Source of the DNA: Escherichia coli
GTDB taxonomy: Bacteria > Pseudomonadota > Gammaproteobacteria > Enterobacterales > Enterobacteriaceae
NCBI RefSeq assembly: GCF_016026235.1
Contig: NZ_CP065613.1
Direction: 5' to 3' (one strand)
DNA length: 64,000 bases
In this document: piece after piece, positions 1 through 64,000 of the stretch
Layout: each line of letters starts with the position of its first letter
Position numbering within the stretch: the first letter of the stretch is position 1
Made by a program: the position numbers and the translations under genes
The notes under the pieces: model-generated
Told to the model about the DNA's origin: nothing
Seen by the model: only the letters and a program-made list of their open reading frames with translations
Database searches by the model: none

Positions 1-5564
<5,564 letters not shown>

Positions 5565-5676
5565 TGCCACATTCCTTGTGTATAGCCAGCCATTTTTTAC
5601 GGGCACAGCCAAACTTTACCGTGCCCTAATACGACAAAAGCCCAGACTTTGCAGCCTGGACTTTTCAATTCAAACA

Positions 5677-5692
5677 AGGGAGATAGCTCCCT
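5677..5692 (-). terminator. candidate hairpin downstream of gyrA
   Basis: Inverted repeat agggag/ctccct with 4-nt loop; on the minus strand it is followed by ttgtttg. Weak U-tract. Confidence 0.35.
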
Positions 5693-5712
5693 TTTGGCAT
5701 GAAGAAGTAAAA

Positions 5713-8340
5713 TTATTCTTCTTCTGGCTCGTCGTCAACGTCCACTTCCGGAGCGATTTCATCGTCCCCTTCCGCGGCACTGCCATCGATGGTATCCAGA
5801 TCTTCCTCGTCAACCGGTTCAGCAACACGTTGCAGACCCACTACGTTTTCATCTTCCGCAGTACGGATGAGGATCACGCCCTGGGTGTTACGGCCTACGA
5901 TGCTGATTTCCGAAACGCGAGTACGTACCAGCGTACCGGCATCGGTGATCATCATGATCTGGTCGCAGTCATCTACCTGTACCGCGCCAACAACTAAACC
6001 GTTACGTTCGGTAACCTTGATGGAGATAACCCCTTTCGTCGCACGCGACTTGGTTGGGTATTCCGCCACTGCGGTACGTTTACCGTAACCGTTTTGCGTT
6101 GCGGTGAGGATTGCGCCATCGCCACGAGGCACGATCAGAGAGACGACTTTATCGCCTTCACCTAAGCGAATACCGCGAACACCGGTGGTGTTGCAGCCCA
6201 TCGCACGGACAGAAGACTCTTTAAAGCGCACCACTTTACCTTCAGCGGAGAACAGCATTACTTCGTCTTCGCCGCTGGTCAGGTCAACGCCGATCAGCTC
6301 ATCGCCGTCAACCAGTTTGATCGCCACTTTACCGGCGGTACGCAGACGGTTGAACTCGGTGAGGACAGTTTTCTTCACGGTACCGTTAGCGGTCGCCATG
6401 AAGACTTTCACGCCTTCTTCAAACTCGGTCACGGGCAGGATCGCAGTGATACGTTCGTCCTGCTCCAGCGGCAGCAGGTTGACGATCGGACGACCGCGCG
6501 CGCCACGAGTGGCTTCCGGCAACTGATAAACTTTCATCGAATAGACGCGACCACGGCTGGAGAAGCACAGAATATGGTCGTGAGTGTTCGCCACCAGCAG
6601 TCGGTCGATAAAGTCTTCTTCTTTAATACGTGCGGCAGATTTACCTTTCCCGCCACGACGCTGCGCTTCGTATTCAGAAAGCGGCTGATACTTAACGTAG
6701 CCCTGGTGAGAGAGCGTCACTACCACATCTTCCTGAGTGATCAGATCTTCCAGGTTGATGTCTGCGCTGTTGGCGGTGATTTCAGTACGACGTTTGTCAC
6801 CGAACTGTTCACGAACCAGCTCCAGCTCTTCACGGATCACTTCCATCAAACGATCGGCGCTACCAAGAATACGCAACAGTTCCGCGATCTGATCCAGCAG
6901 CTCTTTGTATTCGTCGAGCAGTTTTTCGTGCTCAAGGCCGGTCAGTTTCTGCAAACGCAGATCCAGAATCGCCTGAGCTTGCTGTTCGGTCAGGTAGTAC
7001 AGACCATCACGCACGCCGAACTCTGGCTCCAGCCATTCCGGACGCGCAGCATCGTCGCCAGCACGTTCGAGCATCGCGGCAACGTTGCCCAGCTGCCACG
7101 GATTAGCAACCAGCGCAGTTTTCGCTTCTGCAGGCGTCGGCGCATGACGGATCAGTTCGATGATCGGGTCGATGTTCGCCAGCGCCACGGCTAATGCTTC
7201 AAGGATATGAGCACGATCGCGAGCTTTACGCAGTTCGAAAATAGTACGACGGGTCACCACTTCACGGCGGTGACGAACAAACGCCGCGATGATGTCTTTC
7301 AGGTTCATGATCTTCGGCTGACCATGGTGCAATGCCACCATGTTGATACCGAAAGAAACCTGCAACTGGGTCTGGGAGTAGAGGTTGTTGAGCACAACTT
7401 CACCGACCGCATCGCGTTTCACTTCAATCACGATGCGCATACCGTCTTTGTCAGACTCGTCACGCAGCGCGCTGATGCCTTCCACGCGTTTTTCTTTTAC
7501 CAGTTCCGCAATCTTCTCGATCAGGCGCGCTTTGTTTACCTGATACGGAATTTCGTGGACGATAATGGTTTCACGACCGGTTTTGGCGTCAACTTCCACT
7601 TCTGCGCGAGCGCGGATATACACCTTGCCGCGACCGGTACGGTAAGCTTCTTCAATACCGCGACGACCGTTAATGATTGCCGCCGTCGGGAAGTCCGGCC
7701 CCGGGATGTGTTCCATCAGCCCTTCAATGCTGATGTCTTCATCATCGATATACGCCAGACAACCGTTGATGACTTCCGTCAGGTTGTGCGGCGGGATGTT
7801 GGTTGCCATACCTACGGCGATACCGGAAGAACCGTTCACCAGCAGGTTAGGAATTTTGGTTGGCATGACGTCGGGAATTTTTTCCGTGCCGTCATAGTTA
7901 TCAACAAAATCGACCGTCTCTTTTTCGAGATCGGCCATCAGTTCATGGGCAATTTTCGCCAGACGGATTTCCGTATAACGCATTGCCGCCGCAGAGTCGC
8001 CGTCGATGGAACCGAAGTTACCCTGACCGTCTACCAGCATGTAACGCAGCGAGAATGGCTGCGCCATACGGACGATCGTGTCATAAACCGCCGAGTCACC
8101 ATGGGGATGGTATTTACCGATTACGTCACCAACGACACGGGCAGATTTTTTATAGGCTTTGTTCCAGTCATTGCCTAGTACGTTCATGGCGTAAAGTACG
8201 CGACGGTGTACCGGCTTCAGGCCATCTCGGACATCTGGCAGCGCACGGCCAACAATGACCGACATCGCATAATCCAGATAGGAGCTCTTCAGCTCTTCCT
8301 CAATGTTGACCGGTGTAATTTCTCTCGCAAGGTCGCTCAT
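5713..8340 (-). CDS. gyrA: DNA gyrase subunit A
   Basis: 875-aa [56 protein letters not shown]...; acidic C-terminal tail; quinolone-resistance region reads [10 protein letters not shown] (Ser83 and Asp87 wild type). Confidence 0.98.
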
Positions 8341-8486
8341 CTAACCGCTATCCCTCTACTGTATCCCGGATTCAAAGGTCGCAAATTATAACACAGCCGC
8401 GCAGTTTGAGGTAAACCTATACGCTTTATTCACATCCAATGCCTGATATACTCGTTTGTCTTGCCAATTACGGAGTAGAAGTGCCA

Positions 8487-9209
8487 ATGAATGCCGAAAA
8501 ATCGCCGGTAAACCATAACGTAGACCACGAAGAGATCGCTAAATTTGAAGCCGTCGCCTCCCGCTGGTGGGATCTGGAAGGTGAGTTCAAACCGCTGCAC
8601 CGCATTAACCCGCTGCGTCTGGGCTATATTGCCGAGCGTGCTGGCGGTTTATTTGGCAAAAAGGTGCTCGATGTCGGTTGTGGCGGCGGCATTCTGGCCG
8701 AGAGTATGGCGCGCGAAGGCGCGACGGTGACCGGTCTGGATATGGGCTTTGAGCCATTGCAGGTGGCAAAACTGCACGCACTGGAAAGCGGCATTCAGGT
8801 GGATTACGTGCAGGAAACCGTGGAAGAGCACGCGGCAAAACATGCCGGGCAGTATGATGTGGTGACCTGCATGGAGATGCTGGAGCACGTCCCCGATCCG
8901 CAGTCAGTGGTCAGAGCCTGTGCGCAACTGGTGAAACCGGGCGGCGATGTCTTTTTCTCGACACTTAACCGCAACGGCAAGTCATGGCTGATGGCGGTGG
9001 TTGGTGCGGAATATATTTTGCGCATGGTGCCCAAAGGCACGCATGATGTGAAAAAGTTTATTAAACCGGCAGAATTGCTGGGCTGGGTGGATCAGACCAG
9101 TTTAAAAGAGCGGCATATCACTGGGCTGCATTACAACCCGATCACTAATACTTTTAAACTCGGCCCCGGCGTGGATGTGAACTATATGCTGCACACGCAG
9201 AATAAGTGA
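8487..9209 (+). CDS. ubiG: ubiquinone biosynthesis O-methyltransferase
   Basis: Track ORF 8439..9209; start moved to internal Met ([34 protein letters not shown]...); SAM-binding motif [13 protein letters not shown]. Confidence 0.93.
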
Positions 9210-9214
9210 GGTTG

Positions 9215-9349
<135 letters not shown>

Positions 9350-9350
<1 letters not shown>

Positions 9351-12300
9351 TACCATTTCACCGTCATCGACAAAAACCCTGCCGTCTGGGCAAAATCATC
9401 ACTCCCTTTCTGCCACGCCACGCTGCCGCGCAGGGACACTCGCTGACTGATATTGCCCGTGACTCCCACTTTTATTTCACCCCGTCGCTTCACCGCATCG
9501 TCACTGATAGTGCTGCCATCTTCTTCAATTTCCGTCGCATGGGGATCGTGATAATAATTCAGATCTAATGTTGGTGTGACACCAACCGCGGTACGCCATT
9601 CGCTGTGTAAACCCAGCCGCGTCTGAATATCATCCCCCTGCGATTGTGACACGCGCGCATGGTTAGCGGCGGTAAAATCATCCTGCTGCACGCCCTGATA
9701 AATCACCTGCGCCTGCGGTTCAATCACCACACCACGCCCCGGTAACCACTGATACCCGGCTTCCAGCGAGGCGATAATCCCCGACGAGTGGTAATGATCT
9801 GTGCCATCGTCTTGTTCGGAAACATCATTGTTAAACCACGCGTATTGCAGCCAGCTATCCAGCCAGGCCCCCTGCTTCTGATTACCGTGCTGATACCAGC
9901 TTGAGGTCAGCCCAACGGCATAACCGTGGTTCTGGTTATCGGCGCGAGTTCCGGTCATACTCGAGCGGCTGTCGCCCTGGTTATCGCTGTAGCCACCTAC
10001 AATCCCAAGCATCCACTCGCCATCATCGCCCCAGCGCCCGCTAAACAGGTCACCGCTAAGCTGCACCGTAGAAGTGTCTTCCTGCTGAGCCAGTTGCCCT
10101 GCCGCCGTGTAATGATAACGTCCGCCGATAACACGTAAATTCAGCGTCTGACCATCGCCACCAGCGTGATCGCGTCGCTCCATCATAAACGCCTGATTTG
10201 CCGCCCGCAGGTTATTGAGATAACCGCCAACTTTGGCATTCAGCACCGGCTGGTAAGCAGGCGTAGGGGCCGGGTCGGGGGTTGGGTCAGGATCCGGCGT
10301 GGGATCAGGATCGGGAGTCGGGTCTGGCTCAGGTGGCGATGGCGGCGTTACTTCTTGCGATCGCAGATACCAGTCGTTGTTATCTTCCACTAGCGTGTAG
10401 TCATACGCTCCCATGTTGACGTAGCCACTGCCAGCCAGACTGAACTGTGCATTGTTTTGAAACTGCGTGGGATCAGCTGCGAAATCAACCACTTTAATGC
10501 CTGTCGATGTCGGCTCACCAATCCCTGTAATGGAGTTAACCACCACAGTTGTGTTGCCAGCAGTATTACCGTTCATCACCAATTGATCGCTTACCGAGTC
10601 ATCGCCGTTTAATTCGCTGTCGAACAGTAGCGTACCGCCGCCGGTATAATCACCGTTTACCGTCAGCGTATCGCCAGCGACGCCATTTTGCAGGCTAACC
10701 GCACCGGACGTATTGGTCAGATCACCATTAACCGTCACGTCAGCAAGATAGGTCAGGCTGTCAGTTTCAAGGTTGGTATTAAGCTCGCCTGTCAACGTCA
10801 CGCCATCGGTAGCATTTACCAGCGTCCCATCGCCGTTAAATAGTGAGGCATTAAGGGCGGCGGAAGTATCCTGCCCGGTCAGACGCAAAACCGTGCCATC
10901 GCTGATGTCGATAGTGCCGCTGGAAGTAGCATCAATTGACTGAATATCCTGATCCGCGCCAGTAACGAACGTTGCCCCATCACCAACCCACAGTGACGAA
11001 GCATAAGGAAAGATATCCGCAACATCGCCTTTCAGGGTGCCTTCTTCGACACGTACCGCCGACTGCGTTGTACCGCTGGCGGTCAGCTCCAGCGTACCCG
11101 CCCCCGTTTTAGTAAATGTGCTACCCTCATCCTGATGCTGCCCGCTGCTGTCAGCCATCAGTGCGCCCCACTGCGTGTCTACCCCCGCATCAACTGCCAC
11201 TTCACCGTCGGCGCGCATTTCAATATCACGCCCATGCTCAGTCGGCGTAGAGCGAGTATCGACATTGGCAGTAATCTCCATCACGCTTTCTTGTTGCTTA
11301 TCGGTAAAGATAACCTGGCGGTTATAGTGGGTATCTCCAAGCTGCGAGTTGTCGCTCACCATCAGCGTACCGGAGGCGATTTGTGTTGTGCCCAAATAAC
11401 TATTATTGTTTGCCAGACTTACCTGCCCGTCGCTCGCATCGACCACCACGTAGACGCCATCTTTCCCGTCGCCGCCGATATGCAAATTGTCGCCACCTGC
11501 AAGATCTACCACATCCTGACTGCCGATAACCGTTCCGCTGCTGCCACTGACTTCAAGGCCATCATTGTATGATGTGCCGCTCTGCCAGGTGGAGAAATCA
11601 GAGAGATCGAGCATACCGCCGTTTAACACGATCGACTGCGGATCGTCCTGGAGAGCGGCAAGATCTGCCGCGTCGCCTTCCAGCGAAAGCACCGCACCAG
11701 CATCCACCACTATATCGCCGGTCAGCGCCATCGACTGCGCCCCCGCCAGCACATAGCTGCCGTTTTGCGCAATGGTGAGCTGACCAGCACCTTCGATGGT
11801 GCCAGCAAAACTGCCTTGATTAACAGTAACATTGCCACCAGCATCGATATTTAAAGTGCCATTCTGAAAGCCCGTCAATGAGTGCACAAAGGTTTGTTGG
11901 GTGGAGCCAACATTTAGCTCTGCCTGATTCTGGTACTTATCAATACTCCCTATCGTCAGACCGTAGCAGTCTTGCGGATCGTCCTGGCAATGAGTATCGC
12001 CGACATTCATCAGGGAGTTGCTGCGGCCCAAGGTAACTTCACCGTTTTCAATCTGCATCTCACCAGTAAAGTCATTGTTATCTGCATTAAGTACCAGATC
12101 GCCGGAACCTGTTTTGGTGATTAACCCAGTACCAGCAATAGAGTCAACAGCTCCGTCATTCTCTGTATTGCCAATAACCAGCGTTTTTCCGTCGGCAATA
12201 TCAAAGGTAACTTCACTTAAGCCGAGATACATAAAGCCACCCGCCGCAGAGGAAGGACCATCTCCATAGCCTGCTGCGCTATTGTTCTCATCGACTAACA

Positions 12301-13102
12301 CGCCTCCGTTCTGGCTGTAGTTGTCATCAACAGAAATATCAATAAGATAGGGAGCCGTCGCGCTATTGGTATATATCGCCCCGCCATAACCTTCGGCAGT
12401 GTTATTTGTAAAGGCAGTGTTATTTATTATCATATAACCTGAAGGATGCTTGCTGTCGCTATTATTATCTGTGACATCGATTGCGCCGCCATCGCCATCA
12501 CTGTAATTTGTTGATGTATATGCCTGGTTATTGTTAAAAACATCATCACTTAAATAGATATCATTATTGATGGTATAAATTGCACCACCTTTGCCGTCAT
12601 TAGCGATGTTATTGCGAAACACGGCGTTAGTGACACGTAAATCGATGGCACCGGTATCGTTAGTACCAGAAGAATAGATTGCGCCACCATAGCCGCCTGC
12701 GACGTTACCAGAAAAAATAACATCCGTAAGATTCAGCGTTGAGTTTTCTTTAGCAAATATTGCCCCGCCGTTATTATATTCTCCTGAAACGGTGTTATTG
12801 GCAAACAGAGTCATTCCAGTTTCATTTTCTGGTGATAATGTAAATTCCGCTCCTTGTTGCAAAAATACGGCCCCACCGCTGGCATTATTGGTCATATCCG
12901 AAAAAACCAGCCATTGCCCATCGGCGATACTCCAGACCTGCGTAATGCCTGAAAGGCTTTGCCTGCTGGCGTGACAACTCGCTTTGATATCATATCCCTG
13001 GCATAAATCAATGGCCGCCGCGACACCGTTAGCAGAGAAAAGAGATGCAATCATTGACGGGAGTAGAGATAAATACTCCTTGCGTAGAAAGATAATCCGC
13101 AT
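9350..13102 (-). CDS. yfaL: AIDA-I type autotransporter adhesin YfaL
   Basis: 1250-aa ORF with a passenger domain of repeated GGAIY/GNT motifs, a Pro-Thr-Asp linker and a C-terminal beta-barrel ending in W. Confidence 0.93.
10264..10345 (-). repeat. tandem PT/PD-encoding repeat inside yfaL
   Basis: DNA gggtcgggggttgggtcaggatccggcgtgggatcaggatcgggagtcgggtctgg... encodes PPSPPEPDPTPDPDPTPDPDPTPDPAPTP. Confidence 0.7.
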
Positions 13103-13149
13103 ATTAATCTGACCATCATTTTATATAAGACGGCGGTAATGACTCCAAC

Positions 13150-13653
13150 TTACTGATAGTGTTTTATGTTCAGATAATGCCCGATGACCTTGTCATGCAG
13201 CTCCACCGATTTTGAGAACGACAGTGACTTCCGTCCCAGCCTTGCCAGATGTTGTCTCAGATTCAGATTATGTCGCTCAATGCGCTGAGTGTAACGCTTG
13301 CTGATAACGTGCAGCTTTCCCTTCAGGCGTGATTCATACAGCGGCCAGCCATCCGTCATCCATACCACGACCTCAAAGGCCGACAGCAGGCTCAGAAGAC
13401 GCTCCAGTGTGGCCAGAGTGCGTTCACCGAAGACGTGCGCCACAACCGTCCTCCGTATCCTGTCATACGCGTAAAACAGCCAGCGCTGACGTGATTTAGC
13501 ACCGACGTAGCCCCACTGTTCGTCCATTTCAGCGCAGACAATCACATCACTGCCCGGTTGTATGCGCGAGGTTACCGACTGCGGCCTGAGTTTTTTAAGT
13601 GACGTAAAACCGTGTTGAGGCCAACGCCCATAATGCGTGCACTGGCGCGACAT
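13150..13653 (-). CDS. insB: IS1 InsB frame (expressed as InsAB' transposase by -1 frameshift)
   Basis: 167-aa ORF ...[58 protein letters not shown]...; overlaps insA in the -1 frame. Confidence 0.9.
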
Positions 13654-13847
13654 CCGACGCCATTCATGGCCATATCAATGATTTTCTGGTGCGTACCGGG
13701 CTGAGAGGCGGTGTAAGTGAACTGTAGTTGCCATGTTTTACGGCAATGAGAGCAGAGATAGCGCTGATGTCCGGCAGTGCTTTTGCCGTTACGCACCACG
13801 CCTTCAGTAGCGGAGCAGGAAGGACATCTGATGGAAATGGAAGCCAC
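13572..13847 (-). CDS. insA: IS1 protein InsA
   Basis: 91 aa [43 protein letters not shown]...; zinc-finger CxxC..CxxC; differs at several residues from the K-12 IS1 InsA as I recall it; A6C slippery site ttaaaaaac (13588-13596, minus strand) near its 3' end. Confidence 0.93.
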
Positions 13848-14412
13848 GCAAGCACCTTAAAATCACCATCATACACTAAATCAGTAAGTTGGCAGCATTA
13901 CCTAAGACGGCATATTTAAACGCATTATACAATATGGGTTATCTTTCTTTTGTAAATTGTCCAACCCGATACAATAGCTATTTTGTTATTATTTGATGAA
14001 TAGTATCAGTGCGTCATAATTCAAGTTAATAACCTTAAGGGATATCAGTTATATTTAAACTAAATTAAAGTAATGAATAATTTTCTTATAATATAAGCTA
14101 AATTAACAAAATGGCTTCGCATTTAACAATAACCGAATAGAAAACAACCATTTCGACATCAACAATCGCTTACATTCGCTTATATATTGACCACAACTGA
14201 TACATCAGATTATGTGATGACTCGTGCTTAGATCAATTTTTGCAATCATTAGCAAAAAGATTAATAAACCATCTATATCAATTTATCCAACCTATTCTGC
14301 CGTTCAAGAAATCGCCGAACAGTTATTTTTAACAAATTTTTCTCTTCCCATTGACTTTCCCGGACACCTTGTCTGACCTAAGGTGCGCGAAAGCCACTTT
14401 TTCCTTCCTGAG

Positions 14413-14421
14413 TTATCCACA
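14413..14421 (+). promoter_or_regulatory. DnaA box (TTATCCACA) upstream of nrdA
   Basis: Exact match to the DnaA box consensus TTATNCACA about 155 bp upstream of the nrdA ATG. Confidence 0.6.
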
Positions 14422-14450
14422 AAGTTATGCACTTGCAAGAGGGCCATTTT

Positions 14451-14498
14451 CACACTATCTTGCAGTGAATCCCAAACATACCCCCTATATATAGTGTT
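14451..14498 (+). promoter_or_regulatory. nrdA promoter region with two NrdR-box-like palindromes
   Basis: cacactatcttgcagtg and ccctatatatagtgtt, centres about 31 bp apart, overlapping a TATA-rich -10 region. Confidence 0.5.
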
Positions 14499-14574
14499 CT
14501 AAGCAGCTTCCCGTACTACAGGTAGTCTGCATGAAACTATTGCGGAAAGAATTCCAAAAACAGGTACGACATAC

Positions 14575-16860
14575 ATGAATCAGAATCTGCTGGTGACAAA
14601 GCGCGACGGTAGCACAGAGCGCATCAATCTCGACAAAATCCATCGCGTTCTGGATTGGGCGGCAGAAGGACTGCATAACGTTTCGATTTCCCAGGTCGAG
14701 CTGCGCTCCCACATTCAGTTTTATGACGGTATCAAGACCTCTGACATCCACGAAACTATTATCAAGGCTGCCGCAGACCTGATCTCCCGTGATGCGCCGG
14801 ATTATCAGTATCTCGCCGCGCGCCTGACGATCTTCCACCTGCGTAAAAAAGCCTACGGCCAGTTTGAGCCGCCTGCGCTGTACGACCACGTGGTGAAAAT
14901 GGTCGAGATGGGCAAATACGATAATCATCTGCTGGAAGACTACACGGAAGAAGAGTTCAAGCAGATGGACACGTTTATCGATCACGACCGTGATATGACC
15001 TTCTCTTATGCTGCCGTTAAGCAACTGGAAGGCAAATATCTGGTACAGAACCGCGTGACCGGCGAAATCTACGAAAGCGCCCAGTTCCTTTATATTCTGG
15101 TTGCCGCGTGCCTGTTCTCGAACTACCCGCGTGAAACGCGCCTGCAATATGTGAAGCGTTTTTACGACGCGGTTTCCACATTTAAAATTTCGCTGCCGAC
15201 GCCAATCATGTCCGGCGTGCGTACCCCGACTCGTCAGTTCAGCTCCTGCGTACTGATCGAGTGCGGCGACAGCCTGGATTCCATCAACGCCACCTCCAGC
15301 GCGATTGTGAAATATGTTTCCCAGCGTGCCGGGATCGGCATCAACGCCGGGCGTATTCGTGCGCTGGGTAGCCCGATTCGCGGTGGCGAAGCGTTCCATA
15401 CCGGCTGCATTCCGTTCTACAAACATTTCCAGACTGCGGTGAAATCCTGCTCTCAGGGCGGCGTGCGCGGCGGTGCGGCAACGCTGTTCTACCCGATGTG
15501 GCATCTGGAAGTGGAAAGCCTGCTGGTGTTGAAAAACAACCGTGGTGTGGAAGGCAACCGCGTGCGTCATATGGACTACGGGGTACAAATCAACAAACTG
15601 ATGTATACCCGTCTGCTGAAAGGTGAAGATATCACCCTGTTCAGCCCGTCCGACGTACCGGGGCTGTACGACGCATTCTTCGCCGATCAGGAAGAGTTTG
15701 AACGCCTGTATACCAAATATGAGAAAGACGACAGCATCCGCAAGCAGCGTGTGAAAGCCGTTGAGCTGTTCTCGCTGATGATGCAGGAACGTGCGTCTAC
15801 CGGTCGTATCTATATTCAGAACGTTGACCACTGCAATACCCATAGCCCGTTTGATCCGACCATCGCGCCAGTGCGTCAGTCTAACCTGTGCCTGGAGATA
15901 GCCCTGCCGACCAAACCGCTGAACGACGTCAACGACGAGAACGGTGAAATCGCGCTGTGTACGCTGTCTGCTTTCAACCTGGGCGCAATTAATAGCCTGG
16001 ATGAACTGGAAGAGCTGGCAATTCTGGCGGTTCGTGCACTTGACGCGCTGCTGGATTATCAGGATTACCCGATCCCGGCCGCCAAACGTGGAGCGATGGG
16101 TCGTCGTACGCTGGGTATTGGTGTGATCAACTTCGCTTACTACCTGGCGAAGCACGGTAAACGTTACTCCGACGGCAGCGCCAACAACCTGACGCATAAA
16201 ACCTTCGAAGCGATTCAGTATTACCTGCTGAAAGCGTCTAATGAGCTGGCGAAAGAGCAAGGCGCGTGCCCGTGGTTTAACGAAACCACTTACGCGAAAG
16301 GGATCCTGCCGATCGATACCTATAAGAAAGATCTGGATGCCATCGCTAATGAACCACTGCATTACGACTGGGAAGCACTGCGTGAGTCAATCAAAACGCA
16401 CGGTCTGCGTAACTCCACGCTTTCTGCCCTGATGCCGTCCGAGACTTCTTCACAGATCTCTAACGCCACTAACGGTATTGAACCGCCGCGCGGTTACGTC
16501 AGCATCAAAGCGTCGAAAGACGGTATTCTGCGCCAGGTAGTGCCGGACTACGAGCATCTGCACGACGCCTATGAGCTGCTGTGGGAAATGCCGGGTAACG
16601 ATGGCTACCTGCAACTGGTGGGTATCATGCAGAAATTTATCGATCAGTCGATCTCTGCTAACACCAACTACGATCCGTCACGCTTCCCGTCAGGAAAAGT
16701 GCCGATGCAGCAATTGCTGAAAGACCTGCTCACCGCCTACAAATTCGGGGTCAAAACGCTGTATTATCAGAACACCCGTGACGGCGCTGAAGACGCGCAG
16801 GACGATCTGGTGCCGTCAATCCAGGACGATGGCTGCGAAAGCGGCGCATGTAAGATCTGA
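14575..16860 (+). CDS. nrdA: class Ia ribonucleoside-diphosphate reductase alpha subunit
   Basis: 761-aa ORF MNQNLLVTKRDGSTERINLDKIHRVLDWAAEGL...; ATP-cone N-terminus; C-terminal ...DDGCESGACKI. Confidence 0.98.
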   Translation: MNQNLLVTKRDGSTERINLDKIHRVLDWAAEGLHNVSISQVELRSHIQFYDGIKTSDIHETIIKAAADLISRDAPDYQYLAARLTIFHLRKKAYGQFEPPALYDHVVKMVEMGKYDNHLLEDYTEEEFKQMDTFIDHDRDMTFSYAAVKQLEGKYLVQNRVTGEIYESAQFLYILVAACLFSNYPRETRLQYVKRFYDAVSTFKISLPTPIMSGVRTPTRQFSSCVLIECGDSLDSINATSSAIVKYVSQRAGIGINAGRIRALGSPIRGGEAFHTGCIPFYKHFQTAVKSCSQGGVRGGAATLFYPMWHLEVESLLVLKNNRGVEGNRVRHMDYGVQINKLMYTRLLKGEDITLFSPSDVPGLYDAFFADQEEFERLYTKYEKDDSIRKQRVKAVELFSLMMQERASTGRIYIQNVDHCNTHSPFDPTIAPVRQSNLCLEIALPTKPLNDVNDENGEIALCTLSAFNLGAINSLDELEELAILAVRALDALLDYQDYPIPAAKRGAMGRRTLGIGVINFAYYLAKHGKRYSDGSANNLTHKTFEAIQYYLLKASNELAKEQGACPWFNETTYAKGILPIDTYKKDLDAIANEPLHYDWEALRESIKTHGLRNSTLSALMPSETSSQISNATNGIEPPRGYVSIKASKDGILRQVVPDYEHLHDAYELLWEMPGNDGYLQLVGIMQKFIDQSISANTNYDPSRFPSGKVPMQQLLKDLLTAYKFGVKTLYYQNTRDGAEDAQDDLVPSIQDDGCESGACKI

Positions 16861-16868
16861 TATTGAGA

Positions 16869-17070
16869 TGCCGGATGCGGCGTAAACGCCTTATCAGGCC
16901 TACGGCTCGGTTTGTAGGCCTGATTAGACGCGCCAGCGTCGCATCAGGCTCCGGGTGCCGGATGCAGCGTGAACGCCTTATCCGGCCTACGGCTCGGTTT
17001 GTAGGCCTGATTAGACGCGCCAGCGTCGCATCAGGCACAGGATGCGGCGTAAAATGCCTTATCCGGCATT
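16869..17070. repeat. BIME/REP cluster between nrdA and nrdB
   Basis: Two near-identical ~80-bp units (...cttatc[a/c]ggcctacggctcggtttgtaggcctgattagacgcgccagcgtcgcatcaggc...) plus a third REP. Short ORFs called here in the track are repeat artefacts. Confidence 0.85.
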
Positions 17071-17092
17071 AAACTCCCAACAGGACACACTC

Positions 17093-31194: not shown

Positions 31195-31998
31195 TCAATA
31201 ACTACCTTTTATGCGTGGCCCATTTTTGCCTGATTTAAACATCGCCAGTCGTTGATCCAGGGCATCGCTGTAGAGCATCGTGTCAACGCCAACAGCGACA
31301 AAGTTCGCTCCCCACGCCAAGCATTGCTGCGCCATATCAGGAGCCACAGCCAGAAAACCAGCCGCTTTACCCGCAGCACGGATCCGCCGAATGCTGGTTT
31401 CAATAATTCGCTGCACTTCCGGGTGCCCGGCGTTATCCGGGTAGCCCAACGACGCAGAAAGATCCGCAGGTCCAATAAACACGCCATCAATCCCTTCGAC
31501 GTCGAGGATCTCGTCCAGGTTATCCAGTGCCGTTTTACTTTCCACCTGCACTAACAGACAAAGCGAATCGTTGACTTGCGCCATGTAATTCTCAATGCGT
31601 CCCCAGCGCGCAGCCCGTGCCACACTGGCCCCAACACCACGTTCACCGTAGGGAGGATAGCGCGTGGCAGACACCACCTGACGTGCCTGATCGGCAGTAT
31701 CGACCATCGGGATCAGTAGAGTTTGCGCGCCAATATCCAGGACTTGTTTAATCAGCGACTTACTGCCATCCACCGGACGGATCACGGGTTGGCTGGCATA
31801 GGGCGCTACCGCCTGTAGCTGGTGATAAAGATCCTGAATGGTGTTTGGCGCGTGCTCCCCATCAATCAGCAACCAGTCATAACCGGAAGTGGCGGCAATT
31901 TCTGCCATATAGGCAGTTGTTGAGCTTAACCACAGACCAATTTGCACTTCGCCCTTGCGTAAACGTTCTTTAAAGGGATTGGTTAATAATGCGTTCAT
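31195..31998 (-). CDS. rhmA: 2-keto-3-deoxy-L-rhamnonate aldolase
   Basis: Track ORF 31195..32301 trimmed to [52 protein letters not shown]... (267 aa); ATG at 31998 checked in sequence. Confidence 0.93.
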
Positions 31999-32015
31999 CG
32001 TGTTCCTTAACCTAT

Positions 32016-33305
32016 TTAATGATGTGCCACGTCGGTCTGCGCAACGGTGCGATTTACACGCAGAGTGAAAATAATCAGCGAACCGATGACCGCCACCGCT
32101 GCCAGCGTCAGTAATCCCGCCGCATCGCTGGCAAATAACGTTTCTGCTTTCACGCGCAGGATCGGGGCAATAAACCCGCCCACTGCACCAAACAGGTTTA
32201 CAAAACCAATCCCCGCAGCCAGCGCCGTACCGGAAAGCAGTTGTGTCGGCATCGTCCAGAACACCGGCTGCACGGCAATAAACCCGATGGCTGCAACACA
32301 CAGCGCTACGATCGCCAGTACTGGAGAAAGCAGCCCGGACAGACCAATACCAATGCCCGCCGCCAGTAATGTCAGCGCTGCGACATTACGCCGTTCGCCG
32401 GTTTTATCGGAATAGCGCGGAATAAGCCAGGTCCCAAACAAGGCCGCAACCCACGGAATGGCGGTGACCACCGACGCTGTAAAGCCCACTTTTGTTCCCA
32501 GCAATGCCGCAACCTGGGTCGGCAGGAAGAAAATTAATCCGTAAACCGCCACCTGAATGGTCAGGTAGATAATCGCCAGTTGCCAGACTCGCCCATTACG
32601 CAGCGCATCGCTCAGCCGAGAAGTCACTTTCTGTTGTTCTTCACTTGCCAGTTGATTGATAAGCAACGTTTTTTCTTGTTTACTCAGAAAACGTGCCTGC
32701 TCCGGTGTGTCATCAAGCCAAAAGAATGTGAATACCCCAGCGCCGACTGCCAACAATCCTTCAATCACAAACATCCAGAACCAGCCGGGATGCCCCATAA
32801 ATCCATGCATCTCCAGCAGCGCGCCGGAAAGCGGTGATCCCAGTGTTAACGCCAGCGGTGCGCCCATATAGAACAGCCCCATAATGCTGGCGCGATTACG
32901 CTGCGGAAACCATTGCGAGGTGAGATAAATCATACCAGGGAAAAATCCGGCCTCCGCAGCACCAAGCAGAGTGCGAACTATCAGAAATTTCGTTTCAGTA
33001 TCGGCCCATGCCATGGCTGCCGAAAGAAATCCCCACAGCAGTGTTGTCGTACCAATCCAGGTTCTGGCCCCCAGTTTGCGCATCAAAAGATTCGCCGGAA
33101 CACCCAGAAACGCATATACCACAAAGAAAATGCCTGCTCCCAGCGCATAAGCTTCATTACTCAACCCGGTATCAATCTGGTAGGTCTGTTTGGCAAAACC
33201 GATATTCGAACGGTCGAGAAACGCCAGCACATACAGCGCCAACATAAACGGAATTAAACGCACACGGTTTTTCTTCACCACGGCGTCAAGCAAAGCGGTG
33301 CTCAT
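32016..33305 (-). CDS. rhmT: MFS transporter, putative L-rhamnonate transporter
   Basis: Track ORF 32016..33344 trimmed to [40 protein letters not shown]... (429 aa). Confidence 0.9.
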
Positions 33306-33361
33306 AAAAAGCTCCTTAGAATATGTGGGCGTTACCGTTGTCACAGCAACGCCCGGAGTGA

Positions 33362-34567
33362 TTAGTGGCTGTAGGGGCGTTTCAAATTGCAGTCACGATT
33401 GAGTTCGACGCCAAAACCGGGTTTATCAAGCACTGATTTATGAATACGACCATTCACCGGAACCGGCTCATTGAGCAGAATCGGGTCAAACTGCGGACGC
33501 ATCGTTGAACAATCCGGGCTGGTCATCAGGAATTCGCTGAATGGCGTATTGGTGAAGGTGATCACCGCATGGTGAGAGTAAACAGACGAACCGTGCGGCA
33601 CCACCAGTTGCCCCCTGGATTTGGCGATTGCGGCAATTTCCACCAGCGTGGTTAAACCACCGCACCAGCCAACATCCGGCTGCATAATGTCGATACCGGT
33701 TTCTGAAAGCGTACGAAAAGATTGCAGTGTGCCGTGGTGCTCACCGCTGGTGACCATCATTCCGACTGGCGCGTTGCGTTTCAGTTCGCGATAACCTTCA
33801 TACTGCTGTGGCGGCAGGCACTCTTCGATCCATTTCAGGTTATAGGGCGCGCAAGCGTGGGCCAGTTTGGTGGCATAGTTCACGTCCTGACTCATCCAGC
33901 AGTCGAGCATTAACCAGAAATCTTCACCGCATTTTTCACGCATATCCGCGACCATAGCGGCATCTTTGCGGATCCCCGCATCGCCATCATGTGGCCCCCA
34001 GTGCGTCGGCATTTTGCCACCGATAAAGCCCATCTCTTTTGCCAGATCCGGACGCGCACCTGTGGCGTAGAACTGAATCTCATCACGAACAGCGCCGCCT
34101 AAAAGTTTATAAACCGGAAGCCCGACCACTTTGCCGAACAGATCCCACAGAGCCAGATCGACACAGGAAATCGTATTCATCACCAGGCCACCAGAGCCGG
34201 AGTAATACAGGGTGGCATTGAGCATTTGATCGTGGATCAGTTTGATATCACTGACACATTTACCCTCAATGAAACGGTTAAGGTGTTTTTCGACGATAAA
34301 ACAGCCCATTTCACCGGCTGTCGAAACAGCGAATCCGGTCTGGCCGTTTTCTGCTTCGACTTCAACAACCAACGTGCCAAGAACGTTAATGCCAAATGAC
34401 TGGCGTGACTGCTCGTAATCGCGGTATTTACTCATCGGGGTGGCAATATGGTCGTCTATCCAGTGATTCGCCCCCTGGTCGTGATAATCACCGCCGCCAG
34501 CGCCTTTTTCTGCTGTCGCACCGCCAGTAAACCAGGCGCGAACCTGTTTAATTTTTGGTAGGGTCAT
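33362..34567 (-). CDS. rhmD: L-rhamnonate dehydratase (enolase superfamily)
   Basis: Track ORF 33362..34579 trimmed to [53 protein letters not shown]... Confidence 0.93.
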
Positions 34568-34581
34568 GATGTTCTCCATTG

Positions 34582-35364
34582 TTATGAGGCTTGTAAGTCA
34601 AAGGGACTTTTCCATCCCAACAGACGTGAAATATCCCTGGCGCAGGCAATGGCCTTGCCCGCCAGATAATCACGGTATTCTTCATTGATTTGTAAGCGGG
34701 TACCGACCACCGAGATCGCAGCGGTAAGCTCGTTATTGGCGTTAAACACCGGCGCAGCGACACAACGGACATCGGCGTAATCTTCGCCGTTGTCATAGCT
34801 CCAGCCCTGACGGCGAATACGCGCCAGTTCTTCGTGAAGTTGCTGTGGATGAGTAATCGTTGTGGGTGTCGCCTGCTCCCAGACCAGCCCTTCGATAATA
34901 CTTTGCTGTACAGTTGCAGGTTGCCAGGCAAGCAGGCATTTACCTATTCCGGAGCGATAAAGCGAAAGGCTTTTTCCTTCATGTGAACGCACGCTGATAG
35001 TGGCTGATGACTCCACTTTCAAAATGTAATAAGCGCTGCCGTTATCAATAATCCCCAGGTGACATAACAGCCCGGTGGTATCCATCAGTTGCGTCAAACG
35101 CGGTCGAGCCAGTTCCCGGAGATCCATCTTGCTTAACGCATGACCGGAAAGCTCCACCAGCTTGGTCCACAAACAAAAATTTTCCTGGTGATCAAGGCTA
35201 AGAAAACGCTGACGCCTGAGTTCATTAAGCAGCAAATAGGCCGTGCTTTTAGGGATCCCCAATGTGTCAATGATCGTCGCAGCATTACAGGGGCCAATGC
35301 GGGCAATCAAATTGAGAATATCAATAGCCCGTGTCAGGGCGGGAACTTTGCTTGATTCCAACAT
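34582..35364 (-). CDS. rhmR: IclR-family transcriptional regulator of the rhm operon
   Basis: 260 aa [55 protein letters not shown]... Confidence 0.9.
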
Positions 35365-35583
35365 ACTGGACTCCAGTCTTAGATACTGGAATCAGTCTCG
35401 TTGCTCAGGGGGAGTAAAATTGTGAAGCGCATCAAATCCCGCTCCTCGTCCAACGGACTGGAGAAATTACGCACAAATTTGTGAATCAGCGCACGGATTT
35501 TTTCTTATTGAGTACAACAGGTTGGACAAATTTTGCCGGAGGGGGAATGTGCCGGTGCAGTAAACCGGCACAGAGTGGCGGAA

Positions 35584-36786
35584 TCAGACGGATAAGGTCA
35601 TGGACTCAACAACCTCAATCCAGCCATGCTCACTGGCGATGTCCTGGCCGTTTAACCAACGGCGCAGCATATTCAGTGCCATCATTGCGCACACTTCCTG
35701 ACGGATAGCCAGGCTGTAGCGTGTAGTGCTGAAACGCACACGCAGAGCGAAAGTGCCATCTGGCGTGGCTAGCGCAAAGTTGAGATGCTCGTTCTCGAAA
35801 CCCGAAACAGCCAGTGCCAGCCCGGCAAAATGGTTGGCCCGCCGTTCTGTAATCCAGTGCGCAGTTTGCGCCAGGGTTTCTTCCTGTGAAGGAACCACTT
35901 CACACGCCAGCAGTGGAGCACCTGCGCGAGAAAGTTGCAAAGCCAATAAACCACCGGTGAATTGCTCGCTCAACGTCAGGCTGAACTGGCGGTTTTGCAA
36001 TTCGCGACTGATCTGCGCGGGCAGTCCTTCGGTGCCTTCGAAAATCACGCTCTGTCCGGCAACACGTTTAACGTCCAGCCACAGTTTTTCCATCGCCTGT
36101 TGCTCGCTTGCCGGTCCGGTGAGTTTCAGTTCGATGATCGGCATTGAGGAGCGATAGCCCATTGTTACGCCCGGCGGCAGTTGTAGAGTGTCCAGGCTTT
36201 GTGCCAGATCGCTTTCCGAACGACCAAAGGTAGTCAAACGCAGGCAAACCGGCGGCTGTGGTAAAGAAAAACGCTCGCGCAGACGCGGCAGGATTTCGTG
36301 CTCGACCATCACCTTAAATTCTGACGGTACGCCGGGAGTAAAGAACATCAGGCAACGATTAAGCTGCACGGCAAAACCACAGGCGGTGCCTACTGGGTTA
36401 TTGATAAATTCAGCACTGGCAGGCAGCTCCGCTTGTTTACGGTTGCTCGGTGCCATTACTCGTCCACGTTCGTGGAAATAGCGTTCCATCTCTTTGAGCC
36501 AGGCTTCATGCAGCACCAGGCCTTCACCTTTTGCTGTCGCAGCGGCGAGTGCGCTTAAATCATCACTGGTCGGCCCCAGCCCGCCGTTAACGATCAGCAC
36601 ATCGGCGTGCTGACTACGTTCGCGAAGAATGGTGACTAAGTCATCAAGGTTATCCTCCACCGTATTGCGGCGAGATAATGGCAACCCCTGATGAAAGAAA
36701 AAATCGGCCAGCCAGGCAGCGTTAGTGTCAACGATTTGCCCGTGTAACACTTCATCCCCGGTGGATAGCATTTCCACTTTTAACAT
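35584..36786 (-). CDS. yfaY: CinA-like competence/damage-inducible protein YfaY
   Basis: 400 aa MLKVEMLSTGDEVLHGQIVDTNAAWLADFFFHQGLPLSRRNTVEDNLDDLV... (MoaB/MogA-like N-domain). Confidence 0.9.
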   Translation of the reverse strand: MLKVEMLSTGDEVLHGQIVDTNAAWLADFFFHQGLPLSRRNTVEDNLDDLVTILRERSQHADVLIVNGGLGPTSDDLSALAAATAKGEGLVLHEAWLKEMERYFHERGRVMAPSNRKQAELPASAEFINNPVGTACGFAVQLNRCLMFFTPGVPSEFKVMVEHEILPRLRERFSLPQPPVCLRLTTFGRSESDLAQSLDTLQLPPGVTMGYRSSMPIIELKLTGPASEQQAMEKLWLDVKRVAGQSVIFEGTEGLPAQISRELQNRQFSLTLSEQFTGGLLALQLSRAGAPLLACEVVPSQEETLAQTAHWITERRANHFAGLALAVSGFENEHLNFALATPDGTFALRVRFSTTRYSLAIRQEVCAMMALNMLRRWLNGQDIASEHGWIEVVESMTLSV

Positions 36787-36885
36787 GGTTATCTCCTGCT
36801 TTTGTTATCGAATCACTATAACGCAAAGGGAGATAAGGCGTAGTAAGAAACTGAATGGCGCGACAGAATGCCGCGCCGGAAGGGA

Positions 36886-37428
36886 TCAGAAACTGGCGTT
36901 AACCCCAACATACGGGCCGTCAGCCACGGCGTTGTCGCGGTTGCCGTCTTTACCCGACAGATTCAGGTAGCGATAACCCGCCTCAATACTGACTGGACGC
37001 ATAATGGTGTAACGCGCGCCAGCATTCGCTTCCTCATAACTTTGAATACCGCTGGAGAGCGAATCCGGAGAGTAGTAATACTCGCCAAACAAACGGAAGC
37101 TGTTGCCAATTTTCCACTGCAAACCACCTCCTACCGCTGCGGCATAACCTTCATCGCCGTAATTCGGGTTGGTGTAAACGCCTTTTCCGCCAACGGTCGC
37201 CATTAACGGCCCGAGAGGCAGATTCAACCCCAGCCCCACGCCAGCGACGTCACCGTCGTCGTCGTTATGTGTCCAGTTACCGCTTAACGCCAGGCCCGTC
37301 GATTCAGTCCCAAAACCGACACCAATATTGGTGTATTTTTTACCCGCCTGGCCGCTGATGCTCATTGCATTGACCGATGCAGAAACCAACAGCATTCCGG
37401 CCAGACCTGCTAGCGCAATTTTTTTCAT
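36886..37428 (-). CDS. yfaZ: outer-membrane beta-barrel protein YfaZ
   Basis: Track ORF 36886..37449; signal peptide MKKIALAGLAGMLLVSASVNA; C-terminal ...YVGVNASF. Confidence 0.88.
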   Translation of the reverse strand: MKKIALAGLAGMLLVSASVNAMSISGQAGKKYTNIGVGFGTESTGLALSGNWTHNDDDGDVAGVGLGLNLPLGPLMATVGGKGVYTNPNYGDEGYAAAVGGGLQWKIGNSFRLFGEYYYSPDSLSSGIQSYEEANAGARYTIMRPVSIEAGYRYLNLSGKDGNRDNAVADGPYVGVNASF

Positions 37429-37706
37429 TATCCCCTTTCCCACAAGCAATTAATCAAAATTCCCAAAGCTGCGGGATTGTACTGCCTGGCGCAGAGGATT
37501 CAATGAGCGAAAAAAGGGATCTAGTCACTTATTGTAACTAAATACTTCTTAAATAATTAAACGCCGAAAAAATAAACACAGTTTACCGATACACACAAAA
37601 ATAATAATAAGTGCAGTTATCATCGCAAAAGAGATTACTGTCACTTTCACATATTTCTGAGTTACCGTATTCTCATGGTTTCTTTTTATTTATAAGGAAT
37701 ACCCCT

Positions 37707-38132
37707 GTGCGACAACGGACTATTGTATGCCCTTTGATTCAAAATGATGGTGCTTATTTGCTGTGTAAAATGGCCGACGATCGCGGCGTTTTCCCCGGTC
37801 AATGGGCGCTTTCGGGTGGCGGCGTGGAGCCTGGCGAACGAATTGAAGGGGCACTACGCCGCGAAATTCGCGAAGAACTGGGAGAACAGCTGCTTTTGAC
37901 AGAAATCACGCCGTGGACCTTCAGCGATGATATTCGCACCAAGACGTATGCAGATGGTCGCAAGGAAGAGATTTATATGATTTACCTGATTTTTGACTGC
38001 GTTTCTGCCAACCGAGAAGTGAAAATAAACGAAGAGTTTCAGGACTACGCGTGGGTAAAACCTGAAGATCTGGTGCATTATGATTTGAATGTTGCCACCC
38101 GAAAAACGTTACGTTTGAAAGGTCTTCTTTAA
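37707..38132 (+). CDS. nudI: Nudix hydrolase (nucleoside triphosphatase)
   Basis: GTG start at 37707 preceded by aaggaat; [60 protein letters not shown] (Nudix box). Confidence 0.88.
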
Positions 38133-38170
38133 CAATGATGACAGCCATCACTGGCTGTCAGATTGAAAAT

Positions 38171-38773
38171 TTAGTGGTTAACGAATTCCCCATCCAGATA
38201 AACTTTGCCTTTTTCCACATGCATGACTAAACCATCCAGATAATCAGGTTTAAATGTCGCATCACGCTTATCTTTAGCAATATATGTCAGGCAATGATTA
38301 TGGGTAAAAATAACGATATTTTTATCAGGTGCTTTGCTTTGTAAGTCTTTAATTGCACTATAGATCTCATTACCGCATTGAAGAAGTCGTTTATCTACCG
38401 TGAGCTTTTTACCCGCTGAAAACCAGGTCGCGGACTGAATGGTCCGGACGGTATTACTGGAATAAAGATCGAAATCAGGGATATCAGCGCTAAAAGCGTT
38501 GCCCAGTTCACGGGCATCCTGGGTACCTTTGACCGTAATACCTGTTTTATCTGACAAGCATTGATTGGTTGAACGATCGCAACGTTCAGCATGGCGAAAC
38601 AAAACGACAACCGGGTGCTGCTGTGCCAGTCTGGCCAGTGTTTTATTGTCGATACGTGGCAAACCATTGCTACTCCAGGCAGCATGAGTACCCAGTCCGG
38701 CAATTGCAGCGAGCGCCAGTAAAATGATGAAATATTTTTTTGACTTCAACGAAGAGCGGCAAAAAGCTAACAC
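38171..38773 (-). CDS. ais: aluminium-inducible protein Ais (histidine phosphatase-like, putative LPS core heptose(II)-phosphate phosphatase)
   Basis: Track ORF 38171..38830; GTG start at 38773 gives [33 protein letters not shown]...; RHAER motif. Confidence 0.85.
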
Positions 38774-38965
38774 GTAAACTCCACCTATAGACAAGCGCAA
38801 CCAGACAATTACCGTGAAATTGAGCGACATTTCTGGCGATAATTAGCAGTTGGTGTAATATTAAAAATCCTGCGATGCCGGCAAAATGCCTCAAAATTTT
38901 GCCAAATGCAAAGCCTAAATAAGAAAAAATATAAAAATTTCAATATTTACGTCTAATATTAGTTT

Positions 38966-38982
38966 CTTAAGGTTAAGTTAAT
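38966..38982 (+). promoter_or_regulatory. PmrA (BasR) box upstream of arnB
   Basis: CTTAAG-gttaa-GTTAAT matches the PmrA direct-repeat consensus YTTAAK-N5-YTTAAK, about 80 bp upstream of the arnB start. Confidence 0.7.
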
Positions 38983-39062
38983 ATTCTATCCTTAAAATTT
39001 CGCTCCAAATGGCAAAATATACACAACACTCTTTATAGCAAATATAAGTGGACAGGTATTCA

Positions 39063-40220
39063 ATGGCGGAAGGAAAAGCAATGTCAGAATTTTTGCCTTT
39101 TTCGCGACCAGCAATGGGCGTGGAGGAACTCGCTGCAGTTAAAGAGGTTCTCGAATCCGGTTGGATCACAACCGGTCCGAAGAATCACGCGCTTGAACAA
39201 GCCTTTTGCCAGTTGACGGGAAATCAGCATGCCATCGCGGTCAGTTCAGCCACCGCCGGAATGCATATCACGCTAATGGCGTTGGAAATTGGCAAGGGCG
39301 ATGAAGTGATTACGCCTTCCCTGACCTGGGTTTCAACCCTCAATATGATTTCCTTGCTGGGTGCAACGCCGGTAATGGTGGATGTCGATCGCGATACGCT
39401 GATGGTCACGCCTGAAGCGATCGAATCAGCCATTACGCCACGCACTAAAGCCATCATTCCGGTGCATTATGCCGGTGCGCCAGCAGATATTGACGCCATT
39501 CGCGCCATTGGCGAACGTTACGGCATCGCAGTTATCGAAGATGCTGCCCATGCCGTAGGTACGTATTACAAAGGGCGACATATTGGCGCAAAAGGTACCG
39601 CTATTTTTTCATTTCATGCCATTAAAAATATTACCTGTGCTGAAGGTGGCCTGATTGTAACTGATAATGAAAACCTTGCCCGCCAGCTACGGATGCTGAA
39701 ATTTCACGGTCTGGGTGTCGATGCCTATGACAGACAAACCTGGGGCCGTGCACCGCAAGCTGAAGTCTTAACGCTGGGCTATAAGTATAATCTGACCGAT
39801 ATTAACGCCGCGATTGCCCTGACCCAGTTAGCCAAATTAGAGCACCTCAACACCCGTCGGCGCGAAATTGCCCAGCAATATCAGCAAGCACTGGCAGCTC
39901 TCCCCTTTCAGCCATTAAGCCTTCCCGCCTGGCCGCACGTTCACGCCTGGCATCTGTTTATTATTCGTGTCGATGAACAACGTTGTGGTATCAGTCGCGA
40001 TGCGTTGATGGAAGCGTTAAAAGAAAGAGGTATTGGTACCGGGTTACATTTCCGCGCCGCTCACACACAAAAATATTATCGCGAGCGTTTTCCCACGCTG
40101 TCGTTACCGAATACCGAATGGAATAGCGAACGCATCTGTTCTTTGCCGCTGTTCCCGGATATGACTACCGCCGATGCCGACCGCGTCATCACAGCCCTTC
40201 AGCAACTCGCAGGACAATAA
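39063..40220 (+). CDS. arnB: UDP-4-amino-4-deoxy-L-arabinose aminotransferase
   Basis: [41 protein letters not shown]...; DegT/ArnB PLP-dependent family; start could also be 39048 or 39081. Confidence 0.93.
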
Positions 40221-41191
<971 letters not shown>

Positions 41192-41192
<1 letters not shown>

Positions 41193-43174
41193 TGAAAACC
41201 GTCGTTTTTGCCTACCACGATATGGGATGCCTCGGTATTGAAGCCCTGCTGGCTGCCGGTTACGAAATTAGCGCCATTTTTACCCATACCGATAATCCCG
41301 GTGAAAAAGCCTTTTATGGTTCTGTGGCTCGTCTGGCGGCGGAAAGAGGCATTCCGGTTTATGCGCCGGATGACGTTAATCATCCGCTGTGGGTGGAACG
41401 CATTGCCCAACTGTCGCCAGATGTGATTTTCTCTTTTTATTATCGCCATCTTATTTGCGACGAAATTTTGCAGCTCGCTCCCGCAGGTGCATTTAATCTG
41501 CATGGTTCGCTGTTACCAAAATATCGTGGTCGCGCGCCGCTGAACTGGGTGCTGGTGAACGGTGAAACAGAAACTGGCGTTACATTGCACCGAATGGTAA
41601 AACGTGCCGATGCCGGGGCCATTGTGGCGCAACTGCGCGTTGCCATTGCGCCAGATGATATCGCCATTACGCTGCATCATAAATTGTGCCATGCTGCGCG
41701 CCAGCTACTGGAACAGACATTACCCGCCATTAAACACGGTAATATTCTGGAAGTCGCCCAGCGCGAAAACGAAGCCACCTGTTTTGGTCGCAGAACGCCG
41801 GATGACAGTTTCCTCGAATGGTATAAGCCGGCATCCGTACTGCACAACATGGTACGTGCCGTTGCCGATCCGTGGCCGGGTGCCTTCAGCTATGTTGGCA
41901 ATCAGAAATTCACCGTCTGGTCGTCGCGTGTTCATCCTCATGCCAGCAAAGCACAGCCGGGGAGCGTGATTTCTGTTGCGCCACTGCTGATTGCCTGTGG
42001 CGATGGCGCGCTGGAAATCGTCACCGGACAGGCGGGCGACGGCATTACTATGCAGGGCTCGCAATTAGCGCAGACGCTGGGCCTGGTGCAAGGTTCACGC
42101 TTGAATAGCCAGCCTGCCTGTGCCGCCCGACGCCGTACCCGGGTACTCATCCTCGGGGTGAATGGCTTTATTGGCAACCATCTGACAGAACGCCTGCTGC
42201 GCGAAGATCATTATGAAGTTTACGGTCTGGATATTGGCAGCGATGCGATAAGCCGTTTTCTGAATCATCCGCATTTTCACTTTGTCGAAGGCGATATCAG
42301 TATTCATTCCGAATGGATTGAGTATCACGTCAAAAAATGTGATGTCGTCTTGCCGCTGGTGGCGATAGCCACGCCGATTGAATATACCCGCAACCCGCTG
42401 CGCGTATTTGAACTCGATTTTGAAGAGAATCTGCGCATTATCCGCTACTGCGTGAAGTACCGTAAGCGAATCATCTTCCCGTCAACTTCAGAAGTTTATG
42501 GGATGTGTAGCGATAAATACTTCGATGAGGACCATTCTAATTTAATCGTCGGCCCGGTGAATAAACCACGCTGGATTTATTCGGTGTCAAAACAATTACT
42601 TGATCGGGTTATCTGGGCCTATGGCGAAAAAGAGGGTTTACAGTTCACCCTCTTCCGCCCGTTTAACTGGATGGGACCACGACTGGATAACCTTAATGCG
42701 GCACGAATCGGCAGCTCCCGCGCGATTACGCAACTCATTCTCAATCTGGTAGAAGGTTCACCGATTAAGCTGATTGATGGCGGAAAACAAAAACGCTGCT
42801 TTACTGATATTCGCGATGGAATCGAGGCGTTATACCGTATTATCGAAAATGCGGGAAATCGCTGCGACGGCGAAATTATCAACATTGGCAATCCTGAGAA
42901 CGAAGCGAGCATTGAGGAACTGGGCGAGATGCTGCTGGCGAGCTTCGAAAAACATCCGCTGCGCCATCACTTCCCACCGTTTGCGGGCTTTCGTGTTGTC
43001 GAAAGTAGCAGCTACTACGGCAAAGGATATCAGGACGTAGAGCATCGTAAACCGAGCATCCGCAATGCCCGCCGCTGCCTGGACTGGGAGCCGAAAATTG
43101 ATATGCAGGAAACCATCGACGAAACGCTGGATTTCTTCCTGCGCACCGTTGATCTTACGGATAAACCATCATGA
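41192..43174 (+). CDS. arnA: bifunctional UDP-glucuronic acid decarboxylase / UDP-Ara4N formyltransferase
   Basis: 660 aa [39 protein letters not shown]...; C-terminal NAD-binding [15 protein letters not shown]. Confidence 0.97.
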
Positions 43175-44061
43175 CCAAAGTCGGCTTACGCATTGATGTC
43201 GATACCTTTCGTGGCACCCGTGAAGGCGTGCCGCGTCTGCTGGAAATCTTGAGTAAGCATAATATTCAGGCCAGCATTTTTTTCAGCGTCGGCCCGGACA
43301 ATATGGGCCGCCATCTCTGGCGACTGGTGAAGCCACAGTTTTTGTGGAAGATGCTGCGCTCAAACGCGGCATCGCTTTATGGCTGGGATATTTTACTGGC
43401 AGGTACGGCCTGGCCAGGTAAAGAGATTGGTCATGCCAATGCCGATATCATTCGTGAAGCGGCTAAACATCACGAAGTCGGCCTGCACGCCTGGGATCAC
43501 CATGCCTGGCAAGCCCGTAGCGGTAACTGGGATCGGCAAACAATGATCGACGATATTGCACGCGGTCTTCGCACTCTGGAAGAGATTATCGGTCAACCGG
43601 TAACCTGTTCTGCCGCTGCGGGCTGGCGTGCCGACCAGAAGGTGATCGAAGCAAAAGAAGCGTTCCATTTGCGCTACAACAGCGATTGTCGTGGGGCCAT
43701 GCCGTTCCGTCCACTGCTCGAATCAGGAAACCCTGGCACTGCGCAAATTCCGGTGACCTTACCCACCTGGGATGAAGTGATTGGTCGGGATGTGAAAGCA
43801 GAAGATTTTAACGGTTGGTTACTCAACCGCATCCTGCGAGATAAAGGCACGCCGGTTTATACCATTCATGCAGAAGTTGAAGGCTGCGCTTATCAGCATA
43901 ATTTTGTGGATCTCCTCAAACGCGCAGCTCAGGAAGGCGTGACATTTTGCCCTTTAAGCGAACTGTTATCAGAGACGTTGCCGCTCGGACAAGTTGTTCG
44001 CGGAAATATTGCCGGACGTGAAGGCTGGCTGGGTTGCCAACAAATTGCGGGTAGTCGCTGA
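43171..44061 (+). CDS. arnD: 4-deoxy-4-formamido-L-arabinose-phosphoundecaprenol deformylase
   Basis: 296 aa [49 protein letters not shown]... (polysaccharide deacetylase fold). Confidence 0.95.
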
Positions 44062-45713
44062 TGAAATCGGTACGTTACCTTATCGGCCTCTTCGCGTTTA
44101 TTGCCTGCTATTACCTGTTACCGATCAGCACGCGTCTGCTCTGGCAACCCGATGAAACGCGTTATGCGGAAATCAGTCGAGAAATGCTGGCATCCGGCGA
44201 CTGGATTGTGCCCCATCTGTTAGGGCTACGTTATTTCGAAAAACCCATTGCCGGATACTGGATTAACAGCATTGGGCAATGGCTATTTGGCGCGAATAAC
44301 TTTGGTGTGCGGGCAGGCGTTATCTTTGCGACCCTGTTAACTGCCGCGCTGGTGACCTGGTTTACTCTGCGCTTATGGCGCGATAAACGTCTGGCTCTAC
44401 TCGCCACAGTAATTTATCTCTCATTGTTTATTGTCTATGCCATCGGCACTTATGCCGTGCTCGATCCGTTTATTGCATTCTGGCTGGTGGCGGGAATGTG
44501 CAGCTTCTGGCTGGCAATGCAGGCACAGACGTGGAAAGGCAAAAGCGCAGGATTTTTACTGCTGGGAATCACCTGCGGCATGGGGGTGATGACCAAAGGT
44601 TTTCTCGCCCTTGCCGTGCCGGTATTAAGCGTGCTGCCATGGGTAGCGACGCAAAAACGCTGGAAAGATCTCTTTATTTACGGCTGGCTGGCGGTTATCA
44701 GTTGCGTACTGACGGTTCTCCCTTGGGGACTGGCGATAGCGCAGCGGGAGCCTAACTTCTGGCACTATTTTTTCTGGGTTGAGCATATTCAACGCTTTGC
44801 ACTGGATGATGCCCAACATAGAGCTCCGTTCTGGTACTACGTGCCGGTCATCATTGCCGGTAGCCTGCCGTGGCTGGGATTACTCCCCGGTGCACTGTAC
44901 ACAGGCTGGAAAAACCGCAAGCATTCCGCAACCGTCTATTTGTTGAGCTGGACGATAATGCCGCTGCTGTTTTTCTCCGTCGCTAAAGGTAAATTGCCCA
45001 CCTATATTCTTTCCTGCTTTGCATCTCTGGCAATGCTGATGGCGCATTACGCTTTGCTGGCAGCAAAAAATAATCCTCTGGCGCTGCGGATTAATGGCTG
45101 GATTAACATCGCTTTTGGCGTCACTGGCATTATTGCCACATTTGTGGTCTCCCCGTGGGGACCAATGAACACGCCGGTGTGGCAAACCTTCGAGAGCTAT
45201 AAAGTCTTTTGTGCCTGGTCGATTTTTTCGCTATGGGCATTTTTCGGCTGGTACACCTTAACAAACGTCGAAAAGACCTGGTCTTTTGCCGCGCTTTGCC
45301 CGCTGGGGCTGGCGTTGCTGGTAGGATTTTCAATTCCTGACAGAGTCATGGAAGGAAAACATCCGCAATTTTTTGTCGAGATGACACAAGAATCACTTCA
45401 GCCAAGCCGCTATATTCTTACTGATAGCGTCGGTGTTGCCGCAGGTCTGGCATGGAGCCTGCAACGCGATGACATCATCATGTATCGCCAGACAGGTGAG
45501 TTGAAATACGGCCTTAATTATCCGGATGCGAAAGGGAGATTTGTCAGCGGTGATGAGTTCGCAAACTGGCTTAATCAACATCGTCAGGAGGGGATTATTA
45601 CTCTCGTGCTTTCGGTTGACCGCGATGAAGATATCAACAGTCTCGCCATTCCGCCCGCAGATGCCATCGATCGTCAGGAGCGTCTGGTGCTGATTCAGTA
45701 TCGTCCCAAATGA
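44061..45713 (+). CDS. arnT: undecaprenyl-phosphate-alpha-L-Ara4N:lipid A arabinosyltransferase
   Basis: 550 aa [43 protein letters not shown]... Confidence 0.95.
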
Positions 45714-46045
45714 TCTGGCTAACATTAGTCTTTGCCAGCTTGCTTAGCGTTGCCGGGCAGTTGTGTCAGAAACAGGCAACCTGCTTTGTGGCAATAAACA
45801 AACGGCGCAAACATATCGTGCTGTGGCTGGGACTGGCGCTGGCTTGTCTTGGTCTTGCCATGGTGCTCTGGCTGCTGGTCTTGCAGAACGTACCGGTAGG
45901 CATTGCCTACCCGATGTTAAGTCTGAATTTTGTCTGGGTGACGCTGGCTTCAGTAAAACTGTGGCACGAACCGGTATCGCCGCGTCACTGGTGTGGGGTG
46001 GCGTTCATTATTGGCGGCATTGTGATCCTCGGGAGTACGGTGTAA
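45710..46045 (+). CDS. arnE: undecaprenyl-phosphate-Ara4N flippase subunit ArnE
   Basis: 111 aa [54 protein letters not shown]... Confidence 0.9.
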
Positions 46046-46431
46046 TGGGCCTGATGTGGGGATTATTCAGCGTCATTATTGCCTCAGTTGCGCAATTAAG
46101 CCTGGGTTTTGCGGCGAGTCATCTGCCGCCGATGACGCACTTATGGGATTTTATCGCGACGCTGTTAGCTTTTGGGCTGGATGCCCGGATACTGTTACTC
46201 GGGCTGCTGGGTTATCTGCTTTCCGTTTTTTGTTGGTATAAAACGCTACATAAACTTGCGCTAAGCAAAGCCTATGCCTTGCTCAGTATGAGTTATGTGC
46301 TGGTATGGATTGCTTCAATGGTACTTCCCGGCTGGGAAGGGACTTTTTCGCTGAAAGCACTACTGGGAGTAGCCTGTATTATGAGCGGGTTGATGCTGAT
46401 TTTCCTGCCCACGACAAAACAACGTTACTGA
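46045..46431 (+). CDS. arnF: undecaprenyl-phosphate-Ara4N flippase subunit ArnF
   Basis: [41 protein letters not shown]... (128 aa). The track shows it as the C-terminal part of a longer ORF 45763..46431; start set at the ATG overlapping the arnE stop. Confidence 0.85.
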
Positions 46432-46691
46432 GTTTTCCCTGCCACTTTACACTGCCGTTCCCACTCATCGGGGCTATAACAACTTGCAGAGAGGACTTTC
46501 ACCGTGTGCAGCTTTTCACGATTAATACAGTAAAGCGCATTTTGCAAAGGCGAGAGTAAATCCCCCACTTTCACGGCGAAGTCACTCTTCACTTCGGCGA
46601 TCATTTTTATCGCGCCGCCAGCATCGCAGAGCATAAGTACATGTCTGTTATCTTGTTTATTGCAGCACGATTTTTTGACCAGCCATTCCAT
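46425..46691 (-). CDS. pmrD: signal-transduction connector protein PmrD
   Basis: Track ORF 46425..46721 trimmed to [62 protein letters not shown]... (88 aa). Confidence 0.88.
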
Positions 46692-46800
46692 TGTATTATC
46701 CTGTTTGCTAAGAGTTTTCATATCAATTTACAGATTAACAGATAAACTCTTTATCAACGGCAATGGAATGGCAGAACTGAGAAGTGAAACGGAGGGTTAA

Positions 46801-48156
46801 TTATTGCTGACGTTGCACCCACTCTTTTAGCGCCTGACGTGAAATTTTAATACCGCCGTTTTTCAGTTCAGGCGGCAACGTTAACCAACGCACCGGTTGC
46901 TGAAAACGGGCCAGCTTATCTTTCACCCATTCACTAAGATCAACGCTCTCGTGGTCATACTCCATCACCGCCACCGGTCGATGACCAAACTCCTTGTCGG
47001 CAACGGGGACGATAAACACCTGCAAAACCGCAGGATGTGCAGCAATTACGCGCTCGACTTCTTCCGGCTGAATACCCTCTCCGCCACTGAAGAATAGATT
47101 GTCTAAACGTCCTCCAATGGTCAGCTTGCCATTATGCATCTCACCGCGATCGCGCGTAGCGTACCAGCCTTCGTCATTAACCAGTGAAACCAGTTGCCCG
47201 TTACGCCAGTAACCTTCTGCCATACTGGCAGCCCGCAGCCACACTTCATTATTAACGATTTTCACTTCCCGACCCGGCAGCGGCGAACCAACGTCTGCCA
47301 AGCCGTCGGCTTCTTTCGCACACACCGTGGAGGCAAACTCGGTCAGACCATAGCCGCAAAAGCAACGAATCCCCTGCTCGCGCGCCTGTTCCGTCAACTC
47401 GACCGGGATAGCCGCGCCGCCAAGTAACACCGCTTTCAGGGAAACGGAACTGCGGTTAACCAGCAAACGCCAGAGTTGTGTTGGCACCAGTGAAGCGTGA
47501 GTACAGCCTGCCAGCATTTGCTCCAATGGCTGTTTATCACGCACCGTCATCCGCGCACCAGCGTATAACCAGCGCCACATAATTCCCTGACCGGAGACGT
47601 GAAACAGCGGTAAAGAGAGCAACCAGTCATCGTGATCGCCAAACGGAATCAACGATAACACCCCTTCGGCACTGGCAAGATGGGCCTGATAAGTATGGAC
47701 AGCGGCTTTCGGCAACCCGGTAGAACCCGAGGTCAACGTCATTGAGCACAGACGCGTCGGCTGCCACGCAGCGGCATGTGCGCCTTCAACCCGCTGAATG
47801 TGCAGCGACGTTAACGCCGGAAACGTGTTTTCCCCATCCGGCACCAGCGCAAATTGCAGCGTCAGATTGGGCAGCAATTCTTCAAGCAACGGTTGCGGCA
47901 GCTGAGGGTTCACGGGCAACACCCGCGCCCCGCATTGCAGTAACGCCAGCCAGGCGAGCAGCGTTTGCGGCGTATTCCACGCCCGCAACATCACGCCGCT
48001 GCCCTCAACAACGCCCTGCGCCGCAAAGCCGGAGGCTAATTCATCGACGCGAGCACAAAGCTCGCGCCAGTTGAGTTGCTCGTCATTAAGACGTAAGGCG
48101 ATGGTTTCTCCCCGCACTTGCCGCCAGTGACGCCACGGCCAGTCAGAGAAGATCAT
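46801..48156 (-). CDS. menE: o-succinylbenzoate-CoA ligase
   Basis: 451 aa; AMP-binding motif [11 protein letters not shown]. Confidence 0.95.
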
Positions 48157-49115
48157 AACAACCGCTCCAGTGCATCAACTTCCACGACAGGCAGCGTGCT
48201 ACCCGGCCAGCGACGTACCTGCTGCGCCTGCATCAGATCCAGCGTGTCCAGCCCTGGAATGGTGTCCGGCGTTAACCAGGCGGCAATCCGCGCCAGTTGC
48301 GTTAAGCCTAAGCTCGATTCAATGGAAGAACTGATCACCGCCGTCAGCCCCAGCGCGTGCGCCGCCTGTACCTGCTCGCGTACTTTTTCCAGACTGCCAG
48401 TGAGCGTGGGTTTGATAACTACCGCGCGCACGCCCTCTTCAGCCACAAAGGCAAAATCCGGCTCGCGCAGGCTTTCATCCCAGGCAATGGCAATGCCGGT
48501 TTCACGGGCAAACGCTCGCGAATCATCGCGGGTTTTGCACGGCTCTTCGAGTAACGCGATGCGGTGGCGATAATCCGGGTTAACGTATTTGGCAAACTGC
48601 TGACCTTTCAGCGGTGTCCAGGCGCGATTTGCGTCAAGACGCAAATGCAGATCCGGAATTGCCTCCAGCAACAGATTCACCACCATGCCGTCGCGCACCG
48701 CTTCGTACAATCCCACTTTGACCTTCGCCACTTTCTCGCCTGGCATATCTGCAAGTTTGAGGATCAGATCGTCCGGATCGCCATTACACAGCGGTGCCGT
48801 ACGGTAATTGGCCGCCTGCGGGAGCGTATCTGCCAGTTCCGCCAATGCACAGCTTACGCCAAAGGCGACGGAAGGCAGCTGCGGTAGCTCGCAATCGCCT
48901 GCCAGCCAGTTATTTACCCAGGCAAGCAGCACACTTTGCGCCTCTTCCCAGGTTTCCTGACTGAAGCCCGGCAGTGGGGAGATCTCCCCCCACCCTTCGC
49001 GCTCGCCCTCACGCAGGCAAACGTACAGCCCGTCGCGGGTTTTTAACCGCCTGTCGCGCAGAACCACCCCCGCGTCCATGGGGATCTGCCAGCGGTATAC
49101 CTGCGCGCTACGCAT
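48153..49115 (-). CDS. menC: o-succinylbenzoate synthase
   Basis: 320 aa [55 protein letters not shown]... Confidence 0.95.
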
Positions 49116-49972
49116 TACGGATTCCGTTTGAATTTGCTGAAGTCAGGCTGACGTTTCTGGTTGAAGGCGTTGCGACCTTCCTGACCTTCTTCCGTCATGT
49201 AGAACAGCATGGTGGCGTTGCCCGCCAGCTCCTGCAGACCTGCCTGACCGTCACAGTCGGCGTTCAGTGCAGCTTTCAGGCAGCGCAGCGCCATCGGGCT
49301 GTTTTGCAGCATTTCGCGGCACCAACGGACGGTTTCTTTTTCCAGATCCGCCAGCGGTACCACGGTGTTCACAAGGCCCATATCCAGCGCCTGTTTTGCG
49401 TCGTACTGACGGCACAGGAACCAGATTTCACGCGCTTTTTTCTGCCCGACGATGCGAGCCATGTAGGAAGCGCCCCAGCCGCCGTCGAAGGAACCGACTT
49501 TCGGGCCAGTCTGACCGAAGATGGCATTATCTGCCGCGATAGTCAGGTCGCACATCATGTGCAGAACGTGACCACCGCCGATGGAGTAGCCAGCCACCAT
49601 CGCGACAACCGGTTTCGGACAGGTACGGATCTGACGCTGGAAGTCCAGCACGTTCAGGTGATGTACGCCGGAATCATCTTTATAGCCGCCGTAATCACCA
49701 CGCACTTTCTGGTCACCACCGGAGCAGAACGCTTTATCGCCTGCGCCAGTCAGAATGATCACGCCGACGTTATCGTCATAACGCGCATCTGCCAGTGCCT
49801 GGATCATCTCTTTTACCGTCAGAGGACGGAAGGCATTGCGCACCTGCGGACGATTAATGGTGATTTTTGCGATACCGTCGGTGGATTTTTCATAACGAAT
49901 GTCCTCGAAACCTTCGGAGCAGTCGTGCCATTCAACCGGTGCGTAAAGCATTGCTTCATCAGGATAAATCAT
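49115..49972 (-). CDS. menB: 1,4-dihydroxy-2-naphthoyl-CoA synthase
   Basis: 285 aa [50 protein letters not shown]... (crotonase fold). Confidence 0.97.
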
Positions 49973-49986
49973 ATTGTGTCCTTTAG

Positions 49987-50745
49987 TCAGAAACGCAAGA
50001 TCTGCGCCAGACTTGCGATTACGCCAGCGGGATTTTCCCGATGCGCGTTATGTCCGGCGCGAGGAATGACATGGCAGTCGGCAGCCAGTTCCGCCGCCAG
50101 GGCGCGGAATTTGCTGTCACGTTCACCACATAAATAATAAAACGCAAATGTGCGGGCGCTAAGGTTAGCACGTAAATCAGGCTGGACGGCGAGAGAAGTC
50201 GCCTCCAGCATGGCGGCAAGCGTTGCGCCATTATTGTTGCTGCGCAGCGCCACCAGCTCCCGGCGTTGATCGTCATTGAGCGAGGCAAAAACAGGCTGTT
50301 GATACCAGTCGGCAAATACCGCGGTTAATGGTTCGGAACGAAAACGCTGCGCCCATTGGCGATCGGAACGCTGACGTTCCGCGCGTTGTTCAGCATTTTG
50401 CAGCCCCGGATGACCGCCTTCGACAACAACCCCACAAAGCCCCGCCAGCCCCTGGCAAGCGGCCATCATCGCCACCCGTCCACCAAGTGAGTATCCCACC
50501 AACCAGAAGTTAAGGATGTTGTAACTAACCAGGGTTTTACGCAGTAAGTCAGTGACATCATCAAATCCATCGACGCTAATCGCCGCCGAACCACCATGAC
50601 CTGGGAGATCAACATACAACCGTGAGTAGTCGGCAAACGCCTCGCCCACTTCTTGCCATTCGTGGCAATCGCCGGAAAAACCGTGCAAAAACACCAGCCA
50701 GGGTAAACCTGGTTTTCCGTGTTTTGCCTGCGCGTGCAGGATCAT
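49987..50745 (-). CDS. menH: 2-succinyl-6-hydroxy-2,4-cyclohexadiene-1-carboxylate synthase (alpha/beta hydrolase)
   Basis: 252 aa; nucleophile elbow GYSLGGRVA. Confidence 0.93.
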
Positions 50746-52412
50746 AAATGGCTTACCTGCGCCAGAAGTTGCTGGAGCGTTTGCGCACCATCGGTGTCGT
50801 TAACCACCATTTCAATCACCGTGGTGGTTGGCGTGCGCCAGGCGTCGGCAAATGCCGTTTCAAGTTCCTGCCAGTTTTGCGGACGATGATATTTCAGCTC
50901 GAACATCGCGGCGGCGTGCTCAAAATGGACGTTTTGCGGCATCAGATAGAAACGCTCACGCTCGCTTTGCGGCGTTGGCAACAGCGAGAAAATTTGCCCG
51001 CCGTTGTTGTTCACCACAATTAATACCAGCGGCGCGGAAACCTGGCGCAATAACGCCAGTGCATTCAGGTCGTAAAGTGCGGAGAGATCGCCCACAATCG
51101 CCAGCGTCGGTTTGCCACTGGCACGCTGAACGCCGGCGGCAGTAGAAAGCAGTCCGTCGATACCGCTGGCCCCACGGTTGCTGTACACTGGGTAACCTGC
51201 CGGAAGTTGCGAAAGCGCATCAATCAGACGTACCACCAGGCTGTTACCGACAAACAATTGCCCCTGTTCAGGTAAATAGTCGCAGATGCGATGCGCCAGT
51301 TGTGCTTCGCCAAAAGCATCGCGACGGGCAATAACCGCCTGCATTGCCTGTTCCGCCAGGCGCGGAATTTCAACGCACCAGGGCTGGCGTTTTTCTGCCG
51401 GATGCAGTTCCAGCCAGTCGGCAATATTGGCAATTAAGCGGCGTCCACGATGGTGTGCCGGATCAAGCCGCCCTTCGATGTCATCCACAATCCAGTACTC
51501 TTCGGGTTCACAGCTTGCCTGCCATTGCAGGAGCCGTTTGCCCGTCAGGCTGCTTCCCAGTTGCACCACAATTTGCGCCTGTTGCAGTTCGCTGGTCGCT
51601 TTGGCATTGCCTAACCAGAGATCGGCACACGGCAGCGGCTGTCCGGTTTGCGACAGCACGTCGCCAATCAGCGGCCAGCCAAGAGTTTGCGCCCACAGTG
51701 CAACTTTTTTGCCCTCTTCCGCACTCATGCGCCCGGCAACCACCACGCCGCGCTTTTGCCGCCAGAAGAACCAGTCGCGCTGTTTTTCGCTCTCAAGACG
51801 AGGCGCTTCACGCAGCCACGGCTTATCATCCTGCCACCAGTCACCCAGACGCTGTTGCCAGCTAAGCCCAGTGTCGTCCATCTCGCCATACAGCGGTTCA
51901 GCAAACGGGCAGTTGATATGGACCCCACCAGCATGAAGCGTACCGAGAGCATGGTCGATGGTAGAAACCAGCCAACGTGCGGGGATATCCTGGGTCGGGC
52001 GCGGCAGTGAAATACTGTGCGTGGGGTGAGAGGCGAACATTCCCGGCTGACGAATCGCCTGATTCGCGCCGCAGTCAATTAGCTCCGGCGGGCGATCGGC
52101 GGTTAAGAGAATCAGTTTTTCTCCGGTTAACCCGGCTTCAATCAGTGCCGGATAGAGATTTGCCACCGCCGTACCGGAGGTCACAATCACCGCCACCGGC
52201 TGCTTGCTGACTTTCGCCAGCCCCAGCGCCAGATGCCCCTGTCCACGCTCATCGAAATGGGTGTGGTGAATGAATGCGGAATTCTCCGCCGCCGCTAACG
52301 TTAACGGTGTAGAACGCGAGCCAGGGGCGATACAGATGTGTCTTACGCCGTGACGCGTTAATGCTTCCAGAATGACCGCCGCCCAGCGTCGGTTAAATGC
52401 GCTTACTGACAT
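50742..52412 (-). CDS. menD: 2-succinyl-5-enolpyruvyl-6-hydroxy-3-cyclohexene-1-carboxylate synthase
   Basis: Track ORF 50742..52763 trimmed to [44 protein letters not shown]... (556 aa, ThDP enzyme). Confidence 0.93.
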
Positions 52413-52500
52413 GAGTTTGTCCGGTATCAATATTGCGGCTAAGTATAAGGAGCTACAAAAATAGATTATTGATATGAATCGGTAATGATGCGACTCATTA

Positions 52501-53796
52501 CTATTCCATTTGTAATAAAGTACGCAGCCCTGCCGCTTTGTTGTCGATTTCCTGCCACTCTTGCTCGGGGTCGGAGCCACGGACAATGCCCGCGCCAGCA
52601 TATAGCCGCACGACATTGCCGCTGATTTTTGCTGAGCGTAGGGAAACGCAGAATTCGCTTTGCTGTAATGAGAGATAGCCCGCAGAACCGGCGTACCATT
52701 CTCGGGTGAACGGTTCGTGACGGGCGATAAACTGTCGCGCCAGATCGCGCGGTAAGCCAGCAACTGCTGCCGTTGGCTGCAACTGATGTAAACAGATCAC
52801 ATCATCCGCTTTGTTGAGTGAAGTCCAGATACAGCGGCGAAGATGCTGCACTTTACGCAGACGCAGTACCTGCGGCGGTAAAACATCCAGCGTCTGGGTA
52901 TCGGCCTGTAATCGTTGGCAGATATCTTCCACCACCAGCATGTTCTCGCGCTGGTTTTTATCATCCGCCATCAGCCACTCTCCTAACTGCTGCGCCTGCT
53001 TATCATCAGGATGATTTGCTACTGTTCCCGCCAGCGCTTCAGTACGCAGCGCTTTGTCACGCCGCCGCCATAACCGTTCCGGTGAAGAGCCAAGAAAAGC
53101 ATTTTCGCCATCAAAGGCCATGTAAAAATGGTAGCAATTGAGATTCAGTCGACGACTGGCAGCCATCATCGCCGCCGCATTGACCGGACTTGCGAAATGC
53201 AGGTCAGTTGCCCGAGCAAGCACCACTTTGTCGAGCTCACCTTCGGCGATGGTTTTCGTTGCCAGTTCGATTAATTGCGTCCAGCCCGTTTTGTCCGGCC
53301 AGTGTTGTTCTCGCGTAGTGGTTAAATGTAACCCAGGCAAGGGCTTGATACTCACCAGTGTGGCGATAAATTCTCTTGCCTTAATCGCATCGTGCTGAAG
53401 GGAGCTTTCGCTGAATAGCGTCAGCCGCAGCGTGGCTTTACCGCCACAGCGTCGCCATTCCAGGCGTGGTAAAAGTAAATTGCCCTGCGACGGGTCAAAC
53501 GCATTCAGCCCCCAAATGCGTAAGTCGGCGTGTTCCGGGTGCTGGCGAAGAAAACGTTGTGCCTGGTCCAACGACGTAAAACGGGTAATCGCGCCCAGGA
53601 CGGCAGCTTCTTCATCACCATTACGTTGTTGCCAGTAGAATTGCGGGTACGTTTGCTGACTGGCCAGCCAGCTCAAGGCATCAAAAGCGTCTTTGAGAGG
53701 GAAAGGAATATCGATAACCCGAATGCCGGGTGTCGCCGGAACCTCTTGCGACAAATGGCGCAGTAGATTTTCCAGCGCCGTAGTAAGTGATTGCAC
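52501..53796 (-). CDS. menF: isochorismate synthase (menaquinone-specific)
   Basis: 431 aa [61 protein letters not shown]... Confidence 0.95.
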
Positions 53797-53874
53797 GCGG
53801 ACCTCTCCCTGTTAAAAGCCTCACATTATACGGGGTACTACAAAAAAAATGCAGTACCCCGGTGTAGGGAGGTT

Positions 53875-54180
53875 TTAACGGCGTGCCAGCAACAGTCCTA
53901 GTACCAGCCCAACGGCCGCACCCACACCAATTCCCTGCCAGGGTTTTTCGTGGACGTAGTCATCAGCACGATAAACAGCCTGCTTCGCCCGATAGTAATA
54001 ACTGTCTGAAGCCTGGCTAACCCGTTTTTTCACATCATCCAGCGCTTTTTCTGCACGCGCTTTCAGCTCAACATATTTCTGATCGGCGGGATCGCCAGAG
54101 GAGCGGAGCACCTCTTCCAGTGTTTCACTAAGCAGCGTCAGGTCGTCATCGATACGTGTATCACCAAACTGATTAGACAT
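53875..54180 (-). CDS. elaB: ribosome-associated tail-anchored membrane protein ElaB
   Basis: 101 aa MSNQFGDTRIDDDLTLLSETLEEVLRSSGDPADQKYVELKARAEKALDDVKKRVSQ...; C-terminal transmembrane segment. Confidence 0.93.
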   Translation of the reverse strand: MSNQFGDTRIDDDLTLLSETLEEVLRSSGDPADQKYVELKARAEKALDDVKKRVSQASDSYYYRAKQAVYRADDYVHEKPWQGIGVGAAVGLVLGLLLARR

Positions 54181-54234
54181 TCTCGTTCTCCATTTGCGTA
54201 AAACCTGTCACTAACTATAGACAAGGGTTATTGA

Positions 54235-54696
54235 TTACGCCTGAATTACCTCGCGTGCCATCCCAATGTGTGGGATACCATCTTCTTCATAGATCTCCGT
54301 CACAGGGATAAAACCGAAACTCTGGTAGAAGTTTTGCAGATGCGCCTGCGCCCCAAGGTAAACAGGCTTATCAGGCCAGTGATGCGTGCATGTGTCGAGG
54401 GTTTTACTCATCAGTTGCTGCCCCACTTTTTCGCCACGCAACGCTTCACTGACAATCACCCGACCTATAACGACCGGCTCAAGATCATCATCACTTTTCA
54501 GAATCCTCGCATACGCCACCAGTTCATCATTTTTCCAACCGAGAATATGGCGATTATCCCCCGTCAAATCATCACCATCGATATCCTGATAAGGGCAATT
54601 CTGCTCGACAACAAACACCGCGCAACGCAGTTGTAATAAGGCATAAAGCTGGGAAACCGATAATTCAGAGTGATGCAGATCTTGCCATTCAATCAT
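54235..54696 (-). CDS. elaA: GNAT-family N-acetyltransferase ElaA
   Basis: 153 aa MIEWQDLHHSELSVSQLYALLQLRCAVFVVEQNCPYQDIDGDDL... Confidence 0.93.
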   Translation of the reverse strand: MIEWQDLHHSELSVSQLYALLQLRCAVFVVEQNCPYQDIDGDDLTGDNRHILGWKNDELVAYARILKSDDDLEPVVIGRVIVSEALRGEKVGQQLMSKTLDTCTHHWPDKPVYLGAQAHLQNFYQSFGFIPVTEIYEEDGIPHIGMAREVIQA

Positions 54697-54761
54697 AATG
54701 CTCTCCTTTTAAGATGTATGCCTTATACTAGCCGGAATATTTTTTGAAACGTGATGAACTC

Positions 54762-55679
54762 ATGGAATTAATTTTTTTAGGTACTTCGGCCGGTGTGCCA
54801 ACCCGCACGCGCAATGTCACGGCAATATTGCTTAACCTGCAACATCCGACCCAGAGCGGACTTTGGTTGTTTGACTGCGGTGAAGGCACCCAGCATCAGC
54901 TACTGCATACCGCCTTTAACCCTGGAAAACTGGACAAGATTTTTATCAGTCACCTTCATGGCGATCATCTTTTTGGTTTACCCGGCTTGCTGTGCAGTCG
55001 TTCTATGTCAGGCATTATCCAACCCTTAACGATTTATGGTCCGCAAGGTATCCGTGAATTTGTGGAGACCGCGCTGCGGATTAGCGGCTCATGGACCGAT
55101 TATCCGCTGGAAATTGTCGAAATTGGCGCTGGCGAAATTCTCGACGATGGCCTGCGCAAAGTGACCGCTTATCCAATGGAACACCCACTGGAATGTTATG
55201 GCTATCGTATTGAAGAACATGATAAACCGGGTGCATTAAATGCCCAGGCATTAAAAGCTGCTGGCGTGCCGCCTGGCCCACTGTTTCAGGAATTAAAAGC
55301 GGGCAAAACAATCACGCTGGAAGATGGAAGGCAGATTAACGGCGCAGATTACTTAGCTGCTCCAGTGCCAGGTAAAGCGCTCGCTATTTTCGGCGATACC
55401 GGCCCCTGCGATGCCGCACTTGACCTGGCTAAAGGTGTCGATGTCATGGTGCACGAAGCGACGCTGGATATAACCATGGAAGCCAAAGCCAATAGTCGCG
55501 GCCATAGCTCTACACGCCAGGCTGCGACACTGGCCCGTGAGGCTGGAGTCGGTAAGCTAATCATTACCCACGTCAGCTCGCGCTATGATGACAAAGGTTG
55601 TCAGCACCTGTTACGTGAATGCAGGTCAATTTTCCCGGCGACTGAACTAGCGAATGATTTCACCGTGTTTAACGTTTAA
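54762..55679 (+). CDS. rbn: ribonuclease BN / RNase Z (metallo-beta-lactamase fold)
   Basis: Track ORF 54744..55679 trimmed to [26 protein letters not shown]...; HxHxDH motif [10 protein letters not shown]. Confidence 0.93.
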
Positions 55680-55698
55680 CTCTGCTTATTATTAAAAA

Positions 55699-55719
55699 CA
55701 GGGCGAAACTTGCCCTGTT
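55699..55719 (+). terminator. candidate hairpin after rbn
   Basis: acagggc-gaaactt-gccctgt dyad; weak downstream U-tract (ttatcg). Confidence 0.35.
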
Positions 55720-55876
55720 ATCGCAACCCGCGCTACATATATCCACTCACACGGGCATATTGAGCGATTTTTGATATTTATTCATCTCCTTACGCACTAT
55801 ATTCAGAGCAATAAGTTGCCTCTTTTTATCTTCATTCAGCACAACCTTTGCAACTATTTGCAACTAAAAGGAGCAT

Positions 55877-57097
55877 ATGATGGTTACAGTTGTCAGCAAT
55901 TATTGTCAATTATCTCAAACCCAACTCAGTCAGACATTTGCAGAAAAATTTACTGTGACCGATGAATTACTGCAGTCTTTAAAAAAAACAGCGTTATCCG
56001 GAGATGAAGAAAGTATTGAGTTACTGCATAATATTGCGTTAGGTTATGATGAATTTGGAAAAAAAGCTGAAAATATTCTTTGCCATATTGTTAGAAACCC
56101 AACAAATGATACCCTATCGATTATCAAGCTTATAAAAAATGCCTGTTTAAAATTATATAATTTGGCACATACCGCAACCAATTCCCACCTTAAACCAACT
56201 GCTCCGGATAATTCAGATGATCTCCTGTTCAAAAAGCTATCCTCCCCTTCGAAATTAATGACAATTATCGGCGATGAAATTCCTCTTATATCTGAAAAAC
56301 AGTCGCTTTCGAAGGTACTTTTAAATGATGAGAATAATGAACTGAGTGATGGTACAAACTTCTGGGATAAAAATCGTCAATTAACCACAGATGAAATAGA
56401 TTGCTATCTTCAGAAGATCGCCGCTAATGCAAAAAATACTCAAGTCAATTATCCTACTGGTCTCTACGTCCCCTACTCCACCAGAACTCATCTGGAAGAC
56501 GCTCTCAATGATAATATTAAGAGCGATCCATCATGGCCGAAAGAAGTCCAGTTATTCCCCATAAATACTGGCGGACACTGGATATTAGTTTCGCTACAGA
56601 AAATAGTAAATGAAAAAAATAATACACAACAAATTAAATGCGTCATATTCAACTCATTGTGCGCACTAGGCCATGATAAAGAAAATTCACTTAAGCATGT
56701 CATTAATAGTTTTAATTCTGAACTCATAGGAGAAATGTCGAATAATAATATAAAAGTTCATTTAACTGAACCCGAGATAATATTTTTACATGCCGATCTT
56801 CAGCAACATTTAAGCCAAAGTTGCGGTGCATTTGTGTGCATGGCAGCCCAGGAAGTGATTGAACAAAGGGAAAGCTATTCTGACAGCGCCCCCTATACGT
56901 TATTAAAAAACTATGCTGACAGATTTAAAAAATATTCAGCAGAAGAGCAGTACGAAATTGATTTTCAACATCGACAGGTAAACAGAAATTGTTATTTAGA
57001 TAAATATGGCGATGCAAATATCAATCATTATTATAGAAACTTAGAAATAAAACACGCACAACCCAAAAATAGAGCATCAAGCAAAAGAGTAAGTTAA
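55877..57097 (+). CDS. elaD: deubiquitinase-like cysteine protease ElaD
   Basis: 406-aa [40 protein letters not shown]...; catalytic region ...[10 protein letters not shown]...; AT-rich, Asn/Lys-rich composition unlike neighbouring genes. Confidence 0.9.
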
Positions 57098-57473
57098 CAT
57101 CATTGTTAATTAATTCGACTAGTCAGTAAATATGCTGACTGGTCGAACATAGTTTACTAAAAAGTCATCACTGACTGATCATCCGCCAGTTCAATCTTCG
57201 GGTATTTCCAGCGTATCTCGGCACGCGATTGCTGGTCTGTTGATGTAGTGGATTGTTGTTGCTGACTTTTTTACCCTCAGATTTCTGCCCCCTGTCAACT
57301 CAATCTGCCAATAAATAACATAATTATATTTTTCCTTATATGAATTCCTTTTTAAAATAGCGAAGCCACTGTAAAAGATACTTTTTGTATAGATCTAACA
57401 ACCGTAATAAAATAAACACTCATAACTCATTATAAATAATGATAAATTAACGCCTTTTATTGATAATTTACAA

Positions 57474-58112
57474 ATGAAAAAATTTTCCTTTTGTTATATT
57501 ATTTCTGTTTTCACTCCCTCTGATTATTTTTTACCAACCCTGGGTCACTGCATTATCGCCAACGCCCCGACACGTAATTCCTGAGCAATTAGAAAAAATA
57601 GTTCGTTATCTTACACAAACTGTGCATCCACGTAATGCCGACAATAATGATAATCTGAATAGGTCCGTAGAGTATATAAAAGAGGTCTTTGTCAGTAGCG
57701 GTGCCAGAGTTACCGCGCAGGACGTCCCCGATTGGCTATTACGACTCTGCGCCTAGTAGCCAGGATTACCCTTACCCGCAATGTCCTGGCTTTGTCCCGA
57801 TCGGGGGGACTTTATTGCCTGGTCGGCAGAATACAGGATATCAACGCCGTTCGTCAGGTAAAAACGGCATTGTTATCATCCCGGGATTTATCTGTTTATT
57901 CTATGAATGCCCCATGGTTTATTAACGGTATTAATTTCTCTGACCGCCTTAATTATTGGCAACACGATATTCCCGCCGTAATGATTACTGACACCGCTTT
58001 TTATCGTAATAAACAAAACTACTTGCCCGGTGATATCGCAGACAGATTGAATTATCAGAAAATGGCTCAGGTGGTGGATGGTGTTATAACCTTGTTACAC
58101 AACAGTAAATAA
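57474..58112 (+). pseudogene. yfbL: remnant of M28-family peptidase gene yfbL (frameshifted and shortened)
   Basis: ATG at 57474 (MKKFSFCYIISVF..., signal-peptide-like) reaches a stop after about 33 codons. The downstream protein-like sequence is spread over two other frames (57689..57925 and 57732..58112, the latter ending ...MITDTAFYRNKQNYLPGDIADRLNYQKMAQVVDGVITLLHNSK). Confidence 0.6.
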
Positions 58113-58214
58113 TAAAAATTTCTCGAGGCGGGTCCAGAAACAGCGACATGTACATTTTATTTTCCCTCGTCTGTTTTAAGATGCGAAACATAAAATTCAA
58201 TGGAGGAAAAATAA

Positions 58215-58718
58215 ATGGGAATGATTGGTTATTTTGCAGAAATTGACTCAGAAAAGATTAACCAACTGCTTGAGTCTACTGAAAAACCTTTGATGGATAA
58301 TATACATGACACGCTTTCAGGATTACGCCGACTGGATATTGATAAACGCTGGGATTTTTTACACTTTGGGCTGACAGGCACCTCTGCGTTCGATCCAGCG
58401 AAGAATGATCCGCTGAGTCGTGCCGTGCTTGGTGAACACAGCCTCGAAGATGGTATAGATGGTTTCCTGGGATTGACATGGAATCAGGAGTTAGCCGCGA
58501 CAATCGACCGACTGGAATCACTGGATCGAAGTGAGCTGCGTAAAAAGTTTTCCATTAAGCGACTCAATGAAATGGAGATTTATCCGGGAGTGACCTTTTC
58601 AGAAGAGTTAGAGGGGCAACTCTTTGCTTCGATCATGCTTGATATGGAAAAGCTGATTAGCGCGTATCGACGTATGCTGCGACAAGGGAATCATGCGCTG
58701 ACGGTTATTGTTGGGTGA
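58215..58718 (+). CDS. yfbM: DUF1877 family protein YfbM
   Basis: 167 aa MGMIGYFAEIDSEKINQLLESTEKPLMDNIHDTLSGLRRLDIDKRWDFLHFGLTG... Confidence 0.88.
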   Translation: MGMIGYFAEIDSEKINQLLESTEKPLMDNIHDTLSGLRRLDIDKRWDFLHFGLTGTSAFDPAKNDPLSRAVLGEHSLEDGIDGFLGLTWNQELAATIDRLESLDRSELRKKFSIKRLNEMEIYPGVTFSEELEGQLFASIMLDMEKLISAYRRMLRQGNHALTVIVG

Positions 58719-58732
58719 TGGTGTCAGGGCAC

Positions 58733-58760
58733 CAAAAAAAACCGCCGAACATGTCGGCGG
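58733..58760 (-). terminator. rho-independent terminator at the end of the nuo operon (possibly bidirectional)
   Basis: ccgccgaacatgtcggcgg hairpin; on the minus strand it is followed by an 8-T run (plus-strand accaaaaaaaa). Confidence 0.7.
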
Positions 58761-58784
58761 CTTTCTGACTTACAAACTGATAGC

Positions 58785-60242
58785 TTACATCAGCGGCATT
58801 GCTAACCGCACAATGCTAATCAGCGGTTGTGGCCATACACCCAGTACCAGTACCAACAGTGCAGAGATCAGCACAACGATACCGCCCGCGCTGTACTGCC
58901 AGTTTGATGGTGCATCGCGACCCGGTTGTTCCGGTGCGTGCAGGTACAGGCTCACCGCCACGCGCAGGTAGTAGTAGAGGCCGATTGCCGAACCGACAAC
59001 CACGGCACCCACCAGCCACCACAAGTGTGCCTGGACACCGACCGCCAGCACGTAGAACTTACCGATAAAGCCCAGCGTCATCGGGATACCGGCCAGAGAC
59101 AGCATCATCACCGTCATCACTGCCGCGAGGATCGGACGATGCCAGAACAGACCGCGGTAAGAGAACAGGGAATCAGCATCCGGGCCACGATACGGGCTGG
59201 ACATCAGGCTGACCACGCCGAACGCGCCGAGGCTGCTGAACAGATAACCGGCCAGGTAAACCCCTACCGCTTCCATCGACATCTCGCCAGTTTGCAGCGC
59301 AATCAGCGCCACCAGCAGATAGCCGAGGTGAGAGATAGATGAGTAACCGAGCAGACGTTTGATATTGGTCTGGCTCAGCGCCATCAGGTTACCGAAGATG
59401 ATGGAGGCAAAGGCGATAATCGCCAGCACCACACGAATCGCTTCGCTGTCACCCACCGGTGCGTAGAGGAACAGACGCATCACTACACCGAAGATAGCGA
59501 TTTTGCTCGCCGTCGCCAGGAAAGTGGAAACCGGCGCAGGCGCGCCCTGGTATACGTCTGGCGTCCACAGGTGGAACGGCACCAGAGAGAGTTTGAAGCC
59601 GAGGCCAACAATCATCAGACCGAAACCTGCCAGCAACAGCGGCTCGTTGAGCATACCGTCGCCGAGGTTTTTACCCAGCGCGACAAACGACAGGTCGCCA
59701 GACTGCGCATACACCAGCGCCATACCGAACAGCAGGAAAGAAGACGCTGCGGCAGAAAGGATGGTGTATTTGATACTGGCTTCCAGCGAACGTTTCTGGC
59801 GGAAAGCGTAACCGACCAGGCCAAACAGCGGCAAAGAGATCAGTTCAATACCGAGGAACAGAGACGCCAGATGGTTGGCATTCGCCAGCAGGATCCCGCC
59901 CAGGGCGGCAATTAACACCAACAGGTAGAACTCATCCTTGTTGTCGTTATAGCCTTCAAGCCACGGGTAGGCGAAAGTACAGGTGGCGAGGCTCGCCAAC
60001 AATACCAGCCCGGTGTAAAGCATGGCGAAACCATCAACGCGCATCAGCGGCGTAACGTCCATAGCGCCCGCCTGGCCAACAAACCAGAGCGAAACCAGCG
60101 CCGCGTTAAGCCCAATAACCGAGAGCGTAGCGTTGAGGAAATGATTGCGTCGCCACGCAATGGAGAGCATCACAACCACCACCGTCAAGCCGACGATCAG
60201 CAACGGTAGCAGTGCGATCAGGTTTTGGGGAGTTATTGTCAT
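58785..60242 (-). CDS. nuoN: NADH-quinone oxidoreductase subunit N
   Basis: 485 aa [57 protein letters not shown]... Confidence 0.97.
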
Positions 60243-60248
60243 GGCGAT

Positions 60249-61778
60249 TTACGGCCTTGTAGTAGTAACGGAATTAACAAACCACTGCTGGATATTGCCA
60301 ATCGCGGAGTGCGAGGTATCCAGAATCGGCTGCGGATAGAAGCCCAGCAGTACCAGCAGCACCACCAGCAACAGGATCATAAACAGCTCACGCAGCGACA
60401 TCCCTGGCAGTTCCTGGCTGGCAATCTGGCTTTTCGCTTTACCGAAGTAAGCGCGATGCAACATCGCCAGCGAATAAACAGATGCAAAGACCAGCCCAAA
60501 GGTAGAAATAACGGTAATCACTGGGACAACCTGGAAGCTGCCGAACAGAATCATAAATTCGCCGACGAAGTTACCGGTGCCAGGCATCCCAAGCGTTGCC
60601 ACCGCAAAGAACAGCGACAGTGCTGGCAGCCATTTCATCTTACTCCACAGACCGCCCATCATGCGCATGTCGCGGGTATGGATACGTTCATAAAGCTGAC
60701 CGCAGAGAATAAACAGACCCGCCGCCGACAAGCCGTGCGCAATCATCTGGATTACCGCGCCCTGGTAGGCCAACTGGCTGCCGGTGTAGATAGCAATCAG
60801 CACGAAGCCCATGTGGGAAACCGAGGTGTAGGCGATCAGACGTTTGATATCGGTCTGGGCGAAGGCCATCCACGCACCGTAGAAGATGCCGATAACACCC
60901 AGCCACATAGCGATTGGCGCGAACTCTGCCGACGCGTTCGGGAACAGCGGTAGGGAGAAACGCAGCAAACCGTAAGCGGCAGTTTTCAGCAAGATCCCCG
61001 CGAGGTCAACGGAACCGGCGGTCGGAGCCTGGGAGTGCGCATCCGGCAGCCAGCCATGCAGCGGAACCACCGGCATTTTGACTGCGAAGGCGATGAAGAA
61101 GCCCAGCATCAACAGATATTCCACACCACTGGACATTGGCGTATTCAGCAGCTCTTCATAGTTGAAGGTCCAGACGCCGGTCGCATTGTAGTGAACAAAA
61201 ACCAGCGCCAGGATGGCGATCAACATCACCAGACCACTCGCCTGGGTGTAAATGAAGAACTTGGTTGCCGCCGTGATACGCGTTTTACCGTCAGAGGCTT
61301 TATGCCCCCACAGTGCGATCAGGAAGTACATCGGCACCAGCATCATTTCCCAGAAGAAGAAGAACAGGAACATGTCGATGGCAAGGAACACGCCGATAAC
61401 GCCGCCCAGGATCCACATCAGGTTGAGGTGGAAGAAGCCCTGATATTTTTCGATCTCTTTCCACGAACAGAGTACCGCCAGCACACCGAGCAGACCGGTC
61501 AGCACGACCATCAGCAGCGACAGCCCGTCAATGGCGAGATGGATAGAGATACCAAAACGCGGGATCCACGGCATGTCGAATTCAGACTGCCACTGCGGAA
61601 TTCCGGCGGATTGCGTCAGTGAATAACCGCCCTGCAACCACAGTTGCAGCGACAGCGCCAGCGTCAATCCCATGGTGATCAGCGCGATCCAGCGCGGCAC
61701 CTTGACGCCAAAGCGTTCGGTCTGCCAGCACAGGAAGCCGCCGATAAAGGGAATTAATATTAGCCAGGGTAGTAACAT
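60249..61778 (-). CDS. nuoM: NADH-quinone oxidoreductase subunit M
   Basis: 509 aa MLLPWLILIPFIGGFLCWQTERFGVKVPRWIALITMGLTLALSLQLWLQGG... Confidence 0.97.
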   Translation of the reverse strand: MLLPWLILIPFIGGFLCWQTERFGVKVPRWIALITMGLTLALSLQLWLQGGYSLTQSAGIPQWQSEFDMPWIPRFGISIHLAIDGLSLLMVVLTGLLGVLAVLCSWKEIEKYQGFFHLNLMWILGGVIGVFLAIDMFLFFFFWEMMLVPMYFLIALWGHKASDGKTRITAATKFFIYTQASGLVMLIAILALVFVHYNATGVWTFNYEELLNTPMSSGVEYLLMLGFFIAFAVKMPVVPLHGWLPDAHSQAPTAGSVDLAGILLKTAAYGLLRFSLPLFPNASAEFAPIAMWLGVIGIFYGAWMAFAQTDIKRLIAYTSVSHMGFVLIAIYTGSQLAYQGAVIQMIAHGLSAAGLFILCGQLYERIHTRDMRMMGGLWSKMKWLPALSLFFAVATLGMPGTGNFVGEFMILFGSFQVVPVITVISTFGLVFASVYSLAMLHRAYFGKAKSQIASQELPGMSLRELFMILLLVVLLVLLGFYPQPILDTSHSAIGNIQQWFVNSVTTTRP

Positions 61779-61866
61779 GGCGATCTTTATTCCTTGTAAA
61801 AGTCCCGTCAGGACCGGATTTTCAACGAATTCTCACGACAGAAAATTCTCTTCGGACTGGGGGTAG

Positions 61867-61904
61867 TGTCGGATGCACCGCGAAGGAGGCTTATCCGACC
61901 TACG
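61867..61904. repeat. degenerate REP-like palindrome in the nuoL-nuoM spacer
   Basis: gtcggatgcaccgcgaaggaggcttatccgacctacg resembles REP; sits in a 163-bp intercistronic gap. Confidence 0.45.
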
Positions 61905-61941
61905 TTCTTATATGCCCAGGGGCAATCCCACAATCCTTAAC

Positions 61942-63783
61942 TCAACGCAGTACCATCAACAGTGCCAGCACCACGACCGCACCGATGCTCATGGATGCCA
62001 CATACCAGCGCAGGTAGCCGTTCTCGCTTAACAGCAGACCTTTACCTGCAAAGCGGGAAAGAACCGCCGGAATGTTCATCATTGAGTTCAGCGGATCGCG
62101 TTTCAGCAACCAGGCAATACCCAGGAACGGCTTGACGAACACTTTGTCGTACAGCCAGTCAAAGCCCCAGGCGTTGTACCACCAGGTGCCCAGCAGACGG
62201 CCCGGCGCACTGTTGGCGATGGAGGTCACCAGAGTACGTTTACCCAGCCACAGCCAGGCAGCCAGCAGAATGCCGACCACCGCGACCACGCCAGAGGTAA
62301 TTTCCAGGGTCAACATGCTGCCGTGCGCCAGCTCCGTAGTTTGCGGAAGCACGCCCTGCAGCGGCGGTACAATCAGTGCGCCAACGAAGGTGGAAAGGAT
62401 CAGCAGCACAATCAGCGGCAGGCTGTGAGTTACCCCTTTCACGGCGTGAGCGTGAATTTGTTCTTTTCCGTGGAAGACGATGAAAATCATACGGAAGGTG
62501 TAGAGCGAGGTCATAAACGCACCGACCAGACCTGCCACCATCAGATTGATATGACCATTCGCCATCGCACCCGCGAGGATCTCATCCTTACTGAAGAAGC
62601 CCGCAGTGACCAGCGGCAGTGCCGACAGTGCTGCGCCGCCCACCAGGAAGCAGAGATAAACCAGCGGAATAGATTTACGCAGACCGCCCATCTTGAAGAT
62701 GTTCTGTTCGTGATGGCAGGCCAGAATGACGGAACCGGATGCCAGGAACAGCAGCGCTTTAAAGAACGCGTGAGTCATCAAGTGGAAAATCGCCGCATCC
62801 CATGCCTGCACGCCAAGCGCGAGGAACATGTAGCCAATCTGGCTCATGGTAGAGTAAGCGAGAACACGTTTGATGTCGGTCTGTACCAGCGCGGCAAAAC
62901 CGGCCAGCAGCAGCGTAACCGCCCCAACAATGCCCACCAGATGCAGAACTTCCGGCGTCATCAGGAACAGGCCGTGGGTACGGGCGATCAGGTAGACACC
63001 CGCGGTTACCATCGTTGCGGCGTGGATCAGCGCGGAGACAGGCGTCGGGCCCGCCATCGCGTCGGCAAGCCATGTCTGCAACGGCAACTGCGCAGATTTA
63101 CCGACCGCACCGCCGAGCAGCATCAGCGTCGCCCACATCAGCATGTTATTGCCGTCAGCAAAGTGCGCTGGTGCCAGTTCCACCATTTCGCGGAAGTTCA
63201 GGGTGCCCAGTTCGTTGTAAAGAATGAACAGTGCGAAAGCGAGGAAAACGTCACCCACACGGGTCACGACGAACGCTTTCATTGCCGCTGCGCCATTCTT
63301 CGGATCGGTGTAATAGAAACCGATCAGCAGATAGGAGCACAGGCCCACGCCTTCCCAGCCGAGGTACATCAGCAGCAGGTTGTCGGCAAGCACCAGAACT
63401 ACCATGCTGGCGATGAACAGGTTGGTGTAGGCGAAGAAGCGAGAGTAGCCCTCTTCACCGCGCATGTACCAGGAGGCGTACATGTGGATTAGGAAACCCA
63501 CACCAGTGACCACCGAGAGCATGGTCAGCGACAGACCGTCCAGCACCAGGTTAAAACCGATGTTAAAGTCGCCTACCGACATCCACGTCCACAGCGGCTG
63601 GCTGTATGCCTGCTCGCCGTTAGCGAAAAAGTCGACGCCGATAAAGGCGGTTACCAGCGCCGCCAGGCCCACAGAGCCTACGCCGACGATCGCCGAGACG
63701 TTTTCAGACCAGCGCCCACGGGAGAACGCCAGCAGGACGAAGCCAATCAATGGCAAAATAATGGTTAAGGCAAGCATGTTCAT
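61942..63783 (-). CDS. nuoL: NADH-quinone oxidoreductase subunit L
   Basis: 613 aa [60 protein letters not shown]... Confidence 0.97.
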
Positions 63784-64000
63784 CCGCGCATCTCACTTAC
63801 TGAATCGATGTTCAGGTTCTGGCGACGACGGTGAAGTTGCAGCAGCAGCGCAAGGCCGATACTCGCTTCTGCCGCCGCGAGGCTGATGGCGAGAATGTAC
63901 ATCACCTGACCGTCGGTCTGGCCCCAGTAGCTTCCGGCGACCACAAAGGCCAGCGCGGAGGCGTTAATCATGATTTCCAGACCAATCAGCATAAACAGCA
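63780..64000 (-). CDS. nuoK: NADH-quinone oxidoreductase subunit K, 3' portion (start lies beyond window end)
   Basis: Track ORF 63780..63992 (from an internal Met) reads [69 protein letters not shown]; the full 100-aa gene would start near 64082. Confidence 0.9.

Follow-up and report, generated by a model that had tools for sequence, protein, structure and literature searches.

Does the proline-rich repeat in the adhesin gene yfaL change in length between strains of Escherichia coli, and does the DNA that encodes it make such a change likely? The window analysed here, a stretch of 64,000 nucleotides of E. coli DNA (contig NZ_CP065613.1), carries a yfaL gene in which a first-pass annotation had noticed a tandem linker, had described its DNA as near-perfect repeats prone to slipped-strand expansion and contraction, and had suggested a variable locus in view of an IS1 element just upstream. 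We find that the tract does vary in length between strains, in steps of 6, 12 and 18 bp among complete E. coli genomes, and that the copy present in the window is a degenerate repeat at the DNA level.

The yfaL (ehaC) coding sequence occupies positions 9350–13102 of the minus strand, on which all yfaL features below are read, and encodes 1250 amino acids, as established from the ORF translation, Pfam and the RefSeq annotation of the syntenic gene. The orthologous genes of strains 88-3493 and K-12 lie in the same order, ubiG-yfaL-ypaB-nrdA (RefSeq names). Compared with K-12 yfaL, the window gene shows 145 mismatches and 0 gaps over 3,753 bp. Strain 88-3493, the nearest match to the tract, is identical around it, yet differs at 85 sites across the gene, and yfaL as a whole is a mosaic gene.

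Judged by its domains, YfaL/EhaC is an AIDA-I-type (type Va) autotransporter adhesin, with an N-terminus, MRIIFLRKEYLSLLPSMIASLFSANGVAA, that looks like an extended signal peptide. Its passenger and autochaperone regions carry Pfam matches to AC_1 (PF18883), Pertactin (PF03212), PATR (PF12951) and Chlam_PMP (PF02415). More specifically, the AC_1 domain spans residues 794–904 (10391–10723; E 4e-18), and a 12-stranded beta-barrel translocator spans residues 989–1228 (9419–10138; PF03797, E 1.9e-34), the latter also recovered as barrel strands in the AlphaFold model. Between them lies a predicted alpha-helix that would plug the barrel (residues 956–970, 10193–10237; query residues 176–190 of the model). 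The closest solved relative of the C-terminal 470 residues is the junction-barrel unit of AIDA-I (PDB 4MEE, E 1e-37), with which both parts align, the AC_1 domain with 4MEE residues 29–137 and the helix and barrel with the barrel unit from its start. Only about 11 residues separate the two aligned blocks in AIDA-I, compared with about 40 in YfaL; measured against AIDA-I, the proline-rich tract is thus inserted sequence.

This tract adjoins the AC_1 domain on one side and the plug helix directly on the other, and forms a low-complexity Pro-X spacer of residues 920–948 (10259–10345, PPSPPEPDPTPDPDPTPDPDPTPDPAPTP). Its translation, PPSPP-EPDPTP-DPDPTP-DPDPTP-DPAPTP, consists of PPSPP followed by four hexapeptide units of the form (D/E)P(D/A)PTP in tandem. 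Since 16 of the 32 prolines of YfaL fall within these 29 residues, at every second position, the peptide repeat far exceeds what chance would give. The linker peptide first noticed is thus real, and its end at 10345 was placed correctly; the start at 10264 was 5 nt short. In the AlphaFold model (mean pLDDT 84.5), strands extend to query residue 139 and the helix and barrel follow from residue 176, with the spacer modelled as unstructured in between: query residues ~140–170 have no secondary structure and a pLDDT of 53–58, a low value that denotes the lack of a predicted fold and says nothing for an extended stalk. From its position outside the barrel, the spacer is probably surface-exposed. 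Neither the spacer nor its polymorphism was described in any paper among the full texts searched.

At the DNA level, the four units are gagccagacccgactccc (EPDPTP, 10313–10330), gatcctgatcccacgccg (DPDPTP, 10295–10312), gatcctgacccaaccccc (DPDPTP, 10277–10294) and gacccggcccctacgcct (DPAPTP, 10259–10276). The description as near-perfect repeats fails here: the 18-bp units are identical at only 12–14 of 18 positions, with third codon positions agreeing in 0–2 of 6 cases, and no exact repeat within the tract is longer than the 8-bp GATCCTGA, the one exact stretch shared by units 2 and 3. Neither Tandem Repeats Finder (minimum score 30) nor a second repeat search (seed 6) reported anything at the window tract. 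Its self-identity at a lag of 18 is 0.704, whereas 5000 shuffles of synonymous codons with the peptide held constant give an expectation of 0.757 ± 0.036; the peptide alone thus accounts for the full periodicity seen in the DNA. The ggatc[a/c]gg variants that had drawn attention do occur on the plus strand, as ggatccgg, ggatcagg and gatcggg, and strings of the ggatccgg type are the reverse complement of Asp-Pro and Thr-Pro codon pairs. We dropped a clustering of GATC (Dam) sites as a feature of the tract: Asp-Pro codon pairs yield 3 such sites in 20 bp and 4 in 70 bp, and 259 overlapping 100-bp segments of the window hold at least four. A longer direct repeat of 10 bp, GATCCCACGC, has its first copy at 10465–10474 and its second at 10297–10306, within unit 2, and an in-frame deletion of 168 bp in strain VTB97022v has these two copies as its exact endpoints.

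To measure length across the species, we drew three systematic samples of 60 each from the 5,419 complete E. coli genomes with the region. Among these 180 genomes, 119 (~66%) have the length of the window, which thus carries the modal tract; 40 (22%) are shorter by 18 bp, 10 are longer by 6 bp and 6 are shorter by 24 bp, and classes of −12, +18 and −36 bp occur once each. One further allele, from outside the samples, adds a class of +24 bp. The single repeat number that would have spoken against variation is clearly not what is found: the tract spans 17–37 residues across E. coli, with a variable number of units. Every indel examined maps within the Pro-X tract, and each length class differs from the window by a multiple of 6 bp, in frame and inside the ORF. 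Residue changes concentrate in the first unit (E/D) and the last (A/E/D/I). Distant homologues have linkers of 10–50 residues in the corresponding position; their sequences vary, and most are rich in proline.

Copy-number change is directly visible in a common family of alleles, the 'DPIP' family, in which units share identical DNA. Tandem Repeats Finder counts 2.1 copies of its 18-bp unit, CCTGACCCAACACCCGAT, at 100% identity in strain 1919D3, and 3.1 in YZLc4-1. More specifically, the exact unit exists at one, two and three copies on yfaL genes that differ at 2–9 bases per 3.7 kb: strains 90-1 (one copy) and RM11911 (three copies) differ at 2 positions across the 3.7-kb gene, and 1919D3 (two copies) and YZLc4-1 (three copies) at 5 across the whole gene, compared with 100–150 sites between any of these genes and those of K-12 and the window. 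A synthetic one-copy allele is matched at 100% by the natural genome 90-1, and a synthetic three-copy allele by YZLc4-1 and OkiPb01681. One-copy forms occur on three backgrounds (a cct unit, a ccg unit and a PPLPP variant), each with a two-copy counterpart. Because the one-, two- and three-copy forms sit on nearly identical genes, the comparison shows recent gain and loss of the exact unit in this family, as slippage or unequal exchange would predict. About 97% of the family nevertheless keeps two copies, and at most three exact copies were seen. Turnover of other units was also found: unit 2 is exactly duplicated in strain 35, and a 12-bp unit stands at three copies in strain 1105.

In the family to which the alleles of K-12 and the window belong, synonymous differences scramble the units, and length is largely kept. 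The K-12-type allele, with its length preserved, is at least 99% identical in 1,934 genomes, many laboratory derivatives among them. The longest repeats of the K-12 allele measure 11 bp, and the deletion that they would predict was absent from all genomes searched; four genomes matched the prediction at 95–99%, and the one examined, UTME-3, lacks unit 1 through another deletion, of 18 bp, between GATCC repeats. The duplication variant of the K-12 family was found in two records that agree in length and coordinates and probably represent one genome. Together with at most a handful of candidates, this genome makes up the variable members among ~1,900–2,400, compared with ~32 in ~1,200 genomes of the exact-repeat family. 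The codon-scrambled family thus appears to be about ten times less variable, a rough figure, being taken from raw genome counts that ignore kinship. The suggested proneness to slippage therefore needs to be divided: the codon-scrambled tract of the window is too degenerate for it, whereas it would apply to the exact-18-bp-unit alleles found elsewhere.

Taken together, we consider it probable that the tract is an unstructured, proline-rich spacer in which only the Pro-X alternation is constrained, and in which units are gained and lost by slippage or unequal exchange. The spacer would run from the passenger's beta-helix, at its autochaperone end, to the helix inside the outer-membrane barrel, probably in a polyproline-II-like, extended conformation. 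Because selection would act on the alternating Pro-X character alone, in-frame gain or loss of two, four or six residues would be tolerated. Such changes would arise by replication slippage or by unequal exchange between short direct repeats, readily where units share identical DNA, as with the exact 18-bp unit, and rarely where synonymous differences scramble them, as in the K-12 family and the window allele. The outcome would be a slow, lineage-structured polymorphism of 17–37 residues, or roughly 50–115 Å if fully extended. Spacer length may then alter the stand-off of the passenger from the barrel, and with it perhaps adhesion, but it cannot switch the gene on and off. Slippage itself we infer from the alleles.

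In a different account of the variation, the length alleles would be ancient, homologous recombination would have moved them between backgrounds, and diversifying selection by immunity or phages would maintain them in an exposed linear epitope, with no ongoing slippage and with the repeat structure incidental. We regard this as unlikely for the variation as a whole, even though several observations point its way. The −12, −24 and +6 classes lie on divergent backgrounds, residue changes gather at the two end units, and the R1/R2 regions of Bordetella pertactin likewise vary between alleles on a slow time scale (PMC8931430). Since yfaL is mosaic, some length alleles common to different backgrounds could indeed reflect recombination instead of repeated slippage. 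However, shuffling of old alleles leaves unexplained both the one-, two- and three-copy forms on genes 2–9 bases apart and the natural alleles that exactly match the synthetic unit-deletion and unit-duplication constructs.

The comparison with pertactin also helps to place the spacer of YfaL. R1 (GGxxP) and R2 (PQP) are short Pro-rich repeats in the exposed part of a classical autotransporter, loosely structured and differing in copy number between alleles and species (PMC8931430), much as unit number in YfaL differs between strains. Unlike the Pro-Asp/Pro-Thr units of YfaL, which follow the autochaperone and stand directly before the barrel helix, they form loops of the beta-helix passenger, and R1 has been tied to vaccine-era antigenic drift, in contrast to the YfaL tract, which has no known immune role. 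The same architectural position is taken by the proline-rich domain of TibA from enterotoxigenic E. coli (residues 627–677): in this AIDA-I-type autotransporter, too, an additional segment separates the junction/autochaperone region from the membrane-embedded domain (PMC3835316). The likeness to TibA is one of position, the segment of ~50 residues having a different sequence in a different protein. In kind, the YfaL tract is a polymorphic spacer of an ordinary sort, comparable to pertactin R1/R2 or the TibA domain.

Far less probable is that the tract acts as a contingency locus, that is, a hypermutable simple-sequence repeat whose frequent slippage varies stalk length or switches expression within an infection, which would take the first-pass suggestion to its strongest version. 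The tetranucleotide or homopolymer tracts of Neisseria and Haemophilus share the proposed mechanism, strand slippage at tandem repeats, and length variants of yfaL do exist, some of them very recent (a 36-bp difference between genes two SNPs apart). Those contingency tracts are, however, long and perfect, and either lie within a promoter or have a unit length not divisible by three, so that slippage switches expression. The YfaL tract has units of 6, 12 or 18 bp and changes in length only; as each unit is a whole number of codons, slippage leaves the reading frame intact, nor does the tract set a promoter spacing. Long, near-perfect tandem DNA is missing from the window tract, and elsewhere the limit of three exact copies is far below the number found in typical contingency tracts. 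High-frequency variation within clones is, indirectly, made unlikely by the length-preserving K-12-type allele in its 1,934 genomes, and the constancy of two copies in most of the exact-repeat family argues the same way. One out-of-frame variant was found, GPEC60-12-649, in which a three-copy allele has lost 11 bp and is annotated as frameshifted, but a single assembly shows it, and a sequencing error may be the cause. The intact variants, in frame and mostly tied to lineages, point to a slow length polymorphism and not to phase variation.

An artefact of assembly or sequencing in a repetitive, GC-rich (71%) stretch is scarcely credible as the source of the variation: hundreds of Shigella sonnei draft contigs do end in or beside the tract, a gap of 250 Ns spans it in one scaffold, one genome differs by 1 bp and another has the 11-bp loss, yet all other differences are multiples of 6 bp, the inspected full-length genes are annotated as intact (except OkiPb01681, with an internal stop), many complete genomes, produced independently by different laboratories, share the same alleles, and the tract, at 111 bp or less, is far below sequencing-read length. 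An IS insertion in the S. sonnei tract was considered for the contig ends and rejected, as the 250-N gap is about the native length; the break is a coverage or assembly gap. Separately, S. sonnei yfaL contains an actual IS near residue 303, with an end that we take to be IS2-like from its terminus.

The IS1 element reported just upstream is present, 32 bp from the ATG. It measures 768 bp (13135–13902, minus strand), has insA and insB reading toward yfaL (InsA/InsB Pfam matches) and terminal inverted repeats (GGTAATGACTCC...GGCAGCATTACC), and is flanked by a 9-bp target-site duplication, TAAGACGGC, at 13126–13134 and 13903–13911. The suggestion that IS1 and tract together mark a variable locus holds in part. 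The insertion is a separate, strain-specific event unrelated to the tract, absent from strains 88-3493 and K-12, and its junction was found at >97% identity in no complete E. coli genome of the collection. The locus does show recurrent insertion: 18 of 5,426 genomes have IS1 at a junction of this type, and at least three independent insertions hit the same few bases 32–38 bp upstream of the ATG. A promoter scan across the IS1-yfaL junction gave no hybrid promoter spanning it.

The YfaL/EhaC spacer is documented as length-polymorphic, at 17–37 residues, a finding of modest importance that calls for no new mechanism. It bears on typing and on the reading of yfaL 'variants' in genome surveys, with the caution that short-read assemblies often break at the GC-rich tract, and on the use of the C-terminal unit of YfaL as a surface-display scaffold, for which PMC9289746 cites examples. 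More tentatively, and with low confidence, two states of the spacer may coexist, one scrambled and length-stable, the other homogenised and length-mutable, next to IS1 as a recurrent changer of yfaL expression. If the two states are true, the choice of synonymous codons would determine how readily adhesin stand-off can evolve, perhaps in keeping with the thickness of O-antigen or capsule. In K-12 studies, the biofilm phenotype of yfaL came to light once a constitutive promoter had been inserted to drive the gene (PMC3764049), and recurrent IS1 insertion upstream could alter the expression of this adhesin. The two allele families themselves offer a clean natural illustration: units come and go where the repeats are exact, and stay fixed where the codons are scrambled, although the Pro-X peptides are very similar.

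The yfaL gene lies on the minus strand of the window at 9350..13102 and, according to the ORF list and its translation, encodes a protein of 1250 residues. It is flanked by ubiG and nrdA, a site where RefSeq names the gene of other E. coli 'AIDA-I family autotransporter adhesin YfaL/EhaC'. Pfam places Chlam_PMP and PATR repeats and a Pertactin match in the passenger, an Autochaperone type 1 domain at residues 794-904 and an Autotransporter beta-domain at residues 989-1228. The Pro-X peptide PPSPPEPDPTPDPDPTPDPDPTPDPAPTP spans residues 920-948 (window 10259..10345); the first-pass annotation identified the peptide correctly but set its start 5 nt short, at 10264-10345. Half of the protein's prolines (16/32) fall inside this 29-residue tract, strictly at every other position, and the peptide repeat is real, beyond chance.

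To place the tract structurally, the C-terminal 470 residues of YfaL were compared with the AIDA-I junction-plus-barrel structure 4MEE. They match in two blocks (query 28-136 on chain 29-137, and query 177-464 on chain 149-463), leaving about 40 YfaL residues opposite about 11 of AIDA-I. In an AlphaFold model built from a 14-sequence alignment (mean pLDDT 84.5, pTM 0.81), beta-strands extend up to query residue 139, residues 140-168 lack secondary structure (pLDDT 53-58), and a helix at 176-190 precedes the barrel. Together, alignment and model identify the tract as a spacer between the last autochaperone strand and the barrel helix that occupies the pore, just outside the outer membrane; as modeled, this Pro-X segment at the passenger-barrel junction is unstructured. 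In homologues of about 30% identity, the equivalent place is filled by segments of 10-50 residues, mostly proline-rich (PDPT, PDPV, PEPQ, PGPG etc.) and without conserved sequence. One subgroup of distant homologues (proteins P0100, P0113 and P0120) has a conserved cysteine pair in the equivalent linker, VPDPC.ADPTLP.C, a hint that their version of the spacer is stapled by a disulphide.

At the DNA level, the tract comprises four 18-bp units, gagccagacccgactccc, gatcctgatcccacgccg, gatcctgacccaaccccc and gacccggcccctacgcct. In pairwise comparison they agree at 12-14 of 18 bases, and third codon positions at only 0-2 of 6; their synonymous sites are fully scrambled, and exact repeats reach 8 bp at most. 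Tandem Repeats Finder (TRF), run at its lowest score threshold, reported no repeat at the tract, and a repeat search of the window with a 6-bp seed found nothing there. When the peptide was held fixed and codons were redrawn 5000 times from yfaL's own usage, the expected lag-18 self-identity was 0.757 +/- 0.036, against 0.704 observed. Since the observed value does not exceed the shuffle, the plus-strand ggatc[a/c]gg periodicity merely represents reverse-complemented Asp-Pro and Thr-Pro codon pairs. The tract had been described as near-perfect DNA repeats, a description that these unit identities, the empty repeat searches and a periodicity no stronger than the peptide imposes contradict.

Tract length was surveyed with a 400-bp query around the tract. 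Of the 5,426 complete E. coli genomes, 5,419 contain it, with one match each. Records were sampled at even intervals three times, 60 per sample and each sample ranked against a different allele; this gave the following lengths relative to the window: 0 in 119/180 records, -18 bp in 40/180, +6 in 10/180, -24 in 6/180, and -12, +18 and -36 in 1/180 each; one further record (1/180) is the large VTB97022v deletion. Strain 1105, tallied in the 0 class, has a 37-residue (+24 bp) tract in its fetched sequence. In all fetched representatives of every length class, the insertion or deletion falls within the Pro-X tract. K-12 has PPSPP(DPDPTP)3DPEPTP; with lengths again relative to the window, EC556 ends in ...DPAPDPTP (+2 aa), AST215 reads PPSPPDPDPDPTPDPDPTPDPEPTP (-4), 1919D3 PPSPPDPDPDPTPDPDPTPDPIP (-6) and THO-008 PPSPPDPDPTPDPTPDPEPTP (-8), while strain 35 has an additional DPDPTP (+6) and strain 1105 has (DPTP)3 (+8). 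Repeat number thus differs between strains, as had been anticipated, with several length classes in the 180 sampled records rather than one shared by every allele, and lengths of 17 to 37 residues are tolerated.

Variant lengths change in multiples of 6 bp, with two odd assemblies as the only exceptions: GPEC60-12-649, with an 11-bp loss within a 3-copy spacer and a frameshifted annotation (positions 380-520 of its fetched locus, L022), and one further genome whose tract is off by 1 bp. The tract is therefore unable to work as an on/off switch. A contingency-locus reading of the window sequence fails the defining tests: there is no long perfect repeat, and the frame cannot shift.

Unit changes are seen in the common 'DPIP' (-18) allele, found in about 22% of genomes. 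This allele contains the exact tandem repeat CCTGACCCAACACCCGAT (2.1 copies, 100% identity, TRF score 76), and its 216-bp query matched 656 genomes at 99% identity or more and 544 at 95-99%. Hypothetical 1-copy and 3-copy alleles were constructed in silico and used as search queries. Across 198 bp, strain 90-1 is 100% identical to the 1-copy construct, and about 21 more genomes carry a 1-copy form; YZLc4-1 and OkiPb01681 are likewise 100% identical to the 3-copy construct across 234 bp, with about 8 more genomes carrying it. Over the whole gene (3.7 kb), 90-1 (1x) and RM11911 (3x) differ by 2 mismatches, 1919D3 (2x) and YZLc4-1 (3x) by 5, and 90-1 and 1919D3 by 8, versus 100-150 between any of these four and K-12 or the window. 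Units of 6, 12 and 18 bp have been gained and lost locally. Furthermore, 1-copy forms occur on three backgrounds (a cct-starting unit, a ccg-starting unit and a PPLPP variant), each with a 2-copy counterpart, which points to recurrent events. Other events, too, are bounded by short direct repeats. In VTB97022v (locus L007), 168 bp were deleted in frame between two copies of GATCCCACGC, a 10-bp direct repeat located in the window at 10297-10306 (unit 2) and 10465-10474 (autochaperone domain); lost with them are the 43 residues that directly precede the spacer and half of the spacer itself.

Length is stable in the allele family to which the window belongs. The K-12-type allele, equal to the window's in length and in degree of scrambling, occurs in 1,934 genomes at 99% identity or more across 216 bp. 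The deletion predicted between its longest (11-bp) repeat was found in no genome searched; four genomes fell in the 95-99% band of that query, of which UTME-3 was examined and has an 18-bp deletion, having lost unit 1 between two GATCC direct repeats. A duplication on this background was seen in one genome, appearing as two records of identical length. With a handful of variants in about 2,000 K-12-type genomes against about 32 in about 1,200 of the exact-repeat family, the latter is roughly tenfold more variable, a figure that ignores kinship.

An IS1 element lies just upstream of yfaL, as first noted: 768 bp at 13135-13902, 32 bp from the ATG, its insA and insB genes directed toward yfaL, and with a 9-bp duplication, TAAGACGGC (13126-13911 including duplications). 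The window holds no other IS1 copy, and the element is missing in strains 88-3493 and K-12. Comparable junctions occur in only 18 of 5,426 genomes, none more than 97% identical to the window. The HS-01 element occupies the same nucleotide and orientation, yet the IS1 copies are just 92.8% identical (locus L014, 1555-1625), and that of 23CRST009 lies 6 bp further away (locus L015, 1555-1635). These insertions are independent, having occurred at least three times within 6 bp, and the region 32-38 bp from the ATG looks like a hot spot. The insertions have no relation to the spacer. The K-12 yfaL phenotype has been studied with an inserted constitutive promoter (PMC3764049).

Other variation affects yfaL as well. 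The window gene (9350-13102) and that of 88-3493 (locus L001, 5246-8998) are identical over 400 bp at the spacer and show 85 differences gene-wide; 2014C-3011, with a quite different spacer allele, is about equally close to the window (87 sites). This mosaic pattern suggests intragenic recombination. The gene also has in-frame length differences beyond the spacer: it measures 3,759 bp in APEC E18006 and a Nissle derivative despite a window-length spacer, the EC1 CDS is 3,714 bp, and in 2014C-3011 a 3-bp indel lies near alignment column 3081. Pseudogene annotations in some complete genomes (GPEC60-12-649, and OkiPb01681 (L018) and 23CRST009 (L015), both with internal stops) represent either true decay or assembly errors. 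In Shigella sonnei drafts, hundreds of yfaL fragments stop at variable points within the spacer or shortly ahead of it, or else begin within it (locus L023, 1-20; proteins P0012, P0023-P0119), and in one scaffold the spot is taken up by a 250-N gap of native length (locus L026, 1913-2162), which suggests short-read coverage dropout at a 71% GC tract, not insertion. The S. sonnei frame is broken near residue 303 by an insertion-sequence end, ...GGGGGCCAGTCTA (L026, 1-87), presumably an IS2 terminus; yfaL is therefore a pseudogene in this species, and intact in the window.

Slippage and unequal exchange are established behaviours of tandem repeats, and the tract probably changes in this way, by slippage during replication or by unequal exchange between short direct repeats. 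Of the earlier proposal of a slippage-variable stalk, the length change between strains stands, while the near-perfect repeat in the window allele does not. A literature search of limited coverage found no paper describing YfaL tract polymorphism. The closest analogues are the proline-rich R1/R2 repeat regions of pertactin, which differ in copy number from allele to allele and change slowly (PMC8931430), and the 'additional proline-rich domain' of TibA (PMC3835316), at the same position as the YfaL tract. The YfaL spacer polymorphism is a familiar kind of phenomenon. The tract is probably extended and polyproline-II-like; at about 3.1 Å per residue, the 17-37 residues would reach about 50-115 Å, and tract length may set the stand-off of the passenger from the membrane.

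Follow-up and report, generated by a model that had tools for sequence, protein, structure and literature searches.

The autotransporter gene yfaL in the Escherichia coli DNA analysed here is preceded by an IS1 of the IS1F type, which inserted recently into a recurrent IS1 target and, as judged from the DNA sequence, is probably a strain polymorphism that is neutral or alters expression mildly. The window, a 64,000-nucleotide stretch of contig NZ_CP065613.1 (assembly GCF_016026235.1), contains the features listed in Table 1. A first-pass annotation of the window had placed a 768-bp IS1 at 13135-13902, with insA and insB transcribed toward yfaL, and both coordinates and strands are confirmed. 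Its placement of the element 32 bp upstream of the yfaL start (13102, minus strand) is likewise correct, as exactly 32 nt (13103-13134) lie between the yfaL ATG and the end of IS1. The event is of an already-known kind, an ordinary IS1 strain polymorphism.

Table 1. Coordinates of the IS1 insertion, its flanks and neighbouring features in the window
Feature	Position	Strand	Remarks
yfaL (ehaC)	9350..13102	minus	AIDA-I-type autotransporter adhesin, intact, 1250 aa
Repeat-hit site inside yfaL 5' end	12841-12849		Hit in YZMc3-1 and EC3, both opposite to the window's IS1; isoforms IS1A, IS1B
Repeat-hit site inside yfaL 5' end	13047-13056		Hit in SCU-118 and GDSC2BY4G, in opposite orientations
Candidate IS1/flank hybrid promoter	13120..13148	minus	Toward yfaL; TTGGAG-17-TATAAA, 8/12 matches
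Target-site duplication, left copy	13126..13134		9 bp, TAAGACGGC
IS1	13135..13902	minus	Intact, IS1F type, 768 bp, 52% GC
IRR	13135..13157	minus	23-nt terminal inverted repeat at yfaL-side end; contains outward -35-like TTGGAG (13148-13143)
insB frame	13150..13653	minus	167-aa ORF, DDE_Tnp_IS1 (Pfam PF03400, E=1e-74)
Promoter-like site within insB	13267-13295	minus	GTTACA-17-CATAAT, toward yfaL; consensus match only
insA	13572..13847	minus	91 aa, zinc-ribbon + HTH (Pfam PF03811, PF12759; Zn_ribbon_InsA, HTH_Tnp_IS1)
Programmed -1 frameshift motif	13590..13598	minus	TTAAAAAAC (A6C)
IRL	13880..13902	minus	23-nt terminal inverted repeat at yfaL-distal end; overlaps IS1's promoter-like CTGCCA-16-TATGAT (13895->13868)
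Outward hybrid promoter-like site	13889-13916	+	TTGGCA (in IRL)-16-CATATT, 9/12 matches
Target-site duplication, right copy	13903..13911		9 bp, TAAGACGGC
Native AT-rich yfaL upstream spacer	13912..14303		26-37% GC; pushed 777 bp from yfaL
Candidate native promoter	13956-13923	minus	TTTACA-16-TATTGT, then TATAAT; promoter scan
Candidate native promoter	14236-14209	minus	TTGATC-16-CATAAT; promoter scan
ypaB	14304..14447	minus	Small ORF, 47 aa, upstream of insertion; from annotation of homologous loci
nrdA	14575..16860	+	Divergent; start 664 bp past the IS1 duplication
Rfam naRNA4 (CssrE)	16917-16987	minus	Nucleoid-associated ncRNA, nrdA-nrdB spacer; 71 bits, gathering score 59.5
Truncated MFS transporter ORF	19262-20305
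IS4-like element	~20291-21739		99% identical to E. coli IS4 copies; adjoins truncated MFS transporter ORF

The insertion is bordered by identical 9-mers, for which the chance at two fixed positions is ~4e-6. To represent the uninterrupted locus, both flanks were joined with one copy of TAAGACGGC and queried against 5426 complete E. coli genomes. Of these, 5382 have the site without interruption, four of them at 100% identity. The window's IS1 allele itself was found in none of the complete E. coli genomes, where the best match reaches 95.3%, and the IS1-yfaL junction is also absent from GTDB representative genomes. Two groups of NCBI draft assemblies were found by exact-protein look-up of the window's YfaL. 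In the first, GCA_002461615.1 and GCA_001907535.1 are 1-5 SNPs away from the window across 9.7 kb, and their empty site contains TAAGACGGC once, which proves the target duplication and bears out the first-pass description of a perfect 9-bp repeat around an unrearranged insertion. In four others (GCA_050054195.1, GCA_002467115.1, GCA_001907545.1 and GCA_002467135.1) the contig breaks off within IS1, at a junction with yfaL identical to that of the window, and these drafts are 100% identical to the window over ~7 kb. The IS-free allele that the first-pass annotation had proposed to look for is therefore not only present in the species but the norm, and the same IS1 does not occupy this site in most E. 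coli genomes, an outcome that the annotation had named as counting against its interpretation. Because near-isogenic drafts have the empty site and nearly all complete genomes are uninterrupted, the insertion is real, recent and lineage-specific; it arose within one clone of an E. coli/Shigella-group lineage. IS1 is a multi-copy repeat in which draft assemblies break, and an assembler might have misplaced it here. Such an artefact has a negligible chance of being the explanation given the perfect duplication and its single copy at the near-isogenic empty sites, and the identical junction in four independent assemblies rules it out for practical purposes.

The element has the build of the IS1 family: a length of ~768 bp, imperfect inverted repeats of ~23 bp (GGTRATG...; IRR and IRL are complementary at 20/23 positions), overlapping insA and insB, an A6C site, a target duplication within the 8-9 bp range together with an empty site elsewhere, and near-identity to a catalogued isoform (99.3% to K-12 IS1F). 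When the -1 frameshift is simulated at TTAAAAAAC, the InsAB' transposase is open over 232 aa. With its frames and frameshift site intact, the window copy looks transposition-competent. The first-pass annotation described the element as a variant IS1. That holds relative to K-12 IS1A, from which it differs at 68/768 nucleotides, at 5/91 residues in InsA and at 15/167 in InsB, but not in the sense of an unusual element, since only 5/768 positions separate it from K-12 IS1F. The IS1F of K-12 MG1655, located beside fecI (NC_000913.3, 4518472-4519239), is likewise 768 bp, is identical at 763/768 positions and belongs to the same divergent isoform, ~9% from IS1A-E, with the same inverted repeats and GGTAATG ends. 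It sits at a different locus, and has a stop in insB that makes it an annotated pseudogene, whereas the window copy is intact in insA, insB and the frameshift site. Among the matches listed, copies 100% identical to the window's IS1 occur on E. coli chromosomes and on plasmids of Shigella and E. coli; in 3926 E. coli records the best IS1 match has 99% identity or higher. By these identities the element is a common, catalogued isoform, and the idea of a novel IS1 variant was rejected on its IS1F type.

Two further promoter-like sites were seen in the element. The -10 CATAAT of the site within insB is present in the window's IS1F-type copy, and its IS1A counterpart reads CATAAC, with the -7T lost. 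The outward site at the yfaL-distal end faces ypaB, in antisense, and nrdA, whose start is ~660 bp off.

Downstream of the insertion, yfaL itself is well preserved. Its product is 96% identical to K-12 YfaL without gaps, matches the Pfam families Autotransporter beta-domain, AC_1, PATR and Pertactin (PF03797, PF18883, PF12951, PF03212), and has the layout of an AIDA-I-type (type Va) YfaL/EhaC protein, with signal peptide, repeat passenger, autochaperone and C-terminal beta-barrel in one intact ORF. On the other side, the YpaB translation differs from K-12 YpaB by one residue and has no Pfam match. The 663 bp from the duplication to nrdA have a GC content of 34%, falling to 26% in 200-bp windows. 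Among the 78 transcriptionally poor, H-NS-associated "promoter islands" described for K-12 is the yfaL/ypaB spacer (PMC3661553), and a second study lists "yfaL < HNS > nrdA" together with TTGATC-16-CATAAT, a promoter predicted for yfaL (PMC3946193) that corresponds to 14236->14209 in the window. The H-NS context that the first-pass annotation invoked for yfaL thus has support in the literature for the K-12 spacer (PMC3661553, PMC3946193), and the local GC content of 26-37% would fit the H-NS association reported there for K-12. All candidate native promoters now lie beyond IS1, 777 bp further from yfaL. Because the native upstream region has been displaced by this distance, any yfaL transcript must either originate in IS1 or at its junction with the flank, or else traverse the whole of IS1. 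An effect of the insertion on nrdA is unlikely.

An outward -35 exists in the IS1 inverted repeat (PMC8764528), and IS1 fusion promoters have been described for blaTEM and acrEF (PMC9330008). At yfaL, the outward -35-like TTGGAG in IRR matches the consensus at 3/6 positions, with the TTG conserved, and ends 8 nt from the IS1 terminus. These 8 nt and the 9-nt duplication make up a spacer of 17 nt, the optimal spacing, to a TATAAA in the flank that matches at 5/6 positions and is without the conserved -7T. An alternative -10, TAAAAT, is available at 19-nt spacing only. In the native spacer, ~4% of positions have a -10 of at least 5/6 matches 16-18 nt away. The junction site fell below the threshold of the promoter scan and was left unflagged. 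The leader of a junction transcript is predicted to be ~10-12 nt, with no evident Shine-Dalgarno, and a sequence scan found no intrinsic terminator-like site in or near IS1. We consider the predicted junction promoter a weak candidate.

IS1 has landed repeatedly at this site, which borders the very AT-rich spacer on its yfaL-proximal side. Across the complete E. coli genomes and the window, four independent IS1 events fall within ~10 bp, with four isoforms and both orientations, three of the four directed toward yfaL. Beside the window event (IS1F type, 9-bp TAAGACGGC, toward yfaL), an E308-type event in at least 14 complete genomes involves another isoform, with 38/768 differences from the window's IS1, and an 8-bp duplication, TAAGACGG, and also points toward yfaL; the 23CRST009 event is an IS1A shifted by 6 bp; and the S931B event is an IS1X4 at AAGATGGCG in the opposite orientation. 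The E308-type IS1 (e.g. NZ_CP030281.1) has the same right junction and orientation as the window, and yfaL is intact behind it. Its isoform and duplication differ, however, and its flanking haplotype is ~4% diverged from the window, so that it represents an independent event. This allele is found in many hosts and countries, with yfaL mostly intact. The two repeat-hit sites inside yfaL fall in its first 90 codons, where the window is intact, and several other insertions, an inversion and adjacent deletions further disrupt yfaL in complete genomes. A first IS1 search, which favoured the query orientation, returned 27 genomes with a same-orientation IS1 within +-400 bp, and a flipped-IS query added 10 with the opposite orientation. 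Because of these 10 genomes, one of which has its IS1 at the very same site, we discarded the idea that an orientation bias signals selection. Zerbib et al. are said to have found in 1985 that IS1 favours AT-rich DNA. Both orientations at the same positions, together with the many gene-disrupting insertions, favour a target hot spot over selection for activation; we read them as IS1 preferring AT-rich targets, not as orientation-specific selection. In EH08-18-36 (NZ_CP063511.1) the E308-type right junction is kept and ~200 bp corresponding to window 12927-13125 are gone. The loss takes in the yfaL start and resembles an adjacent deletion mediated by IS1, starting from the promoter-site insertion. 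CUPS04 and JMF1 gave the same coverage pattern as EH08-18-36 in that search.

What the insertion does to yfaL would depend on which transcription options it leaves. In the explanation that we favour, an intact and common IS1F-type element has transposed recently, producing a 9-bp duplication 32 nt upstream of the yfaL ATG, and the remaining options would all be weak, namely an InsA-repressed pIRL, the putative internal promoter-like site, and the candidate junction TTGGAG-17-TATAAA lacking the -7T. The pIRL promoter of IS1 (CTGCCA-16-TATGAT) is weak and repressed by InsA, and IS1 insertions are classically polar regardless of orientation. The likeliest outcome would then be a neutral or mildly expression-altering polymorphism in which yfaL expression is low, lowered or modestly changed, and strong, selected activation of the adhesin probably did not follow. 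The effects of same-orientation upstream IS1 copies in ST131 were mixed, with afaA raised, osmB lowered and ugd unchanged (PMC8764528). The alternative raised by the first-pass annotation is that IS1 turns on an H-NS-silenced yfaL, so that the lineage displays the YfaL adhesin, either from an IRR/flank hybrid promoter, by read-through from IS1 promoters, or by uncoupling of the gene from the H-NS-bound promoter island. We regard this as possible but unlikely. It draws on the position of the outward -35-like hexamer 8 nt from the IS1 end, where the 9-nt duplication brings TATAAA to 17 nt at a local chance of ~4%, on the H-NS association of the K-12 spacer and on an intact yfaL in the window. 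Several observations sit uneasily with a neutral or mild effect: a 5/6 -10 at optimal spacing, documented IS1 hybrid promoters (PMC8764528, PMC9330008), three of four independent insertions in the 10-bp site pointing toward yfaL, and the spread of the E308-type insertion in a lineage of wide geographic range that mostly retains an intact yfaL. Moreover, cutting yfaL from an H-NS-nucleating AT-rich tract could alone relieve silencing. The closest parallel to activation is the afaA IS1 of E. coli ST131 S10EC, also a same-orientation IS1 upstream of an H-NS-repressed adhesin determinant, where an outward IR -35 is joined to a flank -10, as proposed for yfaL, and transcription rose by ~7 log2 (PMC8764528). 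There, a strong hybrid promoter and raised expression were shown by experiment, whereas the yfaL junction is weak (8/12, no -7T) and known from sequence alone. Beyond the 3/6 -35 and a total score under the scan threshold, activation is disfavoured by the short predicted leader without an evident Shine-Dalgarno, by the polarity of IS1 and its weak, repressed promoter, and by the opposite-orientation and gene-disrupting IS1 copies at the same hot spots, which speak against orientation-specific selection. It is also disfavoured by osmB and ugd, the first of which is lowered by an upstream IS1 and the second unaffected (PMC8764528). The first-pass annotation further compared yfaL with the bgl operon, which can be activated by IS1 or IS5. 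In both cases an IS has entered an AT-rich, H-NS-bound regulatory region, and expression in K-12 is reportedly poor. At bgl, the inserted IS lies upstream of a promoter that stays intact, and silencing is relieved. The analogy fails on geometry, because at yfaL the whole upstream region is severed: IS1 separates the gene from its candidate native promoters, and 32 nt are left between IS1 and the ATG. Activation would therefore need an IS-borne or hybrid promoter. In the papers found on transcription start sites of yfaL, its regulation by H-NS and IS1 at this locus, the gene appears only in genome-wide lists, and the supplement of PMC8764528 does not list it.

Selection could also be sought in the recurrence itself, the ~10-bp site being used repeatedly because insertions there are adaptive, whether they turn the adhesin on or off. 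Four independent events with four IS1 isoforms within ~10 bp, an E308-type allele known from many hosts and countries (at least 14 complete genomes), and the many IS1 disruptions of the 5' part of yfaL, which could mean selection against a surface antigen, would all fit. A target hot spot, however, predicts both orientations at the same positions, as found for S931B against the window and for SCU-118 against GDSC2BY4G, and IS1 prefers AT-rich DNA such as this region of 26-37% GC. We find convergent selection highly improbable. Its most elaborate form, in which the 10-bp site and the two sites in the first 90 codons of yfaL would constitute a convergent IS1 on/off "switch", with the window allele "on" via the IRR/flank promoter and free of the H-NS island, earns equally little credence. 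A recent IS1F-type insertion at a recurrent target, neutral or mild in effect, remains the explanation that we prefer, and in itself the insertion amounts to a routine IS polymorphism, a marker of one lineage. The repeated insertions at the same few bp provide a small, clean example of IS1 hot spots in AT-rich, H-NS-associated DNA, and the natural near-isogenic IS1+/IS1- assemblies are a useful by-product. Should activation of yfaL prove true, the locus would add one more IS1-driven adhesin variation, like afa in ST131, and would supply a natural IS1+/IS1- pair, from the same accession series, for escape from H-NS "promoter island" silencing.

The surrounding region has some features of its own. 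The closest of the 5426 complete E. coli genomes is 98.9% identical to positions 14000-38999 at 94% coverage, although the 418 bp around the insertion site have 100% identity to four of these genomes. Complete E. coli genomes represent this lineage poorly, and the region is mosaic-looking. The naRNA4 between nrdA and nrdB is the sole Rfam match within the window. Further on, the transposase frame of the IS4-like element is broken into 325-aa and 183-aa pieces, and a matching left terminal repeat was looked for and not found, so that the copy is apparently degraded. Most of the uncovered 6% of the 25-kb query in the closest genomes is due to this element.

Follow-up and report, generated by a model that had tools for sequence, protein, structure and literature searches.

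A widespread yfbL pseudogene in the strain-variable elaD-nuoN interval of Escherichia coli

Background

ElaD is encoded by a horizontally acquired deubiquitinase gene, and the DNA beside it differs between strains of Escherichia coli. In K-12-type genomes the order is elaD, yfbK (on the minus strand), yfbL, yfbM, yfbN, yfbO, yfbP, nuoN. In the genome analyzed here, represented by a stretch of 64,000 nucleotides from contig NZ_CP065613.1 (assembly GCF_016026235.1; "the window" below), elaD and yfbM are separated by a non-coding gap that contains YfbL-like sequence. An earlier note, written from the sequence alone, had described that sequence as a decayed yfbL and had listed the genes of the K-12 map that are missing around it. 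The K-12 gene order that it gave matches a K-12-type genome. The questions raised by this locus are what the YfbL-like sequence is, how it came to be there, and whether the arrangement is unusual for the species.

The sequence at 57474-58112 is almost certainly a non-functional relic, a unitary pseudogene, of yfbL, the gene for a signal-peptide-bearing M28 zinc peptidase. It is also an already known, ordinary and widespread one: the PGAP/RefSeq annotation labels the locus a "frameshifted" pseudogene in strain 88-3493, O157:H7, E. coli B and ECONIH5. The literature searched contains no discussion of the decay of yfbL, and a 2025 paper on the distribution of ElaD does not mention yfbK, yfbL or yfbM.

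Features and transcription signals of the region

The features of the region are collected in Table 1. The earlier note had placed the gap in a strain-variable stretch next to an atypically AT-rich elaD, and had proposed comparing the GC content of elaD with that of its neighbors. Both points are borne out: several strain arrangements exist, as described below, and elaD has a GC content of 34.9% and 57098-57473 one of 33.5%, whereas the figures are 51.6% in the whole window, 50.6% in rbn and 57.3% in nuoN.

Table 1. Features from rbn to nuoN, in window positions
Feature	Position	Strand	Details
rbn	54744-55679	+	GC 50.6%
elaD	55877-57097	+	Intact, 406 aa; CE-clan deubiquitinase; Pfam ElaD_SseL-like_N, Peptidase_C48, ElaD-SseL-like_C; GC 34.9%
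Non-coding stretch	57098-58214		elaD-yfbM gap
Hairpin	57114-57147		15-bp perfect inverted repeat just past the elaD stop; fold -24.7 kcal/mol, z = -7.4
yfbK scraps	57168-57339	-	vWA-domain protein gene, 1,728 bp in K-12; from alignment to K-12 (L001 6470-8197) and L003
AT-rich region upstream of yfbL	57340-57473	+	Haplotype strongly diverged from K-12
yfbL remnant, 5' part	57474-57729	+	Start codon and signal-peptide region, then residues up to 87
326-bp internal deletion junction	57729-57730	+	From base-level alignment
yfbL remnant, 3' part	57730-58112	+	Runs to the original stop, 58110-58112
yfbM	58215-58718	+	Intact, 167 aa, DUF1877; stop 58716-58718
nuo operon intrinsic terminator	58736-58766	-	GC-rich hairpin 58742-58760, then eight U; fold -24.3 kcal/mol, z = -4.6
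nuoN	58785-60242	-	Intact, 485 aa; from ORF and annotation in relatives; GC 57.3%

Two structured elements bracket the gap and yfbM. The hairpin past elaD is kept in L003, a genome with an intact yfbL, and in K-12, where elaD and yfbK converge on it from either side, so that it probably serves as a two-way terminator. At the other end, a minus-strand hairpin with eight consecutive U after it identifies the terminator of nuoN and the nuo operon, which is kept next to nuoN in K-12. The rules of a consensus terminator scan missed this element, and folding revealed it. Its hairpin begins 23 nt past the yfbM stop, in agreement with the earlier observation that yfbM directly abuts the nuo terminator, and yfbM presumably uses this terminator as well.

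A permissive Rfam scan of 55600-58900 returned nothing above gathering score. Its one hit, a fluoride riboswitch candidate on the terminator hairpin, reached 15.8 bits where the gathering score is 34 (E = 0.57), and was dismissed as a chance match. A promoter consensus scan gave 10 promoter-like sites, compared with 10.2 in shuffled sequences, and thus no excess. The analysis brought no new gene to light.

Lesions of the yfbL remnant

On either side of an internal gap, the remnant is 92-95% identical to intact yfbL by BLAST, and it occupies the syntenic position between elaD and yfbM; the resemblance is thus not due to chance. The remnant measures 639 bp and intact yfbL 972 bp. Base-by-base alignment with the intact L003 allele accounts for the difference with a 326-bp deletion between 57729 and 57730, a 5-bp loss just past the start codon (near 57485), and two 1-bp losses at approximately 57778 and 57820, which sum to the missing 333 bp. 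The large deletion removes residues 88-195 and two bases of codon 196, and its length is not a multiple of 3.

As a result of these lesions, the YfbL peptide can be traced only in pieces through frames 0, +1, +2, +1 and 0, with four frame switches. The 5' part is in frame 0 until the 5-bp loss and then in frame +1 to residue 87. The 3' part passes through frame +2 (57730-57777) and frame +1 (57778-57819) before a final 293 bp (57820-58112) in the same frame as the start codon. The ATG ORF that opens at 57474 (MKKFSFCYIISVF...) has 36 codons and stops at 57582-57584. The uninterrupted frame of approximately 320 codons that would mark a functional member of the M28 family is absent.

The earlier description of this remnant holds in outline and needs correction in detail. 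Its size of about 640 bp, its combination of internal deletion and frameshifting, its signal-peptide-like start at 57474 and its end at 58112 are all upheld. The first stop was put after about 33 codons, three too few, and the rest of the YfbL-like sequence was assigned to two other frames only, where all three are used. The proposed alignment to K-12 and other genomes shows an interval that is neither full length nor in frame, and a K-12 content that differs. Short direct repeats, which the note had suggested looking for at the deletion endpoints, are not present in register: ATTG occurs at both ends, one base off. Since these copies are out of register, a repeat-mediated origin of the 326-bp deletion, which was considered, finds no support in them.

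Loss of the M28 active site

The intact YfbL of L003 matches Pfam Peptidase_M28 (PF04389) over residues 95-317 (E = 3.7e-25). In alignments with M28 aminopeptidases of solved structure, for example 1AMP, 3B3T and 2EK8, its motifs fall on the metal-binding core. We take the ligand set of the family to consist of the histidine of GAHYDS, the aspartate of GADDNASG, the two glutamates of SEEPP, the acidic residue of ALEMIG and the histidine of YHLPGD; the roles of these residues as zinc ligands and catalytic glutamate are assumed from established knowledge of the Vibrio/Aeromonas aminopeptidase. GAHYDS, GADDNASG, SEEPP and the acidic Glu195 of ALEMIG all fall inside deleted residues 88-195, a span that overlaps the ALEMIG motif. 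The remaining position, His294 of YHLPGD, is a tyrosine in the window (NYLPGD). The remnant thus retains neither the zinc ligands nor the catalytic glutamate that define M28 peptidases, and the surviving 126-aa and 44-aa ORFs have no Pfam match at E <= 0.01. With the catalytic core deleted and His294 replaced, the window allele cannot encode the peptidase.

It may be asked whether some part of the remnant has been re-used, with the 126-aa ORF (57732-58112) or the 36-aa ORF (57474-57584) serving as a new functional small protein. Both ORFs do exist; the shorter one is signal-peptide-like and still has the start codon and upstream region of the original gene, and the last 293 bp have returned to the original frame. 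However, the 126-aa ORF has only a TTG start and lacks a Pfam match, and in E. coli B and ECONIH5 a 7-bp deletion interrupts it. The N-terminal frame also varies among alleles, which have lost 7, 5 or 4 bp in this region and differ further by an indel in a T run, and third codon positions are not enriched in substitutions among the remnants (see below). New use of either ORF is therefore very unlikely.

Distribution of the deletion allele

Of 5,426 complete E. coli genomes, 2,032 (37%) have exactly this yfbL deletion junction, O157:H7 and E. coli B among them. The 326-bp segment itself is present in 3,311 of the same genomes (61%), so that the two states together describe 98.5% of them. These frequencies bear on the possibility that yfbL is in fact intact and that its frameshifts and gap arose through faulty sequencing or assembly. 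Single-base indels are a common type of error, and two of the lesions are of 1 bp, but 2,032 complete genomes, each sequenced independently, have the same 326-bp junction, and both 1-bp deletions occur in all five aligned remnants, which come from separate projects. The probability of error is negligible.

The window arrangement is also found in strain 88-3493, O157:H7 ATCC 35150, E. coli B and ECONIH5. Strain 88-3493 is the closest relative, with 99.8% identity over 3.1 kb. Other strains are organized differently. L003 has elaD, a yfbK scrap, an intact yfbL, yfbM and nuoN; DE17 has no elaD, and its intact yfbK, yfbL and yfbM adjoin nuoN. The differences from K-12 had been presented earlier as if the window were the odd one out. 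This implication does not hold: the deletion junction is in 37% of genomes, the direct junction of yfbM with the nuo terminator is in 78%, and the yfbNOP genes of K-12 are in only 19%.

Several further observations concern the diversity of this region. Across elaD-yfbM (55680-58790), identity is 99% or higher in only 9 of 5,420 matching records and 90-96% in most; to judge from these matches, the elaD-yfbM haplotype of the window strain appears uncommon and closest to that of 88-3493. Within it, 57219-57729 is approximately 80% identical to K-12 (L001 8068-8595), while the flanks are 94-96% identical, and the signal-peptide sequences of the alleles are strongly different (MKKITPLCFISLLL... and MKKIIFAFIILFVF...). 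Two deeply diverged haplotypes, extending from the 5' end of yfbK to the yfbL signal peptide, thus appear to coexist in E. coli. Additionally, in NZ_LR778152.1 and NZ_CM142790.1 the listed genes are yfbL, yfbM, a "deubiquitinase" and nuoN, and the match covers 54% of the query, which suggests a further arrangement, perhaps with a truncated elaD.

Probable shared origin and continued decay

The five aligned remnants (those of O157:H7, E. coli B, ECONIH5, 88-3493 and the window) all have the 326-bp deletion and the two 1-bp deletions in identical form, which points to a single origin of the remnant alleles. Other lesions are restricted to particular lineages. E. coli B and ECONIH5 have a 7-bp deletion near the 3' end of yfbL and a deletion in a T run, O157 has a 1-bp insertion, and the loss past the start codon varies, from 7 bp in B through 5 bp in the window to 4 bp in O157 and ECONIH5.

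The substitutions have a similar character. Between the window and O157 remnants there are 7, 7 and 2 differences at first, second and third codon positions, affecting 1 codon synonymously and 14 non-synonymously, whereas intact alleles differ at 12, 10 and 29 such positions, with 23 synonymous and 22 non-synonymous changes; these counts are small and come from a set of only five remnant alleles. Because the indels are lineage-specific and the remnants show no third-position excess, the yfbL remnant appears to be drifting without constraint. The locus thus combines three features of a unitary pseudogene, namely syntenic homology, disabling lesions and relaxed selection, the last of these as seen in a small sample.

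Remains of yfbK

The earlier note had counted both yfbK and yfbNOP as missing from the window. For yfbNOP this is correct. In the case of yfbK it is not entirely so, as approximately 170 bp survive: the 3' end at 57168-57195, an inner piece of 18 bp at 57196-57213, and the 5' end, without its start codon, at approximately 57219-57339. The yfbK-deletion junction is found in at least 1,621 of 5,426 complete E. coli genomes (30%). L003 has the same yfbK scraps and yet an intact yfbL, which indicates that the decay of yfbK preceded the deletion in yfbL.

The 3' scrap of yfbK has itself lost 11 bp between 57179 and 57180 (GTCAGTCACAC in K-12 and L003). Among the matches listed from the 5,426 genomes, this loss is seen only in the window and in strain 88-3493, and it may be a private marker of the window lineage.

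The yfbM-nuoN junction and yfbNOP

The window has no yfbNOP sequence at all, and the nuoN-side sequence shared with K-12 begins just 17 bp past the yfbM stop. The direct junction of yfbM with the terminator is present in 4,210 of 5,426 complete genomes (78%), and yfbNOP in 1,013 (19%). Identity to the K-12 copy is 99% or more in 985 of these 1,013, and the GC content of yfbNOP is 39-44% (K-12 L001 10185-12439). The low diversity, low GC content and minority status together suggest that yfbNOP is most likely a recent island inserted in K-12-like strains rather than something lost from the window strain. Its absence would then be the majority state and probably the ancestral one.

Two other observations were made at this junction. 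There are 27 genomes with far more divergent copies of yfbNOP, at 60-90% identity. In E. coli B (L004 2609-3081), the IS3-family element ISEcB1 lies between yfbM and nuoN, another independent rearrangement.

The same direction of change could be proposed for the entire interval, with the short form ancestral and insertions in K-12-type strains as the source of the 326 bp, yfbK and yfbNOP. In the case of yfbNOP such a gain is probably correct, as the figures above and the absence of any scraps in the window indicate; among the 78% of genomes with a direct yfbM-nuoN junction is a strain that lacks elaD but has yfbK and yfbL intact. It does not extend to the other two genes. The 326 bp of yfbL encode the conserved M28 core, and the frame is broken without them, so their presence is ancestral, while both ends and an inner fragment of yfbK are left in the window, a pattern explained by deletion alone. 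As an account of the whole locus, insertion is thus extremely unlikely.

Proposed sequence of events

Decay of an originally intact yfbL is the reading that we prefer, and from the comparisons above we infer the following order. The ancestor would already have been without most of yfbK when one 326-bp deletion, unaided by flanking repeats, removed residues 88-195 of YfbL. The two single-base losses would have come after this deletion or together with it. The resulting allele would then have reached approximately 37% of sequenced E. coli by descent and probably also by homologous recombination. From that point on, unconstrained drift would have led each lineage to add its own lesions; in the window lineage these would be the 5-bp loss past the start codon, the His294-to-Tyr change and the 11-bp loss in the yfbK scrap. 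The remnant probably persists only because its removal is not selected, although it may still carry transcription signals for the downstream yfbM.

It is also conceivable that the joint loss of yfbK and yfbL was adaptive, or that the remnant is kept as a promoter or leader of yfbM. If the loss was adaptive, selection and recombination would have driven a founding allele that inactivates a pair consisting of an exported vWA protein and an M28 peptidase into over a third of E. coli. The lineages reached by it would include elaD-carrying intestinal ones such as O157:H7, while both genes stay intact in elaD-less strains such as DE17. We regard these possibilities as improbable.

If the order of events under neutral decay is as proposed, the locus provides an example of stepwise gene decay, in which yfbK goes first, then the core of yfbL, and then lineage-specific indels accumulate. 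It also illustrates that K-12 is not a neutral reference at elaD-nuoN, where its yfbNOP genes represent a minority state. The 326-bp deletion junction might be used as a simple marker of lineage. The decay of yfbL in itself implies no new biology.

Comparison with known systems

The closest intact counterpart is K-12 yfbL, which encodes an M28 family metallopeptidase of 323 aa. The window copy shares its chromosomal position, its stop codon and its spacer to yfbM, and is 80-96% identical to it over the retained parts. It differs in having lost 326 bp, in three further small deletions, in the absence of all core metal-binding motifs, and in the tyrosine that replaces His294.

The pseudogene annotated by RefSeq/PGAP as "hypothetical protein" or "zinc-binding metallopeptidase family protein" in O157:H7 ATCC 35150, B, ECONIH5 and 88-3493 has the same 326-bp junction and the same two 1-bp deletions. 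The window copy departs from it only in secondary lesions of its own lineage, seen in the window and 88-3493 alone: one more base lost past the start, the loss of 11 bp from the yfbK scrap, and several substitutions.

A broader parallel is provided by elaD itself, a CE-clan deubiquitinase gene that varies between E. coli pathotypes (PMC1847702). Its pseudogenes in E. coli and Shigella have one founding lesion common to all alleles, followed by further deterioration (Catic et al. 2007, PMC1847702). The yfbL remnant lies in the same strain-variable block, in which genes are present, absent or decayed according to lineage, and it likewise combines a shared founding lesion with subsequent decay. 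In the window, however, elaD is intact, with 406 aa and three Pfam domains, and it is the neighboring genes yfbK and yfbL that have decayed.
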